Below, piece by piece: positions 1 through 64,000 of a stretch of 64,000 nucleotides of DNA. Each line of letters starts with the position of its first letter. Positions within the stretch are counted from its first letter, which is position 1. The notes under the pieces are model-generated. The model made no database searches, had not been told where the DNA came from, and saw only the letters and a program-made list of their open reading frames with translations. The translations under genes were made by a program, and so were the position numbers. Source of the DNA: an uncultured Candidatus Binatia bacterium (GTDB lineage: Bacteria > Desulfobacterota > Binatia > Bin18); contig OZ243961.1 in the NCBI GenBank assembly GCA_965214605.1, forward strand, positions 4,192,001 to 4,256,000, read 5' to 3'.

Positions 1-1713
1 CCTTATTTGGCTGCGTCTGAGATGATTCAGAGCGATATGCCTCAAATTCAGCAGCGGGCCTGGCGTGTCGTTCAACACGCGCGGCGTCTCGACCATGCGC
101 TAGAGGCCTTGTACGACTACATTGCCGGCTTTGGTGCGTCGCACACCACTGAGACCTCTAACGACGCTTTGGCCGTTCTGAGCGCCGAGCGGGGTGGGCG
201 GGCGGGCAAGGCGCGGGCCCTAGTGGCCGTGCTACGGGCGGTTGGCATTCCGGCCCGGGTGGTTGGCGGGATTCGGCTCGGCGATGTTAAGCAGGCGCGC
301 ACGACGATGTATTGGGCCGAAGCGTTTGTCGGTCGGACCTGGGTCCCAATGGATCCGGCTGGCGGCTATTTTGGCCGGTTACCGAATACTTATCTGGCGC
401 TCTACCGCAACGATCTGCCGCTGTTGGCCCACACCCGGCACGTATCTGTGGACTACAGCTTTGTCATTGAGCACCTTACCCGCAGGGCCGCCCTGGCCAC
501 GGAGGCCGATCCCCGACCGGAGGGCTTGCAGGATCACCAACAATTTTGGACGGCAACCGCCTATGTTGACCGGCCCCGGGCTTCGGTCGTGTTGATTCAC
601 GAAAGTCCGCTGTCAGAGCACCTCTTACAGTCGCTGTTGACTCGAGCCCGGGCGGCTGGCGTCAACGCCTCGATCTTCAGCACTCCGGACGGCTCACGTG
701 CCTTCCGTCAGGCCTGCCTGCGAACCGTTCTCGACGTTAATAGCGCACTCCTTCGGGATGCCAACCTAGTCGTGCTCAATACCTACGATGCGGCCGGGCT
801 CTACGCCCTGCTCGACCAGGATGGATTGGAGGATAGGCTCCACGACACACGCCTGGTGATAGCCAGTGGAGTGGTCCAACCGGTCGGGAGAATCTTTGCG
901 GCGCTGATAGACCGGGTACTCGAACCGGCCTCGGTGGTGTTACTGCCCTACCAGCCCAACCCCAGCCAAATATGGGAGACCAGTCTGGTCGGCCTGACGC
1001 TCTCACTCCCCCCGTCCCAAGGCGGTGTCGAATTAAGCGGATGGAGGGCCGGTGTGGTCAGCATGTGGCAGCACGCCATCCGGGCCAAGGCCTCACTGCT
1101 GGCGCTGAACGCTATCCTGGTGCTGCCCGTCATCGCTTTTTTCCTCGTCATTCTGCGCAATCTCATCGGTTTAGAGACTTTTGGATTTTTTGCTCCTATG
1201 CTGCTCGCCCTGGCTTTTTTGACAACCGGTCTGGGCTGGGGGCTGCTGATCTTCGGCGCTATTATCGGTGTTGGCGGCGGCCTACGCCTAGTCCTGCAAC
1301 GGCTCCGGCTGCACCTTGTTGCGCGGGTGGCTATCCTGATTGCAGTGGTAGCGGTGAGCATGACCGGCCTCACTCTCGTTGGCGCTCAGCTGGGCATTGG
1401 GGAGCTGCTTCACGTCGGCATTTTCCCCATGGTCATTATTGCCAATATGATAGAGAATTTCAGCAATACCCAGTTAGAGCGCGGAACTCGGGAAGCGCTG
1501 CGGTTGACCGTGAATACCCTGCTGGTGGCCCTGCTGTCTTACGGGTGTATTGAGAACACCGATCTGAGGCCGCTGTTGCTGGCCTTTCCCGAGCTGCTGG
1601 TCGCCATCGTCGGGCTAGAAGTTTTGATCGGCTGTTGGCGCGGTATGCGCCTAGTCGAATATCTGCGTTTTGTCCGCGTACTGCGCCAGGCCGCGGCCCC
1701 AGACCGTATCTAG
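1..1713 (+). CDS. Inactive transglutaminase-like domain fused to 7TM domain (7TM_transglut family), 5'-partial
   Basis: Frame is open from base 1. Transglutaminase core pattern 'GKARALVAVLRAVGIPARVVGG...YWAEAF...WVPMDP' lacks the catalytic Cys/His. C-terminal 'LRNLIGLETFGFFAPMLLALAF...IFPMVIIANMIE...WRGMRLVEYLRF' is typical of 7TM_transglut. Confidence 0.85.
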   Translation, partial: PYLAASEMIQSDMPQIQQRAWRVVQHARRLDHALEALYDYIAGFGASHTTETSNDALAVLSAERGGRAGKARALVAVLRAVGIPARVVGGIRLGDVKQARTTMYWAEAFVGRTWVPMDPAGGYFGRLPNTYLALYRNDLPLLAHTRHVSVDYSFVIEHLTRRAALATEADPRPEGLQDHQQFWTATAYVDRPRASVVLIHESPLSEHLLQSLLTRARAAGVNASIFSTPDGSRAFRQACLRTVLDVNSALLRDANLVVLNTYDAAGLYALLDQDGLEDRLHDTRLVIASGVVQPVGRIFAALIDRVLEPASVVLLPYQPNPSQIWETSLVGLTLSLPPSQGGVELSGWRAGVVSMWQHAIRAKASLLALNAILVLPVIAFFLVILRNLIGLETFGFFAPMLLALAFLTTGLGWGLLIFGAIIGVGGGLRLVLQRLRLHLVARVAILIAVVAVSMTGLTLVGAQLGIGELLHVGIFPMVIIANMIENFSNTQLERGTREALRLTVNTLLVALLSYGCIENTDLRPLLLAFPELLVAIVGLEVLIGCWRGMRLVEYLRFVRVLRQAAAPDRI

Positions 1714-1729
1714 ACCGGGACAGACCCTG

Positions 1730-2698
1730 ATGTTGCAACAACTGCGCACCGTGTCCCGAGAATTTCTCGGCCTGAACCGGCGAGACCGCGACTTGGTCGC
1801 CCGCTATAATCCGCGCCGTCTAGCCCACGATACCATCCATAAGCTGCGTACCAAGAAACTGTTGCAGGCACGCGGCATTCCGGTTGCCGAGACGCTGGCA
1901 GTGTATCGTTTTCAGCACGATATCAAACAGTTTGTCGATCACACGGCTGCCTGGAAGGATTTTGTGATCAAACCCGCGCAGGGCACGGGTGGAGGCGGGG
2001 TCGTTGTCATCGCTGGCCGTCAGGATCAGGCTTTTGTGAGCCTGGGAGGCGGGACGCTCAGGGCACGGATGCTGGAGAACCATCTGTCCGATATCCTAAA
2101 CGGCGTCTACTCACTTAACCATCGTTACGACGAGGCGTTTGTCGAGCGCCGTCTACAGGCGCACCCAGCGCTGGCCCGGCTCAGCTTTCAGGGCTTGCCC
2201 GACATTCGGGTCGTTGTGTTTCAGGGTGTCCCCTTGATGGCCATGCTGCGCCTGGCAACCCGCCGCTCTCAGGGCCGGGCCAATCTGGACAACGGCGGAC
2301 TCGGCGTTGGCATTGATCTGGTCAGCGGGGTGACTAGCGGGGCTATTGCGAGACGACGTTGGGTGATGGAGCACCCCGATACCAGGCTCGGGTTGAGTGG
2401 AATCCGGGTGCCGGAATGGGAGGGACTGGTGCGGACAGCCACGCGCTGTGCGGATGCCATCGGTATCAAATATCTCGGCGTCGATGTGGTGCTTGACGTG
2501 GACCTCGGCGCGTGTGTGCTGGAGTTGAACGCCCGACCCGGCCTCCTTATCCAACTCGCCAACCGGCGCGGACTACGGCCCTTGGTCGAGGCGGTTGAGC
2601 GGAGTGCGTCTCAGAATCTCTCTGTGGCTGAGCGGGTCGCATTCGGCCGGTCCCTGTACGCCGGGGAGGGAGCACGATATCCCATCGCCTCTCTTTAG
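1730..2698 (+). CDS. Alpha-L-glutamate ligase-like ATP-grasp protein (ATPgrasp_ST/RimK-like)
   Basis: Motifs 'LGLNRR', 'FVIKPAQGTGGGG', 'GLPDIRV', 'MAMLRL', 'GRANLDNGG', 'LELNARPGLLIQLAN'. This is the usual partner of the 7TM_transglut gene. ATG at 1730. Confidence 0.88.
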   Translation: MLQQLRTVSREFLGLNRRDRDLVARYNPRRLAHDTIHKLRTKKLLQARGIPVAETLAVYRFQHDIKQFVDHTAAWKDFVIKPAQGTGGGGVVVIAGRQDQAFVSLGGGTLRARMLENHLSDILNGVYSLNHRYDEAFVERRLQAHPALARLSFQGLPDIRVVVFQGVPLMAMLRLATRRSQGRANLDNGGLGVGIDLVSGVTSGAIARRRWVMEHPDTRLGLSGIRVPEWEGLVRTATRCADAIGIKYLGVDVVLDVDLGACVLELNARPGLLIQLANRRGLRPLVEAVERSASQNLSVAERVAFGRSLYAGEGARYPIASL

Positions 2699-3426
2699 CC
2701 CTCATTTTGCTCGCCGCTCTTAGGCCAGGCGTAAAAGTTCTTTGAGAAAATTTCATTCTGTGGCCGGACGTCGTCCTTCCTTACAGTCGGAGCGGAGGAG
2801 AGCGATGCGAGAGTCAAGCAGGGGCACTGCGGCGTCTTTCGGCTGCTTGTTGAGTTCGTCTGTGTGGGGCACTCTGATCGTACGGATGAGAGGGGTCTTC
2901 CGCGGCACACCAGCTGCACGAAATTGTATGGCCTGCCGTTCTTCACGGTGCCGTATTGCGGCGTACTTCAGGTTTAGGCTTGCATCGGATGCACAGCTAA
3001 TATCTTATCGATCGGGGAGGGAGTTTCCGGCGTTGTAAGAGACCCGGTCGATCGGGGTCGTTTGGGTCTCCTCATCCTTGTCGCGCCCGTGTTCTCATGA
3101 TGTCCCTCGCCTTGGTACGAGAGTCATATTTTCGCCAATCTTGAGCGCTCGTATCCGGAGGACGATCAGCGGAAGCACGCCTGTGAAGAGAGCAATCATG
3201 CTGTGGCTCATCATATCTTCCGCCACGATGACCGCGCGGCGGCCATCCGTGTAGATAGTTTTCTCGATAGCCCAGTCCTCAACCGTCCCGATGATGCGGA
3301 ATTCGTCCGGCTCCAAGCTGCACCCTCGTCTCGTGGCGACGTCTCGCTGTCCTCAAGCGGGAGATCAAGCCCGTCTGCGTGGGGCTGTTTTCGTCCCCTA
3401 GCCCGCAGAGCCAGAGCACCGAGGGC

Positions 3427-3467
3427 GACGAGAGATGGGCAGAGGACCTCGCCGCCCATCTCTCGTC
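3427..3467. repeat. Perfect 14-bp inverted repeat (GACGAGAGATGGGC / GCCCATCTCTCGTC), 13-nt loop
   Basis: Read directly from sequence; function unknown. Confidence 0.6.
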
Positions 3468-3987
3468 AAGTGCCGGGTGCGTGTTGTTGATGGAGAAGGG
3501 TTCTGATTTCAGACTAGCTGTCCCTCACCCTGCTCTCCCATATTTTCCCTGATGTTCTCGGTCAGCAAGTCAGGATTGTGGCGTGCAGTAGGTGGCTTCA
3601 GGACGAATCCAGACATGAGCTGAGACCCCCAACACGTGCTCAAGGGCGAGGGCAGGGAATTGGTTCTCTGTTCGGTTGGTCCCTCACTCCGCTTGGCGCA
3701 AGCCCTTTGCCTCCAGGGTTTGGCGCCGCACGGAGGGAGCAAGCTAGGCCATGCGCTTGCGTGCGCAACGAACTGCCGGTTTGGCGCTGCACGCAGGGGG
3801 CAAGCTATCAGACCACACGCGCTCTTCAGGTCGTCATAAGTCGCTCGCCGTCTCAACATCAACTTCCTGCTTCCTCTCGTCTCATCAACAGACACAATGA
3901 GGCGCCAACAATGATCGGGCTCAAGAGCGAGGGAACAGGACCAATTCAACGAAAACCGATCAACTCCTCTAGGAGTTTGGGGCGGAC

Positions 3988-4017
3988 TTGACACGCTGCT
4001 GTTTCGCGGTCTATAGT
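3988..4017 (+). promoter_or_regulatory. Sigma70-type promoter of nadA (TTGACA-N18-TATAGT)
   Basis: TTGACA at 3988-3993 and TATAGT at 4012-4017, upstream of the GGAGG RBS and ATG 4054. Confidence 0.7.
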
Positions 4018-4037
4018 ATGCGTCAGATTTACGCAAA
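4017..4037. promoter_or_regulatory. NrtR operator (TATGCGT-CAGATTT-ACGCAAA)
   Basis: 21-bp imperfect palindrome with the GT-N7-AC core characteristic of NrtR boxes. It overlaps the transcription start region of nadA-nrtR. Confidence 0.75.
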
Positions 4038-4053
4038 CCCCTGGGGAGGGAAT

Positions 4054-5061
4054 ATGCACCCGATCTACGGCGGGGAAAAGACCCCGCAAGAACTGTACGA
4101 CCACCTGTCGCAGCTTGACAGCGAATACACGCTCGAGGCGTGTACCGAGTACGCGGCTTGGATTCACGACATCAAACAACTCAAGCAGGAACACAACGCG
4201 GTCATTTTGGCCCATAACTATCAACGGCCCGAAATCTTCGAGGTGGCGGACTTTATCGGCGATTCGCTCGAACTCGCCCGTCAGGCCAAAAAAGTCGAGT
4301 CCGACCAAGTCGTGTTCTGCGGCGTGCACTTTATGGCTGAGACGGCCAAGATTGTGAACCCAGAGCGTAAGATTCTGCTGCCCGACCTAAAGGCTGGCTG
4401 CTCTTTGGCCGAGAGTATCACCGGTGAGGCGTTAGCCGAGCGCAAGCACGAGCTGCGCAAGGTCTATCCCGATCTCCAGACTATCTGTTATGTCAACACC
4501 ACCGCCGACGTGAAAGCCGAGTGCGACGCGTGCTGCACCTCGGCGAACGCGGTGCAGATCGTTGAGTCTTTAGACACCGAGCACGTCCTGTTTGTCCCGG
4601 ACGAGAATCTCGCCCGCTATGTGCAAACCCAGACCACGAAAACCATCCTGTCCTGGGAGGGCAACTGTTATGTCCACCACCAGATTACTCCTCAGCACAT
4701 TCTGTCGGTGCGTGACAATCTGCCCCACGTCAAGGTCCTGGTTCATCCCGAATGCCGGGAAGACGTGATTCAGCTGGCCGACGCGGTTCTGTCGACGAGT
4801 GCCATGGTTCGCTATGCCAAAAATAGTCCGGCCGAAGAATTTCTGATCGTCACCGAGTGTGGTCTGTCCGACCGGCTGCTGCTCGAAATTCCCGAAAAGA
4901 AGTTCTACAAGAGCTGTCAGCTGTGCCATTACATGAAGATGATTACCCTCGACGGCGTGCGTGACTCCCTGCGGGCGCAGCGCTATGAGATTACCCTGGA
5001 CGAGGATATCCGGGTGGCAGCCGAACAGGCGATCGACCGGATGTTGGAGTTGAGTGCTTAG
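4054..5061 (+). CDS. nadA: Quinolinate synthase A
   Basis: Motifs 'ILAHNYQ', 'GDSLEL', 'FCGVHFMAETAKI', 'AGCSLA', 'YVNT', 'CYVH', 'HPEC', 'CHYMK'. RBS GGAGG precedes ATG 4054. Confidence 0.96.
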   Translation: MHPIYGGEKTPQELYDHLSQLDSEYTLEACTEYAAWIHDIKQLKQEHNAVILAHNYQRPEIFEVADFIGDSLELARQAKKVESDQVVFCGVHFMAETAKIVNPERKILLPDLKAGCSLAESITGEALAERKHELRKVYPDLQTICYVNTTADVKAECDACCTSANAVQIVESLDTEHVLFVPDENLARYVQTQTTKTILSWEGNCYVHHQITPQHILSVRDNLPHVKVLVHPECREDVIQLADAVLSTSAMVRYAKNSPAEEFLIVTECGLSDRLLLEIPEKKFYKSCQLCHYMKMITLDGVRDSLRAQRYEITLDEDIRVAAEQAIDRMLELSA

Positions 5062-5776
5062 GCCAACTCCTCCCCTCGACGTCATCGGGGCGGGCGCGGT
5101 GTCAACGACATCAGCCTGGACGGCGGCGCCTCACCCTCGGGTGGCGGTCGATGCCGTCCTGTTCACCATCACCGACGGTCAGCTGCAGACCCTGCTGGTC
5201 AATATTAAAACTGGCCCGTTTGTCGGTCGCTGGGCCTTTCCGGGCGGCTTAGTCGAACTCGGCGAGTCGCTAGACGAGGCGGCCTACCGGGAGTTGTACG
5301 AGAAGACCGGGGTCCGAGACCTGTATCTTGAGCAGCTTTTCACTTTTGGTGATGCCCACCGTGACCCGACCTGGCACACCGTAGCGGTGGCCTATTTTGC
5401 CCTGGTGCCGTATTTTGACCATGGACTGAAACGGGGCGAGAAGTACGCCGATATTGATTGGTTTCCAGTCCACGATCTCCCGCGCCTAGCCTACGATCAC
5501 AGCGCGATTGCCGCCTACGCGCTGAAACGCCTGCAGGCCAAACTGGGCTATACGAATATTGTCTACAGCCTGCTGCCCGATGAGTTCACGCTGCGCGAAA
5601 TTCAGGCTATCTACGAGACGATCCTCAACGATAAGCTGGATCGACGAAATTTCCGACGCAAGATTCTGGCCTTGGGACTACTCAAACCCTTACCCAAAAC
5701 CCGCCATGGCTCTCATCGGCCGGCCGCTCTGTATACCTTCACCCAGCGCCGGCCCATGAATGTGGGCGTACTGTGA
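5054..5776 (+). CDS. nrtR: NrtR-family Nudix-related transcriptional regulator
   Basis: Nudix-like 'WAFPGG...ESLDEAAYRELYEKTG', 'LEQLFTFG', 'LAYDH', and C-terminal wHTH 'FTL.E.Q..YE.IL...LDRRNFRRKI'. Coupled to nadA. Confidence 0.9.
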   Translation: MLRPTPPLDVIGAGAVSTTSAWTAAPHPRVAVDAVLFTITDGQLQTLLVNIKTGPFVGRWAFPGGLVELGESLDEAAYRELYEKTGVRDLYLEQLFTFGDAHRDPTWHTVAVAYFALVPYFDHGLKRGEKYADIDWFPVHDLPRLAYDHSAIAAYALKRLQAKLGYTNIVYSLLPDEFTLREIQAIYETILNDKLDRRNFRRKILALGLLKPLPKTRHGSHRPAALYTFTQRRPMNVGVL

Positions 5777-5942
5777 GCAAGATGGAGGGGGCGTGGTGAG
5801 AGAGACAGGGCTGTATTCTTGTCCGGTCTGTACTCCTCACTCCCGAGTCGTTCCTTGGCCGTCTTGTTTATGTTAAGCTGAGATGGACGCGGCCTTGATT
5901 GTTGTTTCGCGTTTGAGGCTCCGTATTTTCGGGAGAATCCGT

Positions 5943-6341
5943 ATGTGGAAACATTTGATGATGGCGTGCCTATTCACGCTGAGCCCGAGCGCTTTGAGCT
6001 GGGCCGAATCTTCCCCCAAACACCCCCCGCCGGCCAAACAAGGCTCCCCGGCCACAGCCTTACCGGCGACGTTGCCCCCAGACCTCTTCACTGGCAGGGT
6101 CCGTCAAGCCTACCAGGTCGCGGCAGACATGCCTGAGGTCCTAGCCGGGCTCAACTGTCACTGTGGCTGCGATGAGTCCCAAGGCCACCAGAATCTCTTG
6201 AGCTGCTTTAGTGACGACCATGCGGTCGGTTGACCGCACTGTGTGAACGAGGCGCTGGACGCGCACTCTCTGTTTATGGTGGGTACTCCACCGGACCAAA
6301 TTTACGATTTTATCGAGCAGACCTACGGGACAGGGCGCTAG
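5943..6341 (+). CDS. Exported PCYCGC/CYCXC-type (seleno)protein with in-frame UGA (probable Sec) at 6231-6233
   Basis: Signal peptide and 'CHCGC...H.NLLSCF..DHAVG', then TGA, then 35 open codons 'PHCVNEALDAHSLFMVGTPPDQIYDFIEQTYGTGR'. This gives a UxxC where the family has CxxC. The final TAG overlaps the convergent gene's stop (CTAG 6338-6341). Confidence 0.8.
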
Positions 6342-6739
6342 TCTTTTCCGCCTTGTTTGAGATCCTGAGCCAGCTCTATCAAATATCCGTCAGGGTCTCG
6401 CACATAGGCCGTACGCTGGCCCCACTGACGAGTTGTCGGCGGCGTGACCGCCATGGCTCCTTTTTCGACCAGCTCCGCATAGGCAGCGTCAACATTTGCG
6501 ACTTTGAAGCCGAGCTCGAAGCCGGCGGCATCCGTAGCCGGCTTGGTCAGGCTGGAATCCAGCGCCTGGGCCATCGCTGTCCGAGTATAAAAACCGAGCC
6601 GGGTCGTGCCCGTGTCCAGCTGGGCATATTCGCCTGAGCGATGGCCCAAGCGCAGCCCCAACACCTGGGTGTAGAAGCTGAGAGTGCGGTCAAGATCGTC
6701 AACGATCAGGATCACATAGTTGAGAGCGGTCAGTTTCAT
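6338..6739 (-). CDS. VOC/glyoxalase family protein
   Basis: 'LNYVILIVDDLDRTLSFYTQVLG...ELGFKV...WGQRTAYVRDPDGYLIEL'; AGGAGG RBS. Confidence 0.9.
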   Translation of the reverse strand: MKLTALNYVILIVDDLDRTLSFYTQVLGLRLGHRSGEYAQLDTGTTRLGFYTRTAMAQALDSSLTKPATDAAGFELGFKVANVDAAYAELVEKGAMAVTPPTTRQWGQRTAYVRDPDGYLIELAQDLKQGGKD

Positions 6740-6848
6740 CGCCACCATCCTCCTTGACGCTCTATGCTGCCATCTGACCCTGGGTTTTAAAAGGCGGGTC
6801 GGCCCGGATGCCGGGTGAAGCGAACCGAGGGGAGGTCCTGCCTGGTGA

Positions 6849-7862
<1,014 letters not shown>

Positions 7863-7886
7863 GTCCGGAACGGGAGCAGCAACCCG

Positions 7887-8711
7887 ATGCCGATTGTCTC
7901 CGCCTTTTTGGTCCCTAGCTCACCCCTGCCGTATGTCAAACCAAACAACCCGCCGTGGGCAAAAATCGCCGCCGGTTACCGAGCCGCCAGACAGACTCTC
8001 GCCACCTCAAAGCCCGAGGTGCTGCTCGTCTACTCGACTCAGTGGATTGCGGTCCTTGACCAGCTGTGGCAGGCTCGGCCGCGGGTGAAGGGGCTGCACG
8101 TTGACGAAAACTGGCACGAGTATGACGACCTGCCGTATGACCTGAAAATCGCCGCCCCGTTAGCCAGGGCGTGCGTCAGTGCGGCGACCAAGGCCGGCGT
8201 CAAATCTAAAGCAGTTAATTACGACGGGTTTCCGGTTGATACCGGAACGATTGTGGCCGCCAAGTTTCTGGACCCGGACGGCACGATCCCATTGTTGATC
8301 GCCTCGAACAACCTGTATCACGACTTCAGGCTGACCGAGAAGCTGGGTCGCATCGCCGCCATCCAAGCCCGACGTCGATACAAACGAGTCGCCGTGGTCG
8401 GGATTGGCAATCTGTCGGGCACATTTTTTCGGGACGCGATCGATATTCGTAAAGACAAACTCGCCGCTCCCAAGTACGACCGCTGGAATAAGAAGATCTT
8501 AGATCTCATGACCCGTGGTGAGATGAAAGGGCTAGCTGCGGCCATTCCCGATTTTGTGGCGGAGGGTCAGGCCGACATGGGCTTTAAGCACTACGCTTGG
8601 GTGCTGGGAGCCTTAGGCGGAAAATTCAGTGCTGCGACCGTACACGCTTACGGGCCTCTATACGGAGCGGGCGGAGCCGTCGTGGAATTCCAACTCAAAT
8701 CTGGACGATAG
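7887..8711 (+). CDS. amnA: 2-aminophenol 1,6-dioxygenase alpha subunit
   Basis: 'IVSAFLVP..PLP', 'VYSTQW.AVLDQ.W', 'HVDENW', 'NYDGFP.DTGTI', 'SNNLYH', 'DMGFKH', 'YGP.YG.G.AV.EF'. Follows amnB. Confidence 0.85.
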   Translation: MPIVSAFLVPSSPLPYVKPNNPPWAKIAAGYRAARQTLATSKPEVLLVYSTQWIAVLDQLWQARPRVKGLHVDENWHEYDDLPYDLKIAAPLARACVSAATKAGVKSKAVNYDGFPVDTGTIVAAKFLDPDGTIPLLIASNNLYHDFRLTEKLGRIAAIQARRRYKRVAVVGIGNLSGTFFRDAIDIRKDKLAAPKYDRWNKKILDLMTRGEMKGLAAAIPDFVAEGQADMGFKHYAWVLGALGGKFSAATVHAYGPLYGAGGAVVEFQLKSGR

Positions 8712-8739
8712 TCAGCCAAGACGGACAAGGAGGACACCT

Positions 8740-9144
8740 ATGGCTGAGTCACAGCGAGATCGAATTTTTACCGGGCTAGCGATTTGCTTTTGGCTGCTGG
8801 CGATCTCGAATTTTTCCAAGCCTTTTCAACTCTCCGAGCAGAGCGGCTTCGTGTTATTCGGTACCCGTCTGACGGGTAGTGACAACGTGTTATGGAGCCT
8901 CGTCTTTGGCGTCTATCTGGTGGTGTACGGCTTGGGCCTCTGGTATATGAAGCGTTTCGTCGTCGGGATGTCGCACGCCTATGCCCTCTACGTCATCCTA
9001 AACCTGTTCCTGTACTGGAACGGTGTCCCGGAGGTGGCTAGCGGGGACGTCATTTTTGGAGTAATTTACACCCTGGGCGCAGTCGGGGTGTCCCTTGGCT
9101 CAGCCGTACTGCTGAGCATACGCAGAAAAGAACTGTCGTGGTGA
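8740..9144 (+). CDS. Hypothetical membrane protein (about 4 TM)
   Basis: AGGAGG RBS, ATG 8740, four hydrophobic segments. Confidence 0.75.
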   Translation: MAESQRDRIFTGLAICFWLLAISNFSKPFQLSEQSGFVLFGTRLTGSDNVLWSLVFGVYLVVYGLGLWYMKRFVVGMSHAYALYVILNLFLYWNGVPEVASGDVIFGVIYTLGAVGVSLGSAVLLSIRRKELSW

Positions 9145-9167
9145 TCCACCACGCCTAGACGGCGCAT

Positions 9168-9186
9168 CAGGGGCACGCTGCCCCTG
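9168..9186. terminator. GC-rich hairpin between convergent genes (CAGGGGCA-CGC-TGCCCCTG)
   Basis: 8-bp inverted repeat in a convergent intergenic region; no U-tract. Confidence 0.35.
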
Positions 9187-9256
9187 GACTCCAGCCGACG
9201 GACAGCGGCTAGGTCAGCGGGACGCCAACCCGGCCCTGGGCGGCAAGCCAGAGCTG

Positions 9257-9652
9257 TTAGCCGCGCTGCACCAACTCAACAATATTGCCGTCGGGGTCTT
9301 TGACCATGGCGACGCGTACTCCGGGCCGAAACTCGGTCTCGGGAAGGGTAAATTCCACGCCTTTGTCCTTCAGCTCGGCACACATGGCGCTGATATCGTT
9401 GATCACAAAGGTGATGTAACGAAACCCGAGCTGTTTCTCTAAGCCGATGGTCCCGGCCGGTGGGACGGTCTTGGGGTCGATCAGTTTGATGTCGCTCTTG
9501 CCGAAGTGGAGCCGGTGCAGGGCGCCGAACGGGGTGGCCAGTTCTTCGCTCTTTTCTAAGCCGAGCATGCCTTGGTAAAAGTCCAGACTCTTGTTGATGT
9601 TGCTGACAACAATGCCGAGGTCGACCGAATCTTTGGCTGGATTAAGTGGCAT
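9257..9652 (-). CDS. VOC/glyoxalase family protein
   Basis: 'DLGIVVSNINKSLDFYQGMLGL...YITFVI...VKDPDGNIVELV'; GGAG RBS. Confidence 0.88.
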   Translation of the reverse strand: MPLNPAKDSVDLGIVVSNINKSLDFYQGMLGLEKSEELATPFGALHRLHFGKSDIKLIDPKTVPPAGTIGLEKQLGFRYITFVINDISAMCAELKDKGVEFTLPETEFRPGVRVAMVKDPDGNIVELVQRG

Positions 9653-9677
9653 AAACACTCCTGAAGGGGGATAAAGC

Positions 9678-10073
9678 TTAGCCGCGTGGACCGCTGAGTT
9701 CGATGAGTTCAATCTTGTAGCCGTTGGGATCTTCCACAAAGGCAATAACTGCGCCGCCGTGCATCATCGGTCCGGCTTCGCGGACGACTTTGACGCCTTT
9801 TTCCTTGAGTTCTTCGCACTTCTCATAAATACCATCAATGCCGATGGCCAGATGACCAAAGGCGTCGCCCTGATCATAGCTCGACGTGTCCCAGTTGTGG
9901 GTTAGCTCGATGACCGAATTATCTTTTTCATCGCCATAGCCGACAAAGGCCAAGGTGAACTTTCCGCCTGGGTAGTCCTTTTTACGCAGCAGTTTCATCC
10001 CCAAGGATTCGGTGTAGAACTTGATCGACTCATCCATATCATTGACCCGAATCATGGTGTGCAAAAGTTGCAT
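9678..10073 (-). CDS. gloA: Lactoylglutathione lyase (glyoxalase I)
   Basis: 'LLHTMIRV', 'FTLAFVGYG', 'IELTHNW', 'FGHLAI', 'IAFVEDPNGYKIELI'. Confidence 0.95.
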   Translation of the reverse strand: MQLLHTMIRVNDMDESIKFYTESLGMKLLRKKDYPGGKFTLAFVGYGDEKDNSVIELTHNWDTSSYDQGDAFGHLAIGIDGIYEKCEELKEKGVKVVREAGPMMHGGAVIAFVEDPNGYKIELIELSGPRG

Positions 10074-10187
10074 AGCCTTCCTCCTTCATGCCTCTCAGGC
10101 TGTTTTGACGCTGTCGACAGCGGCCAACTTACGAATTTCATGCGAATCATGCAACGGGTCCGTGTTAATAAAAAAGACGGCTGCGCC

Positions 10188-10655
10188 TCAGCGTCCTTCG
10201 CCAATCAAGCGGACGATGGCAGCTTGCAGTTGCTCCGCGTCGTCTTCATTGAGACCGGCCTCACACTTGGGAAACAGCTCACGTTCTTCGCTGCGAACGT
10301 GGCGTTCAAGCAGTCGGCCAAACGCTTTGAGCTGAGCGGTGAAATGAGACGGGGTGGCCTGCTCGAGCGCTTGAACCTGGCTGCGCATTTCCGCGTGTTC
10401 GGCGAGCAGCGTGTCGAGTAGAGGGATGGTTTGGGGCAGCGTCTCACGGATGAGGGGAAACAGGGCCTGCTCTTCGGCCTGAAAGTGGGTGGTCAGCTTG
10501 GTATGAAAAAAGCGGATGGTGTCCTGAGCTTGGGCTTGCGGGCTGTCGGTCGGCTGCCGGGTAGGTGGGAAACCCTGGACTAGGCGAAAGGCCAGCAGCA
10601 GGGCGACATGATGCTCGCGTGACAACGGAACCAGGCTGGGATGACGTTTGGCCAC
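10188..10655 (-). CDS. Hemerythrin/HHE domain protein
   Basis: 'KRHPSLVPLSREHH', 'HFQAEEQALFP', 'LLAEH', 'HVRSEERELFP'. GTG start after AGGAG. Confidence 0.85.
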   Translation of the reverse strand: MAKRHPSLVPLSREHHVALLLAFRLVQGFPPTRQPTDSPQAQAQDTIRFFHTKLTTHFQAEEQALFPLIRETLPQTIPLLDTLLAEHAEMRSQVQALEQATPSHFTAQLKAFGRLLERHVRSEERELFPKCEAGLNEDDAEQLQAAIVRLIGEGR

Positions 10656-10668
10656 AGAACTCACTCCT

Positions 10669-12585
10669 CTATACATCAACCTCATCGACCTTTGGTGCGC
10701 GGTCCATGATGAAGGTAAAGCGGGGCTGGACCTCTTTGCCCATCAGGGTTTGAAGGGCCGCGTCCGTCCGCTCGGCATCTTCAATCGTCACCTGGAGAAG
10801 CGTGCGCGAACGCGGGTCAAGCGTAGTTTCTTTGAGGGTCGCGGGGTTCATCTCGCCCAGGCCCTTAAAGCGTTGGACGTAGGCCTGTTTGGCGTTCCCG
10901 TTCTGCTCGGATAAAATCCGATCTTTGTGGGCCTCGTCGACCGCCCACATGAGTGCCTTGTCGATTTCAATTTTATACAGCGGCGGCTGGGCAATATATA
11001 CATGGCCGTGTCGAATCAGCTCTGGGAGGTGACGGTAAAAGAAGGTCAGCAGCAGGGTGCAGATATGGTTGCCGTCTGAATCGGCGTCCATCAGCAGGCA
11101 GATCTTGTGGTAGCGCAGTTTGGATACATTACAGGTGTTACCGATCCCACAGCCGAGGGCCGACACAATATCGCCTAATTCTTTGTTAGTAAGCACTTTT
11201 TTGAGCGTTGCCTGCTCGGTATTAAGCACTTTGCCGCGCAGCGGCAGGATGGCCTGGGTACGGCGGTCGCGACCCTGTTTGGCGGAGCCGCCGGCCGAGT
11301 CGCCCTCAACGATGAACAACTCACTCACTGCCGGATTGGTCGACGAGCAGTCGGCCAATTTGCCTGGCAGATTGAGCCGGTGGGAAACCGAACTTTTGTT
11401 GCGAACGGTTTCTAACGCGGCACGCGAGGCGGTTCGGGCGCGGACGGCCAGAATTATCCGCTGGGCAATCGCCTGAGCCTGGCTACGATTCTGGAGGAGA
11501 AAATTTTCGAGCGCGATACGGATCAGGCCGTCGATTTTGGCGCTGACCTCAGGGTTGCCAAGCTTTTCTTTGGTCTGGCCCTGAAACTGGGGGTGCTTTA
11601 AGTACAGGCTCAGAATGGCGACTATGCCCTCTCGGGTGTCTTCGGCGGTCAGGTTGAGCCCTTTGGGCAGCAGGTCGTTCACATTCAAATAATTCCGCAC
11701 GGCTTTTACTATCCCGGTTTTGAGGCCGTTTTCGTGTGTGCCGCCAAACGGAGTGGGAATCCCATTGACAAAGGTGTACAGCCGCTCGTCGGGTGAGGCG
11801 GTCCAGGTCAGGACACACTCAAACACAGGATCGTCCGGCCGCTCCAAGTGAAAAACCTCGGGAATAACGGCTTTTTTGTTGTCTAGCAGTTTGGTCAAAT
11901 AGGCTTTCAGACCGTCCTTGTACTGATAGCGTGTGGCTTGGCCGCTGACCTCATTGCGGAAGGTCAAGCGGAGGCCCTTGTGTAGATAGGCCTTGGCTTC
12001 GAGCCGTTCGGCGATCAGTTCGGGATTGAGCTGAATCGACGGAAAGATGTCGGCGTCGGGACGGAAGCTAATCGTTGTTCCGCTGCCGCGCAGCTCGCCG
12101 TTGGACGTGAGCTGCTCGAGCTTGCTCGTCGCCCGTCCACGGGAAAAGGTCTGCTGCCATTCGGTCCCCCCGCGCTTAACACGAGCGATGAGTTGATCGG
12201 ACAGGGCGGTGACAACCGAGGCCCCGACCCCGTGTAAACCGCCCGAGTGCGAGTAGTTCAGGCCCTCGAACTTGCCCCCGGCGTGCAGAGTGGTCAGGAT
12301 AAGCTCCAGGGCCGATTTCTCAAACTTGGGATGGATATCAACTGGGATGCCCCGGCCGTTATCGCTAACGCTGACCGTTGTCCCATCCTTGTGCAGCCGG
12401 ACTTCGATTCGGCTGGCATACCCGTTCATGGCCTCATCCACGGCGTTATCCAGCAGCTCCCACACCAGATGGTGCAACCCGACGCTGTCCACCCCGCCGA
12501 TATACATCCCGGGCCGTTTGCGGACCGGCTCTAGGCCTTCCAGAACCGTAATGTCTTTGGCCGTGTAACTATTTTGGGCTGCCAT
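10669..12585 (-). CDS. parE: Type IIA topoisomerase B subunit (topo IV-like, ParE)
   Basis: '[17 protein letters not shown]', 'GGLHGVG', '[14 protein letters not shown]', 'PLRGK', 'DADSDG', 'QRFKGLGEM'. About 640 aa without the gyrase insertion. The parE versus gyrB call is inferred from the partner subunit. Confidence 0.8.
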
Positions 12586-14923
12586 ACCTTTCCTCCTCAT
12601 CCACCCCACGAACGGCGGTCAGCGCCATGCGTTTGACCAGCCGTTGACCTTTGCCTGCCCGTTGACCGAGCGGAATGCCTTTGACACGTCGTTGTCTGCC
12701 GTCGGAACCCAACACCGTCACCCTGGCGCCCGCTGGTGTGGTGGTCGCGCCGATAAAACGGTCGTCCTTCTCCAGCCGCATGAGGATCACCCCTCGGCCG
12801 GCCCCGGCTAGCTCTGAGACATCTTCGACCGGGAAGGCCAGTAGTTGTCCGCAGTGGGTCGCGCACACCACCTGGGCGTGGCGGATCGGTTCTACAGAGA
12901 CAACCTCATCGCCGTCCGCCAAACGGGCAATTTTACGACCGTTCCGCGTCGTCTCTTCAAGATTGGGACGAAAGCGAAAGCCCAGACCTCGGGCCGTGGC
13001 CAACAGGTAGGACGGGCCGGTCCCGGAGCCGCCTTGGGCCGCCGCTTCGAACAGATCGGCCTGGTCGTTTGCAGACGTCGAGCCGTTGCTGGCCGGGGCG
13101 GGTGAGGGCTTATCGCTGACCAAACTTACAGTGACAATTTGCTCCCGGTCCTGAAAGTGAAACACGGTCTGGATCGGTTCACCGTAGCCGGTCGAGGCGG
13201 GAACATCGCGGAGCTTGAGTACATATAGGCCGCCTTTATTGGTGAAAAAAGCCAGCCGGTCCCGTGTGGTGCCGGTCAAAATCGTCTGAATACCATCGCC
13301 CTCGCGCAGACGAGGGCTGGTCGGGTCCTTGAGTTCGCGCACGCGTTTGATCCATCCGTCGCGACTGAGGACGACGGTGGCTTCTTCGTGGACAATATAG
13401 GCTTCGGGATCGTAGTTGAGTTCTTCTCCGGCCCGCAGCGCGCTACGCCGTTTGTCGCCGTAGCGCTTGCTCAGTTCGCGCAACTCGTCCCCAATCACTG
13501 TCCAGCGTTTGGTTTCTTCTGCAAGCAGGCCGCGCAGCTTGCCGGCCCGTTCTTCTTTGTCAGCCTGCTCGGTCTGGATTTTGTCGATTTCCAGCCGCGC
13601 TAGCTGGTACAGACGGATTTCGAGAATTGCCTCGGTCTGCGATTCGTCAAGCCCAAAGCCGGCCATGAGTTTGCGGCGGGCGTCTTGGCGTGACTCCGCA
13701 GTGCGAATGGCGTGGATCACCGCATCTAGACGGCCGGCAATCAGGCTCAGACCGGCCAAGATGTGTAGGCGGGTCTCCAACTCAGCCAGCTCGTGGGCAA
13801 AGCGTTTGGTGATGACCTCAAGACGAAAGTCCAGAAAATACCGACACAGGTCTCTGAGCGTGGCCCTGAGCGGCTGACCGACCAACGGGCTGGTGGTGGT
13901 CGGGACTAGGCAGGTCAGGTTGATCGGATACGAGATCTGTAGCGACGTATGGCGACACAGATAGGCCAGGGCCAACTCTTCGGAACTGTCTCCCTTGAGT
14001 TCCAGCACAATCCGGATATCGTCGGTCGACTCATCGCGTACATCAAGGATCTGCGGGACTTTGCGCGTGACCACCAGCTCGGCAATTTTTTCGACCAGCT
14101 GAGCTTTATTCACGGTGTAGGGCAGGGAGGTAATCACAACCTGGCGTTTGCCGCGCGGCAGCGCTTCCACCCGCCACTCCCCCCGCAGCTTGAGCGTGCC
14201 CTGGCCGGTTTCGTATATTTGGCGCAGCTCACTTCTAGAGGTCAGAATTTCCCCTCCGGTCGGGAAGTCAGGGCCTTTGATTGAGCGCAGTAAGCCTGCG
14301 GTAGTGATGTCCGGGTTGTTAAGCATGGCCAGCAGGGCTTTCACGACCTCATGAAAATTATGCGGTGGGATATTGGTGGCCATGCCGACAGCGATACCGC
14401 TGGCCCCGTTCAGCAACAGCTGGGGGAGGGCGGATGGCAGCACGACCGGTTCATCAACCGTGGCATCGTAGTTTGGACGGTAGGGAATTGTTTGACCCCG
14501 TAGATCGCGAAACAACTCTTCGGCCAAGGGCACCAGCTTGGCCTCGGTATAACGCATGGCCGCGGCATTATCGCCGTCCAGCGAGCCAAAATTGCCCTCA
14601 CCGTGAACCAACGGATAGCGCATTGAGAAGGGCTGAGCCAGGCGGACCATGGCGTCATACGCAGCTTGGTCGCCGTGGGGATGGTATTTGCCGAGTACTT
14701 CGCCGACTACCGCGGCCGATTTGCGTGGTCTGGCATTCCCGCCCAGACGCAGGTTTTGGAACATGGCATACAACAGCCGCCGCTGGACCGGTTTGAGCCC
14801 ATCGCGCACATCAGGCAGCGCCCGTGAGGTAATCACGCTCAGCGCGTAGTTGAGATAGCGTCCTTCGGCCTGTTGGACCAGGTCTACAGGGAGAATCCGC
14901 TCTGCCACCGCCGACTGTTTCAT
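12569..14923 (-). CDS. parC: Type IIA topoisomerase A subunit (topo IV-like, ParC)
   Basis: '[16 protein letters not shown]', 'KYHPHGD', 'AAMRYTE' (catalytic Tyr), '[14 protein letters not shown]', 'GPDFPTG'. No GyrA-box at the start of a shortened CTD. Confidence 0.8.
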
Positions 14924-15022
14924 ACATCCTCCTCCACCAGCGAATTATAGGCGAATTGAAAGCGAAAGCTCAACGGGGCTTTTGCGCTCCTTACTGATCT
15001 TTCCGTCATTGGTCAAGGGCTG

Positions 15023-15400
15023 GTGGATAAGCGGAGCGGGTCAAGAGAGATAAGGGGAAAAATATCTTGCTCCCGTATTCATGATTGGAGGAAACACCTA
15101 TCGTGTGATGGTCTTGGCTCATTGCCATCGGGGCTAAAGTCTCTATGCGCCATGTCCTGGCCGCTGAGATTGGCTGGCCCTCCGTCCGCTCTTGGACATA
15201 CGGCACGAGTCCCGGATTACAGCGGACGGGAGAGGGTGAGTTCCGTCATGGAGGAGCAGCGACTCAAGCAGGCCAACCGTCCTGAAAGAGACTCTCACGG
15301 GATTGTCTCGGAGCTCTTGAGGGGCAGGCAGGAGCCGAACGTCCGACAGGTCCGCGCTCTTGCCAAGCCGACCGGGGTCTTACCGGAGGGGTTTCTCTGG
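15023..15400 (+). pseudogene. Degenerate higB-higA toxin-antitoxin relic
   Basis: From 15075, 'VFMIGGNTYRVMVLAHCHRG*' then a frameshift to 'KVSMRHVL' matches the HigB 'VFNIGGNKYRL...KVYIRHVL' pattern. About 15209-15400, 'MEEQRLKQA...HGIVSELLRGRQEPNVRQVRALAK..GV' matches the HigA HTH. Confidence 0.7.
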
Positions 15401-15499
15401 GCAGAACCGCTCCAAGGCTATTGTCGTGAAGACCGCGACTTCTCACAGGAATATCTGAGCGTCGCTCGCTCCGTCCCAAACGTGCCGGCAAGGGGGAGT

Positions 15500-16354
15500 T
15501 CAACTCCCAAAAAATTCTAGAGCTTGCTGAATCACAAACTCGGGCTTCTCTTCGGCGATAAAGTGACCGCACTCGGCCACCGCCCCACCCCGAACGTTCT
15601 CGGCCACACCCTGCCACACGGACACAATGTCGGCCAGGAAGCGCTCTCCGCCCCAGGCCAGAACCGGCATCTTCAGTTTCTCGGTACAGCGTTTGAGGTT
15701 CTCCAGGTCCTTATTCAAACCGGTGGCGTAATACTGAAAGCCAGCGCGTAAGGCTCCGGGTGCCGAGTAAACCCGGACATATTCGTCAATGTCTTCTTTG
15801 CTGAAGACGGTTGGACTGTAGTTGTAATCTGGTGAGGTGTAAAAATGGCTCAGATAGGCCCGGACGTTGGTGCTGACCAGCTTTTCAGCCAGGTCGGGGA
15901 TACCGGCATGAAAAAACACGTGCCAGAAGCGCCGCGCGACCTGGAGGTCCATTTTATCGCCGGTACGGCCCAGGCCCGGTATCATATCCAGTATCATCAG
16001 CCGCTCGACCATTTCGGGGTGATCGTAGGCCAGATAGTAGGCCACCGCCCCGCCCCAGTCGTGGCCGGTTAGGCCGATCTTTTCATGACCCAGAGACTGG
16101 AGCAGAGCGTGCACATCAGAGGCTAGGGTGCGTTTGTCATACCCGGTTAACGGTCGGCCAGAATCACCCAGTCCGCGCAGATCCGGGGCAATCACTGTAA
16201 AATGCTCGGCCAGGGGCGGAATAATCTTGCGCCACTCATACCAACTCTGCGGCCAGCCGTGGACAAAGACCAGCGGATAACCGGAACCGGCCGTGACGTA
16301 GTGCATGCGAAAGCCGTTGATCATTTTGGTGTGATGGGTAAAAAGCTCGGACAT
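15500..16354 (-). CDS. Alpha/beta hydrolase (epoxide hydrolase/haloacid dehalogenase-like)
   Basis: 'HGWPQ', 'PDLRGLGDS', 'GHDWGG' (Asp nucleophile), 'CGHFIAEE'. Confidence 0.92.
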   Translation of the reverse strand: MSELFTHHTKMINGFRMHYVTAGSGYPLVFVHGWPQSWYEWRKIIPPLAEHFTVIAPDLRGLGDSGRPLTGYDKRTLASDVHALLQSLGHEKIGLTGHDWGGAVAYYLAYDHPEMVERLMILDMIPGLGRTGDKMDLQVARRFWHVFFHAGIPDLAEKLVSTNVRAYLSHFYTSPDYNYSPTVFSKEDIDEYVRVYSAPGALRAGFQYYATGLNKDLENLKRCTEKLKMPVLAWGGERFLADIVSVWQGVAENVRGGAVAECGHFIAEEKPEFVIQQALEFFGS

Positions 16355-16401
16355 GGATCGCCTCCTGTTTTAATAAGCATCCTATGGTAGGATGCTGGGT
16401 A

Positions 16402-17430
16402 ATGAAAGAGCCTGTTTTTCTCCAGACCTGCCGCCGTCAACCAACCCCATACACGCCGGTGTGGTTGATGCGCCAGGCTGGGCGCTATATGCCCGAGTAC
16501 CGTGCGCTACGAGCCAAGGTTTCGTTTCTGGAACTGTGTAAAACGCCGGATCTGGCTGCCCAGGTGACGGTTGACGCGGTTGAGCGGCTGGGGGTTGATG
16601 CGGCCATTATCTTTGCTGATATTCTGCTGATTGTGGAGCCGATGGGGGTCGGCTTGGAGTTTGCCCAGGGCGATGGGCCAATCATTCACCGGCCGCTCCG
16701 TTCGGGCCGAGACATTGACCGGGTGCAAGACAGGCCCGCTGCACAGGCCCTGGACTTTGTGTGTGAGGCGGTGCGTAAGGCCCGGGCTGCGTTGCCCCAG
16801 GATATTGCTCTGATCGGATTTGCAGGAGCTCCTTTCACTGTTGCGTCGTATCTGATCGAAGGTGGTGGATCGCGCCATTATCTTGAGACCAAGCGCCTGA
16901 TGTACGCCGACCCCGAAGCCTGGCGGACGCTAATGGCCTATCTTGTCCGCGTGACAACCGACTATCTGAATGGACAGATCGCGGCCGGAGCGCAGGCCGT
17001 TCAGCTATTTGACTCGTGGGTCGGCTGTTTATCGCCCGACGACTACCGAAACTTCGTCCTGCCCCATATGCAGGCGCTGATAGGCGGCCTCACTCCGAAG
17101 GTGCCGGTCATCCACTTTGGCACCAACACGGCCAGCCTGCTTGAGCTGCTGGCCCAGGCTGGCGGCGATGTGATCGGGGTGGACTGGCGCACTGACCTCG
17201 ACGTTGCCTGGTCCCGGATCGGCTTTGATCGAGCGGTGCAGGGCAATCTCGATCCGGTCAGCCTGTTTGCCCCGTTCGATATCCTCCGCGGGCGGGTCGC
17301 GCGGGTGCTGAACGCGGCGGCGAGTCGCCCAGGACACGTGTTTAACCTCGGCCACGGTATTTTGCCCCGCACGCCGGTCGAGCAGGTGATTGCCCTGGTC
17401 GAGCTCGTGCACGAAATGTCAGCCAGATGA
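16402..17430 (+). CDS. hemE: Uroporphyrinogen decarboxylase
   Basis: 'PVWLMRQAGRYMPEYR', 'DAAIIFADIL', 'LIGFAGAPFT', 'FDSW', 'QGNLDP', 'NLGHG'. Confidence 0.97.
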   Translation: MKEPVFLQTCRRQPTPYTPVWLMRQAGRYMPEYRALRAKVSFLELCKTPDLAAQVTVDAVERLGVDAAIIFADILLIVEPMGVGLEFAQGDGPIIHRPLRSGRDIDRVQDRPAAQALDFVCEAVRKARAALPQDIALIGFAGAPFTVASYLIEGGGSRHYLETKRLMYADPEAWRTLMAYLVRVTTDYLNGQIAAGAQAVQLFDSWVGCLSPDDYRNFVLPHMQALIGGLTPKVPVIHFGTNTASLLELLAQAGGDVIGVDWRTDLDVAWSRIGFDRAVQGNLDPVSLFAPFDILRGRVARVLNAAASRPGHVFNLGHGILPRTPVEQVIALVELVHEMSAR

Positions 17431-17484
17431 AAATTGAGCCAACAGGCCCGTCCCCATTCACGTTTGACGCCCTCCAGTATCCCC

Positions 17485-18411
17485 ATGCCTTTTGACGCGG
17501 TCCTGCTCATTGCCTTTGGCGGCCCGGAAAAGATGGACGAGGTGCGCCCCTTTCTGGCCAACGTCTTACGCGGACGACCCACCTCGCCCCAACGACTCGA
17601 AGCGGTTGTCCGTCACTACGCCTTATTGAATGGTCACTCACCGCTTACGGCGATCACCCTGCGCCAAGCCGGCGCCTTGCATGCCGTCCTGGCGCGCAAG
17701 GGACTTGACCTGCCGGTGTATGTTGGGATGCGCAACTGGCATCCGTATTTGTCCGAAACCTTGGCCCGCATGACGGCTGACGGGGTAGGACGCGCCTTGG
17801 GCGTCATAATGTCTGCCCAGCAGAGCGAGGCCGGCTGGCAGCGCTATAAAGACAACGTTGCAGAAGCACAGGAACGGGTCGGGAGTCAGGCCCCCCGTGT
17901 GGACTACATTCCAGGCTGGCACAATCATGCGCTGTTTATCGATACGGTCAGCGCTCTAGCCGAGCGGGAATTCGCTGCGCTCGGTCAGGATAAGCGGCCC
18001 TCCACCCCGCTCGTTTTTACCGCTCACAGCCTACCGAGCGCGATGCCGGGCGTCGCGCGATATGTGGCCCAAATTGAAGAGGGCGCCCGCCTAGTCGCCG
18101 CTAAGATGGAACACGCGGTCTGGCGCACTGCCTACCAGAGTCGGAGCGGCGATCCCCGCACGCCGTGGTTGGAGCCCGATATCGGTAGCGTGTTGCAACA
18201 GCTTGCAGCGGAAGGAGCGCGTGACCTTGTTGTCTGTCCCATCGGATTTGTGTGCGATCATGTGGAAATCCTGTACGACCTGGATATTGAGGCGAGGCAG
18301 GTCGCCGAACGGCTGGGCCTAAACATGCGGCGGGCTAGCACGGTCAACGACCATCCCACATTCATTCAGATGCTGGCAGTGATCGTACAGCAGGAGATTG
18401 AAAGGGCATAA
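17485..18411 (+). CDS. hemH: Ferrochelatase (coproporphyrin/protoporphyrin)
   Basis: 'VLLIAFGGPE', 'GMRNWHPY', 'FTAHSLP', 'YQSRSG', 'WLEPD', 'GFVCDHVEILYDLD'. Confidence 0.93.
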   Translation: MPFDAVLLIAFGGPEKMDEVRPFLANVLRGRPTSPQRLEAVVRHYALLNGHSPLTAITLRQAGALHAVLARKGLDLPVYVGMRNWHPYLSETLARMTADGVGRALGVIMSAQQSEAGWQRYKDNVAEAQERVGSQAPRVDYIPGWHNHALFIDTVSALAEREFAALGQDKRPSTPLVFTAHSLPSAMPGVARYVAQIEEGARLVAAKMEHAVWRTAYQSRSGDPRTPWLEPDIGSVLQQLAAEGARDLVVCPIGFVCDHVEILYDLDIEARQVAERLGLNMRRASTVNDHPTFIQMLAVIVQQEIERA

Positions 18412-18413
18412 AC

Positions 18414-19844
18414 ATGGCATCTGTTCCGGTACACATAGCGATCATCGGTGCGGGTATTGCTGGGCTGGCCGCGGCCTACCGTCTGCAGGAACTGAGCAAG
18501 GAGCGCGAAATCCCGCTGCGCTTTAGCGTGCTTGAAGCCAGTGACCGTTTGGGCGGGACGATTGGGACGGAGCAGCGTGACGGGTTCGTGCTTGAATACG
18601 GTCCCGATTCTTTTATCTCCGAAAAACCGTGGGCCCTGGACCTCTGCCGTCGCCTGGGACTGGAGGATGAACTGATTAGCACCCAAGATCAGTTCCGGAC
18701 CACCTTTGTGGTGCGCCGGGGTCAGCTGGAGCCTTTACCCGAAGGGTTTATGCTCCTGGCTCCGACCCGTTTGGGGTCCCTCGTGCGTTCCCGTATTTTT
18801 TCCTGGCAGGGAAAGCTGCGGATGGGCCTTGATTTGGTTCTACCGCGCGGACAACAGCGAGACGATGAGAGCTTAGGCTCTTTTGTACGACGACGGCTCG
18901 GCCGGGAAGCCCTGGATCGGGTCGCCCAACCCCTGATCGGTGGAATCTACACGGCCGATCCCGACGAGCTGAGCCTGGCCGCAACCATGCCGCGCTTTCT
19001 TCAGATGGAACGGAAACGGCGTAGCCTGATTTATGCTCTGTGGCAAGCCGGGCGTAAAAGCCCCCAAGACGCCAAGGATGCCAGCGGAGCGCGCTGGAGT
19101 CTGTTCGTGACCCTGCGCAACGGTATGCAGCAGATAGTCGATACGCTGGTGGGACGTTTGTCTCTGGGCGTGATTCGTGACAAGACCGCGGTCCGGTCGG
19201 TCCAACCCCGCGACACGGCCTGGCAAATCGAGTGTCAAAACGGCTCCCGTCTCCAGGCCGACGGGGTAATTTTGGCGACGCCTGCTTTTCAAACGGCCCG
19301 GATGCTGCGTGCCTGCGACGCCGAGCTGGCCGACCAATTAGCGGTCATTGGGTACAGTTCAGCTGCCATCGTCAGCCTCGCCTATTATCGCCAGGACATT
19401 CCGCACGCTTTAAACGGCTTTGGTTTTGTTGTACCGCGTATTGAGAACCGCTCAATTATTGCGGGCACGTTTTCCAGCGTGAAATATTCTGGGCGCGCCC
19501 CAGACGGTCGGGTGTTGCTCCGCGCTTTTGTTGGTGGGGCTTTGCAGGCTGAGATGCTTGAGTTGGACGATGACGAGATGGAACGCATGGTCCGCCGAGA
19601 GTTTGCCGCGCTGCTAGGGATCAAAGCTGCCCCGCTGTTTACCCTGATTGCCCGCTATCCGAATTCCATGCCGCAGTATCTGGTCGGCCATCTTGAGCGA
19701 GTGGCCGCCATCGAACACCGACTGGCAGCCCATCCCGGCCTGGCTCTGGCTGGCAACGCTTACCGGGGGGTCGGCATCGCGGATTGTGTGCGCAGTGGGG
19801 AAGCCGCGGCCCAAGACATCTTGGGCCAGCTCAGACCGTCGTAG
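18414..19844 (+). CDS. hemY: HemY-type coproporphyrinogen/protoporphyrinogen oxidase
   Basis: 'IIGAGIAGL' FAD motif, 'E.GPDSF', 'GFGFVVP', 'MPQYLVGH', 'GVGIADC'. Third gene of hemEHY. Confidence 0.93.
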   Translation: MASVPVHIAIIGAGIAGLAAAYRLQELSKEREIPLRFSVLEASDRLGGTIGTEQRDGFVLEYGPDSFISEKPWALDLCRRLGLEDELISTQDQFRTTFVVRRGQLEPLPEGFMLLAPTRLGSLVRSRIFSWQGKLRMGLDLVLPRGQQRDDESLGSFVRRRLGREALDRVAQPLIGGIYTADPDELSLAATMPRFLQMERKRRSLIYALWQAGRKSPQDAKDASGARWSLFVTLRNGMQQIVDTLVGRLSLGVIRDKTAVRSVQPRDTAWQIECQNGSRLQADGVILATPAFQTARMLRACDAELADQLAVIGYSSAAIVSLAYYRQDIPHALNGFGFVVPRIENRSIIAGTFSSVKYSGRAPDGRVLLRAFVGGALQAEMLELDDDEMERMVRREFAALLGIKAAPLFTLIARYPNSMPQYLVGHLERVAAIEHRLAAHPGLALAGNAYRGVGIADCVRSGEAAAQDILGQLRPS

Positions 19845-19919
19845 CTAGAAGCTGGCGGATCCTTGGCCAGCGCTGACTTCCCCACGAACGTATCACCCTT
19901 CGTAAGGTTGCAAAACGCG

Positions 19920-20411
19920 CTAGTACCATCGCTCATCCCACACCAGTAAGGCGACTAACGCGCGGCGCTGGTTGAGCCGGGCATAGGTGTTGGCAGCGGC
20001 AATAGCTTCGCCTTCGTGAAGATAGTAAGAGAGCAGGTCGCCCTGCTTGGTGAAAACGGGGTCGGGCTCGCGCAGCACGACGAGGGGGGGCGAGTCGTTT
20101 GGGGCTACTTGCGCGTCGGGTTGGGAGGAGGGTGCAGGCCAGGGCAGATCTGGGCGCGGCTTTGGCGTGCTGTACACTTTTTCAAGCAACAGGAACTGGG
20201 TAAAATCCTTAGGGATGCGTTCCTGGGCTTCGGCGTAGATATACTCCAACCGTGACTTGTCCAGCAGGAGACTCCAGTTGGGTTTGCGGTGGGTCAGGTA
20301 GAAAAAAACGTAGCCGGCGTCACCACGGCCCGAACGGGTAAACGGCGTTCGAGCTGGCAGGGCGGTTGACGGAAAGTTCCGGTAGTATGGGTTGTAGGGA
20401 CGCTTGGCCAT
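19920..20411 (-). CDS. Hypothetical protein
   Basis: 163-aa ORF with a GGAGAAGG RBS and protein-like composition; no family recognised. Confidence 0.65.
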   Translation of the reverse strand: MAKRPYNPYYRNFPSTALPARTPFTRSGRGDAGYVFFYLTHRKPNWSLLLDKSRLEYIYAEAQERIPKDFTQFLLLEKVYSTPKPRPDLPWPAPSSQPDAQVAPNDSPPLVVLREPDPVFTKQGDLLSYYLHEGEAIAAANTYARLNQRRALVALLVWDERWY

Positions 20412-20442
20412 ACGCCTTCTCCCACATCAGGGCGGTTGAGGG

Positions 20443-20694
20443 CTATGGGGTGTCGGGCAGCGGAGGCATCTTTGGATAGGACGGCAAATCGGGATCGAGT
20501 CTGTCCCAGGGCTGGGCGCTGGAGGTCCAGATGTTTGCGCTCGGCCGAAACCAGCTAGGGTCATCCAGACTGCCCACCCGGATGCCCATTGTATCACCTA
20601 AGATGGCCAGCCGCGTAAAGAGCGGCGTCCCGCACTCGTGGCAAAAGCCCTTGCGAACCGTGTTGCCGCAGGCGCAGCCTCCGGTAAATGCCAT
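20443..20694 (-). pseudogene. GFA/CENP-V family gene with an in-frame internal deletion
   Basis: 'TGGCACG' is joined directly to 'NTVRKGFCHECGTPL...GSLDDP...P.ANIW..SAQPW'. The central CHCxxC segment present in the paralog at 56082 is missing. Strong AGGAGG RBS. Confidence 0.7.
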
Positions 20695-20735
20695 AGGCGT
20701 CCTCCTCATATACTCTCTTCCTAGCATTTTGGCCT

Positions 20736-20764
20736 TTGACACAAAACCCTTTCCCAAATATGAA
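20736..20764 (+). promoter_or_regulatory. Putative sigma70 promoter (TTGACA-N17-TATGAA)
   Basis: Upstream of the cupin-amidohydrolase pair. Confidence 0.45.
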
Positions 20765-20815
20765 GAGAGAGAGACCCGAGAGAGCCTACGGGCGCGAGAG
20801 AAGGAGGATGCTGCT

Positions 20816-21286
20816 ATGCCTTTTCTATCCTTAGATGACGCTGAGCTATGGGACCTGTGTCCGGAAAATATGCGACACGCCATACAGGGCGGTGTGACTG
20901 GTTTGGCCTATTTCCCGCTCGGCGAGTTGAAAGACAACCCGGCAACCGTGGTTGCCCTGCGGATGGGGCCGGGCTGTGTGTTACCCCGCCACGGGCACGA
21001 CTGCTACCGTTTTGAGATTGTGGTCCGAGGGACGCTCGACGTTGGCGAGCGGGTGCTAAAGGTCGGTGACATCATGGTCAGCGAGCCGAACAAAGTCTAT
21101 GGGCCGCATATTGCCGGCCCTGAAGGCTGCACCACGTTTGAGATTTTTAGCAATCACAAAGCCTCCCACGTCGTGCTGTTCGATCTGCCCCAGGGGCTGG
21201 TCGAGTGCGATGTGACAAGCCAGGAGGGCCTCGCCAAACTCCAGCAGGCCATGCGCGAGGACGCCAGCAGAGGGGCCGGGGCCTAG
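20816..21286 (+). CDS. Cupin domain protein
   Basis: 'PGCVLPRHGHDCYRFEIVVRG...GDIMV...YGPH.AGPEG'; AAGGAGG RBS. Confidence 0.8.
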   Translation: MPFLSLDDAELWDLCPENMRHAIQGGVTGLAYFPLGELKDNPATVVALRMGPGCVLPRHGHDCYRFEIVVRGTLDVGERVLKVGDIMVSEPNKVYGPHIAGPEGCTTFEIFSNHKASHVVLFDLPQGLVECDVTSQEGLAKLQQAMREDASRGAGA

Positions 21287-21314
21287 CCGCTCTACTGTCT
21301 GAAGGAGGAGCGCT

Positions 21315-22433
21315 ATGCGTGTGATTGACGGCGACAGCCACTTTATGGAACCGCTTGATCTGTACGTCCGGTACATTGACCCGGCCTTTCGTGATCGGGC
21401 TGTGCGGATTGAGAAGGACGCGGCCAGCGGTAACGCTACGATTGTAGTGGACGGCCGACCGCTCAAGCTGATCAATGCCAACGATCTCTTAGCCGCGGTG
21501 GTGGCCTACGGTCAAAAAGAGGCCGGGCAAGATGTGAGCAATTTTGACCAGTATTTAGCGCTCAGCCCGGACTGGCAGAACATGGACAAACGAGTGGCCT
21601 TCTTGGATACCGAAGGCATTCAAGCCCAGATTATCTATCCCACCCTAGGTCTGTTGTGGGAGGGCACGGTGAGCGACCCGGTATTCGCCGATGCGCTGTG
21701 TCGGGCCTATAACACCTGGGCCTTTGAGCTGTGCAGTGGTCACGCTGATCGGCTGTTCCCTGCCGCCCATATCTCCCTGCGGGACGCCGACTTGGCGGTG
21801 CGAGAACTGACGCGGGTGGCGAAACTCGGCGGTCGCACAATCTTTGTTGCCGCCGCACCGGTCAACGGCCACAGTTTCGGCCATCCCGACCTCGATCCGA
21901 TTTGGGCCGCAGTGCAGGACTTAGACCTCAGTGTCGGTATCCACCTGACCGGCCACCGACACTCGACCGGGCGGCAGTGGTACCGCGACCGCGATCCGGG
22001 CATGATGTTTGTGACCATGAACCTGATTCAAGATCCCCGTATGGCACTCACCACCCTGGTCTACGATGGGGTGTTGGAGCGCTTTCCGCGTCTGCGGGTG
22101 GCGACTATCGAAGCCATGGTTGGCTGGATCGGTGAGTGGTTAGAACGGCTCGACTATCGCTACAAATATATGGGCCATACCTCACAGATGAAACGTCCGG
22201 CCTCGGAATACTTCGCGCGCAATATCTGGGTCAACGGCGATCCTGAAGAAAAGATGTTTCCCCTGATCGTCGAGTTTGCCGGCGATGAAAAGTTTTTTGT
22301 TGGCTCCGACTATCCGCACGCTGAGGGCTTTGTTGAGCCTGTCAAGAAGGCGCGTGAGACCTTATCTACGTTGCCGAGCGAGTCGGTGGACAAGATCCTT
22401 GGCGGCAACGCGGGTCGCTTCTTCGGCATCTGA
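21315..22433 (+). CDS. Amidohydrolase_2 family protein (hydrolase/decarboxylase/hydratase)
   Basis: 'IDGDSHFMEP', 'IYPT', 'AYNTW', 'GVLERFP.L', 'GSDYPH', 'ILGGNA'. Confidence 0.92.
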   Translation: MRVIDGDSHFMEPLDLYVRYIDPAFRDRAVRIEKDAASGNATIVVDGRPLKLINANDLLAAVVAYGQKEAGQDVSNFDQYLALSPDWQNMDKRVAFLDTEGIQAQIIYPTLGLLWEGTVSDPVFADALCRAYNTWAFELCSGHADRLFPAAHISLRDADLAVRELTRVAKLGGRTIFVAAAPVNGHSFGHPDLDPIWAAVQDLDLSVGIHLTGHRHSTGRQWYRDRDPGMMFVTMNLIQDPRMALTTLVYDGVLERFPRLRVATIEAMVGWIGEWLERLDYRYKYMGHTSQMKRPASEYFARNIWVNGDPEEKMFPLIVEFAGDEKFFVGSDYPHAEGFVEPVKKARETLSTLPSESVDKILGGNAGRFFGI

Positions 22434-22968
22434 GCCGTGGGCTGTTCGGGGCAAGCACCGAATCGTGAAAAACCACCTCTCCTCCGCGGAGGCCCGCCGG
22501 AAGTCTTGCTCCGCTGCATCGGTGAGGAGGCGGTCGATCTCGGCCCCCTTCTCCCGATAGAACCCACGCCCCGGTTGCTACGCCTCGCCCTAGGGGACAC
22601 GGCTTCCAAGGGCGAAGCGGACAAAAGCGTCTTCATAGAATGGAGCAGCGTTGCAGCCGCCAGATGGGAGTGCTGCCGTATCCGCTGTGAGGCCTAGAGG
22701 TCATCGAGCCCATCCGCCCCTGCCTCCAGGCGGCTGGAGAGAGGGGAGGGAGAAGCGGCCACCTCGACTGTCATCAGAAGCGACCTCCGTGGCTTGCTCC
22801 TCCGCAGGAAACGTTTCTTGCCGTAAAGGTGTTGTGCATTGAGGGTCGATGGGCAGTCTGAGCTCCTGATGAGCCACAGTCCTCTTGAGCAAGCCTAACC
22901 GGCCTCGTTGGGCATCCGGCTGGTCAAGATCAGTCGGGGCGATCCTGACCGGACGTTAAACGCTGCCT

Positions 22969-24126
22969 CTACTGGACCTGATCCCACCAGGCCGAGGAAT
23001 GAAACGCCTGGCCGACAGTTAGCAGCTCACCTAAACGCGGGGTGACTAGCTCGACCTTGTTTTCCCGAGCTGTCTTCAGCGCCCGCTTGATCGGTTCGTC
23101 CCAGTCGTGGAGACCCAAGTTGAACGTTGCCCAGTGTACGGGTAACAGGATCTGGCCTCGAACGTCGCGGTGAGCCTGAATCGCCTCTTCCGGATCGATG
23201 TGGACATCGTGCCAGTAGTCGCTTGGCCCATAGGCACCGATTTTGAAAATTCCGAGGTGAAACGGTCCGAAGCGCTGGCCGATATGTTGAAAATGGTCCG
23301 AAAAGCCCGTATCGCCGCTGTAGAACACCCGGTGTTGCGGACCGAGGGCTGTCCACGACGCCCACAGCGTTTCCATCCGATCAAGCAGCCCTCGTCCCGA
23401 GTAGTGCTGGGAGGGCGTGCAGACAAAGGTAATCTGGCCCAGCTGGTGTGATTCCCACCAATCGAGGTCTGTAATCTGACTGGCCGGAATGCCCCAGGCT
23501 TCTAAATGAGCCCCAATGCCCAGGGGTACGAGAAAGTGGCTGCCCATAGTCGCCAGGTGTTGGGCGGTGTGCATGTCAAGGTGATCGTAATGATCGTGGG
23601 AGATGAGCACCGCATCAATCGGTGGCAGATCGGACAGCGCAATCGGTGGCGGTGCAAAGCGTTTTGGGCCGATCCACTGAAACGGTGATGCATAGTCTGA
23701 GAAGATCGGGTCGAGCAGAAAGCGCAGGCCGTCCATTTCAATCAGCACGCTGGAGTGGCCTAACCAGATGGCGCGCAGACCTGGGGGTGGGGGTGTAATG
23801 AAAGACGCGGGGTGAACCGGGACGAACGGCAGCAGAGCGGGCGGGCGGCGAATTTGCTGCCCAAAGAGGCGCTGTCCCAAGAAATACCACAGGTCTCCCC
23901 AGTTGAAATCGCCCAAGGGCTGGGCGTTGAGAAAGTGACCGTCCGCGCTATGTGGAGAAGCCTCGATGCGGGTCTGCCGCTGACCGCTGGCTCTGTTTCC
24001 AAACGAGGCACAACTGCTGAGCGTGATGGCGATAGCGAGGGTAAGCAACGCCAGGACACCGAGGGACCAGCGCAGGATTGTCGTGGCAAGTGCACGGGAC
24101 GCACGTCTATTCAAGACTATCGGCAT
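22969..24126 (-). CDS. MBL-fold metallo-hydrolase (RomA/NAPE-PLD-like), probable lipoprotein
   Basis: 'WLGHSS', 'LLDPIFS', 'SHDHYDH', 'SGDTG', 'IGAY', 'PVHWATF'. Lipobox 'LSSC'. The start may be 24189. Confidence 0.9.
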   Translation of the reverse strand: MPIVLNRRASRALATTILRWSLGVLALLTLAIAITLSSCASFGNRASGQRQTRIEASPHSADGHFLNAQPLGDFNWGDLWYFLGQRLFGQQIRRPPALLPFVPVHPASFITPPPPGLRAIWLGHSSVLIEMDGLRFLLDPIFSDYASPFQWIGPKRFAPPPIALSDLPPIDAVLISHDHYDHLDMHTAQHLATMGSHFLVPLGIGAHLEAWGIPASQITDLDWWESHQLGQITFVCTPSQHYSGRGLLDRMETLWASWTALGPQHRVFYSGDTGFSDHFQHIGQRFGPFHLGIFKIGAYGPSDYWHDVHIDPEEAIQAHRDVRGQILLPVHWATFNLGLHDWDEPIKRALKTARENKVELVTPRLGELLTVGQAFHSSAWWDQVQ

Positions 24127-24185
24127 AGGTAAGACAAGCAAGAATGTCTTCTTGGGCTGATAATTGGGATCGTCCTCGTTGTTTA

Positions 24186-25253
24186 TCACCGAGGGCGTCC
24201 AACCCGTGGAATGTCTTTCATCTCTTGGTCAATCAGCTCCGCCCGAACCAGCCGAGTCCCGTCGACTAGGGCCTTCAGTTTACCCCGTGCCGCGGTACGC
24301 GAGCGGGGTACCAGGCCGCAGTCGGTACACGGGTAGAGCCGTTCGGGTTCGACATAGGGGAGGGCGGCCCGAATGCGGGCGGCCACGGTATGTGGAGTTT
24401 CGATGTGTTCGGTGCCGACATCTATCACTCCGACCATCAGGTCTTTGCCTGTGGCCAGGCCGAGGACCGAGGGATCAACGCCCGAAGCCGCGCATTCAAC
24501 CGAGATCATGTCAAGCGTGCTAGTCCGCAACAGGGGCAGGGTGCGACTGTAGTGGCTCCAATCGGTGTTGCTGTTTTTCCAGGCCAAAACTTGGGGAACG
24601 CCGTAGCCGTAGCAGATGTGGACAGCGGTTTTGGCACGGACCCCTTGGGCCGCTGTCTCAAGCGTCCTGAGGCCCCACTCCTCTACCTCGTCAACAAAAA
24701 TGTTAAAACACGGTTCGTCAAACTGCACGATATCGCAGCCGTTTGCAGCCAGCTCGTGAGCCTCTTGGTTGAGTGCCTGAGCAATGTCGTGGGCCAGCTG
24801 CCGCCGGTCGCCATAGTGTTCATCGGCCAGGGTGTCGGCCGTTGTCATTGGCCCCGGGAGGGTGACTTTGACCGGGCGGGTGGTGTGACGTTTCAAGAAG
24901 CTCAGCGCCTCAACAAATATGGCGGCCTGGCGCCTGACCGGGCCGGTCACGCGGGCGACGTCAATCTCAAGGCCGTACCGGCCACCACGGGTGAGCCGTT
25001 TGACCATGATGGTGAAGTCAATCCCACTCAATTGTTCGCTAAAGCCCCAGATGTAGTGGCGTCGCCGCTGCTCACCGTCGGTCAGAATATCAAGCCCGGC
25101 CTCTTCCTGGTCGCCAACGGCTAAGCGTACGGCATCGTCGTGGCCCTCTTGGAGTGCCGGGCCGTCTAAGGCCCAGCTCAGCGAAGAAACCTGCTGGGGC
25201 GGAAACAGCCAGGTCGGGCGTGGGAGACTGCCGACAAGCATGGTTCGCAGCAT
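24186..25253 (-). CDS. Single-domain cobalamin-independent methionine synthase homolog (MesD-like)
   Basis: 'VGSLPRP', 'DGEQRR', 'LPGPMT', 'QFDEP.FN', Zn ligands 'HICYGYG', E and 'PCTDCG'. It lacks the MetE N-terminal domain. Confidence 0.85.
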   Translation of the reverse strand: MLRTMLVGSLPRPTWLFPPQQVSSLSWALDGPALQEGHDDAVRLAVGDQEEAGLDILTDGEQRRRHYIWGFSEQLSGIDFTIMVKRLTRGGRYGLEIDVARVTGPVRRQAAIFVEALSFLKRHTTRPVKVTLPGPMTTADTLADEHYGDRRQLAHDIAQALNQEAHELAANGCDIVQFDEPCFNIFVDEVEEWGLRTLETAAQGVRAKTAVHICYGYGVPQVLAWKNSNTDWSHYSRTLPLLRTSTLDMISVECAASGVDPSVLGLATGKDLMVGVIDVGTEHIETPHTVAARIRAALPYVEPERLYPCTDCGLVPRSRTAARGKLKALVDGTRLVRAELIDQEMKDIPRVGRPR

Positions 25254-25272
25254 GGAGGGCTCCTGTGGCTGT

Positions 25273-26238
25273 CTACTTGATTGCAATCGGATTGACCGGT
25301 GAGCCGCAGCCGCCGACCAGCTTGAGCGGGGCGCCGGCAAACAGAAAGGTGTACTGTTTGTCCTGCTCGCAGTGATCGGCCAGGTCTTTCAGCCATACGA
25401 TTTCGTTGAAGATCACCCCGAGATTGCACAGCAGGGCAGCGTGCAGCAAACCCAAACCGCCGGTCTCGGGATTAATGGCCTGCTCGCAGCCGACCGTGTC
25501 GGCGCTGATTGAGGCAATCTCCATGTCGTGAAACCATTCGACCAGCTCTTTGCTGTATTCAAGACCAGGCTCGTCGAATTCACCATCGGGGAAAAACGCG
25601 TCCTGGCCCTCCTCGTAGAAACGGTTGAGCCAGCCGGTGTGGAGGAGGAGGATATCGTGCTTTTCGATACTCACCCCTTGTTTGTCAGCCGCTCCCAGCA
25701 GGTCGTCAAGGCTCACCCCTTCGCCCCGCTCTAAGTGCTTTTTGCCCTTGTAGCGGGCGGCGTCAATCAGGAGGCCGTGACCAATGACACCCCGGTCGGC
25801 GATCGGCTCAATTGAGCACTTTTGGAGCGCCCCGATCGTTGTTTTGGGATCGTAGCCGTTATAGATCTTGTCCCCATACCAGGCGTGTCCGAGCGCGTCA
25901 TACTGGGTCGTCCCCTGGGGGAACATCACAATGACGTCGTCCGAGTACTTGAGCCCGCCGGGGAAGGGCTGGGCCCGGCCGCTGATATACGAGCCCTCGT
26001 CATTGGTCTGGGTCCGGATCGGTTGAGCACGAATCGGGTGGAGGGGGTCGCCCTGAGGTCGGGCGACCGGGACGCCAAGCATAAACGTCTTGCCGTGTTT
26101 AACTGCCCGGATGCCGCGTAAGACCTCCTGGTCGGTCAGAAAATTGAGACAGCCGATCTCGTCGTCCGCCCCCCAACGGCCCCAGTTTCTCGGTGCGTCC
26201 TTGAGGATCTCGGTATGTTCGATGGGTTTGTCTGGCAT
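25273..26238 (-). CDS. Cyclase family metal-dependent hydrolase (kynurenine formamidase-like fold)
   Basis: 'NWGRWG.DDE.G.LNFL', 'TQYDALGH', 'DILLLHTGW', 'APLK..GG.GSPVNP.A'. Confidence 0.88.
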   Translation of the reverse strand: MPDKPIEHTEILKDAPRNWGRWGADDEIGCLNFLTDQEVLRGIRAVKHGKTFMLGVPVARPQGDPLHPIRAQPIRTQTNDEGSYISGRAQPFPGGLKYSDDVIVMFPQGTTQYDALGHAWYGDKIYNGYDPKTTIGALQKCSIEPIADRGVIGHGLLIDAARYKGKKHLERGEGVSLDDLLGAADKQGVSIEKHDILLLHTGWLNRFYEEGQDAFFPDGEFDEPGLEYSKELVEWFHDMEIASISADTVGCEQAINPETGGLGLLHAALLCNLGVIFNEIVWLKDLADHCEQDKQYTFLFAGAPLKLVGGCGSPVNPIAIK

Positions 26239-26250
26239 GTTCTCCTCCGT

Positions 26251-26943
26251 TCAGGTTTGGAGTTGTTTTCGCGCCTTCTCGGTAAATTCCTGGGCCGCCT
26301 TCTCATCTTTGAGCAGGCTCTTGATTTTGACCGGGACCTCGACGCCCCTGCGACAGGCTGGCCGGGCTTTTATGGCGTCCATCCAGCGTCTGAGGTTGGG
26401 AAGGCCGTCGATGGACACGCCCGACCATTTATACGTCCGCACCCAGCACCAGTTGGCAATATCGGCAATCGAGTAATCTCGCCCCAGCCATTCGCTCTCG
26501 CTCAGGCGGCGTTCAAGCACCTCGAATAAGCGCCGACACTCGTGTTGATAGCGATCAATGGCGGGCTGAAGCTTGTCTGGAAAATAGCGGAAAAAGACGT
26601 TGGCCTGGCCCATCATCGGACCAACGCCCCCCATCTGGAACATCAGCCACTGGATTACCTCGGCCCGCGCCTTGGGCTCGGTGGGGAGTAAGCGGCCGGT
26701 TTTCTCAGCCAAGTAGACCATAATTGCCCCGGTTTCAAAGACGGTGATATCGGCTCCGCCAGACGGATTGTGGTCGACGATGACCGGAATCCGACCGTTG
26801 GGGTTCAGTTTCAGAAACCACTCCTGCTTTTGTTCGTTGTCCCCTAGGTTAACCGTGTGAACGGTGTAGGCCAGGTCGAGTTCTTCCAGTGTGACCGAGG
26901 CTTTGTGACCGTTCGGGGTAGGGGCGGTATACAGCTCTATCAT
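26251..26943 (-). CDS. Glutathione S-transferase, Nu class (YfcG/YghU-like)
   Basis: 'TPNGHK', 'LNPNGRIP', 'FETGAI', '[15 protein letters not shown]', 'YSIADIA.W'. Confidence 0.92.
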
Positions 26944-26958
26944 GGTGTAATTCTCCGG

Positions 26959-27957
26959 TTAACCCTGCAGGACGCGCAGACAACCGGCCTGCTCCAGGAC
27001 TGTGTTCAGGCTGCTTTTGTCGGCCACCGCGGCGTACTTCTTGCGCAGGGCTTGAAAGGATTTGGCGTGATATTTCTGGGGCTTCTGGGTCCAGATACGA
27101 CCGTTCAGATCGACGCTGAACTGCTCCTGACCGGTGGCAACCGCCTCGGCGTTAGCCAGCGTCCAGGGCAGAAAGCGAGCGCCGACCTGTTGTTCAAGAA
27201 ACGGCAGCAGCGTCGGCTCCAGACTCGACCACGGCTCAAAGTCTCCCTCGGCGCGTGGCCACAACATACGCTGTACCCAGGCTAGCACGTGTGAGGCGCG
27301 ACCCTCCACAAATGCGCACGGAGTCGGATCGGTCCAGGCGTTATAGATTTGCCCCCACAGACCCAAATCACCGAACGACGGTCGCGCTCCAAAGAGGTAG
27401 GCCCGCGTGCTGAGATGGGCTTCGAGCTGCTCGATCGCCTCACAAAAGGATTCCTCAATCAGGGGCGCTGTCTGCTCGTTGGAGCCCACAAACCACACCC
27501 GGTTGACCATGCGTTCTCGGACCTGGGCAACCATCTGGGCGTGCTGTTTGTCGTCTGCCCAAGGCATCATCATACGGGCGATACGGCCGGCCGAACTCAG
27601 CTGATCGACCTCACGTGCCCAGCGGTAGTGAAACATCCATTTATTGCCCCATTCGTCGCCAAACTCTTCAATCAGGGCCGAGAGAAAACCGCTGACCGGA
27701 TCGGCAGGGTGGATGGAAGGCTGGGGGTAGAGGGCTTCGAGCTGCTCGATAATCGGGGTCGAGTCCTGAATACCCTTGTCCTGGGGGGTGACAACCAGCG
27801 GAATGATCGGGATCTTGGCGTATTTTTTATACTCATCCTGTACCGCCGCGCTGCGGATAATCCATTCGTGGGGGATGTCTTTATAGCGGCAGTAGGAACG
27901 AACCTTGACCGAGTAGGGTGAGAGTTCGGCACCAAAGATACGATACTGGTCGGCCAT
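26959..27957 (-). CDS. Glutathione S-transferase-like protein (long form)
   Basis: 'SPYSVKVRSY..YK.I', 'IP', 'QDSTPII', 'FGDEW', 'HYRW', 'YLFG.RPS.GD'. Confidence 0.85.
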   Translation of the reverse strand: MADQYRIFGAELSPYSVKVRSYCRYKDIPHEWIIRSAAVQDEYKKYAKIPIIPLVVTPQDKGIQDSTPIIEQLEALYPQPSIHPADPVSGFLSALIEEFGDEWGNKWMFHYRWAREVDQLSSAGRIARMMMPWADDKQHAQMVAQVRERMVNRVWFVGSNEQTAPLIEESFCEAIEQLEAHLSTRAYLFGARPSFGDLGLWGQIYNAWTDPTPCAFVEGRASHVLAWVQRMLWPRAEGDFEPWSSLEPTLLPFLEQQVGARFLPWTLANAEAVATGQEQFSVDLNGRIWTQKPQKYHAKSFQALRKKYAAVADKSSLNTVLEQAGCLRVLQG

Positions 27958-27983
27958 GGAAGTCCTTTCTGTAGCAGGCTGGG

Positions 27984-28748
27984 TTAGAAATCGAGGGGCA
28001 GGCTGAGATGCTGCTCGAAGATGAAGTCTCGGTGCTCAATGAGAACCGGATCAATCGCCGACTCTACCGCACTCCGGACAGGTGCCCAGATGGTCCGGAA
28101 AAAATTCGGCATAGGGTTCTTGTCGGGCGGATAGGAATCGACAATCTGCGACATATTGGCCCAGTACAGATCCAGCGCGCTCAGCTGGGTCCCGATAAAA
28201 TACGGACTGCCATCCCGCTTTTGGGCGTGGAGCCGGTCCGAGAGGGCCCGAAGAATAGGCCTCATTTTTGTCGGAGCCGCGGCCGCGTTATCGGCCGAGT
28301 AACCATAGGCCGACACCATCGGCGACTTCTTAAACGCCTCGCCCTGAATCTTCAGGACGGTGTCGAACATGATATGGCGCGCCTGCCAGGTGAAACCCTG
28401 CTCTCCGCACAGCTCATTGGACAGGCCAATCATCAAAGCACGGTCTTCGACCCTGGATGGCACCAGCGACGGAGTGGGGGCGAGCCGCTCGGCCAAGAGC
28501 AGGATCTCGTACCAGCCGGTCCGGGGCGGCTCGTTTTCGTACACAGCGACCGGTGCGTTACGATGTCCGGTCCATGTCACCAGCTCTTCGTTGGCCTCAC
28601 CCCCGTGCTGGGCAACCGCGACATAGGGAATCTTTTTGACCTCCAAGATGCTTTTGGCCGCTTGGCTCCACGGTGCTGGACCGCCGCTGGTCAGGGCCAG
28701 ACGCAGGCCGGGCAGGTCTTTGGCTTGGGCAACGGTTTTGTATTCCAT
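27984..28748 (-). CDS. Divergent glutathione S-transferase-like protein
   Basis: 'PAPWSQAAK.IL..K.I', 'NAPVA', 'YFIG..LSALDLYWA' (GST C-terminal motif). Confidence 0.75.
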   Translation of the reverse strand: MEYKTVAQAKDLPGLRLALTSGGPAPWSQAAKSILEVKKIPYVAVAQHGGEANEELVTWTGHRNAPVAVYENEPPRTGWYEILLLAERLAPTPSLVPSRVEDRALMIGLSNELCGEQGFTWQARHIMFDTVLKIQGEAFKKSPMVSAYGYSADNAAAAPTKMRPILRALSDRLHAQKRDGSPYFIGTQLSALDLYWANMSQIVDSYPPDKNPMPNFFRTIWAPVRSAVESAIDPVLIEHRDFIFEQHLSLPLDF

Positions 28749-28777
28749 ATGAGGCGTTCCTTTCTCGTGCGGAGTCT

Positions 28778-29425
28778 CTAATCCACGATCCGAATCTCGT
28801 GCCCCTGGGCTATGACCGGAGTTTGAACCAGATCGATAAAATTGTCCGGTTCAAGGTCGACCAGATCGGCAGCGTACAGATTGTCGCCATCCAGCCAGAG
28901 TTGGGCGATGCCGTCATACTCTTGTTCTTTGGCCGGATTAACGAGGTTGACGGTGTAGCGCCTGGCGTTTGGCGTGCGCTTAACTGCGGCTACGACGTTT
29001 GGGACGTGGGTCTCAAGCCAGTACTGGTCTAAATAAGCGCGATCAACCCCTGATCGGCGCTTGACGAAAAAGGTGAACTTGGTTGTTGCCCGGCTGGTTG
29101 GGCCGGCGACGTTGAGATGTTCGGTCACCGTCAGCCAGCTGCCCTTGGTGATACCGGCGTAGTCGCTAAAACGGTCGTCCATAATTTCGGGCGGAGCGTT
29201 GCGTCCTATACCGCTGTCGTAGTGCTGCTTATCGCGGAACCAGAGTTCGGCCATGCCGTCCAGCCCATGGTCGTCATGCTCGCGTTGATCAAAAAAGGTG
29301 ATCCGATAGCGTTCCGGCTTGGCGATCTTTACCACGTGCGGAGCGTGGATCGTTTCCCACACCTTGACCAGTTCGTCGTGTGAGACGCCGGCGCGGCGGA
29401 CTACCGTGGCGAGTATCTTCAACAT
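28778..29425 (-). CDS. Tandem EthD-domain protein
   Basis: Two repeats of 'RR.G......W...H.P.V...DG.A.LW'; AAGGAGG RBS. Confidence 0.85.
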   Translation of the reverse strand: MLKILATVVRRAGVSHDELVKVWETIHAPHVVKIAKPERYRITFFDQREHDDHGLDGMAELWFRDKQHYDSGIGRNAPPEIMDDRFSDYAGITKGSWLTVTEHLNVAGPTSRATTKFTFFVKRRSGVDRAYLDQYWLETHVPNVVAAVKRTPNARRYTVNLVNPAKEQEYDGIAQLWLDGDNLYAADLVDLEPDNFIDLVQTPVIAQGHEIRIVD

Positions 29426-29890
29426 AGCGTCCTCCTTAGTGACATGACTGCCAGGCTCGTGGTCTGTCGCGCGTCAGTATAATCGGAAGCGCCAGCGGCG
29501 TCCATGGAGGCCGCTAGGGTGGACGGGTGACCGGTGTGGTCGAGGCGCGGGAGAGAACAGGACTCTCGACCTGGCTGCGGTCCCACCATATTGAGCAGGG
29601 TGACCGGCAGGCGCTGGACGAGGATACCGAAGTGCCGCTGAGCGCCGCCGGTCCTCTGCCACATCACTTTGACTCAGCAAGGTCTCCAGCGACGTCACCC
29701 TCAGGCCGTAATCTAGAATGACACAGGTGTCGTCAATGCCGAAGATGGGCGACGTGCACGACGGAGCTAGTGTTGGCCGTCTCAGCCGGGCCATGGGCGG
29801 TTGAAGCTGAGGGCAAATCCCGGATAGGCCTGCTCGTCGACTCTTTTGTCCCAAGATGAGGGAGACGAGTGTTGGTCGCCAAAGCGGGCC

Positions 29891-30649
29891 TCAACCCCTA
29901 GAGTTGCTCAGCTGGCTAAACGCCTCGCTCCACAGTCTCTGATTAGTCGGGCGGGGGCCAATTCCCTTGATTGGAACCCGGTGTCGTCGACATAAATCGT
30001 TGGTAACCAAAAGAAGATGCTTGAGCGGGATGTCCAGGACGCTCAGGGCCAGGATGATGGGAGGGACCGCGTTGATAAAACGCTCCGAGAGCCTGACGGG
30101 ACGCTGACGAAGTCTGCTGTTGAGTTGCGCGGCCAGCAGCGGCGACTTGGTCAGGGTGCCGACGTGATCCTCTGATGATGGAGGATTGAGCCGGGGGTTT
30201 ATGGCCAGGGCGGGGAGGCATCCACATTCGTCGGCGTCTGCGCTTGACTGGTGGGAGCTGTAGAAATTGTGCTCGCCAACTCTGACCACGCCTATTGTAG
30301 CTCGGGAGGTCCGAGAGCAGCCCGATTCCGCCCCGCCCTGTCGGGTGTCGTGTTGGGGGGACAGGAGCGAAATCCGGGACGGGGTGCGATTGAGCCCACA
30401 GAACCGTTCGACCGCCGTCGTGCGGCTGAAACCCTACCGGTTGGCATGATCTTCGGCCTGGACGTACAGGGAAAGCGGACCGTCTCCAAGCGCAGACAGG
30501 TCCGGCATGTCGGCTATGGACCACGTCGGTTCGCGGTACGACAGGCTGCTTGCCCAGAGAGCCGAGGGACGGACGATGACGATCTGGTCAAAGGAAGAGA
30601 GAAGAAACTCAATGACTGAGAGAATTTCTCCTCCAACATTGTCCCGCAA
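29891..30649 (-). pseudogene. Possible decayed surface-protein gene with an Ig-like segment; single in-frame TAG at 30434-30436
   Basis: ORFs 30434-30649 and 29891-30289 share one frame. 'TWSIADMPDLSALGDGPLSLYVQAEDHANR*...NRTPSRISLLSP' resembles a bacterial Ig-like repeat and its DxTPP linker. Confidence 0.35.
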
Positions 30650-30672
30650 ATCATACCGAATTTCTCCTCCAA
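30622..30672. repeat. 15-bp direct repeat GAATTTCTCCTCCAA (30622-30636; 30658-30672)
   Basis: Exact copies with a 36-bp period, read directly from sequence. Confidence 0.8.
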
Positions 30673-31003
30673 TTTGAATGACATTCAGGGTGGAGCAAAA
30701 TCAACAGAGCGCCCGGCGCCGGATTCGAATCGTCAGCCACACTCAAACCGGCCTCTCTGGACCTAAATCGCTACTCAGTCAATTGAGATATCGCCGATAT
30801 CCACGCGCCCTGCCAGTGACCCCTCAACACTACGAGCCCCCTCTGCTCGTCCTGCTGTGTTGGTGTGGGGTAGGCCTGTGTCAGTTCATACAAAACAGGG
30901 GGCGGAACTGAGACTAGCCGGTCATTTTTTGCTCCGCCCCTGGCTGCCCTGGAGCGGTTTTGGTACAGTCCGCTTATCACGTTGTTCAGAAATGGAGAGA
31001 GAT

Positions 31004-32170
31004 ATGCGCCAACGTCTTCGCTTCGGAGCTTTTTTGGCTCCCCATCATCCGCTCGGTGAACACCCGACGTTACAGTTCCAGCGCGACCTTGAACTGGCCG
31101 CCCTCCTGGATCGCCTTCAGTTTGACGAGTTCTGGGTCGGCGAGCATCACTCGGCGGGTTGGGAAACAATCGGCTCGCCCGAGATGTTTCTGGTTGCGGC
31201 CGCCGAGCGCACCCACCATATCCGCCTCGGAACCGGGGTGATTTCGGTTCCCTACCATCATCCGTTCAATATTGCCCAGCGCATGGTTCATCTAGACCAC
31301 TTGAGCCGGGGCCGGGCAATTCTGGGGGTCGGACCCGGCGCCCTGCCGTCCGACGCCGTTATGCTGGGCATCGATCCAATGACCCAACGCGATCGTATGG
31401 ACGAGGGCTTGGGCGCGGTTTTGCGGCTGCTGCGTGAAGACGATCCCATTACGATTGAAAGCGACTGGTTCGCCCTACACGAGGCGGCACTGCAGTTGCG
31501 GCCGCTGCAGGATGAAATCCCAGTTGCTGTGGCCTCGTCAATTTCGCCCTCAGGGATGAAAACAGCCGGGAAATACGGGGTCGGAGTGCTCTCGCTGGCC
31601 TCATATTTGGAGGAAGGACTGACCGCGCTGCCGACCCAGTGGAACTTTGGCCAGACCTCGGCACGCGAGCACGGACAACAGCTTGATCGGGCCGATTGGC
31701 GGATTGTGATGCCCTTCCATCTGTCCAGCTCAAAAGAACAAGCCTACCGCGAGGCCGCCGCTGGCTTACAGCGTTGGCAAAACGAATACATCGTCGGTAT
31801 CCTCGGCACGCCTAAGCGCCGGCCGTTTGAGGACGGCTATCAGGCGGCGCGGAGTCTCGACGAACACGGCGGGGCCATCTTTGGCACCCCTGAAGACGCT
31901 TTGGAGAAGATTGCCGCCCTGCAACAGCTGTCGGGTGGGTTTGGCACGCTGCTGTGCTTTGCCCACGACTGGGTGTCGCCTGAGCTGTCGGCGCGTAGCT
32001 ATGAATTGCTCGCCCGCTATGTGGTGCCCCAGGCGCAGGGTCTGATGCGACCGCTACAAGCCTCGGCCGATCGGGTGCAGGCTAACAAGAAAGAGCTGAT
32101 GGAACGCTCCAGCGGGGCGATTCTCAAGGCGATTCGGGAATACAATGCCGAGCACCCGCGCGCATCCTAG
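31004..32170 (+). CDS. LLM-class flavin-dependent monooxygenase (LimB-like)
   Basis: 'RFGAFLAPHH', 'FDEFWVGEHHS', 'IRLGTGV.S.PYHHP', 'GRA.LGVGPG.L'. Confidence 0.9.
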   Translation: MRQRLRFGAFLAPHHPLGEHPTLQFQRDLELAALLDRLQFDEFWVGEHHSAGWETIGSPEMFLVAAAERTHHIRLGTGVISVPYHHPFNIAQRMVHLDHLSRGRAILGVGPGALPSDAVMLGIDPMTQRDRMDEGLGAVLRLLREDDPITIESDWFALHEAALQLRPLQDEIPVAVASSISPSGMKTAGKYGVGVLSLASYLEEGLTALPTQWNFGQTSAREHGQQLDRADWRIVMPFHLSSSKEQAYREAAAGLQRWQNEYIVGILGTPKRRPFEDGYQAARSLDEHGGAIFGTPEDALEKIAALQQLSGGFGTLLCFAHDWVSPELSARSYELLARYVVPQAQGLMRPLQASADRVQANKKELMERSSGAILKAIREYNAEHPRAS

Positions 32171-32195
32171 TTGAGCCCAGATATGAGCAGGGGCT

Positions 32196-32252
32196 ATGGA
32201 TAGGCTGACGGACGCGATTGCTGTTGTCACTGATGCCGAGCGCGGTTTGGGT
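32196..32252 (+). pseudogene. 5' stub of an SDR oxidoreductase gene
   Basis: 'MDRLTDAIAVVTDAERGLG' is a degenerate TGxxxGxG N-terminus, directly downstream of the LLM gene with an RBS-like AGGGG. Confidence 0.5.
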
Positions 32253-32681
32253 ACTCTCGGGGCCTGTAGGTAGTATTGGCGTTGCTGACGATTTCAGTTC
32301 TCTTGGGATAAACCATCTAGACAGCCTTCACGTTCAATGAACGTTGGAGGGTCGCTGTTAACTCTCTCGAATGGGTCTGTTCTGTCCCTGGTCCGGAGAA
32401 CAGTCATGGGATGGTTTGTGCCAAGATGCCTCTTTTGGGTTTATGCTGCTTGCACGTGAATATTCCCCTCAATACCTTCTGTGAGATCAGCTTCCCCGTG
32501 CGCTCCATGTTCTCACGCTACCTTCGTTGTAGTGGAGGGCGAGAAAGCCCTCACCGTGCTCCCAGCCTCCACATAAAGACGCGCTAATCTCGCAGTCGGT
32601 GACAATGGCCGCCTTTTTAACTTGTCTTTGTTGTGTGGCCTATGGCGTCTCCCTGCAAACCTCCTCAAGCCGCGTCGAAGA

Positions 32682-34310
32682 CTACACACAGCCAGGAAGG
32701 AACGCACGGCCGAGGGCTTGGTCACGGCATTGGCTCGCCGCCAGGCGTTGGATGAGCGTCTCTAGGCCATCCTCGCTGACCTCAGCGGCCGAGGCTGATC
32801 TGGCGCGAGAGGCCGTCCGTCCGGTCTGACGCGAGAGGTCGGCACTCGCTGTTGTCTGTGGGGGACGGCTGCCTACAAAACCAACGACTTGAATGCCGAA
32901 TGTACAACCCGGCACAGCTCGGTAGAGCGGGCTTAAATCATGACACTGGTCTGCCGCCAGGCGGCTAATGAGCGTACTCAGGACACTCTCGGCCCTGTGC
33001 TCAGAAACCGTGGCATAGGTGTCTGGGATGCTGACATAGCGCACCGGAGCCGTCCTGCGGCCGGTCGTTAGAACAGTTGGAGAGGGGCCGAAGAGACGGG
33101 TCACTTGAACACCGAAGACTGTGCTGTCTAGTGAGTACCGACCGGGAGCGCGAGAATTTTCGTCGGGGGTCGCGTAGCGTGTCTCGGTATGGGATGCACC
33201 GCCACCAAGATCAACCTGCCAACCGCCCCGCTCGATAGCCAGACCGATGGGAAATAAATAGTCGGTCGTATCGCCCAGGGTTGGGACGAGGGCCGCGTCC
33301 TTGATCGCCCAGGGTTCGTACGAAAACCCGACCCGAAATTTGACTCCCTGCATAATTTCAAGCTGCACCCCCGCGCCGATTCGCCAACGGTCCTTGGCAT
33401 CCTCAACCGCACGGCTATCTAGAAACGAGCGCTTCTTGAAACGCAGGCGGCTGTGTTCAAACACCGAGTATTGGGTCCAGCTTCCCTGAGCGGTAATCGT
33501 CAGACGCTCGGTCAGATGGTAGGCAAAGCCCAGCTTCACATTCTGGGGGATGTTGAAACCCACTCTGCTATCATCGCCCCTGCCGTCGACGCGGGCGTTG
33601 CCAAACATCCAGATATGGCCCGGTGTCTTATAGGCGAGGCCCAGATTGAGCTTCTCGGTCGGTTGGTAGAGTAGGCCAAGCGTCCCAAAAACTCCTGGCC
33701 CGCGGGCGTCGATGTCCAAGCGGCCGACCGGGCTAGGGGTCTTGAATTTCAGGCGGCCATAGGTCGGGTTGAGAGACACCCCCAGGTGTAGATTCGGCCC
33801 CACCGAGTAGGCAATCGACGGGGCCAGAGAAATGGAAACTAGCTCGGTGAAGAAATTATTGGGCACGCCGTGGACCGGATCAGCCCGATGGTTAAACATG
33901 AAGCCCAGCGAGCCGTACATACCGATGCCGAATCGAAACGGCCCAAAGCTGTCCGACACATAGCCGAAGTTGGGCGCCAGCGGGAGTTCCCGGCTGGTGC
34001 TCTCATAACCCAAGGGGCTTTTATAGGTGGGATGAAAGCGTAGGGCCAATAAGCCGGTTGACAGGGAGGGGGGTAATACACTGAGCTGGGCTGGGTTGTT
34101 GAATACAGCCGTGCTAGCGTTCATCGGTAAGGCAACCACATTACCGCCTAAGCCTCCGTCGGTCGGTCCGTTGGCCGGGACACCGAGCTGACTAGCCTGA
34201 ACGGGGCGAGCGGTGAGTAGGAGGCTGATAAAACAAAAAATGATCAACCATACGCGAGAAAAATCGGCCACTTGGGAGCGTCGCTTCCAACAGCGCATCA
34301 TCACCTCCAC
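32682..34310 (-). CDS. FadL/TodX-family outer-membrane transporter with a 135-aa C-terminal extension containing two Cys-pair repeats
   Basis: Signal peptide, the 'A...ASTAVFNNPA.L' hatch motif and beta-strand patterns ending '...GVQVTRLF' at 33090. The tail follows. The exact start is uncertain. Confidence 0.8.
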   Translation of the reverse strand: MEVMMRCWKRRSQVADFSRVWLIIFCFISLLLTARPVQASQLGVPANGPTDGGLGGNVVALPMNASTAVFNNPAQLSVLPPSLSTGLLALRFHPTYKSPLGYESTSRELPLAPNFGYVSDSFGPFRFGIGMYGSLGFMFNHRADPVHGVPNNFFTELVSISLAPSIAYSVGPNLHLGVSLNPTYGRLKFKTPSPVGRLDIDARGPGVFGTLGLLYQPTEKLNLGLAYKTPGHIWMFGNARVDGRGDDSRVGFNIPQNVKLGFAYHLTERLTITAQGSWTQYSVFEHSRLRFKKRSFLDSRAVEDAKDRWRIGAGVQLEIMQGVKFRVGFSYEPWAIKDAALVPTLGDTTDYLFPIGLAIERGGWQVDLGGGASHTETRYATPDENSRAPGRYSLDSTVFGVQVTRLFGPSPTVLTTGRRTAPVRYVSIPDTYATVSEHRAESVLSTLISRLAADQCHDLSPLYRAVPGCTFGIQVVGFVGSRPPQTTASADLSRQTGRTASRARSASAAEVSEDGLETLIQRLAASQCRDQALGRAFLPGCV

Positions 34311-34479
34311 GCCTGAGGGGCAGCTTACCCTACGCTAGACAGACCGCTAATTCAATACAGTTTGGGCCAACTAAAGATATTGTTGATCTCTCCCTAGTAC
34401 GGCAATCGGTCGTCACCGATGTCTTTACTAGACCTTTGCCCCAATTCCTGTCATGACAGAGGGCGAGGAGGGCAGAGCC

Positions 34480-35253
34480 ATGCTGCAAGTCTTTTCCATG
34501 CCATGCGGGTTTCTCGAACTCGATAGCAAGCTGTTTTTTCCCGATCAGGAGACGGGCTCACCACTCGTGGTGCCGGTGCCGTGTTATCTGATTACCCATC
34601 CCCAGGGCAACGTCCTGTTCGACACCGGCGTCCACTGCACGGTGATGGACGATCCGGTTGGTCGGCTCGGACCAGAGGTGTCCAATTTGATCGTCTCGCG
34701 GAGCAAACCGGGCGAGGAGATTGTTGCCCAGCTGTCTAAATTCAAGCTCGCTCCAGACCATATCAGTTACGTTATCAACTCCCACTTTCACTTTGACCAC
34801 GCCGGTGGCAACGAGTTTTTTCCGAAATCGACTTTCTTGGTCCAAAAGAAAGAGCTCGACGCCACCAAGGACCCCGAGCTGCGGGCCAAAGCGCTGCTAG
34901 ATCCCAAGGACTATGACCATCCACTCAACTACCAGGCCGTTGATGGTGCACACGATATTTTTGGCGATGGCAGCCTGGTGATCATTCCTACCCACGGCCA
35001 TACCCCTGGCCATCAGTCGCTGCGGGTCAAGGTCAGTAAGGGCACGGAAGTCGTACTGACCGGAGATGCCTGCTATACCCGGGGCAATATGGATCAAGAC
35101 CTCCTGCCGTCGGTTGCGGTGGATGAGTCAGAGATGTATCAGTCTTTAGGCCGGCTGCGTGCGCTGCGAGACAAAGAGGGGGCAACCATTATCTATGGCC
35201 ACGACCCTGATCAGTGGAAGGAGATTCCGCACGCGCCTGAGCCCTTAGCCTAA
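34480..35253 (+). CDS. N-acyl homoserine lactonase family (AiiA-like MBL)
   Basis: 'VP.YLITHP.G.VLFDTG', 'SHFHFDH.GG', 'GHTPGH', 'GDACY', 'GHD'. Confidence 0.85.
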   Translation: MLQVFSMPCGFLELDSKLFFPDQETGSPLVVPVPCYLITHPQGNVLFDTGVHCTVMDDPVGRLGPEVSNLIVSRSKPGEEIVAQLSKFKLAPDHISYVINSHFHFDHAGGNEFFPKSTFLVQKKELDATKDPELRAKALLDPKDYDHPLNYQAVDGAHDIFGDGSLVIIPTHGHTPGHQSLRVKVSKGTEVVLTGDACYTRGNMDQDLLPSVAVDESEMYQSLGRLRALRDKEGATIIYGHDPDQWKEIPHAPEPLA

Positions 35254-35280
35254 AAGAGACCGCAGGACGACCATCCGACC

Positions 35281-36039
35281 TCAGCGAGTCTGGCCCCAGG
35301 TATTCCAATACGTTAGCTCGCGGCCTGGGCGGCGTGGCGCTGGCTTGAAATCCGTGCCGGTATAGTAGGCGATTGGCAGCAGAACGGCCTGGGTCACCGA
35401 ATCGGGGATACCAAGCCGCTGCGCGACTTCTTTTTCGTGCAGAAGGTGCAGGGTGGTCCAAGCCGATCCCAATCCCCGGGCGCGTAGGGCCAGCATCAAC
35501 GACCAGGCCGAGGGCAGGATTGAGCCGTACAGTCCGGCCTGGGCGGCGGGACTGGGATCTGTGACACGGCCTTCAATGCAGGCGATAAGCAAAACCGGGA
35601 CCTCGTGCATATGGTCCGACAGGTGCCAGGCCGATACTGCAATACGTTGGCCGGGGGTGGACGGCACTTGGCTGGGACGCTCCCCGGCATAGCGCTCAAA
35701 ACTGCGGCGATACAGGTCGGCAACGGCTTTTTTCTTGTCCGGATCGGTGATCACCATAAAACGCCAGCTCTGCTGATTGCCACCGGTCGGGGCTTGCAGG
35801 GCAATTTCAATGGCCTCCTCAATCACCTGGGGCTCAACCGGCCGGCTGAAGTCGAGCCGGCGGCGAACACTCCGGGTGGTCGTCAGGACATGATCGACCG
35901 CGCTCAGGTCTAACGAGGGAGACTCCTGACTGTGGACGGGAAGCGGGGCAAGGCCGAAAGCGATCAGCCCCAGGGTAACGGCAAATCCGATCGCCCGTCG
36001 GGCGTAACCTTTTGGTGCGCAGTCTTGTCCCAAATTCAT
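35281..36039 (-). CDS. Nitroreductase family protein with an N-terminal export signal
   Basis: 'TTRSVRR', 'QAPTGGNQQSW.F', 'WSLMLALRARGLGSAWTT'. N-terminus 'ARRAIG' plus a hydrophobic stretch and 'VHS-Q'. Confidence 0.88.
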   Translation of the reverse strand: MNLGQDCAPKGYARRAIGFAVTLGLIAFGLAPLPVHSQESPSLDLSAVDHVLTTTRSVRRRLDFSRPVEPQVIEEAIEIALQAPTGGNQQSWRFMVITDPDKKKAVADLYRRSFERYAGERPSQVPSTPGQRIAVSAWHLSDHMHEVPVLLIACIEGRVTDPSPAAQAGLYGSILPSAWSLMLALRARGLGSAWTTLHLLHEKEVAQRLGIPDSVTQAVLLPIAYYTGTDFKPAPRRPGRELTYWNTWGQTR

Positions 36040-36196
36040 TCTCTGTCTCCTTAATTATTGGGCTGGGAAGGGGCATCTTAGCAGGGTGGGCGGCGAAAGA
36101 AAGAAGGCGGGGGCTCGTGTATTGAGTTGACAAGGGCGCGTCTGAATAATAGGTGAGGGACAAGGCACAGTTTGATAGCACAAAGGAGGTCCAGCT

Positions 36197-37081
36197 ATGG
36201 CCAGCGAACAATTGCAACAGGTCCTGAGCATGTTCAAAGAGATGGGCGAGAAGATGGGTACGGCAAAAGATCTGAATGAAATGCGGGGGATTATGATTGA
36301 GACACCGGTCCTCAGCGGCGTGTCGTGTACTGCGGTTGACGCCGGCGGAGTACCGGCCGAATGGCACGTTGCTGACGGTGTAGACGAGAACAAAGTTATT
36401 CTTTACGTCCACGGTGGTGGCTACGTCATGGGCTCGGCCGGCACCCACCGTGATATGACCTCTCGTCTGTCAAAGGCGGCTGGGGCGCGGGTGCTGTCAC
36501 TCAACTATCGTTTAGCTCCTGAACATCCATTTCCGGCCCCGGTCGATGATGCCGTGGCAGCCTATGGCTGGTTGCTCGGCCAAGGCATCAGCCCTTCAAA
36601 CATTGCGATTGCCGGAGATTCGGCCGGTGGCGGGCTTGCTCTGGCCACGCTGATAGCCATTCGCGACGCTGGTCAGCCTCTGCCCGCGGCAGGCGTTGGG
36701 ATTTCTCCATGGGTCGACATGGAGGGTGCCGGCGAGTCGATGACGACCCGGGCGGCGGCGGATCCGGTCGTCCAGAAAGAGGGACTGCTCGGCATGGCCA
36801 AGCTGTATCTGGGCGCCGCCGATCCCAAGAACCCGTTGGCCGCACCACTGCACGCCAATCTGGCCGGCCTGCCGCCGCTCCTCCTTCAGGTCGGTGATGC
36901 TGAGACCCTGCTGGACGATTCCACCCGGCTCGCCGAACGGGCGCGCAAGTCCGATGTGGATGTGACCCTCAAGGTGTGGGACGAAATGCCCCACGTGTGG
37001 CACATGTTTGCCGCGATTCTGCCCGAAGCGCAGCAGGCGATTGAAGAGGTAGGCACCTTCTTTAAGGCCCACACCGCCTAG
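36197..37081 (+). CDS. HSL-family esterase/lactone hydrolase (alpha/beta hydrolase)
   Basis: 'HGGGY', 'YRLAPEH.FPA', 'GDSAGG', 'E.LLDD', 'MPHVW'. Confidence 0.93.
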   Translation: MASEQLQQVLSMFKEMGEKMGTAKDLNEMRGIMIETPVLSGVSCTAVDAGGVPAEWHVADGVDENKVILYVHGGGYVMGSAGTHRDMTSRLSKAAGARVLSLNYRLAPEHPFPAPVDDAVAAYGWLLGQGISPSNIAIAGDSAGGGLALATLIAIRDAGQPLPAAGVGISPWVDMEGAGESMTTRAAADPVVQKEGLLGMAKLYLGAADPKNPLAAPLHANLAGLPPLLLQVGDAETLLDDSTRLAERARKSDVDVTLKVWDEMPHVWHMFAAILPEAQQAIEEVGTFFKAHTA

Positions 37082-37092
37082 CAGTTTCACTC

Positions 37093-38283
37093 TCAGGACA
37101 GGGCAGCCCGCCGGGCGGCCCTGTTACTTGCCCGCCGCCCCTTTATCTTGTACAGTTCAGCCACGTTGCTGCCCAGCAGTTTGGTTCTGGCCTCGGGCCT
37201 GAGCAGGCCGACCATATCCCGCAAGTCGTCCATCGCACCAGGTTTTGCCTCGGAGTGCGGATAGTCGCTGGCCCAAAAAAAGCGGTCAGCGCCGACCAAG
37301 TCGATAATGGCCGGGACCGTTTTTTCGTCGGGGTCGCACGAAATCCAGCACTGAGCTTTGAACAGGTGGCTCGGCGGACAGGTCATCTTTTTGGTGAACC
37401 GACCGATCGACTCGTACTTGGCGTCCATACGTTCGAGCCAGGCGCTGATCCACCCCCCGCTCGATTCCAGAACGATCAGTTTCAGACGGGGAAATTTTTC
37501 AAACGTGCCGTACTGGAAGAGCGTGGTAAAAGCGGCCTGAACGGCAACCGATGACATGACCGTAAAATACCAGCTCTGGCCACGCATTCTATCGAAATGC
37601 GCCGCAGCCATGGGCGGGTTGGGCTCAATCGTGGGGTGAATGCCTATCGGCACCCCCAAGTCAGCCGCCTTGGCCCAAAACGGATCATGATCGGGATGAC
37701 CGTGAGGGATACGGCTGATCGTATGCGGAGCCACAAAGGCGCCCCGCACGCCGTCTTTGACGCTCCGTTCCAGTTCGCGCACGGCCCGCTCGACATCACC
37801 GAGCGAGATATGGGCGATCGGGATCAGGCGGTCTTTGGAGGCGGCACAAAAATCGACGATCCAACGGTTGTAGGCTCGACAGTAGGCGTCAGACAGGGCG
37901 ACGTCGAAGACCTCGGGTTCCCACAACAAGGCTAGAGAGGGGTAGAGCACCGAGGCGTCTACGCCCTGCTGATCCATGTAGTCCAGGCGTTCCTTGGGGT
38001 CCATGGCTCCCAGCGGGGCTGCACCGGTATAGGTCCGATCCGGTTGTGGCATGAGTTCTTGCGGACTTTTGCCGTAGCCGCCGAGGGTAAACAGCATCCC
38101 TCCAGAGTTGCGTTTAGACATCTTGCCGTCGATCTCCAGATACTCAAGACCGTGCTCGTCGGTTTTGATACAGATCGGGCGATTACGGAACGCCGGGTCG
38201 ATATAGTGCTGCCACAGGTCGGGCGGCTCAAGGATATGGGCGTCCGCGTCAATGACTAGCAAAGCTTCGGTGTGGCGCGTCAT
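37093..38283 (-). CDS. Amidohydrolase_2 family protein
   Basis: 'IDADAHILEP', 'LYPS', 'AYNRW', 'FPRLK', 'WASDYPH'. Confidence 0.92.
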   Translation of the reverse strand: MTRHTEALLVIDADAHILEPPDLWQHYIDPAFRNRPICIKTDEHGLEYLEIDGKMSKRNSGGMLFTLGGYGKSPQELMPQPDRTYTGAAPLGAMDPKERLDYMDQQGVDASVLYPSLALLWEPEVFDVALSDAYCRAYNRWIVDFCAASKDRLIPIAHISLGDVERAVRELERSVKDGVRGAFVAPHTISRIPHGHPDHDPFWAKAADLGVPIGIHPTIEPNPPMAAAHFDRMRGQSWYFTVMSSVAVQAAFTTLFQYGTFEKFPRLKLIVLESSGGWISAWLERMDAKYESIGRFTKKMTCPPSHLFKAQCWISCDPDEKTVPAIIDLVGADRFFWASDYPHSEAKPGAMDDLRDMVGLLRPEARTKLLGSNVAELYKIKGRRASNRAARRAALS

Positions 38284-39159
38284 ATGGCCTGTCCTTTCCT
38301 AACGATTCTTGATTAACCGTCTTTTTCGGACCCTTTTCATTTTTCTGAAGCCAGCACAACGACTTTGTCGGGAACACTAAGGTTAACCTCCACATGGGAC
38401 GGCGCCCTGAAACACAAGATAATAGCCCTGAGCTTTGAGAAGAATGTGGTATGCGACGTCCCCTAGCGAGACGTCCACCACTCGCTAGGCGGGCCGGAGC
38501 AGACCGTCCGAGAGCCGGCGGACAATGGGAGGCTAACAAAACGGTCTCAGGGGCCTCGCACTAAGCGCCGGAGCCGACGGGCAAGCCCTCGGAAATCGGA
38601 ATGGGGGACACGTATATTCTTCCCTACATAAGCCCTTTATGGATCGTAATGGGTTGGAGCCTCGTGAGACTCTGAAGATGACGTTCAACTTTTTCCCTAA
38701 TACGTGACTTCAAGACACTACCGCTACAGCGTAGCACCCTCGGTTCCCAATGCCAATCCAAAACGCAAGCGGGATTCCAGCAATGTGAGTCACAGAAAAC
38801 GTAAGCGGTGGGGGAGAGCGCGCACCTCTATTACTCGTAAATTCCATAACGACCGGACTTCCCAGGCTGATCTCTGAAGCTCTTGATAGGATTTGAGAGC
38901 GGTTTTCTGGATTGCTGTTGGTATGTGGTCACCGGGCACAAGCCGGTTGGATACGCGGTCGGCTTCGCCGGTAGCGACGGGGCCGACATGCCTGGGTTCT
39001 GTAAATGTTTTGTCTCTCTTCGAGGGAGCCGGTCTTTGCGGACGCGTCCGGGCTTGGTTTTTGTATTGTTGTGAGTGATGAAGAGGGACGCGTTCGAAGC
39101 AGGTGTAGTTGTCTCCTTGTTCAACAATGATGAGCGGAGATTGGTGCTCGACTTCGTGC

Positions 39160-39327
39160 TGAACGTCATGTGACGAAGTTGGCGCGTGGCTTGCAGAAGC
39201 CTCTTCTGGTGACTTCCTCTTCTTCGGCAATCTGTTCTAGACCGAAGCCGTATTCGTGGACCAGGACGAGAAGGGACGTCCCCTTCTGGCGCTTTGACAA
39301 GGCATTTTTGGTGGACAACTCCTCCAT
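39160..39327 (-). pseudogene. Possible ECF sigma-factor region-4 relic
   Basis: 'LSKRQK..LLVLVHEYGFGLEQIAEEEEVT', then a frameshift, then 'QKRLLQATRQLRH'. This matches the sigma-4 HTH pattern. Confidence 0.4.
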
Positions 39328-39606
39328 TTCCTGCCGCCCTCGCGTTTTAACGTTGTGTCCCCACACGTATTCAGACCGCGGAGGATGGTTGACTGGGGGG
39401 AGCTTTCCTTCGTTTTTTTGTTTCTTCTAGCGAGCCGCCAGTCTTTGCTTCATGGATTCAGTTTGATCTTCAGACTAATAGTGGATTAAGAATGAAACGA
39501 AGGCACATCTCCTTGGGAGCAGGCTTGCTAAACGGGATGTCACACTCGGCACATTGACAAGGCAGGGCTTATATGGGCTTGTAGATTCGCAGGGGAGGAA
39601 AGACTG

Positions 39607-40704
39607 ATGCAGGCGTCATTCTTTTGCACAAATAGCTATCTTTCGCCGGAGGCGTTCAAACACCAGGGCTGGCCGACTCCATCGGCTCTGTTTCGCTCTG
39701 AGGTTGGCCAGCAGTCACTTGGGTTGGCCCTGACTCAGGCTAAACTCGCCGACGAATTGGGTTTTGATTGGGTCAGCTGTTCGGAACACCATTACACGCC
39801 GTTGCTCCAAACGCCGAACGCGGCGGTGTTTGCCGCAGCTTTGAGCCAGGTTGTCCGCCGGGCAAAGATCGCTGTGCTAGGACCGTTGGTGTCGATGACT
39901 AACCCGGTCCGAATTGCCGAAGAGATTGCCATGCTCGACCAGCTCAGCGGGGGACGGTTGGTGGTGTTGTTTCTACGCGGCACGCCGAACGAGTTTCTGG
40001 CCTACGGGGTCAACCCGGACGAGACCCGGGCCCGCACCCAAGAGGCTAGCCTACTGATTACCCGTGCGTTGACCGAGCCGCAGCCGTTCGGTTGGGAGGG
40101 GCGGTACTACCGTTTCCGCACTGTATCGGTGTGGCCGGGGTTGGTCCAACAGCCCCATCCGCCCCTGTATTATTCGGGCAATAGTCTGGAATCGGCTTCG
40201 TTTGCGGCCGCCCACCGCCTAGGGCTTGGCGTGTCATTTTATCCTGCTCATATCACGGCTCAGATGACCGACCACTACAAGCAGGAATGTGCCAAGCAGG
40301 GCTGGGAGCCGACTTCTGAGCAGCTGTTATACCGCTCTTTTGGCGCAGTAGCTGAAGACGATAGCCAAGCTGCTGAGCTTGAGTCCCGGTTCTTTAGGGG
40401 GGATGGGGCTGCTAACTTATTTCGGGGACGCGGGGCGGCCGTTCCACCCCCAACCCAAACTCAGCCTGGTTTTGGGCTGGGGGAGCTGCGCTTCTGCGGG
40501 AGCCCGGACACCGTTGTGAGGCAGATTACGGACTTCCATGAAACCACCGGAGTCGGAGTGCTGGATATCGGCTTCGGCGGGGCTGGGATCACCCTAGAAG
40601 AGGCTGAGCGGTCGATGCGGCTGTTTGCAACCGAAGTCCTCCCCCGCATACGTTCACTAAGCGTCAAGGTGAGCCAGCCGCCCGCGGCTGCAGTCGGGGC
40701 GTAG
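39607..40704 (+). CDS. LLM-class flavin-dependent oxidoreductase
   Basis: 'ADELGFDWV..SEHHY', 'NPVRIAEEIAMLDQLSGGRL', 'QQPHPP', 'GSPDTV', 'SMRLFATEV.P'. Confidence 0.92.
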   Translation: MQASFFCTNSYLSPEAFKHQGWPTPSALFRSEVGQQSLGLALTQAKLADELGFDWVSCSEHHYTPLLQTPNAAVFAAALSQVVRRAKIAVLGPLVSMTNPVRIAEEIAMLDQLSGGRLVVLFLRGTPNEFLAYGVNPDETRARTQEASLLITRALTEPQPFGWEGRYYRFRTVSVWPGLVQQPHPPLYYSGNSLESASFAAAHRLGLGVSFYPAHITAQMTDHYKQECAKQGWEPTSEQLLYRSFGAVAEDDSQAAELESRFFRGDGAANLFRGRGAAVPPPTQTQPGFGLGELRFCGSPDTVVRQITDFHETTGVGVLDIGFGGAGITLEEAERSMRLFATEVLPRIRSLSVKVSQPPAAAVGA

Positions 40705-40731
40705 ACCACTACCGGTAAGCGGGGAGACGCT

Positions 40732-41358
40732 ATGAGCGAACCGAGTGTGAAACGCTCCATACAGGTAGACGGGACGCCGCTGCGTTATCTGGAAGCCGGG
40801 CAGGGCAGTCCTGTGGTCATACTAGCTCCGGTCGGGGAGCTTCAGCTGTCGCCCTTCGTCATCCTGCTCGCCCGGCGGTTCCGGGTCGTTGTCTTGGAGG
40901 TCTCCGAGTTACCAAGCCCGGAGCAGGTCAACATCGCCCGCAGGCTAAACCAAGCGGTCGCCGCGCTCGGTTTGGAGGACGCTGTGGTAATCGGCTGGAG
41001 CGACAGTGCCGCTATCGCCCTGTGGCAGGCTATTGACGCCCCGGACCATATTGGCGGGCTTGTCCTAATTTCACCAACCGTGTTGTTCCCCGAGGCCAAG
41101 TCGGCATTAATCGAGAGATTAGGGGAAGTGCAGGCGGCGACATTTGTGTTGTTTGGCACGAACGATGCAGCCATCCCGCCGGAAACAGGACGGCTCTATG
41201 TCGAGCGGCTACCCGACTGTTATTATGCTCTCACCTATGACGCGGGGCACGATATTGCGGGCGAACGACCTGAGGCGCTGTCCGAAGCGGTAAGCGACTT
41301 TGTCGAGCGGCGTGGCACGTTTATTGTCGAGCGGAAGAATACGACGCTCAATCCATAA
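40732..41358 (+). CDS. Short alpha/beta hydrolase-fold protein (cap-less)
   Basis: 'RYLEAGQG.P', 'IGWS', 'LVLISP', 'FGTND', 'DAGH...ERPE'. Confidence 0.75.
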   Translation: MSEPSVKRSIQVDGTPLRYLEAGQGSPVVILAPVGELQLSPFVILLARRFRVVVLEVSELPSPEQVNIARRLNQAVAALGLEDAVVIGWSDSAAIALWQAIDAPDHIGGLVLISPTVLFPEAKSALIERLGEVQAATFVLFGTNDAAIPPETGRLYVERLPDCYYALTYDAGHDIAGERPEALSEAVSDFVERRGTFIVERKNTTLNP

Positions 41359-41379
41359 ATGCCGCACAAGGCAGCCCTC

Positions 41380-42411
41380 CTACAGACATAGTTCTGCCAA
41401 TAGCCGCAGCGCTTCGATCTGATTGGTGCCGATGAGCATGGTGGTAACGGGTGAGGCTTTCCAGCGGGTCAGCTGCTCGGCAATGCGTTCTTTGGGGCCG
41501 ACGAGGGCCACAGCGTCGACCAACTCGTCGGGTACGGCTGCCTGCGCTTCGGCTTTGCGACCGGACAGATACAGGTCTTGGAGCCGTGTGGCCAGTCCCT
41601 CATAGCCGAAGTTGCGGACATAGCTGTTGTAGAAATTCTTGTTCCGTGCACCCATGCCTCCAATATAGAGCGCCAGACTAGCCTTGACCGGGGCGCGACA
41701 CTCGTCGAGATTGGTGCCCAGCACGCAGGTCACGTAGGGGGCCAGATCGAAATCCTGCCTCTTTTTGCCGTTCCCAGCCTTGGCAAAGCCGGCTTCAAGG
41801 TGGGGTGTGTAATAGTCCGCGCACCAGTCCGGACTCATCCATACCGGAAGCAACCCGTCGGCAATCTCGGCCGCCAGGGCGATACCCTTGGGACCGATCG
41901 AGGCAGTATAGACCTTCATGTCGGGACGGCCGTGGAGGATACTCTTGAGCGGTTTGCCCAATCCGCTGGCGGCCGGGCCTGCATACGGAATCTGATATTC
42001 TTGGCCGTCGTAGTGCAGCTTCTGCTCGCGGACAAGAATCTGGCGGATGATGTCGATGTACTCGCGGTAGCGCTGCAGCGGCTTGCCGTAGGGCACGCCA
42101 TGCCAGCCTTCGATGACCTGCGGATTTGACGGGCCTAGTCCGATCAAAAAACGACCGTTGGTCAGCCCATCAAGCGTCATAGCGGTCATGGCGGTCATGG
42201 CCGGCGTCCGGGCCTGCATCTGAAAAATTCCCGCGCCAAGCTTAATGGTGGACGTTCGCGCCCCGACAAAAGCGAGAAATGAGACCACGTCAGAACCCCA
42301 CGCCTCGCCAGTCCAAACCGAGTCAAAACCCAGCCGTTCGGCTTCGAGGATCGTTTCCATGGTTTCGTTCATCTTTGGGCCTGAGTAGCCGCTGACTAAT
42401 CCGAGTCGCAT
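41380..42411 (-). CDS. LLM-class probable F420-dependent oxidoreductase (Rv3520c-like)
   Basis: '[14 protein letters not shown]', '[17 protein letters not shown]', 'GLGPS.PQV.EGWHG', '[12 protein letters not shown]'. Confidence 0.9.
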
Positions 42412-42521
42412 ACTATTGCCTCCTCTATGTGTGAGCTATATGTCTGTACATGTCCATCTTGAATGTCCTTGTAGACCACAAAAGCGACGAACTCAAATCT
42501 TTGTGAGGGCAAGGAGAACCC

Positions 42522-43211
42522 ATGGCCGAGAGCCGCGCTATTAACGCCGACCTGAGCCAACGGGCGGTAATGCACGTCGGGAGCATGACCTGGCAGGCGA
42601 GTCCGAGTCGGACGGTGTGGCGGAAACGGCTGTACTTGGTCGGCAGCACCGAAGCCGGTCAGGTGACGTCCGTTGTCCGCTATGATCCGAACTCGTCTTT
42701 TCCCGCTCATCAGCATCCGCGGGGAGAAGAAATTTTGGTGCTCGACGGGACGTTCTCGGACGAGCGTGGAGACTGGCCGGCCGGGACCTATCTGCTGAGT
42801 CCCGAGGGATTCCGACACGCGCCCTTCTCCAAACCGGGCTGTGTGCTGTTTGTGAAGCTGCGACAGTACGCCGGGCCGGGCCGTCGTTGCGTCATGGCTC
42901 GCACCGTTGAGCTGGCCTGGCAGCCGACCGACCGAGCCGGGATCGAGTCTAAATTCCTATACGCCCAAGAGGGCTTCGCCGACACGATGGAGTTGCAACG
43001 TTGGGCTCCGGGCACTTCTCCAGGGACGGTGACCTATCGGAATGGGGTTGAGATATTTGTTCTTAAAGGTGGGTTTGAGGACGAATACGGCGCATATCGA
43101 CGCTACTCGTGGCTGCGACTCCCGGCCCACGCCCGACACCATCCGGTATCGCCCAGCGGTTGTGAGCTGTACAGGAAAGTACATAGTACCTTGCCATGCT
43201 CCCACCCCTGA
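42522..43211 (+). CDS. ChrR-like bicupin protein
   Basis: 'INAD..QRAV', 'TSVVRY', 'FPAH.HP.GEEILVLDG.FSDE.G', 'LFVKLRQ'. Confidence 0.88.
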   Translation: MAESRAINADLSQRAVMHVGSMTWQASPSRTVWRKRLYLVGSTEAGQVTSVVRYDPNSSFPAHQHPRGEEILVLDGTFSDERGDWPAGTYLLSPEGFRHAPFSKPGCVLFVKLRQYAGPGRRCVMARTVELAWQPTDRAGIESKFLYAQEGFADTMELQRWAPGTSPGTVTYRNGVEIFVLKGGFEDEYGAYRRYSWLRLPAHARHHPVSPSGCELYRKVHSTLPCSHP

Positions 43212-43342
43212 TCGACACAATTGGGAATGTCGCCCTTTTGAGGTTGCCGTGCCTAGGCACGGCGAGGAACCTTGAAATAGTTGTAGACGGTCCGAAATAA
43301 AGAGCCCTATGGAAGAGACCCATATAAAAGGGGGAAATTGCA

Positions 43343-44194
43343 ATGCCACACTTGACTCGCTTACCCGCAACCGCTTCTCCAAAGGATGTAACCGCGGCGC
43401 TAGCCTGTGACGGCGCAGTGATCGTTGAAAACGCGATCGGTCGGCAGCAAGCCCAAGCCACGCTTGATGAACTGATGCCTTTTGTTGAGGCTACTCCGGT
43501 CGGTCGGGACGAGTTCTCCGGCTATCAGACCACGCGGACCGGGGCTCTGATTGCCCGCTCTGCGGCGTGTCGTGAACTCGTCATGCAGGATAAAATTCTG
43601 GGCGTGTGCGATGAGTTTTTGCTGCCCAACTGTAATCGCTACCAGCTTCATCTAGCCCAGGTCATCCGTCTCATGCCGGGCCAACCGAAACAGCTGTTGC
43701 ACCGCGACCGGTTGGTGTGGGGAGAGTATCTGCAGGGGCTCGAGCCACAGCTCAATACCCTGTGGGCGCTGACCGAGTTTACCGAGCAAAATGGCGCAAC
43801 CCAGCTCGTGCCGGGCAGCGCCGAGTGGCCCCAGGAGCGCGAGGCGACCCCGACGGAAATTACCTATGCCGAAATGTCGCCGGGCTCGGTTCTGGTGTAT
43901 TCTGGAACGGTTATCCATGCCGGCGGTGCAAATACCAGTCCGGCCGACCGAGTGGGGCTGAACATCACCTATTCTTTGGGCTGGCTGCGGCAGGAAGAAA
44001 ACCAGTACCTGTCCTGCCCGCCGGAGCTTGCCAAAGATTTCTCACCGCACCTCCAAGAGCTGCTCGGCTATACGATGATGAATTATGCCTTGGGTTACTT
44101 CACGCCACCGGTTGCGGCCGTCCAAGAGGTTGGTCTGCGGCCGCCGGAATTTGCCCTTGGCCGTCGGCCCCGCAAGCCGCGCAGATTTGCCTAG
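43343..44194 (+). CDS. Phytanoyl-CoA dioxygenase (PhyH) family Fe/2OG dioxygenase
   Basis: 'Q.LHRD', 'WAL.EFT..NGAT..VPGS', 'HAGGAN', 'GWLRQEENQYL'. Confidence 0.92.
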   Translation: MPHLTRLPATASPKDVTAALACDGAVIVENAIGRQQAQATLDELMPFVEATPVGRDEFSGYQTTRTGALIARSAACRELVMQDKILGVCDEFLLPNCNRYQLHLAQVIRLMPGQPKQLLHRDRLVWGEYLQGLEPQLNTLWALTEFTEQNGATQLVPGSAEWPQEREATPTEITYAEMSPGSVLVYSGTVIHAGGANTSPADRVGLNITYSLGWLRQEENQYLSCPPELAKDFSPHLQELLGYTMMNYALGYFTPPVAAVQEVGLRPPEFALGRRPRKPRRFA

Positions 44195-44210
44195 TACCAA
44201 GGAGCTTCCC

Positions 44211-44288
44211 ATGAAGGTCATGCCTCACCTGCCCTCGACCGCGTCGGTTCGCCTGACCGAGCGTGAAGATCACCCACCGGACGGATAA
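44211..44288 (+). pseudogene. Stub of a second PhyH-like gene
   Basis: AAGGAG RBS then 'MKVMPHLPSTAS', similar to the upstream PhyH N-terminus 'MPHLTRLPATAS'. It stops after 25 codons. Confidence 0.4.
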
Positions 44289-44666
44289 AACTCACGAATT
44301 GCCGGACAAGAACGGAAACGGGCAGGCGCGTGGGAAGCTGCTGCTCTTCTGCTCTTGGCTAAACGCAGGGGCGGAACGTTTGGCAAACACCTGTCGCCAG
44401 GCTATAGGTAGTTCCCTACAGGAGGGCTGTTCAGGTGACACAAAAGGTTTTCCCGCCTCAAGCTTTCCACTCGGTCTGGATAAACCCTGTGATTTTTACG
44501 CAAACGTCACGATACGATCGCAACATAAACTGCGGATGGGCTGGGATGAAGAGCCTGAGGAGACCTCGGTCGGCCGTCATGATTGAGGCACCCAGAAATT
44601 TGCAGTGAACGGAGACCGGACTACGGGGGCCGCTCTGACACCCGATGGCACGAAACGAGGACAGCG

Positions 44667-45812
44667 ATGAAAACTCCTATTTGTGAGATGTTTGGCATCG
44701 AGTTTCCGCTTATTGCTTTTACCCACTGTCGAGACGTGGTGGTGGCGGTCTCCAAAGCCGGCGCTATGGGGGTCTTCGGCGCTGTGGCCCATCCCCCTGA
44801 TCGTCTGGAAGAAGAGTTGCGCTGGATTGACGAGCACATTGATGGCAAGCCGTACGGTATCGACCTCATTGTGCCGAACAAGATTGCTCAGGAGAGTATC
44901 GGCGGACTGGATAGGGACAAGGTGCAGGCCGTTATTCCCGAGGCGTATTTTCGGTTTGCGGCCGAAATTCTCGCCCAGTATGATATCCCTTCGGAGGGCG
45001 TGTATAGATTCGGCGATGATTCTTTTCGGGCCAGCCAGAATATGCAGGCCAGCGGCGCGGCTGAAGTCCTGGAGGTCGCCTTCTCGCATCCCATCAAACT
45101 TGTCGCCAACGCGCTAGGTGTCCCGCCCCAGATCATGCTCGACATGGGCAAACACCACCACGTTCCGGTAGCCGCCCTAGTCGGGGCTCAGCACCACGCC
45201 CTACGCCAAGTCCAGGCCGGCGTTGATCTGCTGGTAGTCGCCGGCGGTGAAGCGGGCGGCCACTGCGGCGACGTTTCGACCTTAGTGTTAATCCCTGAAA
45301 TCTGCCAGGCAGTTGAGGCCTATGGCAATGTCCCGGTTTTGGCTGCCGGAGGGATTGTGACCGGCCGTCAAATGGCCGCCTGCATGGCTATGGGAGCGGC
45401 CGGCGCGTGGACCGGTTCAGTGTGGCTGACAACAAGCGAGGCGGAAACCAACCCGGTGGTCAAGGAAAAAATGCTGCGCGCCTCCTCGCGCGATACTGTA
45501 CGCTCTAAAGCCCGAACCGGCAAGTATTCTCGCCAGCTCAAGTCGCCTTGGACCGATGCCTGGGAGGCCAAGGGCAGCCCCACGCCGCTCCCCATGCCCC
45601 TGCAGTCACTGGTCGCCGAGCCCGCGTTGCGCGAGGTTGATAAGCTGTCCCAGAGCGGCCATGAGGGCGCAAAAGCATTGGCTACATATTGGGTCGGCCA
45701 GGGGGTGGGGCTGATGAACCGTCAGATGTCGGCTGGCGCGCTGGTCCAAGAGTTTAAGGAGGATTTTTTTAACGCCTTTGTGCGTCTGTCCGACGCGTTG
45801 GAGGCAGAATAA
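44667..45812 (+). CDS. Nitronate monooxygenase (2-nitropropane dioxygenase) family
   Basis: 'GIEFPL.AF.HCRDVV.AVS.AG', 'EAGGHCG', 'PVLAAGGI..G.Q', 'GAWTGS.WL', 'VGQGVG'. Confidence 0.9.
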   Translation: MKTPICEMFGIEFPLIAFTHCRDVVVAVSKAGAMGVFGAVAHPPDRLEEELRWIDEHIDGKPYGIDLIVPNKIAQESIGGLDRDKVQAVIPEAYFRFAAEILAQYDIPSEGVYRFGDDSFRASQNMQASGAAEVLEVAFSHPIKLVANALGVPPQIMLDMGKHHHVPVAALVGAQHHALRQVQAGVDLLVVAGGEAGGHCGDVSTLVLIPEICQAVEAYGNVPVLAAGGIVTGRQMAACMAMGAAGAWTGSVWLTTSEAETNPVVKEKMLRASSRDTVRSKARTGKYSRQLKSPWTDAWEAKGSPTPLPMPLQSLVAEPALREVDKLSQSGHEGAKALATYWVGQGVGLMNRQMSAGALVQEFKEDFFNAFVRLSDALEAE

Positions 45813-45825
45813 GGAGGGGACCCTT

Positions 45826-46767
45826 ATGGCGGAAATACGAGAAATCACCTCAGGCCTGCGGTATCCGGAGGGCCCGGTGGCCATGGATGACGGCAGCGTG
45901 ATTGTCACCGAGCTGCAGGTCGGGAGGCTGGTGCGAGTGCAGCCGGATGGAACGAAAGAGGTGGTGGCCGAGCTGGGTGGTTCGGCAAACGGAGCCGCCG
46001 TTGGTCCGGACGGCCTCATGTACGTGTGCAACAACGGCGGACTCAAGATGATTGAGATTGACGGCAAACTCATCCCCGCAGAAGGTCTGCCAGACGACTA
46101 TACGGGCGGCTGTATTCAACGGGTCAACCTCGCCACCGGGGCGGTTGAAACGCTGTATACCGAGTGTGACGGACATCAGCTGCGCGGTCCGAACGATCTT
46201 GTCTTTGATGCCGCGGGTGGGTTTTGGTTCACCGACTTTGGCAAGGTGCAGGAACGACACAAAGATCGTGGGGGCGTGTATTACGCCAAGCCGGACGGAT
46301 CGCTGATTCAAGAGATGGTATATCCGATTGACGGCCCAAACGGCGTTGGGCTGGCTCCTGGTGATACCAAGCTGTACGTGCCACAAACCTTCGAGGGCCG
46401 GGTGTGGGAGTGGGAGCTGGCCGGACCCGGAGCATTTGCCGATGCGGGCAGTGGAGACGGGCAGATGCTGACCGGGCCTGGTGGGGGAAAGCTGTTAGCC
46501 GGACTACCCGGCTACCAACTGCTTGATTCCATGGCGGTTGATAGCGCGGGCAACGTGTGTATCGCAACCCTGATGAACGGCGGTATCACCGTGATCTCGC
46601 CCGGCGGCGAGTCGGTCGCCCATATCCCCACCCCTGATCCGCTGACAACGAATATCTGCTTTGGCGGACCGGATCTCAAAACGGCCTACATCACCCTGAC
46701 CGGCTTGGGGGCTCTGGTTGCCATGGACTGGCCTCGACCGGGGCTGAAACTGCACTATACCCGCTGA
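45826..46767 (+). CDS. SMP-30/gluconolactonase family protein
   Basis: 'YPEGPV', 'NGAAVGPDG', 'PNDLVFD..GG.WFTD', 'PNG.GL', 'DS.AVD..GN', 'TNICFGG'. Confidence 0.92.
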   Translation: MAEIREITSGLRYPEGPVAMDDGSVIVTELQVGRLVRVQPDGTKEVVAELGGSANGAAVGPDGLMYVCNNGGLKMIEIDGKLIPAEGLPDDYTGGCIQRVNLATGAVETLYTECDGHQLRGPNDLVFDAAGGFWFTDFGKVQERHKDRGGVYYAKPDGSLIQEMVYPIDGPNGVGLAPGDTKLYVPQTFEGRVWEWELAGPGAFADAGSGDGQMLTGPGGGKLLAGLPGYQLLDSMAVDSAGNVCIATLMNGGITVISPGGESVAHIPTPDPLTTNICFGGPDLKTAYITLTGLGALVAMDWPRPGLKLHYTR

Positions 46768-46794
46768 TGTCTACACCAAGACAAGGGAGAGGAT

Positions 46795-47334
46795 ATGCCT
46801 GAGGAACGACCCTTTACCTCCGAAGAGATTCAGAAGCTGCGCGAACTGCTGGAAATCGAAGCCATACGCAAGGTTAGAACCCTCTACACCCACCTTTTGG
46901 ACGGCGGGGATATCGGCGCGTTGGCGGCGCTGTTTACCGAGGATGCTCTGTGTGAGTTTGGGCCATACGGCGAATGGCGTGGCCGGGAAACGATTAGACA
47001 CAACTACCAACAGGTGTTCAGCGCTCAGATAAAAGATACGTTCGGCTCTCTGCACAACACGGGCAACCACTGGATTGAGCTGACCGGTCCGACAACTGCG
47101 GTGGGTCGGTCCTACCTTATCGACGTACTTACCCATACCGACCCGGCCACCAACCCGGTCGAGTGGTTCGGGCTGTATGACGACGCCTATCAGAAAGTCG
47201 AGGGCGCGTGGCTCATTGAGCGTATCAGCCTGCAGTTTCTGTGGCCGCAGCGCCAGTTTACCAACGGCTTTGCAATGCCGTTTCCGCCAAGGCAACTCGG
47301 GATCAGACCCAAGACTCAAGGAGGCGTAGCATGA
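46795..47334 (+). CDS. SnoaL/NTF2-like protein (LinA/BaiE-like dehydratase fold)
   Basis: 'IEAIR.....Y...LD.GD...L..LFTEDA', 'H..GNHWI', 'G.Y.D.Y.K..G.W.I'. Confidence 0.82.
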   Translation: MPEERPFTSEEIQKLRELLEIEAIRKVRTLYTHLLDGGDIGALAALFTEDALCEFGPYGEWRGRETIRHNYQQVFSAQIKDTFGSLHNTGNHWIELTGPTTAVGRSYLIDVLTHTDPATNPVEWFGLYDDAYQKVEGAWLIERISLQFLWPQRQFTNGFAMPFPPRQLGIRPKTQGGVA

Positions 47335-48113
47335 TTCGCTTAACATTTGTCCTCCGTCGTAAACCCGGCATGTCACGCGCCGAATTCCACAAGTACTGGC
47401 GTGAGGTACACGGTCCCTTGGTGGCTAAGCACGCCACCGCCCTAGCGGTTCACCGCTATGTACAGGTCCATACTCTCGATGATCCGATCAACGACCAGCT
47501 GGCTTCCGCGCGGGGCGGCATGGAGCCGATCTATGACGGCGTGGCAGAGGTGTGGTGGACCAATCGCGCGGCCTTGGTCAACACTTTTGGGACCGAGGCG
47601 GGTCGCGCGGCGGTTCAGGAATTGGTCGAGGACGAGGCGCGATTTATTGATCTGGCCCAGTCACCGCTGTGGCTGGCCTATGAATATCCTCAGGTCAACC
47701 CGATTCCAGAGGAGTTGGTGGCGCGGGAAAATAGCGGTTTGCTGAAGCTGTTCTTCTGTCTGCGACACCCCGACACGCTCAATCTTGACGAGGCCCAGCT
47801 GTACTGGCGCACCAACCACGGCCCGCTGATTCGGGGGGTGGCGTCCGCCATGCGAATGAAACGCTACCTGCAAGTCCACCGCTTCGAGGATGAGATCGAA
47901 GCCCAGCTCCGAGCCAGCCGAGGGACGACGGTTGCGCCCTACACCGGTCATGCCGAAGCCTGGTTCGACCGGGTTGACCTAGCCTCGGTCGGGACCACAC
48001 CGGAGGGCCGGCAGGCAATGCAGGTGGCGGTTGAGGATGAATCCCACTTCATTGATTTTCCGCGCTCGGCCATGTGGGTCGCCAAAGAACGGGTGTTTAT
48101 CGATCGGAGATAG
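47331..48113 (+). CDS. Tandem EthD-domain protein
   Basis: 'LRRKPGMSR.EF..YW..VHGPL', 'YDGVAE.W', 'EDE..FID', with the domain repeated twice. ATGA overlap with the upstream gene. Confidence 0.9.
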   Translation: MIRLTFVLRRKPGMSRAEFHKYWREVHGPLVAKHATALAVHRYVQVHTLDDPINDQLASARGGMEPIYDGVAEVWWTNRAALVNTFGTEAGRAAVQELVEDEARFIDLAQSPLWLAYEYPQVNPIPEELVARENSGLLKLFFCLRHPDTLNLDEAQLYWRTNHGPLIRGVASAMRMKRYLQVHRFEDEIEAQLRASRGTTVAPYTGHAEAWFDRVDLASVGTTPEGRQAMQVAVEDESHFIDFPRSAMWVAKERVFIDRR

Positions 48114-48116
48114 CGA

Positions 48117-48533
48117 TCAGTCAATCCGATTGAACACCACGACTGGGATCTGCCGGGTGGTTTTTTTCTGGTAGTCGTTAAAAATTGGCATCTGCTCAGC
48201 CTGCCGGTCGAACAGCCGCTGGCGCTCCTCGCCGCCCGTCACCTCTGCTTTGGCCCGAAAGCGTTCGGTTCCGATTTCGAGTGTGATCTCGGGATTCGCG
48301 ACTAGGTTGTGATACCAGCCCGGGTGGTGGGGCGCTCCAGCGAAAGAGGCAATGACAACAATGCGATCCCCGTCGGTCGTATACACCAGTGGCTTCGTGA
48401 TCGTTCGGCCACTCTTGGCTCCGGTCATGGTTAGCAGCACCACCGGCATATTCTCCATCTGTCCTCCGACCTTGCCCTCGTTGGCCCGAAATTCCTCAAT
48501 CACCTTTTTATTGTACTCGTTGAGCTCTGACAT
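48117..48533 (-). CDS. Deazaflavin (F420H2)-dependent nitroreductase/quinone reductase (Ddn family)
   Basis: 'N..VIEEFRAN.G.VGG', 'LLT.TGAKSG', 'AS.AGAP.HP.WYHNL.ANP', 'YQ.KT.R.IPV'. Confidence 0.93.
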   Translation of the reverse strand: MSELNEYNKKVIEEFRANEGKVGGQMENMPVVLLTMTGAKSGRTITKPLVYTTDGDRIVVIASFAGAPHHPGWYHNLVANPEITLEIGTERFRAKAEVTGGEERQRLFDRQAEQMPIFNDYQKKTTRQIPVVVFNRID

Positions 48534-49097
48534 ATATTCCTCCGTGTGATTTTGCTCTGATCCGTGTCTTTGGCCTGTTCATTGGCTACACTGAAAGCCG
48601 CTGTCAGGCAAGCGGTCCCCCAGCCCGGTGTCTGGGACGGGCGCGCGCTGGGCAGCCTGGGGGGCTGTCCTCCGCCAAGAAGAGAGTTTATGCCAATCCC
48701 AACGATTTTCTGCAATGATCAGAAACTTTCCCCCTTTACCCGGCCCTCAAGATCGTGGTGGCCGGGGGGAAAGCCTCGTGGATGGAGGAAGTGTTGGAGA
48801 AGATGGAAGCGTCGCCCCGCACCATTCCCCTGCTCCACTACTACCCGGTCCGCACCGACGTGTGGGAAGCAGGACGGGTGGTGCTCGGCTTTGACGCCGA
48901 GCAGCGGCTGATCCAGCACCTGCCCCGGCTCTTCGCCCACTCTGGGGCTCACGCTATCCCCAGCAAGACACGACCAGTGCCTGGGAGGCGATTGCCCAGC
49001 TCAGACAGGCGTCGGTCGCCGAGCCCACGCTTGCCCAGATGCTGGGGGGCAACGCATAGCTTGAGGCCTGCAATTCTGCTTCTGGCCTCTCCCAAAA

Positions 49098-50318
49098 TCA
49101 GACCGGGCCGCTGTGCAGAATCCCCCTGCGTTCCAGCTCCTGGACCTCGTCCGGGGGATAGCCGAGCCACTCAGTCAGAATCTCGGCATTATGCTCGCCC
49201 AACAGCGGGGCTTGTAAATCGAGGGGCGTCGGAAATTCTGAAAATCGTAGAGCAAATCCCGGCACGTCGAGGTCGCCAAGTATCCGATCGTGCACCGTCC
49301 GCACGGTCCCGCGCTGACGCAGATGGGGATGCTGGAGTGCCTCGGGCACGGACAGAATCGGCGCAATCGGCACGTGATGCGCCTTCAGCCTCTCAATCGC
49401 CGCGTCGTCGCTCGGCTGGGTGCGAATCCAGTCCTCGATGATCTGCACCAAGGCCTTCAGATTGTTCATCCGTGCGGCGTTATCGGTAAAGCGTGGGTCG
49501 CGTGCCATTTCTGGACACCCCATTGCCTGGCACAACTTCGACCAGTGCTGCTCTAAGGGCGCGATGAGGATCATGTAACGCTCGCGTCCCTTAAAGACAC
49601 CGGCCGGACTAGCGTACCACGAATGCGCTCCGGAACGGGTCGGATTGATCGCGCCCTTACTCAGACTATACATCTGGAAGCTGGCCTCATGATAATGGGC
49701 ATACGTATCCAGGAGAGAGAGGTCTAGGTGCTGCCCGCGGCCGGTCCGTTCCCGGTATAACAGGGCGGCGCAGATCGCGCCCATGGCATGCGCGCCGGTT
49801 GAAACGTCGCCCATGGCGACCATGGCGAAGATGGGCGACCCATCTTTCTCGCCTCCCATTGAGGTGATGCCTGAGTAGGCCGCTCCCACCCAGTCAAAGC
49901 CCGGTTCATGGGCCAGCGGTCCGGTTTGGCCAAAGGCAGAGATGGAGCACATGACCAGCCCCGGATTGAGCTGGCTCACCACCGCATAGTCGAGGCCGAG
50001 GCGCCCGATTACTCCTGGGGCGTAGTTTTCCACCAGAACATCGACTTTCTTGACCAACCCTTTGAGGATCTTGAGTCCCTCGGGCGTTTTGGCGTCAAGG
50101 CACAGGTCCTTTTTGCCGCGGTTATGCTGGACAAAATACCCGCTGCGGCCGTCAAGGACGACCGGGCCGAGGCGCGCACCGTCGCCGGTCGGAGCCAGCT
50201 CGACCTTGATCACCTCAGCCCCCATTTCGGCCATCATCAAAGTGCAGGTCGGCCCTGCCACAATCTGTGAGAAATCCAGAACCTTGTAGCCCTCAAGCAC
50301 GTGCGTCGATTGGGTCAT
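49098..50318 (-). CDS. CaiB/BaiF family III CoA-transferase
   Basis: 'VLDFSQ..AGP', 'GAEVIKVE', 'NRGKK', 'DVLVENY.PG', 'SISAFGQTGP...PGFD', 'APLLGEHN'. Confidence 0.93.
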   Translation of the reverse strand: MTQSTHVLEGYKVLDFSQIVAGPTCTLMMAEMGAEVIKVELAPTGDGARLGPVVLDGRSGYFVQHNRGKKDLCLDAKTPEGLKILKGLVKKVDVLVENYAPGVIGRLGLDYAVVSQLNPGLVMCSISAFGQTGPLAHEPGFDWVGAAYSGITSMGGEKDGSPIFAMVAMGDVSTGAHAMGAICAALLYRERTGRGQHLDLSLLDTYAHYHEASFQMYSLSKGAINPTRSGAHSWYASPAGVFKGRERYMILIAPLEQHWSKLCQAMGCPEMARDPRFTDNAARMNNLKALVQIIEDWIRTQPSDDAAIERLKAHHVPIAPILSVPEALQHPHLRQRGTVRTVHDRILGDLDVPGFALRFSEFPTPLDLQAPLLGEHNAEILTEWLGYPPDEVQELERRGILHSGPV

Positions 50319-50743
50319 CGCGGTCTTCCTCCCGGTCCCGAGAACGGCGCTTCGACGAGAGCCAGCGCCACAATCTTCCACCTCTCCGCATCCCGACGGT
50401 ATAGATACGTGGCTCGCAGTTTCTCCAAAACTGAACCGTCTCGTTTGTAGCGGGTCACATCGGCCACTATTTGGGCCAGCGACCCGGAATAGGGAAAGAC
50501 TTGGAGCCCATCAATCTCGCTGCGTCCCCACCCGCTGGCATGCAAACCCGCCATAATGTTTTGATACACCGTATGATGGTCGGCCTCGGTCTGGACGTTG
50601 GTGAGACCCTGCTCGCCGCTGAGCATGACATGTGGGTGGGCGTAGCAGCCGACAAACGCGGCCGCGTCTTCACGGTTGAAGACCGCAATATAGTGGTGAT
50701 AGGCAGCCTCGATTTCCCGAACGATTAGGTTTGCCTCAGCCAT
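50315..50743 (-). CDS. NTF2-like (SnoaL/DUF4440-like) protein
   Basis: 'Y..Y...FN..D', 'TRY..DG', 'TYL......WKI'. ATGA overlap with the CoA-transferase. Confidence 0.75.
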   Translation of the reverse strand: MAEANLIVREIEAAYHHYIAVFNREDAAAFVGCYAHPHVMLSGEQGLTNVQTEADHHTVYQNIMAGLHASGWGRSEIDGLQVFPYSGSLAQIVADVTRYKRDGSVLEKLRATYLYRRDAERWKIVALALVEAPFSGPGGRPR

Positions 50744-50904
50744 ACAGCCCTCCTGTTTTCGTGATCCTTCCGTGCGGAAAGACGTCCTGTTGGTGAGTGC
50801 TATACCACTCCAGGACTGCCTGGAAAAGAGAAGAGTGGCCTCGGATAACCACGTTCACGGATGTGAGCTTGCGGAGAGCCCGGAATGCCGATAGGGAGGG
50901 TATG

Positions 50905-51990
50905 ATGCGACTCGAAACCCTTTTGCCGCTCGGCAAGGTTGATCCGGGTTTGCGGGAGCCCGAAACCCCGCTCAATCTTGGCAGCGTGGCGGCCGACGCC
51001 CGACTGTTGGAGCGTCTCGGATACACCGGACTGGTGGTTGAGGAGACCAAAGACGATCCTTTTGTCATCATGGCCTTGGCGGCTCAGGCAACGACTCGAT
51101 TACGGCTTGGAACCGCGGTCGCTCTGGCCTTTCCACGCAGTCCGACGGTCACTGCGCTGAGCGCCTGGACCATCCAAAAACTGTCCGCGGGGCGTTTTAC
51201 GCTGGGTCTGGGGACACAGGTCAGAGGTCATATTCAACGCCGATACGGTATGCGGTGGTCGGCGCCGGCGCCGTGGATGCGCGAGTATATCGTCGCCGTC
51301 CGGGCCCTCTGGGCGCACTGGCAGACCAACGCACCGCTCAACATTCAGGGACAGCACTACACCATCAACCTGATGGTTCCGCTGTTCAATCCCGGTCCGA
51401 TTGAGCACCCGAATATCCCGATCCATCTGGCTGCGGTGAACAAGCTCATGTGTCGCGTTGCCGGCGAGGTCGCCGATGGGATCAGACCCCACCCGGTATG
51501 TACCCCGTCATATATCCAGCAGCGGATGTTGCCCGAGGTGCGGGTCGGTGCGGCCCGCACGGGCCGCTCGCTCAGTGACTTCCGGGTAGCTATGAAGCCT
51601 TTAGTTGCCACCGCTGCGACACGTGACGAACTTGTGCCAAAGATTCGTGATGCGCGGGCCAGGATCGCCTTTTACGCCTCGACGCCGAGCTATATCGTCG
51701 CCTTCGAGCACCTCGGTCTGGCTGATCTGACCCGTACCTGCAAGATCTTGTCGCGCCAGCAGCGCTGGGAGGAGCTTCCGGCCCATATCACGGACGAGAT
51801 CCTGGAGCAGTTCGTGACAATCGGGACCTATGATGAGATTGCCGACAAGCTCATCGACCGCTTTGGCCAGCTGGTTACCGACATTGAATTTTCTATTGCG
51901 CCTAAGACCGACGTCGAACGCAACCTGTTCGCCGATATGGTGCGCAAGATTCAGACCGATGATAGCGACCGGGGGCGGCGGGCAATCTAA
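50905..51990 (+). CDS. LLM-class probable F420-dependent oxidoreductase (MSMEG_2256-like)
   Basis: 'ET..DPF', 'GTAVALAFPRSP', 'GRF.LGLGTQV.GH..RR', 'LM.P.F.P', 'IAFYASTP.Y'. Confidence 0.9.
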   Translation: MRLETLLPLGKVDPGLREPETPLNLGSVAADARLLERLGYTGLVVEETKDDPFVIMALAAQATTRLRLGTAVALAFPRSPTVTALSAWTIQKLSAGRFTLGLGTQVRGHIQRRYGMRWSAPAPWMREYIVAVRALWAHWQTNAPLNIQGQHYTINLMVPLFNPGPIEHPNIPIHLAAVNKLMCRVAGEVADGIRPHPVCTPSYIQQRMLPEVRVGAARTGRSLSDFRVAMKPLVATAATRDELVPKIRDARARIAFYASTPSYIVAFEHLGLADLTRTCKILSRQQRWEELPAHITDEILEQFVTIGTYDEIADKLIDRFGQLVTDIEFSIAPKTDVERNLFADMVRKIQTDDSDRGRRAI

Positions 51991-52002
51991 GGAGGACGGC
52001 AG

Positions 52003-52365
52003 ATGAAACCGATTACCGGGGCGGAGTATCTAGCGGCTGAGCGCTATCCATCTCAGGCTGCCTTTCTCGCTGCCGCCGCCAAGATCTATGGGTTTAAGCT
52101 CCCCCCTGACTACGAATCGATTCAGGCCAACGCCGCACTGTTTGGCCGCATGTTTTTGCAGGAATTAGTCCGCAAGCTGTTGGTCGCTAACGGCCGTGGA
52201 TTCGATCCACAGGCGCAATCCAAACAGCAAGGGAATTGTTGCGCAACCTGGATCTTTGGATTCATGCGCTGCATGGACTGCGTGTATATTCCCGAGGGTC
52301 AGCAGCTCAAGACCTTTTACGATGCCGAAAGGGCAAAGATTACCGAACTGGCCAGCCAGGCCTAG
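52003..52365 (+). CDS. Hypothetical protein with CC and CxxC motifs
   Basis: AAGGAGG RBS directly after the LLM stop; contains 'GNCC' and 'RCMDC'. Confidence 0.7.
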   Translation: MKPITGAEYLAAERYPSQAAFLAAAAKIYGFKLPPDYESIQANAALFGRMFLQELVRKLLVANGRGFDPQAQSKQQGNCCATWIFGFMRCMDCVYIPEGQQLKTFYDAERAKITELASQA

Positions 52366-52404
52366 GGGCGATACCTCTCTCGTCCCTAGGCCCGCCCGGG
52401 CGGT

Positions 52405-53313
52405 TCAGGAGTCGACCAGACGGCCTTTCTCGTCTCGAATTTCGGGACCGTGGACCCGCGCCCGGCCGTCCCCAAACTTGGCATCTCGGGCGCGGAGCGT
52501 TTCACGGAGGCCCTTGTCTTTGACCGATTGCATATAGTCTCGCGCCGCCTGAGTGTTGTGACCCCGGACGTCGTTCTCGGCGGCTAGGCGTTGGAGGGTA
52601 CGGGCGCCCATCAGTTCGAGACCGAGGTTGATGATGCGTTTGTTGGCGCTGAGCAGATCCGGATCGATGAGGCATAGGCGGTCGGCCAGCTGCTCCACCT
52701 CGGCGGCCACCTGGTCGGCTGGCACGGCCTTTAAAACTAGGCCGATTGCCTGAGCCTCGGCACCGGTGATTGAGTCGCCGGTCAGCATCAGCCGTTTGGC
52801 CCACTGCGGACCGACGTGATACAGCCAGAAGTTCGTCGGTAGAGCGCCAAGGTCGCGGGCGGGTGGAAAAGCAAAAGTCGCATCCTCGGCAGCGATAATC
52901 ATGTCGCACAGCAGCGCGATATCGGTGCCACCGGCTAGGCAGTAGCCGTGCACCTGAGCGATGGTCGGCTTGTGCATGTCAAACAGGGCCATGCGGTAGC
53001 GTTGGGCGCGTTCGAGCTGCCAGGCGTCGTCATCAATGCTCCGGGAGCCACGATAGCGGTTTTGGTCGGATTCTACCCGAGACACGGCCAGCTTGCCGTC
53101 GGCCCCGGACAGATCATAGCCGGCTGAGAACGCACGCCCGGCACCACGCAGGATGACGCAGTGCACGTTCTTATTGTTATCGGCTTCCCACAGGGCTTCG
53201 TTCAGCTCCGCCTGCAGCTTCAAGGACAGGGCGTTGAGCTTTTCCGGGCGGTTGAGGGTGATACGCGCCCGGCCTCGCTCCACTTCATACTCAATGCTCT
53301 CGAACTCACTCAT
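52405..53313 (-). CDS. Enoyl-CoA hydratase/isomerase (crotonase) family
   Basis: 'ITLNRPEKLNA', 'GRAFSAGYD', 'KPTIAQVHGYCLAGG', 'CD.IIAAEDA'. Confidence 0.92.
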   Translation of the reverse strand: MSEFESIEYEVERGRARITLNRPEKLNALSLKLQAELNEALWEADNNKNVHCVILRGAGRAFSAGYDLSGADGKLAVSRVESDQNRYRGSRSIDDDAWQLERAQRYRMALFDMHKPTIAQVHGYCLAGGTDIALLCDMIIAAEDATFAFPPARDLGALPTNFWLYHVGPQWAKRLMLTGDSITGAEAQAIGLVLKAVPADQVAAEVEQLADRLCLIDPDLLSANKRIINLGLELMGARTLQRLAAENDVRGHNTQAARDYMQSVKDKGLRETLRARDAKFGDGRARVHGPEIRDEKGRLVDS

Positions 53314-53509
53314 GTGGTGTTCCTCCTCACAGCTGATGTTCCCTCGCGATACGCCGCGATTGTCCTTTGTCGCTCCGACTTTGTCAAACGCCACCAAGAG
53401 CGAGGGAACCTGACAAGGGATGCGACCCGAGGACTGGATAGTCTCCCCGTCCTCGGCACCTGATTGACGGCTTGTCAGGACGCAGTTATGGCATAGGCAG
53501 GAGGATACT

Positions 53510-54175
53510 ATGGCGACGATTGATCTCTATGATGCAATGCGAACCTTACGGGCGGTGCGGCGGCTGCGCCCGGATCCCATTCCTGACGATGTGCTCTACC
53601 GGGTATTGGAAGCGGCCACCTGGGCGCCGACCGGCGGTAACCGCCAGGCCTGGCGGATTATTGTGGTCAAGGACGCAGCCCGCAAACAGCGTCTGGGCGA
53701 GTTGTACAAAAAAATCACCATCCCCTATACCCAATCCTACCTGAAGCAGTTCGCCGACCGACCCGAGGCGGAACGGGCCAAGGCGGAACGGGTCATGCGC
53801 GCGAGTACCTATCTGGCGGAGCACTTCGGCGAATCGCCGGTGCTGCTGGTCTTTTGTTTTAATCCCGAAGGACTGGCCGTTACCGACGCCAAGCTGGACC
53901 GTTTGTCCGTGGTCGGCGGCGGTTCGATCTACCCCGCGGTGGAGAACCTGCTTCTGGCCTGCCGGGCCGAGGGGCTGGGCTGTGTGCTGACGACCCTGCT
54001 GTGTATGGAGGAGCCTGAGGTGCGCGAACTGCTGGCCATCCCCGACCCGTGGGGAACGGCCGCTGTGGTGCCGGTCGGCTATCCCGTTCTGCGTGGCCAC
54101 GGTCCGATCTCACGCCGCTCGGTTGAGGAGTTGACGTTTGCCGATTCATGGGGGACGCGGTTCTCCAAGGCATAA
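53510..54175 (+). CDS. Nitroreductase family protein
   Basis: 'TLRAVRRLRPDP', 'WAPTGGN.Q.W', 'SIYPAV.NLLLA.RA.GLG..LTT'. Confidence 0.92.
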   Translation: MATIDLYDAMRTLRAVRRLRPDPIPDDVLYRVLEAATWAPTGGNRQAWRIIVVKDAARKQRLGELYKKITIPYTQSYLKQFADRPEAERAKAERVMRASTYLAEHFGESPVLLVFCFNPEGLAVTDAKLDRLSVVGGGSIYPAVENLLLACRAEGLGCVLTTLLCMEEPEVRELLAIPDPWGTAAVVPVGYPVLRGHGPISRRSVEELTFADSWGTRFSKA

Positions 54176-54218
54176 GCGGGCGCGGAGGAGAATCCGCCGA
54201 ACCGAAGGGAGGGGACAC

Positions 54219-55235
54219 ATGAAGTTTGATACTGTCATTGCGGCCAGCGACTTTCTCAGCATTCGTGACTTTGCCCGCTGGGCCGAGGAGATCGGCTATG
54301 ATGGTCTGTGGTCAATTGAGACCGCCCACGAACCGTTTATGCCGCTGGCGATTGCCAGCACTGTCACCCAGGGGGTGACGCTGGGCACGGCTATTGCCGT
54401 GGCCTTTCCGCGCAACCCGACCGTGCTGGCCCACACGTGTTGGGATCTGCAGGCCAACTCCAACGGCCGCTTCATTCTTGGTCTGGGTACCCAGGTCAAA
54501 GGCCATAACGAACGCCGCTTTGGCGTCCCTTTTGTCTCCCCGGTCAAGAAATTGCGGGAGATGATTCTGGCCATACGGGCAGTCTGGGACTGCTGGCAGA
54601 ACGGCACCCGGCTGCGGTTTGAGGGCGAGTTTTACCGTCTGAGTATGATGACGCCGTTTTTTAGTCCGTCAAAAATCGGGCATCCGCAGGTTCCCGTCTA
54701 TATTGCCGGGGTCAATCGCCGGATTGCCGAGATGGCCGGTGAGGTGTGTGACGGCTTTCATGTCCACCCGCTCAACTCGCCCCGCTTCCTACGCGAGTCG
54801 CTCCTCCCAGCCCTTGAGGCCGGGGCGCGGCGTGCCGGCCGCTCCCGCGCAGATTTAACGCTGTCAACCCAAGCCTTGGTCGCGACCGGCGACAGCACCC
54901 AGGCTATCGCTGAGCAACGTGAGGAGATTCGGCGCCAGATCGGCTTCTACGCCTCGACCCGCACCTACGCGCCGGTGTTGGAGACCCACGGCTGGGCTGA
55001 GCTGAGCGGCAGACTGAACGCCAAAGCCGCGGCTGGAGACTGGGACGGTATGGCCCGGGAGGTGACTGACGATATGGTGGACGAGTTCTGTATCAGCGGT
55101 CCGATAGACGAGATTGGGAGTCAGCTGCGGACGCGTTACGACGGGCTGCTGGATCGGGTCAGTTTGTATTTCCCTTACCGTCCCGGCCAGAACGATGCCG
55201 GCTTGAAACGCATTGTTGAGGATGTGCAGGCTTGA
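54219..55235 (+). CDS. LLM-class probable F420-dependent oxidoreductase (MSMEG_2256-like)
   Basis: 'ETAHEPF', 'GTAIAVAFPRNP', 'GRFILGLGTQVK.H.ERRF', 'MTPFF.P', 'FYASTR.Y'. Confidence 0.92.
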   Translation: MKFDTVIAASDFLSIRDFARWAEEIGYDGLWSIETAHEPFMPLAIASTVTQGVTLGTAIAVAFPRNPTVLAHTCWDLQANSNGRFILGLGTQVKGHNERRFGVPFVSPVKKLREMILAIRAVWDCWQNGTRLRFEGEFYRLSMMTPFFSPSKIGHPQVPVYIAGVNRRIAEMAGEVCDGFHVHPLNSPRFLRESLLPALEAGARRAGRSRADLTLSTQALVATGDSTQAIAEQREEIRRQIGFYASTRTYAPVLETHGWAELSGRLNAKAAAGDWDGMAREVTDDMVDEFCISGPIDEIGSQLRTRYDGLLDRVSLYFPYRPGQNDAGLKRIVEDVQA

Positions 55236-55260
55236 GACCTGAGAGCAGGAGGACATTGTT

Positions 55261-56022
55261 ATGAGCACTTTTCAGTATGCAACTGTTCTGAGCACGCTTG
55301 ATGAGAAAGGGGTGCGCACCATAGCCCTCAACCGGCCTGAGCGCCTCAACGCGATGAATCGCAGCCTGATGGAGGATCTCGCCCGCGCCTTTGCCGACGC
55401 AAACGCCGACTCCAACACTCGGGTGATTCTCTTTACCGGTGCTGGCCGCGCCTTTTGCGCCGGCGATGATCGCAAGGATCATTTCCATCCGGAAAATCCG
55501 GCCCAGGCGCGGGAGTTTGTCAATGCTATCCAGCGGGCTACCCAAGAGATTGTCTTTGGTGAGGCACCGGTGGTGGGCGCGATTAACGGCTGGGCGGTCG
55601 GAGGCGGGTTTGAGTTAGCTATTGATTGCGATTTTCCCATTTGGGCGGCGAGTGCCAAGGGATTTTTCCCCGAGGTCTCGCTGAACGCCTTTGTCACTGG
55701 TGGGGTGACTTCCCTGTTGCCAGCCTTGGTCGGGCTTAACAAGGCTCGTGAAATGCTGTTTTTCGGTGAGCAGTACGACGCTCCAACACTCCTTGAGCTC
55801 GGGGTAGCGTGGCGTGTGGTGCCCGATAAGAGCCTGATGGGAGAGGCACGAAGCGTGGCCGAGAAACTGAGCGAGCTACCGCCGCTTGCGGTGCGATCCA
55901 TGAAGCGCGTTCTTAACCAAGGGGCCGCACGGGATATCAGCACTGCCCTGCGGCTTGAAACCGAGGCCACGGTTGCGGGCTTTCTCGACCCGGAAACAAC
56001 AGCGCGTCTCAGGGACTTCTGA
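55261..56022 (+). CDS. Enoyl-CoA hydratase/isomerase family
   Basis: 'LNRPERLNA', 'GRAFCAG.D', 'INGWAVGGG.E.A..CD', 'PEV'. Confidence 0.92.
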   Translation: MSTFQYATVLSTLDEKGVRTIALNRPERLNAMNRSLMEDLARAFADANADSNTRVILFTGAGRAFCAGDDRKDHFHPENPAQAREFVNAIQRATQEIVFGEAPVVGAINGWAVGGGFELAIDCDFPIWAASAKGFFPEVSLNAFVTGGVTSLLPALVGLNKAREMLFFGEQYDAPTLLELGVAWRVVPDKSLMGEARSVAEKLSELPPLAVRSMKRVLNQGAARDISTALRLETEATVAGFLDPETTARLRDF

Positions 56023-56081
56023 ATTTCTGCCGACTTGCGCTCTCTCCACATCTTTGATCATAAGTAGAGATTAGGAGGGCA

Positions 56082-56519
56082 ATGACTATGAGCGAGAATA
56101 CGTACAACGGGAGCTGTTTTTGTGGTGCGGTGAAATTAACCGTTAGCGGCGCACCGGTTGCTATGGGCTATTGCCACTGTGAGTCGTGTCGCCACTGGTC
56201 GGCGGGCCTGGTCAACGCTTTCACCCTATGGGACCCTAAGGCGGTTGTTATCACCCAAGGGGATGATAACCTGGGCAGCTATGCCAAGACCGACAACAGT
56301 CACCGCAAGTGGTGCAAAGTCTGTGGTGGGCACGTGTTTACCGAACACCTCGGCATGGGTCTGACAGATGTCTACGCAGCAATCATCCCAGACCTACGGT
56401 TCGAGCCGGCGGTTCACGTCTTTTACGGCGAAACCGTACTGCGTATCCACGACGGCATTGTCAAACAGCAGGATGTCCCGGCCGACATGGGTGGTTCCGG
56501 GGTTGAGCTGCCCGCATAA
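56082..56519 (+). CDS. GFA/CENP-V family Zn protein
   Basis: 'GSCFCG', 'CHCESC', 'WCKVCG', 'H.FY'. Confidence 0.9.
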   Translation: MTMSENTYNGSCFCGAVKLTVSGAPVAMGYCHCESCRHWSAGLVNAFTLWDPKAVVITQGDDNLGSYAKTDNSHRKWCKVCGGHVFTEHLGMGLTDVYAAIIPDLRFEPAVHVFYGETVLRIHDGIVKQQDVPADMGGSGVELPA

Positions 56520-56611
56520 TTCGGTGTCGGCCTTGGTTCGCAGACGTGACTTGACTAGCCGACAAAATTCTCCGAAAACCCAACAAAACAGAGCGTGTTA
56601 GGAGGAAAGCT

Positions 56612-58237
56612 ATGACAAACGCTGAACAACAGACTCAGACCGCTGGTACGGAGTCAGTCGAGCAATTTGATGCGATCGTCATCGGGGCCGGCGTGATGGG
56701 ATTATATCAACTGTACCGTCTGCTGAAGATGGGACTGTCGGTGCGGCTCTATGAGGATGGCGGGGGGGTGGGCGGCACCTGGTATTGGAACCGCTACCCC
56801 GGCTGCCGCTTCGATTCCGAGAGTGAAACCTACGGCTACTCCTTCTCCGAAGAACTGCTCCAAGAGTGGGATTGGAAAGAGCATTTTTCGGGCCAGCCGG
56901 AGAACGAGCGCTACCTCAACTACGTGGCCGATAAATTCAACCTGCGCTCTCACATTCAGCTCAATTCTCGGGTCGGCAGGGCAGTCTACGACGAGAACGA
57001 ACATTGCTGGGAGGTCCAGATTGAGAATGGTCGGCGAGCGCGGGCACAATTTCTCATTGCAGCGGTCGGTATCCTGTCGGCGACGTATATGCCTCCCTTT
57101 GAAGGAATCGACAGTTTTGAGGGCGAGTCGTTTCATACCTCGCGTTGGCCGAAGGAGAAGGTGGACTTTAGCGGCAAGCGGGTAGGGTGCATTGGTACGG
57201 GAGCTACGGCCGTGCAGCTCATCCCGATTGTAGCCCAGGAAGCGGGTCATCTGACCGTGTTTCAGCGCACGCCAAACTACTGCGCGCCGCTCAGGAATTC
57301 GGAAGTCGGAGGAGAGATCCAGCGCGAATGGAAGACCAGCTACCCGGAAATCCACAAGCGGTGCCGTGAGACTCCGGCCGGCTTTATGCATGATTTCGAT
57401 CCACGGTCCACCCTAGAGGTCCCCAAAGAAAAGCGACTGGCCCTGTACGAGGAGTTGTGGGCGCTGCCGGGCTTCAAGAAATGGCTAGGCAACTTCCACG
57501 ACATTATGACCAACCGGGAGGCCAACGAGGACTTCGCCGAATTTGTCCGTAACAAGATCCGTGGTCGGGTTCACGATCCGGTGGTGGCGGAAATGCTCGT
57601 GCCCAAGGATCATCCGTTCGGGGCCAAGCGTATCCCTCTGGAGACCAACTATTACGAGGCCTACAACCGGGATAATGTGTTGCTGGTCGACGTGCGCAAG
57701 GCCCCGATCGAACGCATCATTCCCAAGGGTGTTAAGACTCAGGATGCCGAGTACGAATTTGACGTCATCATCTATGCGACGGGCTTTGACGCGGTATCCG
57801 GGCCCTTGACCCGGATCGATATTCGTGGCGAAGACGGGCAGACCTTCAAGGATAAATGGGCCAACGGTCCACGCAGCTACCTTGGTCTTCAGACCGCCGG
57901 CTTTCCGAATTTCTTTCTTGCCACAAACTCGGCCTTCTGCAACTATACCGTCTGTGCCGAGATGATCGTGGAGTGGATAGCCGACTGCATCGGCTATCTA
58001 CGCGAGAAGAACCTCTCATGTATTGCGCCCACTCCGCAGGCCGAAGAAGCCTGGGTGGAACACGCCAACGAGTTGGCCGCCCAGACACTCTTGAGCGACG
58101 GAGACTCCTGGTTTATGGGCTCGAATATTCCGGGGAAGAAACGCGCCCTCCTGCTGTATGCCAACAGCGCCCCGGCTTATCGGAAGAAGTGCGCGGAGGT
58201 GGTGGCCAACGGCTACGAGGGGTTTGTGATTCAATAG
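56612..58237 (+). CDS. Type I Baeyer-Villiger monooxygenase
   Basis: 'GAGVMG', 'GGTWYWNRYPG...D', fingerprint 'FEGESFHTSRWP', 'GTGATA', 'ATGF'. Confidence 0.95.
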   Translation: MTNAEQQTQTAGTESVEQFDAIVIGAGVMGLYQLYRLLKMGLSVRLYEDGGGVGGTWYWNRYPGCRFDSESETYGYSFSEELLQEWDWKEHFSGQPENERYLNYVADKFNLRSHIQLNSRVGRAVYDENEHCWEVQIENGRRARAQFLIAAVGILSATYMPPFEGIDSFEGESFHTSRWPKEKVDFSGKRVGCIGTGATAVQLIPIVAQEAGHLTVFQRTPNYCAPLRNSEVGGEIQREWKTSYPEIHKRCRETPAGFMHDFDPRSTLEVPKEKRLALYEELWALPGFKKWLGNFHDIMTNREANEDFAEFVRNKIRGRVHDPVVAEMLVPKDHPFGAKRIPLETNYYEAYNRDNVLLVDVRKAPIERIIPKGVKTQDAEYEFDVIIYATGFDAVSGPLTRIDIRGEDGQTFKDKWANGPRSYLGLQTAGFPNFFLATNSAFCNYTVCAEMIVEWIADCIGYLREKNLSCIAPTPQAEEAWVEHANELAAQTLLSDGDSWFMGSNIPGKKRALLLYANSAPAYRKKCAEVVANGYEGFVIQ

Positions 58238-58265
58238 ACCGCTGTTCGTAGCCTCCTCCCCCTGA

Positions 58266-58287
58266 GCTGAGCGACCCGTCGCTCAGC
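58266..58287. terminator. Hairpin GCTGAGCGA-CCCG-TCGCTCAGC downstream of the BVMO gene
   Basis: 9-10 bp inverted repeat about 30 nt after the stop; no U-tract. Confidence 0.35.
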
Positions 58288-58304
58288 CCGGCCTCCTCCA
58301 CGAA

Positions 58305-58480
58305 ATGGGAGAGGGGCAGCTTCGGCATGCCTTCCTCGCGGCAGCGGCGGCCACTCGTGGGCTCGCTGTCGTGACGCGGAACACGGGCGGGTTCCGCAAC
58401 GAAGAGAGATGTGGCTTCCCCTGTACAGTTGCTGTCGTGACGCGGAACACGGGCGGGTTCCGCAACACCGGCGTCGCGAC
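58305..58480 (+). pseudogene. C-terminal relic of a VapC/PIN toxin gene
   Basis: 'LAAAAATRGLAVVTRNTGGFRNTGV' matches the PIN 'IAATA...L.VVTRN..DF..TGV' tail, with the catalytic Asp lost. Confidence 0.65.
58365..58466. repeat. Exact 36-bp direct repeat flanking a 30-bp unique insert (CRISPR-like geometry)
   Basis: GCTGTCGTGACGCGGAACACGGGCGGGTTCCGCAAC at 58365-58400 and 58431-58466, with an internal hairpin GCGGAAC/GTTCCGC. Spacer GAAGAGAGATGTGGCTTCCCCTGTACAGTT. Confidence 0.9.
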
Positions 58481-58748
58481 GGGCGGTATGAAGGCGCAAG
58501 AGGCCGCCGGCGCCGCGAGTTGCAAAGGAGTCACCCCTAATTCGCCGGCCAGGGCCGCGACGACGGGAAGGAACGCCGCCGTCGCGGCCGTATTGCCGGT
58601 GAGCTCGGTCAAATAAATGACGAGCGCCACAAGACCCAACACCAAAACGACGGCGGGATAGACGCCCAGCGCCCGCAGGCCGCCGCCCAGCCACTGGGCA
58701 AGACCGGTCGAGCCGATGGCCGCGGCCGGACTGAGGCCGCCGGACAAA
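58468..58748 (-). pseudogene. Fragment of a DASS/SLC13 di/tricarboxylate transporter gene
   Basis: 'GGLS.AAAI..TGLA.WLG...IYLTELT.NTA...FLPV...ASCAF..PVATP' covers the SNT and PVATP motifs of SLC13. Confidence 0.8.
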
Positions 58749-59393
58749 CAGGGAGACGCTGGTGACGGTTGACGGAGGAGAGATCGTCTACGAAATCGAT
58801 GACGACCTGTGTTCGGGTGCTGGCATACGATGGTCGAACGACGAGTTGACCTCTGCACTCAAGGGGCGGGTTGCAGCCGTGCTCTTCGATGACGAGGGTA
58901 AGGCGAACATCGAAGAAATCCTCGTCGCGTCGGCGGAGACGGACTTTGCTCGTGACGGACTACGTCGCGTGCTGGAGGATCCCGAGGAGATTGAGGAATG
59001 GAGGGTGGGAGAAGCGATTGCGGAAACCTATCTGACAGAGCATCGGTCATGCAGCTTCCCATGGCCGGACGGACGCGACGAGAGAAAGAGCGGGTCCAGC
59101 CTGCTGGGTGCCGATTTGGTCGGATTCGGGATCGCTGATGAAGGCGATTGCCTTGCATTCGGCGAAGTGAAGACATCTAGTGATCGCAGCCATCCCCCGG
59201 GAGCGATGTACGGTCGCACGGGGCTGAAGCGGCAGCTGGAAGATCTGCGGGACGACGAAGCCGTCCGCGACGATCTCCTGAGGTATCTCGGTCATCGTGC
59301 CGGGTCGGCTCCGTGGCGAGCGCGGTTCGAGTGTGCGGGAAGCAGGTATCTGCGGAACAAATCCGACATTCAACAGCCGCGGCCGCTGACTGG

Positions 59394-59711
59394 CTACGCG
59401 GTGCGCCGCAACAGCTCCTCTAAGGCCCGGCCTTGGCGTTCGAGCGCCTGGCCGATCTGGCGCACGGCCTGCCCCAACGCGGCGCCCTGTTGTTCGAGCG
59501 CGTGGCCCAGCTTGTCAATTTCACGATCGCGCCGCCGCCCGGCCTGCTGCATCTGGCGCAGGCCCCACACAAGACAGGCCAAGCCGCCGGCGCTGACGAG
59601 GAGCTGCACCCCCGCTATCACCACGCCGGCCTGGTTGACCCAGCTCGTGCGATTGGCGGCCTGCAAGGCGGCGACCGCCTCCCGCGCTAATTGGACAAGT
59701 TCCGGCTCCAT
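59394..59711 (-). CDS. Small single-TM plus coiled-coil protein (105 aa)
   Basis: AGGAGGAGG RBS; hydrophobic 'GVVIAGVQLLVSAGGLACLVWGL' followed by heptads 'GHALEQQ/GAALGQA/GQALERQ/GRALEEL'. Confidence 0.75.
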   Translation of the reverse strand: MEPELVQLAREAVAALQAANRTSWVNQAGVVIAGVQLLVSAGGLACLVWGLRQMQQAGRRRDREIDKLGHALEQQGAALGQAVRQIGQALERQGRALEELLRRTA

Positions 59712-59825
59712 CGTCGTCCTCCTCCTGATGCGCGCTGCCAGCGGGGCGCCGTGCGTAGCCGGCTGGCGGCCCGGCCGCGGCAAAAGGTGTGGCAAACCGT
59801 TGGAGGAGCGTGATACGCCGCGCGG

Positions 59826-60044
59826 TCAGGCCGCCGGCTGGCGCCCGGCGATCGACTCGCGCAAGCCCTCCAGCAGCCCTTCGAGGTGGGCCATGCGTTC
59901 ACGCAGCTCGGCTTGCCCCCGCTCAAGAGCGGCTAAGCGCGTCTCGACAGCCCGCAGGCGGGTCGCGACGCCGCGCTGCCCAGCGAGAATCACCCCAGCG
60001 AGGGCGACGCCTACGGCGAAAATCCCCATCAGTTCCGGGCTCAT
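59826..60044 (-). CDS. Small N-terminal TM plus leucine-zipper protein (72 aa)
   Basis: GAAGGAG RBS; 'IFAVGVALAGVILA' then 'LRAVETRLAALE...LRERMAHLEGLLEGL'. Confidence 0.8.
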   Translation of the reverse strand: MSPELMGIFAVGVALAGVILAGQRGVATRLRAVETRLAALERGQAELRERMAHLEGLLEGLRESIAGRQPAA

Positions 60045-60113
60045 CTCTCATTCTCCTTCAGAACTGGCGTATACCAGATCAATATTTTTCTCGCAAGGAA
60101 TTCTGTCAGGCTT

Positions 60114-60125
60114 GAGCAATTGCTC
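60114..60125. promoter_or_regulatory. Perfect 12-bp palindrome GAGCAATTGCTC in the insert's divergent intergenic region (candidate operator)
   Basis: Read from sequence; lies between divergent genes, one of which is an RHH-like regulator. Confidence 0.4.
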
Positions 60126-60256
60126 CAACTTTCTCGAAGGGTCTCTTGTAAGAGAAATGATTGGATTTTATATCATAAATAGGGGGAAAGGGAGAGGAGA
60201 AGGACGAAGATACCTGGAGATCCGGCACAAAAGAAGGCCGGAGGAAGGAGACCCAG

Positions 60257-60553
60257 ATGGCCGATCAGCCACAGGACGGCTCACGGCCGCGGCCGGGCGG
60301 CGGGGACCAGGCGCGGCCCCGCAAGCGGCGGCGCGCCCGCACGACCCCCCTGTATCCCTGGCAAGTCACGCTCTCGCTTCCCGCTGCCGTGGGTGAGCGC
60401 GTCGAGCGCGCGAGTGAGACGGGCGGGGTCGCCGTGCCGGAAGTGGTCCGCCAGGCCGTAATCGCCGGGTTGCCACTGCTGCTAGACCGCTATCGACACC
60501 GCAAAACGAATATACGGGTTCCTTGTCCGGGACGTGCCTCTCCATCAGGATGA
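60257..60553 (+). CDS. Ribbon-helix-helix/CopG-like protein, cut at the insert's right junction (reads on into hamA sequence)
   Basis: AAGGAG RBS; 'QVTLSLPAAVGERVERASETGGVAVPEVVRQAV' fits a beta-alpha-alpha RHH pattern. There is no stop before 60509. Confidence 0.65.
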   Translation: MADQPQDGSRPRPGGGDQARPRKRRRARTTPLYPWQVTLSLPAAVGERVERASETGGVAVPEVVRQAVIAGLPLLLDRYRHRKTNIRVPCPGRASPSG

Positions 60554-60691
60554 CCTCAGGGTGCGGGTCAGCAACCTTGCCGCTGGGTGTCCCGAAGAGA
60601 CCCGTATCGAGCTACTTGCGCTCTCCCTGCCACACAGGAGCCTGGATGGTATTGGGGAGACGACAATATCGATTCGGGCAGGAGAAGGTGG

Positions 60692-63600
60692 ATGAGCCTG
60701 TCCGCAAGAGCATTGCAGGCGCTGAACGAACATTGGGCGGTCGCCGCCATCGGGGCGGACGCGCTGGAGCGCGCGCGGGATCTCGCTCACCAGCGGTTGG
60801 CACAACGGGCGGCGGGCAAGCAGATCAGCTTTTCCTTTGTGGAGAGCGCAGAGGATGAGCCGTTTCTTGAGCGTGTGGGACTGGCATTCGAGCTTGCAGC
60901 GATCGAGGGTCTAGAGGAACTGAGCCGACCGGCCGGAGACAACCAGCGCCTTCGCGATCAGGCGGTGGCGGCATCGTTCCGTGCCTTCGACCTCCGCCGC
61001 CTTCTTCCGGTGCCGGCGGAGACGCTTGCACGTCTATTCTTCGTCCTGCAACTGTCCGCGATCGCCTATTGCGGGGATCGCTGGTCGGATTTGCGGAGAT
61101 GGTATCGGGAGCAGGAAGAGGCAATCAGAGCGCCGAGTGTCGCGGATGCAGACTGGGACCGTAGGCTCCTGTACAGGCTGTTCGATTGCTGGGTCCGGCT
61201 CTTCCGCAAAGACGGGTGGGACGATTTGGATCGTATTCGCGAGATCATCGCCGGTTTGCGCAATGACCAAGTCGTTCACGAGGAACGCTGCCTAAAAAAT
61301 GGTTCTGAGGCGGTAGACCGGGCGATCGCCTTTCGGCTGGCGGCGCTTTACAACTGGGCGAAGGCGACAGAGACGCTCGCCGGATACATACTCCAGGGCG
61401 AACCGGGCGATCCGTTCGGCGCTCTGGACAAGCATTTCGAAGCGGGAGTCCGGGCGGCGACAGCGTCGGGGGACGCGCAGCACGAAGTGATGCTTCGGTG
61501 GCTGCATGCAGTGGCGCGCATCATGGTGACGAATTCGCTCTGGTGGGCGACGCGGGCAGTTAACTCGCGGACCTCGGACTTCGTGCGCTCTCTGACGCAC
61601 CGAGAACACCAAGCGATGTTCGAGCTATTGCCGCCGCAGCGCACTGCGCTGCTCGAACAGGGGCTGCTCGACCAAGCGAAGACTGCAATCGTGGTCGACA
61701 TGCCTACCTCTGGGGGGAAAACCCTGCTCGCGCAATTCCGGACACTCCAAGCGCTGAACCAGTTCCAGTCCGACCGGGGGTGGGTCGTCTATGTCACTCC
61801 GACCCGTGCGTTGTCGGCGCAGATCACGCGCCGCCTGCGCAAGGACTTCGAGCCTGTCGGACTACGCGTTGAGCAATTGACCGCTGCCGTCGAAGTGGAC
61901 GCGTTCGAGGAAGAACTGCTCACCGAAAGGGATGAGCCGTTCGACATCCTGGTCGCAACGCCCGAGAAGCTGTCGCTGGTGGTACGAAACAGGAAGGTGG
62001 ATCGTCCTCTCGCGCTGGTGGTGATGGACGAAGCGCAGAACTTGGAATCTGAGGGGCGAGGCCTGCGGATTGAGTTGTTGTTGGCGACGATCAAGCGTGA
62101 TTGCCCGCAGGCAAACTTTCTCCTGTTGATGCCCTACGTGGAGGAATCGGAATCGGTAGCGCGCTGGCTGGCGCAGGACATCGACGCGGGAAACGCGATT
62201 AGCCTGGGCACGGTGCCGTGGAAGCCCAACGAGCGGATTATTGGCCTCTATCGGGCGGTAGCCGATGACGGTGCACACGGAGGCTGGCACCTCGACTTCG
62301 AGACATTGACCGCGACTGAGAAGGCCATGCCGCTTCACGGGACCCACCGCGTGGGGGGCCTAAGGCCGATTGACGTACCGAAAAGCCAAGTGCTCACGAA
62401 AGGTGTGCAGAAGGGACTCGGGTTGCAGACGGCGGCAATCGGGGCGGTCATGTCGGCACGGGGCACGAGCGTTGCGGTGGCCAACAGCATTCCCACGGTC
62501 TGGAAGATGGCCGGGGAAGCGGCGCGGAGCCTTCCAGAGATGGACGAAGTGCCGTCGGACATCAGGTTGGTTCAGGACTTCCTGCGCACCGAGATCAGCG
62601 CCGACTTCAGGCTGGTCGGTATGCTTGAGAAGGGCGTCGGCGTGCACCATGCGGGGCTGTCCGACGAGGTCCGCGCACTGATGGAGTGGCTTGCGGAGGC
62701 AGGCAGCATTCGGATGCTGTGTGCGACGTCGACGATCGCGCAAGGCCTCAACTTCCCGGTGTCGTCGGTTTTCCTGTCCTCGCGCTATGTGCCACAGGGG
62801 ACGAGGTCGGTGGCGATGGCCCCGCGGGAATTCTGGAACCTCGCCGGGCGCGCGGGCCGCATCGGCCACGACAGCGTCGGTGTCGTCGGTCTGTCGGAAG
62901 GGACTGATCGCGATGCACTGATCAAGTTCGTGAGACGGAACACCGGTGCGCTCGTCTCCCGTCTCGTGGTGCTACTTGACGAGCTTGCGACCCAAGGGTC
63001 GTTGGCGCAGCTGTCGAAGGTGCTTCGGAAAGACCAGTGGGAGGACTTTCGCTGCTACATCGCGCACCTTTGGGCCGAGAAGAAGAACCTCGATGCGGTC
63101 CTCGCGGATTCGGAGCAGCTTCTCAGACAAACCTACGGATACACCTCGATGCGGAACGATCCAGAGCAACGGCAAAAGGCGGATGCGCTCCTAGATGCGA
63201 CGCGGAGGTATGTCCGCAAACTCGCCGATATGCCCGAGGGGATCGCGGAGCTTGCGGATTCTACCGGTTTTTCGCCCGAAGGCGTCCAGGCGGCGATGGG
63301 TGATATTAGGCGCCTGGAGAGCAAGCTAACCGTGTCGGACTGGGCGCCGGAGAGCCTGTTCGGCAGCGGCGGCAGAATGGCGGACCTGTTCGGCGTCATG
63401 CTGCGGGTGCCGCAGCTCAGCCAGGATCTGATGGAGCTGGGGGGTAAGGGGTTCGACCGGAGCCGGATCTCCGAGATCACTAACGATTGGGTGAACGGAA
63501 AGGGACTGGAAGCGATCGCGAGGGAATACTTCACCCGCGAGAAGGATGATGAAGCGGGCACGGGTGCACTGACGGATGCATGCAGGGCGATCTATCGCAC

Positions 63601-63970
63601 CATCGTCAATAGCGGAACATGGGGTGTTTCGGCTCTCAGCCGAGTGTCGGGGATTGACTTCGACACGCTTCCAGAAGCCGGTAGACGGCGGATTAATGCA
63701 CTGCCGGCCATGATCTATCACGGAGTGAGTAGCGAAGATGCGGTGCTTATGCGGATGAACTCGGCACCGCGAAGCGCGGCCGAGGCGCTGGGCAGCCTGT
63801 ACCGGCGGGTCACCGGAGAGGACGAACGCAGGTATTCGGTAGGACAGGCGCGGCGCTTCCTGCAGGGACTTGGCGCCGATGATTGGGACGGGGTGAGGCC
63901 CGAGGGGGCGGCGCTTTCAGGAACGGGATACAAACGGGTCTGGGAGGTCCTTTCGGGCGAGGGAAGTTGA
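60692..63970 (+). CDS. Ski2-like SF2 DEAD/DEAH helicase, Hachiman HamB-like
   Basis: 'PTSGGKT', 'PTRAL', 'TPEK', 'DEAQ', 'GVGVHHAGL', 'ATST.AQG.N.P', 'NLAGRAGR'. It has a long helical N-terminus and is translationally coupled to the hamA-like gene. Confidence 0.88.
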   Translation: MSLSARALQALNEHWAVAAIGADALERARDLAHQRLAQRAAGKQISFSFVESAEDEPFLERVGLAFELAAIEGLEELSRPAGDNQRLRDQAVAASFRAFDLRRLLPVPAETLARLFFVLQLSAIAYCGDRWSDLRRWYREQEEAIRAPSVADADWDRRLLYRLFDCWVRLFRKDGWDDLDRIREIIAGLRNDQVVHEERCLKNGSEAVDRAIAFRLAALYNWAKATETLAGYILQGEPGDPFGALDKHFEAGVRAATASGDAQHEVMLRWLHAVARIMVTNSLWWATRAVNSRTSDFVRSLTHREHQAMFELLPPQRTALLEQGLLDQAKTAIVVDMPTSGGKTLLAQFRTLQALNQFQSDRGWVVYVTPTRALSAQITRRLRKDFEPVGLRVEQLTAAVEVDAFEEELLTERDEPFDILVATPEKLSLVVRNRKVDRPLALVVMDEAQNLESEGRGLRIELLLATIKRDCPQANFLLLMPYVEESESVARWLAQDIDAGNAISLGTVPWKPNERIIGLYRAVADDGAHGGWHLDFETLTATEKAMPLHGTHRVGGLRPIDVPKSQVLTKGVQKGLGLQTAAIGAVMSARGTSVAVANSIPTVWKMAGEAARSLPEMDEVPSDIRLVQDFLRTEISADFRLVGMLEKGVGVHHAGLSDEVRALMEWLAEAGSIRMLCATSTIAQGLNFPVSSVFLSSRYVPQGTRSVAMAPREFWNLAGRAGRIGHDSVGVVGLSEGTDRDALIKFVRRNTGALVSRLVVLLDELATQGSLAQLSKVLRKDQWEDFRCYIAHLWAEKKNLDAVLADSEQLLRQTYGYTSMRNDPEQRQKADALLDATRRYVRKLADMPEGIAELADSTGFSPEGVQAAMGDIRRLESKLTVSDWAPESLFGSGGRMADLFGVMLRVPQLSQDLMELGGKGFDRSRISEITNDWVNGKGLEAIAREYFTREKDDEAGTGALTDACRAIYRTIVNSGTWGVSALSRVSGIDFDTLPEAGRRRINALPAMIYHGVSSEDAVLMRMNSAPRSAAEALGSLYRRVTGEDERRYSVGQARRFLQGLGADDWDGVRPEGAALSGTGYKRVWEVLSGEGS

Positions 63971-64000
63971 GAAAGGCCGAGTAGCCAACCGGGCGGTCAC

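Follow-up and report, generated by a model that had tools for sequence, protein, structure and literature searches.

Off-target integration by CRISPR adaptation modules has been amply documented in vitro and in over-expression strains of Escherichia coli; clean natural cases with a source, an empty site and a module are rare. To our knowledge, no natural off-target footprint has been described for a type II-C system; literature searches gave none, though these were not aimed at type II-C specifically. In E. coli, off-target integration by the type I-E system yields neo-CRISPR units (Nivala, Shipman & Church 2018, as cited in 10.1101/148544). For type II-A integrases, the results reported in PMC6895254 indicate that off-target sites resemble the natural junction and that a ruler sets the second site, the ruler of the Streptococcus thermophilus enzyme keeping the repeat length at any sequence. 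Off-target acquisition is also one of three origins proposed for isolated arrays (Shmakov et al. 2020, as cited in PMC13142298). Among type II-C systems, transcription of the arrays of Flavobacterium columnare is reported to start at promoters inside the repeats and to run toward the leader (PMC8092290, PMC5965381), and the host genome is described as being sampled, functional self-targeting spacers then being selected against (Hoikkala et al. 2021, PMC8092290).

The unit described here lies within a vapC relic in the window (i.e. the whole 64,000-nt stretch of DNA analysed, C1:4192001-4256000) of an uncultured Candidatus Binatia genome. It is very probably the footprint of a single off-target, full-site integration by the genome's own type II-C module. 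Like the E. coli neo-CRISPRs, as these are described in the citing work, the unit combines a spacer-length insert with a repeat-length duplication of host sequence, lies at a site with some likeness to the true repeat and would depend on a resident adaptation module. Unlike those units, which are type I-E, of 28/33 geometry and products of over-expression, it is natural, has type II-C 36/30 dimensions and has an identified self donor; contigs suggest both filled and empty alleles, and ~16 more units from three other systems are found in the same genome. A 36-bp repeat and a 30-bp spacer are shared with the S. thermophilus type II-A system (Kim et al. 2019, PMC6895254), a subtype that has Csn2, and from whose reported in vitro and plasmid-based events the present unit differs in being type II-C, in carrying its likeness at the probably leader-distal end and in having an integrase known from sequence. 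Surveys of the kind made by Shmakov et al., as cited, begin from arrays called by CRISPR finders, whereas the repeat of this unit is unlike any array family and is accompanied by one spacer, an empty site and a known source. As reported for F. columnare type II-C (PMC8092290), the host genome appears to have been sampled; unlike in that system, the self-spacer resides in an apparently non-functional ectopic unit and can persist. Events of this kind are already known (i.e. neo-CRISPR), and the present locus adds a type II-C case with its geometry, module, donor, empty site, apparent polymorphism and sister events. The features of the unit and its surroundings, in window positions, are as follows.

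58365..58400: copy 1 of the duplicated 36-nt target (i.e. the neo-repeat), vapC coding sequence, LAVVTRNTGGFRN on the + strand
58401..58430: 30-nt insert (i.e. the spacer), an exact copy of the chromosomal site G000:C1:1462643-1462672
58431..58466: copy 2 of the duplicated 36-nt target, running in frame into the native 3' part of vapC (TGVAT)
58296..58481, + strand: vapC (PIN-domain toxin) relic, a C-terminal fragment split by the 66-nt unit and aligning to residues ~103-140 of the 149-aa PIN protein of genome G056
58514..58741, - strand: transporter relic (CitMHS / Na-sulphate-symporter type), C-terminal piece, Pfam PF03600 E 5e-6 and PF00939 E 1e-5

Positions 58365-58466 are occupied by an exact repeat-insert-repeat of 36-30-36 nt with a start-to-start spacing of 66 nt. 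Both this duplication and the base counts given in an earlier, sequence-only reading of the window (i.e. 15/30 G+C in the insert and 25/36 in the repeat) were correct on re-examination. A search of the whole 4.37-Mb genome (G000, a metagenome-type assembly of 9 contigs) with up to 3 mismatches found two copies of the 36-mer, both in the unit, and a reversed-pattern control gave 0; an exact 36-mer pair at fixed spacing is expected ~1e-15 times in a genome of such size. The + frame reads across the unit as ...HAFLAAAAATRGLAVVTRNTGGFRN / EERCGFPCTV / AVVTRNTGGFRNTGVAT. On the minus strand the unit reads GTTGCGGAAC...GACAGC and contains a 7-bp stem, which had been put forward as a CRISPR-like hairpin. 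The reading and the stem are indeed present, but the stem is ordinary for its base composition (-7.4 kcal/mol, z = -1.44, with 14/200 shuffles folding equally well), so that the argument adds little. As a cause of targeting, the hairpin was dropped since it folds no better than shuffles; we know of no need for a hairpin in type II repeats. Rfam gave nothing on the unit at E up to 0.1. The 36-mer had 0 matches in the metagenome_contigs and genome_contigs collections, where records of this genome itself are possibly absent. Matches to Cas1 and Cas2 were lacking throughout the window, in line with the earlier remark that it holds no cas genes.

The relic keeps only the last ~35 residues of VapC and is not a gene, and Pfam finds no PIN domain in its 85-aa frame. 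Comparison of the 45-residue relic peptide with 55 family genomes identified a single relative besides the own genome (i.e. G056, E 1.2e-5), with 68% identity over 28 residues. The match is to the C-terminus of an intact 149-aa PIN/VapC protein (PF01850, E 2e-12) encoded 3' of a FitA-like antitoxin, which justifies the label of vapC relic given to this fragment from the letters alone. Aligned pairwise, the relic and this protein stay colinear to either side of the unit, and the single gap, which measures exactly 22 residues (66 nt), falls between ...FRN and TGV..., indicating an ancestral state in which the 36-mer was present once and the insert was absent. The single-copy empty site that would be expected on the earlier reading was thus observed in a colinear VapC homologue and also in the contigs of two sequencing runs (see below). 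Among 41 genomes searched for an orthologous empty site, none contained the relic region; 18/41 matched window positions 58150-58800, solely over the 3' end of the upstream gene (to ~58305). For the adjoining transporter relic, the PF03600 and PF00939 scores are both under the curated cut-offs and cover profile ends only; its presence beside the vapC relic places the unit within a stretch of decayed genes.

These observations bear on whether the unit could be a genuine small array, or be borne by a mobile element, with a repeat family of its own and a vapC look that exists in translation only. The repeat-spacer-repeat form and the small hairpin in the repeat would suit such an origin. It is extremely unlikely, as the repeat is colinear with the conserved PIN C-terminus on both sides, the 36-mer is found nowhere else in the genome or the collections, the pairing with the tracrRNA candidate described below is weak and the spacer is self DNA.

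One further site in the genome, C1:1462643-1462672, 2.8 Mb away, carries the 30-mer with 30/30 identity (search of the whole genome with up to 3 mismatches); the chance expectation for an exact copy elsewhere is ~8e-12. Homology between donor and insert ends exactly at the insert borders and the flanks differ on both sides, which disposes of the idea, raised in the sequence-only reading, that the 30-mer might belong to a longer tandem duplication. A source was therefore found in the host chromosome, and the 30-mer gave 0 matches in the metagenome_contigs and viral_contigs collections, where records of this genome are again possibly absent. The donor site lies within an ~800-bp intergenic stretch whose flanking genes are conserved in 7/7 congeners. 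Alignment of the sequence surrounding this 30-mer to congener G007 identifies it as native, and hence as the donor rather than the recipient. A promoter/terminator scan of the donor region was empty, and Rfam gave nothing at E up to 0.1. The wider donor element (C1:1462590-1462760) is intergenic, is conserved in G007 and contains a near-invariant hairpin stretch, CTGGTTGCCGGCCTGCC.GGAATGGG, with no ORF of note; its role may be that of a small RNA or of a regulatory site.

The insert, being self DNA with a conserved hairpin next to its source, could also owe its presence to a non-CRISPR process (e.g. templated patch insertion in double-strand-break repair), the type II-C dimensions then being coincidental. 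The junctions argue against this, as BLAST found only a gapped 5-nt likeness at the left junction and the right junction is without microhomology. Break repair also leaves the 36-bp staggered duplication unexplained. Such a process is very unlikely to have produced the unit; the other solitary units of the genome, considered below, bear on it further.

Filled and empty forms of the site were compared in public sequencing data. The stretch is present in six public runs from three studies, and the contigs of four runs were compared with the window. Run X2 contains the three pieces expected of the filled form (i.e. 57900-58394, a 90-nt loop unitig at 58371-58460 and 58437-58568) with 0 differences, at depths of 7 for the loop unitig and of 10 and 9 for the flanks. 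In runs X1 (depth 5.2) and X5 (depth 63.6), one contig each joins 58364 to 58431, omitting 66 nt, and in these contigs 36 letters fit either side. Cover over the insert in X1 is wholly explained by the contig of the source locus, the loose ends at 58401 and 58430 being the flanks of the source. A minor contig of X5 (depth 7.5 vs 63.6), with T>C at 58367, seems to enter the spacer. All run contigs were assembled with words of 31 letters. As the repeat, at 36 nt, is longer than these, the empty form has no word of its own, and the absence of the unit from X1 and most of X5 is deduced from summed depths and not from reads. Read with words of this length, the contigs suggest that X2 is filled, X1 empty and X5 mostly empty, and the type II-C-class insertion appears to be still polymorphic in natural populations.

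The contigs of X2 also bear on a concern of the sequence-only reading, that of misassembly: as this run carries the filled form (58371-58460) with 0 differences, the unit is not a misassembly of the present record alone. That the unit arose during assembly, or as a 66-nt duplication by slippage or simple tandem copying, is barely credible. The 66-nt period preserves the reading frame and the assembly is of metagenome type with 9 contigs; the same junctions nevertheless recur without differences in the contigs of another run, and the 30-mer bears no relation to the sequence after copy 2 and matches a distant source exactly.

Two further observations were made on the run contigs. In run X6, the contigs of a near-identical strain (1 difference in 333 nt upstream) depart from the window at 58232 and return near 58820; the whole relic stretch, window 58233-58819, may be strain-specific, a reading that rests on a part without cover in X6. 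At window positions 58539-58742 and 58825-58982, several runs contain extra contigs that are 90-95% similar to these stretches and deeper than the flanks. The transporter relic and the start of the 58762-60396 ORF would thus exist in further copies, either paralogous or from related strains.

Outside the window, the genome contains a complete type II-C locus, with the following features.

C1:528854-534720: type II-C locus with cas9, cas1, cas2, a tracrRNA candidate and an array
C1:528854-529970: type II-C array, 17/17 identical 36-nt repeats and 16 spacers
C1:534600-534720, + strand: tracrRNA candidate, upstream of cas9 and divergent from it

The cas9, cas1 and cas2 genes are contiguous, with no gene between them, and are open frames without stops. 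Scores were 613 bits for the 1080-aa Cas9 (TIGR01865), 255 bits for the type II Cas1 (TIGR03639, whose cut-off is 120) and 72 bits for Cas2. No csn2 or cas4 is present, which is the II-C layout, and two ORFs upstream of these genes had no NCBIfam match. The tracrRNA candidate comprises a 22-nt anti-repeat, whose two mismatches could both form G-U pairs, and, after it, hairpins and a stem that resembles a terminator and has a tail rich in T; Rfam gave nothing for the locus, this candidate included, at E up to 0.1. From the anti-repeat, the crRNA sense of the array is GCTGCGGATT...CTATACT, directed toward cas2. Assignment to type II-C is consistent with cas9, cas1 and cas2 as the only cas genes, the tracrRNA candidate and the 36-nt repeats. 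Spacers of 30 nt make up 11/16 of the array; two are of 31 nt, and one each of 29, 37 and 47 nt. The two spacers nearest cas2 (C1:529815-529934) are those of 47 and 37 nt, and the other 14 are of 29-31 nt. Comparison of the unit with the real repeats and spacers of the genome thus identified a resident Cas1-Cas2(-Cas9) module with 36-nt repeats and mostly 30-nt spacers.

The other arrays, located by a k-mer scan of the genome, were as follows (repeat/spacer lengths in nt).

I-E array: 28/33, 97 repeats
III-B-linked array: 37/39-52, 24 spacers, the shortest of 39 nt
I-D array: 38/33-40, 75 spacers, the shortest of 33 nt
V-C-like short-repeat array: 25-nt core

A 36/30 geometry was found in the II-C array only and in none of the I-E, III-B, I-D and V-C-like arrays. 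This distribution bears on the integrase responsible. At least five Cas1 genes lie beside arrays in this genome, and the I-D and III-B repeats, at 37-38 nt, exceed the duplication by only 1-2 nt; integration by another resident enzyme (i.e. the I-D, III-B-associated, I-E or V-C Cas1) is, even so, very unlikely. A spacer as short as 30 nt was found for 0/75 I-D and 0/24 III-B spacers and the I-E system duplicates 28 nt, whereas 36/30 is the exact dimension of 11/16 II-C units and the neo-repeat resembles the II-C repeat.

Several further features of the working arrays and their remnants were recorded. Spacers 51 and 94 of the I-E array and spacer 15 of the III-B array have full-length exact matches in the genome, at C1:3170433, 3218149 and 51258; the two I-E self-targets, 48 kb apart, may mark an integrated element. 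True I-E repeats also form an isolated mini-array (C1:2534815-2535083), distant from the I-E cas operon. At C1:3644466-3644640, a three-repeat remnant ending ...GATTGAAAC adjoins cas1 and cas2 fragments, the latter with a TAG stop.

Resemblance between the neo-repeat and the true II-C repeat was examined over the full length and at the ends. The reverse complement of the neo-repeat matches the true repeat at 18/36 positions, as compared to 11/36 in the opposite orientation, and a likeness of 18/36 is attained at 0.24% of genome positions. Of the first 8 nt, 7 are shared, as is the case at 7.7e-4 of genome positions. This likeness lies at the crRNA-sense 5' end of the true repeat, which is probably leader-distal by analogy with F. 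columnare II-C as reported in PMC8092290, and not at the leader-repeat junction, where the specificity of II-A integrases is greatest, so that the choice of site remains a matter of interpretation. The flanks of the unit had no clear likeness, by eye, to either flank of the true array. A motif, G.T|GYTGCGGA, written post hoc, has 47 sites in the genome and is not a test.

A PAM for the II-C system could not be derived, as searches of the own genome, phages, plasmids and 55 family genomes left all 16 genuine spacers without a target. Within the own genome, 0/16 were matched outside arrays beyond a 16-nt chance match, and comparison with phages gave no target. A plasmid match of 27 nt (E 0.3) and a match of 21 nt among the 55 family genomes (E 0.008) were both rejected; the remaining family-genome matches were related arrays in G006 and G057. 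The 3' flank of the self-protospacer of the window unit, in crRNA sense, is TGGTTGCC. A PAM was also sought for the I-E system and dropped, as the self-protospacers of the I-E-class units and of the two self-matching genuine I-E spacers gave no consistent motif.

Taken with the module, the unit has the composition of a neo-CRISPR. The duplication has the resident repeat length, the insert has the spacer length and the adaptation genes are intact; the host target is single-copy in the empty state (as judged from contigs whose words are shorter than the repeat), and the protospacer is separate, with homology confined to the insert. The ectopic spacer acquisition proposed from the sequence is therefore supported by a II-C module of 36/30 dimensions, a self donor and an empty site. 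In the mechanism that we propose, a 30-bp prespacer would have been cut from the cell's own chromosome, at the intergenic element C1:1462643-1462672, and joined by the type II-C Cas1-Cas2, possibly with Cas9, to both strands of the vapC pseudogene at points 36 bp apart. Gap filling would then duplicate the 36-bp target, producing a repeat-spacer-repeat with the dimensions of the array itself. The site was probably chosen for the likeness of one of its ends (GTTGCGGA...) to the start of the true repeat at its 5' side (GCTGCGGA...), and the ruler of the integrase would then have placed the second cut. Both copies and the spacer are unmutated, indicating that the integration was recent.

The genome was scanned for exact direct repeats of >=16 nt with a period of 40-110 outside arrays, giving 95 pairs, which were then extended, with tandem coding repeats set aside. 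Seventeen solitary units fitted the repeat length and spacer range of a resident array (i.e. seven I-E, four I-D, five III-B and one II-C), and nine more were near-misses. Among exact units, duplications of 28 nt were found in four, of 36 nt in one, of 37 nt in three and of 38 nt in two. The II-C unit is that of the window; the positions of the others are as follows.

I-E-class units: G000:C1 91695, 500128, 1399850, 4089123, 3921609, 2692053 and 711165
I-D-class units: G000:C1 2103855, 3068860 (= C4:3868), 2360674 and 1967748
III-B-class units: G000:C1 2197075, 3676203, 594400 and 1509183; C6:7607

A second genomic copy of the spacer was found for 7/17 ectopic units (i.e. the window unit and six of the other 16), a count that leaves out one unit copied whole on contig C4 and one matching a local repeat. 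Only 3/211 spacers (1.4%) of the four true arrays had a full-length self match, as compared to ~40% in the ectopic units (Fisher's test, p = 3.6e-7, indicative only, as the grouping was made on the feature itself). The unit at C1:2360674 (38/38) is single-copy in congeners G006 and G007.

These units bear in two directions on the non-CRISPR process considered above. The period is 73 in all I-D-class units although its division varies (38/35, 37/36 and 42/31), and such a period would arise from only 10/75 genuine I-D spacers; a pure integrase model does not predict this pattern, which favours a non-CRISPR process, and a second process may be at work in the genome. Against such a process, the duplication equals a resident repeat length in four separate classes, and the inserts fall within the spacer range of each array. 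For the window unit, off-target integration by the II-C module remains the preferred reading.

Some individual units and candidates merit description. The unit at C1:594400 (37/47) was not counted as self-derived, as its 'spacer' matches a nearby repetitive stretch, and it may not be an integration at all. At C1:711165-711315, a 28-29-nt unit occurs three times, the copies being 33 and 31 nt apart, and its repeat includes a poly-C tract that varies in length; the first 9 nt match the I-E repeat at 7/9 by eye. A second spacer may have been added here to an ectopic site. A 34/43 repeat-insert-repeat (C1:1692739-1692843) lies at the 3' end of a fused cmr6/cmr1-like gene in the type III-B operon, and its in silico removal extends the open frame from 229 to 807 aa.

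The functional consequences of the new repeat were assessed by its predicted pairing with the tracrRNA candidate. The predicted duplex energy is -47.9 kcal/mol for the true repeat, as compared to -22.4 and -16.6 kcal/mol for the two orientations of the neo-repeat. The -10-like TATACT with which the true repeat ends is likewise missing from the neo-repeat. As compared to a functional II-C array, the unit is deficient in tracrRNA pairing and does not share a repeat family with the cas-adjacent array (18/36 matches, with the 36-mer in this unit only). The unit is most likely inert, as judged from these predictions, and inertness would explain why a perfectly self-matching spacer is tolerated in it. 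The phrase 'birth of a neo-array', used of this locus in the sequence-only reading, is therefore unlikely to apply in a functional sense, given the poor pairing of the new repeat with the tracrRNA candidate.

On this reading, the case shows a type II-C module sampling its own chromosome in nature, and the empty vapC site, set against the true repeat, is a concrete substrate for testing recognition by II-C integrases. For the genome as a whole, we lean slightly toward a wider interpretation, in which at least 17 ectopic footprints have been left in one wild genome by four co-resident modules, with the II-C event apparently polymorphic and new arrays perhaps nascent. Unread by the effectors, such units would preserve, as neutral fossils, the DNA that the integrases take up ahead of any selection. 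If true, this wider pattern would provide a natural off-target data set for four integrases and a direct estimate of how far autoimmunity filters self-spacers from working arrays.

Follow-up and report, generated by a model that had tools for sequence, protein, structure and literature searches.

A foreign segment of 1,136 bp splits a candidate defence gene in the window (the whole stretch of DNA analysed, 64,000 nucleotides of genome G000), and excising exactly these bases (59374-60509) brings the frame of the host gene back. In the congener G006, another species of the same genus, a homologous insert with a ribbon-helix-helix (RHH) gene and a membrane gene is read as splitting the antitoxin gene hicB just as precisely, and this second case is new here. 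The two cases hint at an undescribed way for small gene modules to move. We give an even chance to the explanation that the window insert is a discrete, non-autonomous cassette of mobile-element origin, conservatively inserted by an enzyme acting in trans. A wider proposal is made tentatively, and is rather unlikely to hold as a whole: cassettes of 0.6-1.1 kb, coding for RHH and membrane coiled-coil proteins, would represent a new class of mobile elements devoid of recombinase, inverted ends, target duplication and attachment repeats, moving as tiny circles or through a fixed hairpin end beside the p106-type membrane gene, and inserted conservatively by a helper into accessory genes, with the silencing of defence or toxin-antitoxin genes. 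The region is organized as follows.

58762-59373, plus strand: N-terminal piece of PDC-M23A, 204 codons (PADLOC PDLC04529, E 5.7e-74, profile positions 1-204 of 265)
59374-60509, no strand: the insert, 1,136 bp, foreign composition, single copy in the genome
59376-59402, no strand: hairpin in the DNA fold of the first 80 bases of the insert (pairs at positions 3-29)
59394-59711, minus strand: p106, 105 aa, one membrane-spanning segment, then a coiled coil with ALERQG-type repeats; ends LLRRTA
59826-60044, minus strand: p72, 72 aa, N-terminal membrane segment and coiled coil; first gene of a two-gene minus-strand operon
60045-60256, no strand: divergent control region, AT-rich (45% GC)
60257-60509, plus strand: RHH gene, 84 codons in the insert, where the stop is absent
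60510-60695, plus strand: C-terminal piece of PDC-M23A, 61 codons and stop (PDLC04529, E 1.2e-11, profile positions 206-255 of 265)
60692-63970, plus strand: PDC-M23B helicase (HamB-like), intact (PDLC04531, E 0; HamB models from 2.8e-47; Pfam DEAD, 1.7e-22)

The limits of the insert are ambiguous by 1 nt, since 59373 and 60509 are both A; base 60510 is already part of the host gene. Joined by script, 58762-59373 and 60510-60695 yield an open frame of 265 codons. The two pieces tile without gap or overlap on six intact homologues of 264-265 aa, and the restored joint reads NKSDIQ/IYGFLVRDV against SDIQLYGFLVRDV in intact homologues. The nearest homologue (P0127) is intact, and 90% identical. 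Tiling so exact is far beyond chance. In the present DNA, the N-terminal piece reads into the insert as an open frame of 544 codons (58762-60396). The empty site which the first-pass annotation proposed to look for is on record in one metagenome contig of run X3, which links 59374 to 60516 with TGTAT between, and reads ATT CAA CTG TAT GGG (IQLYG). Frame, homologue tiling and uninterrupted allele all support the earlier claim that removal of 59374-60509 restores a gene. The name given to the gene, hamA, did not stand.

On its profile matches, the host gene is the PADLOC candidate PDC-M23A, the nuclease-type partner of a HamB-like helicase, and not Pfam HamA, which neither piece matches at E <= 1. 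The adjacent genes match both models of the candidate (PDC-M23A and PDC-M23B). The PDC-M23B match covers profile positions 3-1060 of 1060, and the start of the gene overlaps the stop of PDC-M23A. The pair resembles Hachiman in its two-gene layout, a nuclease-type A gene whose sequence contains a D...EVK motif being followed by a large DEAD-box helicase that matches HamB models. It differs from Hachiman because the A gene lacks a Pfam HamA match, and both genes score far better to the PDC-M23 models. The label PDC is presumably that of an untested candidate system, and the name PDC-M23 was not found in the literature searched. The A gene of a defence-type pair is split, and the insert probably disables the candidate pair. 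The stronger statement made earlier, that a defence system is knocked out, is something that we infer, PDC-M23 being a PADLOC candidate.

Misassembly does not account for the insertion. Run X1, which may be the source sample of the genome, has contigs that span both junctions with no differences (59007-59419 and 60286-60604). A contig from a second study (run X3) spans the right junction (60065-60613) with one difference. Misassembly had been named as an outcome that would refute the element; with contigs of two studies bridging the junctions (both in X1, the right one in X3), and the 98-aa run-on product of the RHH gene on record on two contigs, an assembly artefact or a chimeric contig has practically no probability left. 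Other contigs carry the module in different forms. In runs X1 and X2 a variant has been found in which the p72 region is joined to the RHH core. In run X7 a single 315-nt contig is identical to 60226-60510, and continues with unrelated sequence exactly from the right boundary. The 28-mer past 60510 in run X7 has no match in G000 when up to 3 mismatches are allowed, and 41 genomes lack the 30-mer that precedes 59382 in runs X2 and X3. Run X7 has no cover over 59206-60143, a hole that proves nothing. The junction of a circle, right end to left end, is not listed in the contigs of four runs, and contigs drop rare forms.

The insert had been described as free of transposase, integrase, inverted ends and target duplication. 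All this was borne out, and the insertion is both precise and foreign. GC content is 66.7% overall and 70.8-73.1% in the coding parts, against 58.4% for the main contig and 58% for the genome. No recombinase gene (transposase, integrase) resides in the insert, and no replication gene is found among its three ORFs. Terminal inverted repeats pairing the ends are missing among the 25 longest listed of the 49 inverted pairs in 59200-60700. Neither inverted ends nor target duplication being present, a DDE-type insertion sequence or a miniature inverted-repeat element is discarded. One A is the sole base common to the junctions, and the insertion conserved the target, no base of which was lost or duplicated. 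Direct repeats of an attachment core, such as those of cis-mobilisable elements (CIMEs) or Xer-dependent elements (at least 6 bp, or a dif-like 28-mer), are not found at the junctions TTCAA/CAGCC and AACGA/ATATA, which have 1 nt in common. As already noted in the first-pass annotation, AA stands at each junction (TTCAA/C and ACGAA/T). The search for further copies, suggested at the same time, was negative: the insert has one full-length match in G000, and a second copy was found neither in this genome nor in the 40 relatives searched. The left end, located 20 nt from the p106 stop codon, hosts the hairpin, which directly follows the stop of this gene. The predicted fold is probably the terminator of p106, and possibly marks the site where the unit was opened. 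No hairpin is found at the right end, where the last 80 nt fold weakly (-9.8 kcal/mol) and the last 7 bases are unpaired. Rfam covariance models have no match within 59374-60509 at E <= 1.

The cargo corresponds to that first reported, with an RHH gene on one side and two genes for membrane peptides on the other side of a palindromic control region rich in AT. Palindromes in the control region are GAGCAATTGCTC (60114-60125) and TCTCTTGTAAGAGA (60142-60155), and a promoter-like site is found on the minus strand at 60109-60081 (promoter scan: one found against 0.2 expected). The RHH gene starts at 60257 and, as claimed, runs off the right end without a stop; it continues into the host gene, in a different frame from it, as far as 60553 (98 aa). 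The match to Pfam RHH_1 is below the cut-off (E 0.085, 13.3 bits versus 20.5). Among 19 PDB profile matches the best is VapB26 (E 0.0013), and ORF56, MazE6 and CopG are also present. The predicted model (pLDDT 71.5) features helices at residues 43-56 and 60-83; its top Foldseek matches are almost all RHH proteins, with none at E <= 0.001. A predicted strand followed by two helices, along with sequence and fold matches, places the product in the ribbon-helix-helix superfamily. Similarities to RHH regulators and antitoxins (CopG, Arc, ParG, VapB, MazE6, CopA-SO) concern the strand-helix-helix order, the best sequence and fold matches, and the location of the gene, divergent from or upstream of the genes to be controlled. 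The protein is unlike them in its Arg-rich N-terminal tail of 35 residues and in the very rare family to which it belongs; moreover, its partners are membrane coiled-coil proteins, and not known toxins.

A search of 1.84 billion proteins shows the RHH family to be very rare, with 6 members at E <= 0.001, that of the window among them. Among 401 genomes of the class, just G000 and G006 give matches below 1e-6, and both copies reside in gene-splitting inserts. Weak RHH-like matches in G018 and G300 are 141-149-aa proteins located beside HNH genes, a different module, and that in G244 is a lone 77-aa gene. In JGI metagenome contigs the RHH protein gave 598 pattern matches, none confirmed, and in GTDB genome contigs a narrower RHH alignment gave 219, none confirmed. 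Neither the RHH protein nor p106 found anything in viral contigs, PHROGs returned weak matches only, of unknown function, the exact 25-mer at the right end was found in no genome, metagenome or viral contig, and the whole insert had no blastn match in plasmid and phage collections. The p106 family is large and unnamed, with 228 relatives at E <= 0.001 among 336 candidates, and nine tblastn loci in G000, its own included. P0008, encoded on a public contig of 2,493 nt, is 95% identical to p106. No Pfam family is above the cut-off, and in the ESM Atlas the best score is 0.81, with nothing named. The p106 paralogues of G000 lie in three repeated segments of the type ArdC - p106 - tyrosine integrase, beside ParA and resolvase. 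The p72 family is multi-copy in relatives and single copy in G000, and is unrelated to the p106 profile (hhalign probability 0.2%).

The first-pass annotation proposed that closing the insert into a circle completes the RHH gene, with the ending NSRGR and a stop. As stated, this is not supported, because the ending requires base 60510, one base beyond the insert, as the same annotation conceded. A circle of exactly 1,136 bases reads RHRKT followed by TAAAADWLRGAPQQLL and a stop, i.e. another 16-residue tail. The tails of RHH homologues had been indicated as a check. The five relatives extend for 1-7 residues beyond the point where the alignment with the 84-codon frame stops, have varied basic tails, and do not discriminate between the NSRGR tail and that of the conservative circle.

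The notion that a discrete unit was opened at a single place is strengthened by the homologous RHH and membrane-gene cassette found, as a second and independent insertion, in hicB of G006. The insert measures 575 bp (locus L021, 1164-1738). The split gene reads GGGYLVAMPD before the insert and LPGCIADGET after it, against GGGYLVTMPDLPGCMADGET in three intact homologues; the remaining two of the five homologues read close variants of the same sequence. The RHH protein of the insert is 37% identical to that of the window (E 3e-8), and its membrane gene aligns with the profile of the p106 family (hhalign probability 91%, E 1e-6). The junctions are compatible with a conservative exchange at a common CC, and the restored hicB is in frame. 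The RHH frame is cut at the insert end and misses the start codon, which is not supplied by circularising the 575 bp. Gene order differs, the RHH gene being divergent from the membrane genes in the window and co-directional in G006. Both inserts have one end 20-27 nt past a p106-type stop (21-27 nt in G006), and at the other end cut the RHH frame.

How such a cassette would move may be figured as follows. The RHH protein would repress the membrane operon and itself by binding to the palindromes. The unit may exist transiently as a small circle, or may be cleaved at a fixed end by the terminal hairpin of the p106-type gene; either possibility is suggested by the location of the ends, one 20-27 nt past the p106-type stop, the other at the extremity of the RHH frame, in both inserts. 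The unit would be joined to the chromosome through one conservative crossover. The enzyme might come, in trans, from the host itself or from some larger element, for instance one of the ArdC/integrase elements of this genome in which p106 paralogues reside. A non-autonomous cassette is favored by the precise insertion, the foreign composition, the second independent case, the end positions relative to the p106-type stop, the hairpin at the very left end, the module variant of runs X1 and X2, the X7 contig, the rarity of an RHH family having both copies inside gene-splitting inserts, and the p106 paralogues in the ArdC/tyrosine-integrase segments of G000. Other data weaken it. The cases are only two, their ends have no convincing common sequence, their gene orders differ, and no second copy of the insert is found in G000 or in 40 relatives. 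Exact circles leave the RHH gene without a neat completion in both inserts, and the startless RHH frame of G006 has the truncated look of a random fragment. Junction overlaps as short as 1 and 2 nt are expected from chance, or from illegitimate recombination. No candidate enzyme has been identified, and the support of run X7 is a single 315-nt contig.

The main rival explanation is illegitimate capture, according to which linear pieces of a plasmid or conjugative element with RHH and p106-type genes were patched into chromosomal breaks, or copied by template switching. Neither a dedicated element nor a dedicated site would be involved, and chance, together with selection for intact cargo, would explain the neat ends. 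This is somewhat unlikely. Junction overlaps are just 1 nt in the window and 2 nt in G006. Both inserts end within the RHH frame (which in G006 has no start codon), the window insert is single-copy, and the p106 paralogues of G000 are plasmid or conjugative-element cargo. Furthermore, the 520 bp upstream of PDC-M23A are a patchwork of gene scraps, including a C-terminal piece of a transporter gene and a duplicated 36-nt PIN-like remnant, so that the locus does collect junk. Yet neither event led to loss or gain of target bases, which end joining seldom achieves, and the search for Ku was negative in both G000 and G006, which argues against the classical form of the process. Both inserts, moreover, are whole gene modules extending about 20-27 nt beyond a p106-type stop, and of all RHH matches in the 401 genomes searched in the class, the top two are precisely those inside such inserts.

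The insert could alternatively be what is left, after deletion, of a larger integrative element (prophage or conjugative element) which lost its own recombinase and kept three genes. The p106 paralogues adjoin tyrosine integrase genes and fragments in G000, and decay is common at the locus, in line with this hypothesis. We consider it improbable, since a repeated attachment core is absent at the two junctions, the insert is compact, with promoters and genes intact, and both ends must have been kept while the interior was deleted exactly to gene borders, twice, in the window and in G006.

A non-autonomous relative of HUH transposons, either of the IS200/IS605 type, or IS91/Helitron-like with one fixed hairpin end, is quite improbable. 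These families leave no target duplication and lack inverted ends. Insertion is similarly precise here, a hairpin occurs at the extreme p106-side end only, and the fixed distance to the p106-type stop, along with a variable opposite end, resembles one-ended rolling-circle transposition. However, genes for the Y1 transposase (PF01797) are absent from both G000 (99.99% complete) and G006 (97% complete), in a search positive in 6 of the 14 known genomes used as control. In addition, the hairpin has no counterpart at the right end, and a common target tetranucleotide is missing. IS91 and Helitron elements conform to the consensus 5'-TC...CTRR-3' between A and T, or to GTTC/CTTG flanks, and the termini do not fit. 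The minus strand of the insert starts with TC, and ends with GCTG just past the hairpin, but is not flanked by A and T, and none of these features recurs in the G006 insert.

Three other classes of known elements deserve comparison. Integron cassettes, including those inserted at secondary sites, are similar in size (0.5-1.5 kb), lack a recombinase, are circular when free and opened beside the 3' end of a gene, and their cargo often consists of small proteins or toxin-antitoxin-like modules. The attC site of integrons ends in G/TTRRRY, and the minus-strand junction GGCTG/TTGAAT is tempting, but, when the junctions are read against this consensus, the other junction and the core of the inferred circle, GTCGTTT, do not fit, and no room is left for attC between the two gene ends; an integron origin is rejected on this reading. 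An attC-like imperfect palindrome is missing, and the inferred circle would have about 20 nt between gene ends. CIMEs, described in Streptococcus thermophilus, and other integrated elements lacking a recombinase are moved in trans by the integrase of a related element. As CIMEs, the insert is integrated, carries cargo only, has no recombination genes, and presumably relies on an enzyme provided in trans. CIMEs, however, are flanked by direct repeats of the attachment core at the site used by the helper, whereas here 1 nt (2 nt in G006) is shared, the coding sequences hit are unrelated, and the unit measures only 0.6-1.1 kb. Insertions mediated by IS607-family or other serine recombinases likewise lack inverted ends and target duplications, and a common dinucleotide (AA in the window, CC in G006) recalls them. 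In G006 an exchange at CC fits and leaves the target in frame. In the window a 2-nt exchange would leave the target 1 nt short of the frame needed by the homologues and by the uninterrupted allele. The cassette has no recombinase gene, and dyad symmetry is absent around the inferred site. Two intact resolvase-type genes are found in G000, far from the insert.

If the cassettes are truly mobile, a very small type of element, devoid of its own enzyme, would be added to the known repertoire, and would be missed by current mobile-element finders because the usual end signals are lacking. They would also provide a natural route for switching off defence and toxin-antitoxin genes. Even if the inserts are captured fragments, they represent base-precise insertions of foreign modules in genomes where Ku was not found. 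The window still offers a candidate Hachiman-like system cleanly knocked out by nature, which can be compared with the intact allele present in the same community. As for the cargo, no function is known for either of its families, that of the RHH protein, which is very rare, and that of the membrane coiled-coil proteins, which is large and linked to ArdC/integrase elements.

Two minor observations concern the host gene and the DNA upstream. Ile at the junction position is natural in 4 of the 76 homologues matched by pattern (120 examined, 44 not matched), and those printed mostly have Leu. Since Ile occurs naturally there, its interpretation as the scar of a lost base decides nothing. Two weak Rfam matches are located upstream of the insert, at 58253-58317 and 58549-58637.

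A gene spanning 58762 to 60695 is interrupted by 1,136 bp at 59374-60509. The upstream piece (204 codons) matches positions 1-204 of 265 of the PADLOC profile PDLC04529 (PDC-M23A; E 5.7e-74), the downstream piece (61 codons) positions 206-255 (E 1.2e-11), and the two, when aligned, tile six intact relatives (264-265 residues) without gap or overlap. The junction reads ...NKSDIQ|IYGFLVRDV, versus SDIQLYGFLVRDV in the intact relatives, and P0127, the closest recorded relative (90% identical), is uninterrupted. With Pfam HamA there is no match at E <= 1 for either piece. The downstream helicase (60692-63970) matches PDC-M23B (E 0) and, best among HamB models, one at 2.8e-47. The PDC-M23A match of both pieces, the lack of a HamA match and the HamB-like helicase identify the target, by homology, as the A gene of a Hachiman-like candidate system, and not as HamA proper. 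The system resembles Hachiman in a helicase matching HamB models, and differs in an A gene without a Pfam HamA match. The hamA of the first-pass annotation holds as an interrupted A gene next to a HamB-like helicase, not as HamA. PDC in PADLOC names presumably denotes an untested candidate system, and the name PDC-M23 was not met in the literature searched. Of the 265 codons of the A gene, 204 lie before the cut, and they now read on into a long out-of-frame stretch. Such a split and fusion point to a gene pair that is probably inactive, the strength at which the supposed knock-out of a defence system can be retained. Judging from translations, genes for an AbiEi-like antitoxin and an AbiEii-like nucleotidyltransferase follow the helicase beyond the window (G000:C1:4257270-4258890, in the same genome), and make the surroundings look like a defence island.

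Contigs (not raw reads) from public metagenome runs were aligned on 58000-62000. Those of run X1, possibly the sample from which the genome came, are identical to the window and span both junctions (59007-59419; 60286-60604). Run X3 belongs to a different study; one of its contigs, 549 nt long, crosses the right junction (60065-60613) with 1 difference, and a second one (depth 25.5) links 59374 to 60516 through TGTAT. The latter joint, ATT CAA CTG TAT GGG (IQLYG), is the uninterrupted allele of a related strain. The insertion is real, since X1 and X3 contigs bridge its junctions; the empty site which the first-pass annotation proposed to seek is on record in the related strain. In run X7, a 315-nt contig (depth 13.9) follows 60226-60510 without a difference before it enters unrelated AT-rich sequence; the PDC-M23A pieces of X7 have a depth of 2.9-3.75. 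Given this switch and the difference in depth, the right boundary of the insert seems to be present also in a second context. In the same run identity to the window ends at 58232, five bases short of the end of the monooxygenase gene, and one small contig runs from 58232 into AT-rich sequence; this break indicates that the island rightward of 58232 varies among strains. Within the helicase gene, contigs of X1, X2 and X3 (depth 21.8, 9.9 and 314.8) lead from 61200 back to 60747 through an intervening GT; this may be a duplication variant or the arrangement of a relative.

The insert is organized as follows.
59374-60509: whole insert, GC 66.7% (main contig, 58.4%)
59394-59711, minus strand: p106 gene, 105 codons
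59826-60044, minus strand: p72 gene, 72 codons
Middle region, 212 bp: GC 45.3%
60257 (start), plus strand: ribbon-helix-helix (RHH) gene
Three coding parts: GC 70.8-73.1%

In translation, p72 and p106 each display one hydrophobic segment, then a coiled coil. The palindromes GAGCAATTGCTC and TCTCTTGTAAGAGA lie between the RHH gene and the minus-strand genes, and the middle region contains one promoter-like site for the latter. The putative RHH assignment leans on weak but concordant evidence. The Pfam RHH_1 match is under cut-off (E 0.085); the best match in a PDB profile search is antitoxin VapB26 (E 0.0013), with three other RHH proteins in 19 rows; the predicted model (pLDDT 71.5, helices 43-56 and 60-83) has nearly only RHH proteins among the top Foldseek rows (CopA-SO, Arc, PutA, CopG, ParG, others), none at E <= 0.001. 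The protein would probably bind the palindromes and repress both promoters. The cargo originally described (RHH-like gene, palindromic AT-rich region, two membrane peptides) is all seen, and the lack of a recombinase is borne out: searches of the three products against Pfam, NCBIfam, PADLOC and PHROGs gave no family of transposases, integrases or replication proteins, and Rfam gave no family inside the insert.

Further copies did not emerge. The genome has one full-length match, the remaining ones being short and to paralogues; searches of 40 relatives did not turn up the insert as a unit, and neither did searches of plasmid, phage, viral, JGI metagenome and GTDB genome collections. p106 is a member of a large unnamed family (228/336 candidates at E <= 0.001), with a near-identical protein, P0008, on record. 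By tblastn nine p106 loci were found in G000, the window's own included, three of which are within repeated segments, 81-94% identical.
G000:C1:2080798-2084105, 3874150-3876718 and 3882342-3886159 (loci L040, L041): ArdC-like gene, p106 paralogue, tyrosine-integrase gene or fragment

ParA-like, Schlafen/AlbA-like and Hin-type resolvase genes adjoin the segments at L040 (names judged from translations, resolvase excepted). The segments look like remains of an integrated plasmid or conjugative element, and by this gene context integrative or conjugative elements carry the p106 family as cargo. The tie suggests a role of p72 and p106 in plasmid or conjugative-element biology, as exclusion, maintenance or toxin-like action. 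The RHH family is very rare: of 1.84 billion representative proteins, 6 reach E <= 0.001, and one of these is the window's own. A search of 401 genomes of the class gave matches below 1e-6 in G000 (6.3e-29) and its congener G006 (7.9e-8) only; in 26 further genomes the match lies between 1e-5 and 1e-3. One weak match is to the unpublished genome G107, on which none of the conclusions depends. A p106 homologue resides among antitoxin and HNH genes in a related genome (L012, G004:C4:1634280-1637357, at 1315-1581). Its likeness to the insert extends through 20 nt past the stop (...GGCGCGGCTG vs ...GGCCGCGGCTG), and begins precisely at the insert's first base. In another (L009, G001:C306, 1395-1559, plus strand), the stop of a p106 homologue is followed, at a distance of 21 nt, by an ORF whose first residues, MTDTRRCKYPLQLPLSL, recall the RHH family in its N-terminus and first strand (E 0.006 by hmmsearch in a small set of ORFs). 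The likeness could be due to chance, or else mark what is left of an arrangement with p106 first and RHH next.

G006 (4 contigs) hosts a second insertion.
L021 (G006:C1:37305-40517) 1164-1738, minus strand: 575-bp insert with RHH and membrane genes, inside hicB (antitoxin gene)

Immediately after the RHH relative (E 3e-8, 37% identity across 67 residues) comes a membrane coiled-coil gene of 101 codons, whose product hhalign pairs with a profile built from 26 members of the p106 family (probability 91%, E 1e-6). GC is 66.8%, versus 62.3% in the flanks. The split hicB reads ...EDYTIIIAPIPTDEGGGYLVAMPD / insert / LPGCIADGETIEAALAEARD..., and Pfam HicB_lk_antitox recognizes its C-terminal piece, the match starting at profile position 18. 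HicB matches were found in 25 of the 55 genomes of the family that were searched, and the motif was read in the intact HicB genes of five genomes other than G006, as GGGYLVTMPDLPGCMADGET in G004, G003 and G005, and as close variants in G278 and G090. At the junctions, ATGCC|AGAT... and ...CAACC|CTGAC, a conservative exchange at the common CC fits, with the target in frame. The membrane-gene stop is 21-27 nt from one end of the insert. At the opposite end the RHH frame is truncated on its 5' side and has no canonical start ahead of an internal TTG, and circularizing the 575 bp supplies none. The split hicB also lacks the C-terminal RHH domain (...VQRAPSPC* vs ...VQRIPKTLHMRLAKRAASEGVSL... in relatives), and is, to judge from its sequence, an old pseudogene.

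No inverted repeats pair the ends of the window's insert and no target is duplicated, as first reported; the junctions share a single A (59373, 60509). The left end, 20 nt beyond the p106 stop, meets the foot of a hairpin (59376-59402). The right end falls within the RHH frame, which indeed lacks a stop in the insert and extends to 60553. Five RHH relatives from an exhaustive HMMER search end 1-7 residues past the aligned end of the 84-codon frame, so that at most a few codons were lost; their tails, where an NSRGR-like end had been sought, are varied and basic. In a circle of exactly the inserted bases the RHH end would be ...RHRKT+TAAAADWLRGAPQQLL*. The proposed completion NSRGR* requires base 60510 in addition, a base that is needed by the host gene as well. 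That one of three frames should stop within six codons is not unusual, and the completed tail carries no weight. Leu is found at the junction in most relatives, and the Ile codon could thus be the scar of a lost base; Ile being present in 4/76 pattern-matched relatives (120 examined), it does not settle the matter.

The chances are about even that the insert is a discrete cassette, a defined unit handled by an enzyme. The two insertions are independent, base-precise and duplication-free, and both targets are accessory genes. Weaker support comes from contigs of X1 and X2, in which the p72 region is joined to the RHH core in a rearranged module, and from the X7 boundary. The simplest mechanism to conserve every base of both partners would be a single reciprocal crossover that joins a small circle to the chromosome; alternatively, transfer might proceed from a fixed hairpin end. 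Yet, no convincing end sequence is common to the two inserts, gene order differs, the RHH gene is damaged in G006, and no candidate enzyme was found. Illegitimate capture is a possible, more doubtful origin: overlaps of 1-2 nt are an outcome of illegitimate recombination, and a patchwork of gene scraps lies upstream of the target. The homologous cargo of the two inserts, and an end equally close to the p106-type gene in both, speak for a discrete cassette instead, as does the failure to find Ku and Y1 transposase in G000 or G006. A deletion remnant is improbable, an HUH-type element slightly more so, and an artefact can be practically dismissed.

Upstream of the target, a perfect 36-nt direct repeat (GCTGTCGTGACGCGGAACACGGGCGGGTTCCGCAAC) occurs in two copies with a 30-nt spacer (58367-58468), and nowhere else in G000. 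Together with 5 nt, the spacer agrees with G000:C1:1462643-1462679 at 35/37 positions; an X1 contig, which joins 58364 to 58431, has the single-repeat form. Translated in the plus frame, the region (VVTRNTGGFRN) resembles the C-terminal end of a PIN/VapC toxin. A C-terminal fragment of a membrane transporter (58480-58730, minus strand) sits between the monooxygenase gene and the defence pair, and shares 37% identity with part of the full-length gene at G000:C1:2055362-2055709.
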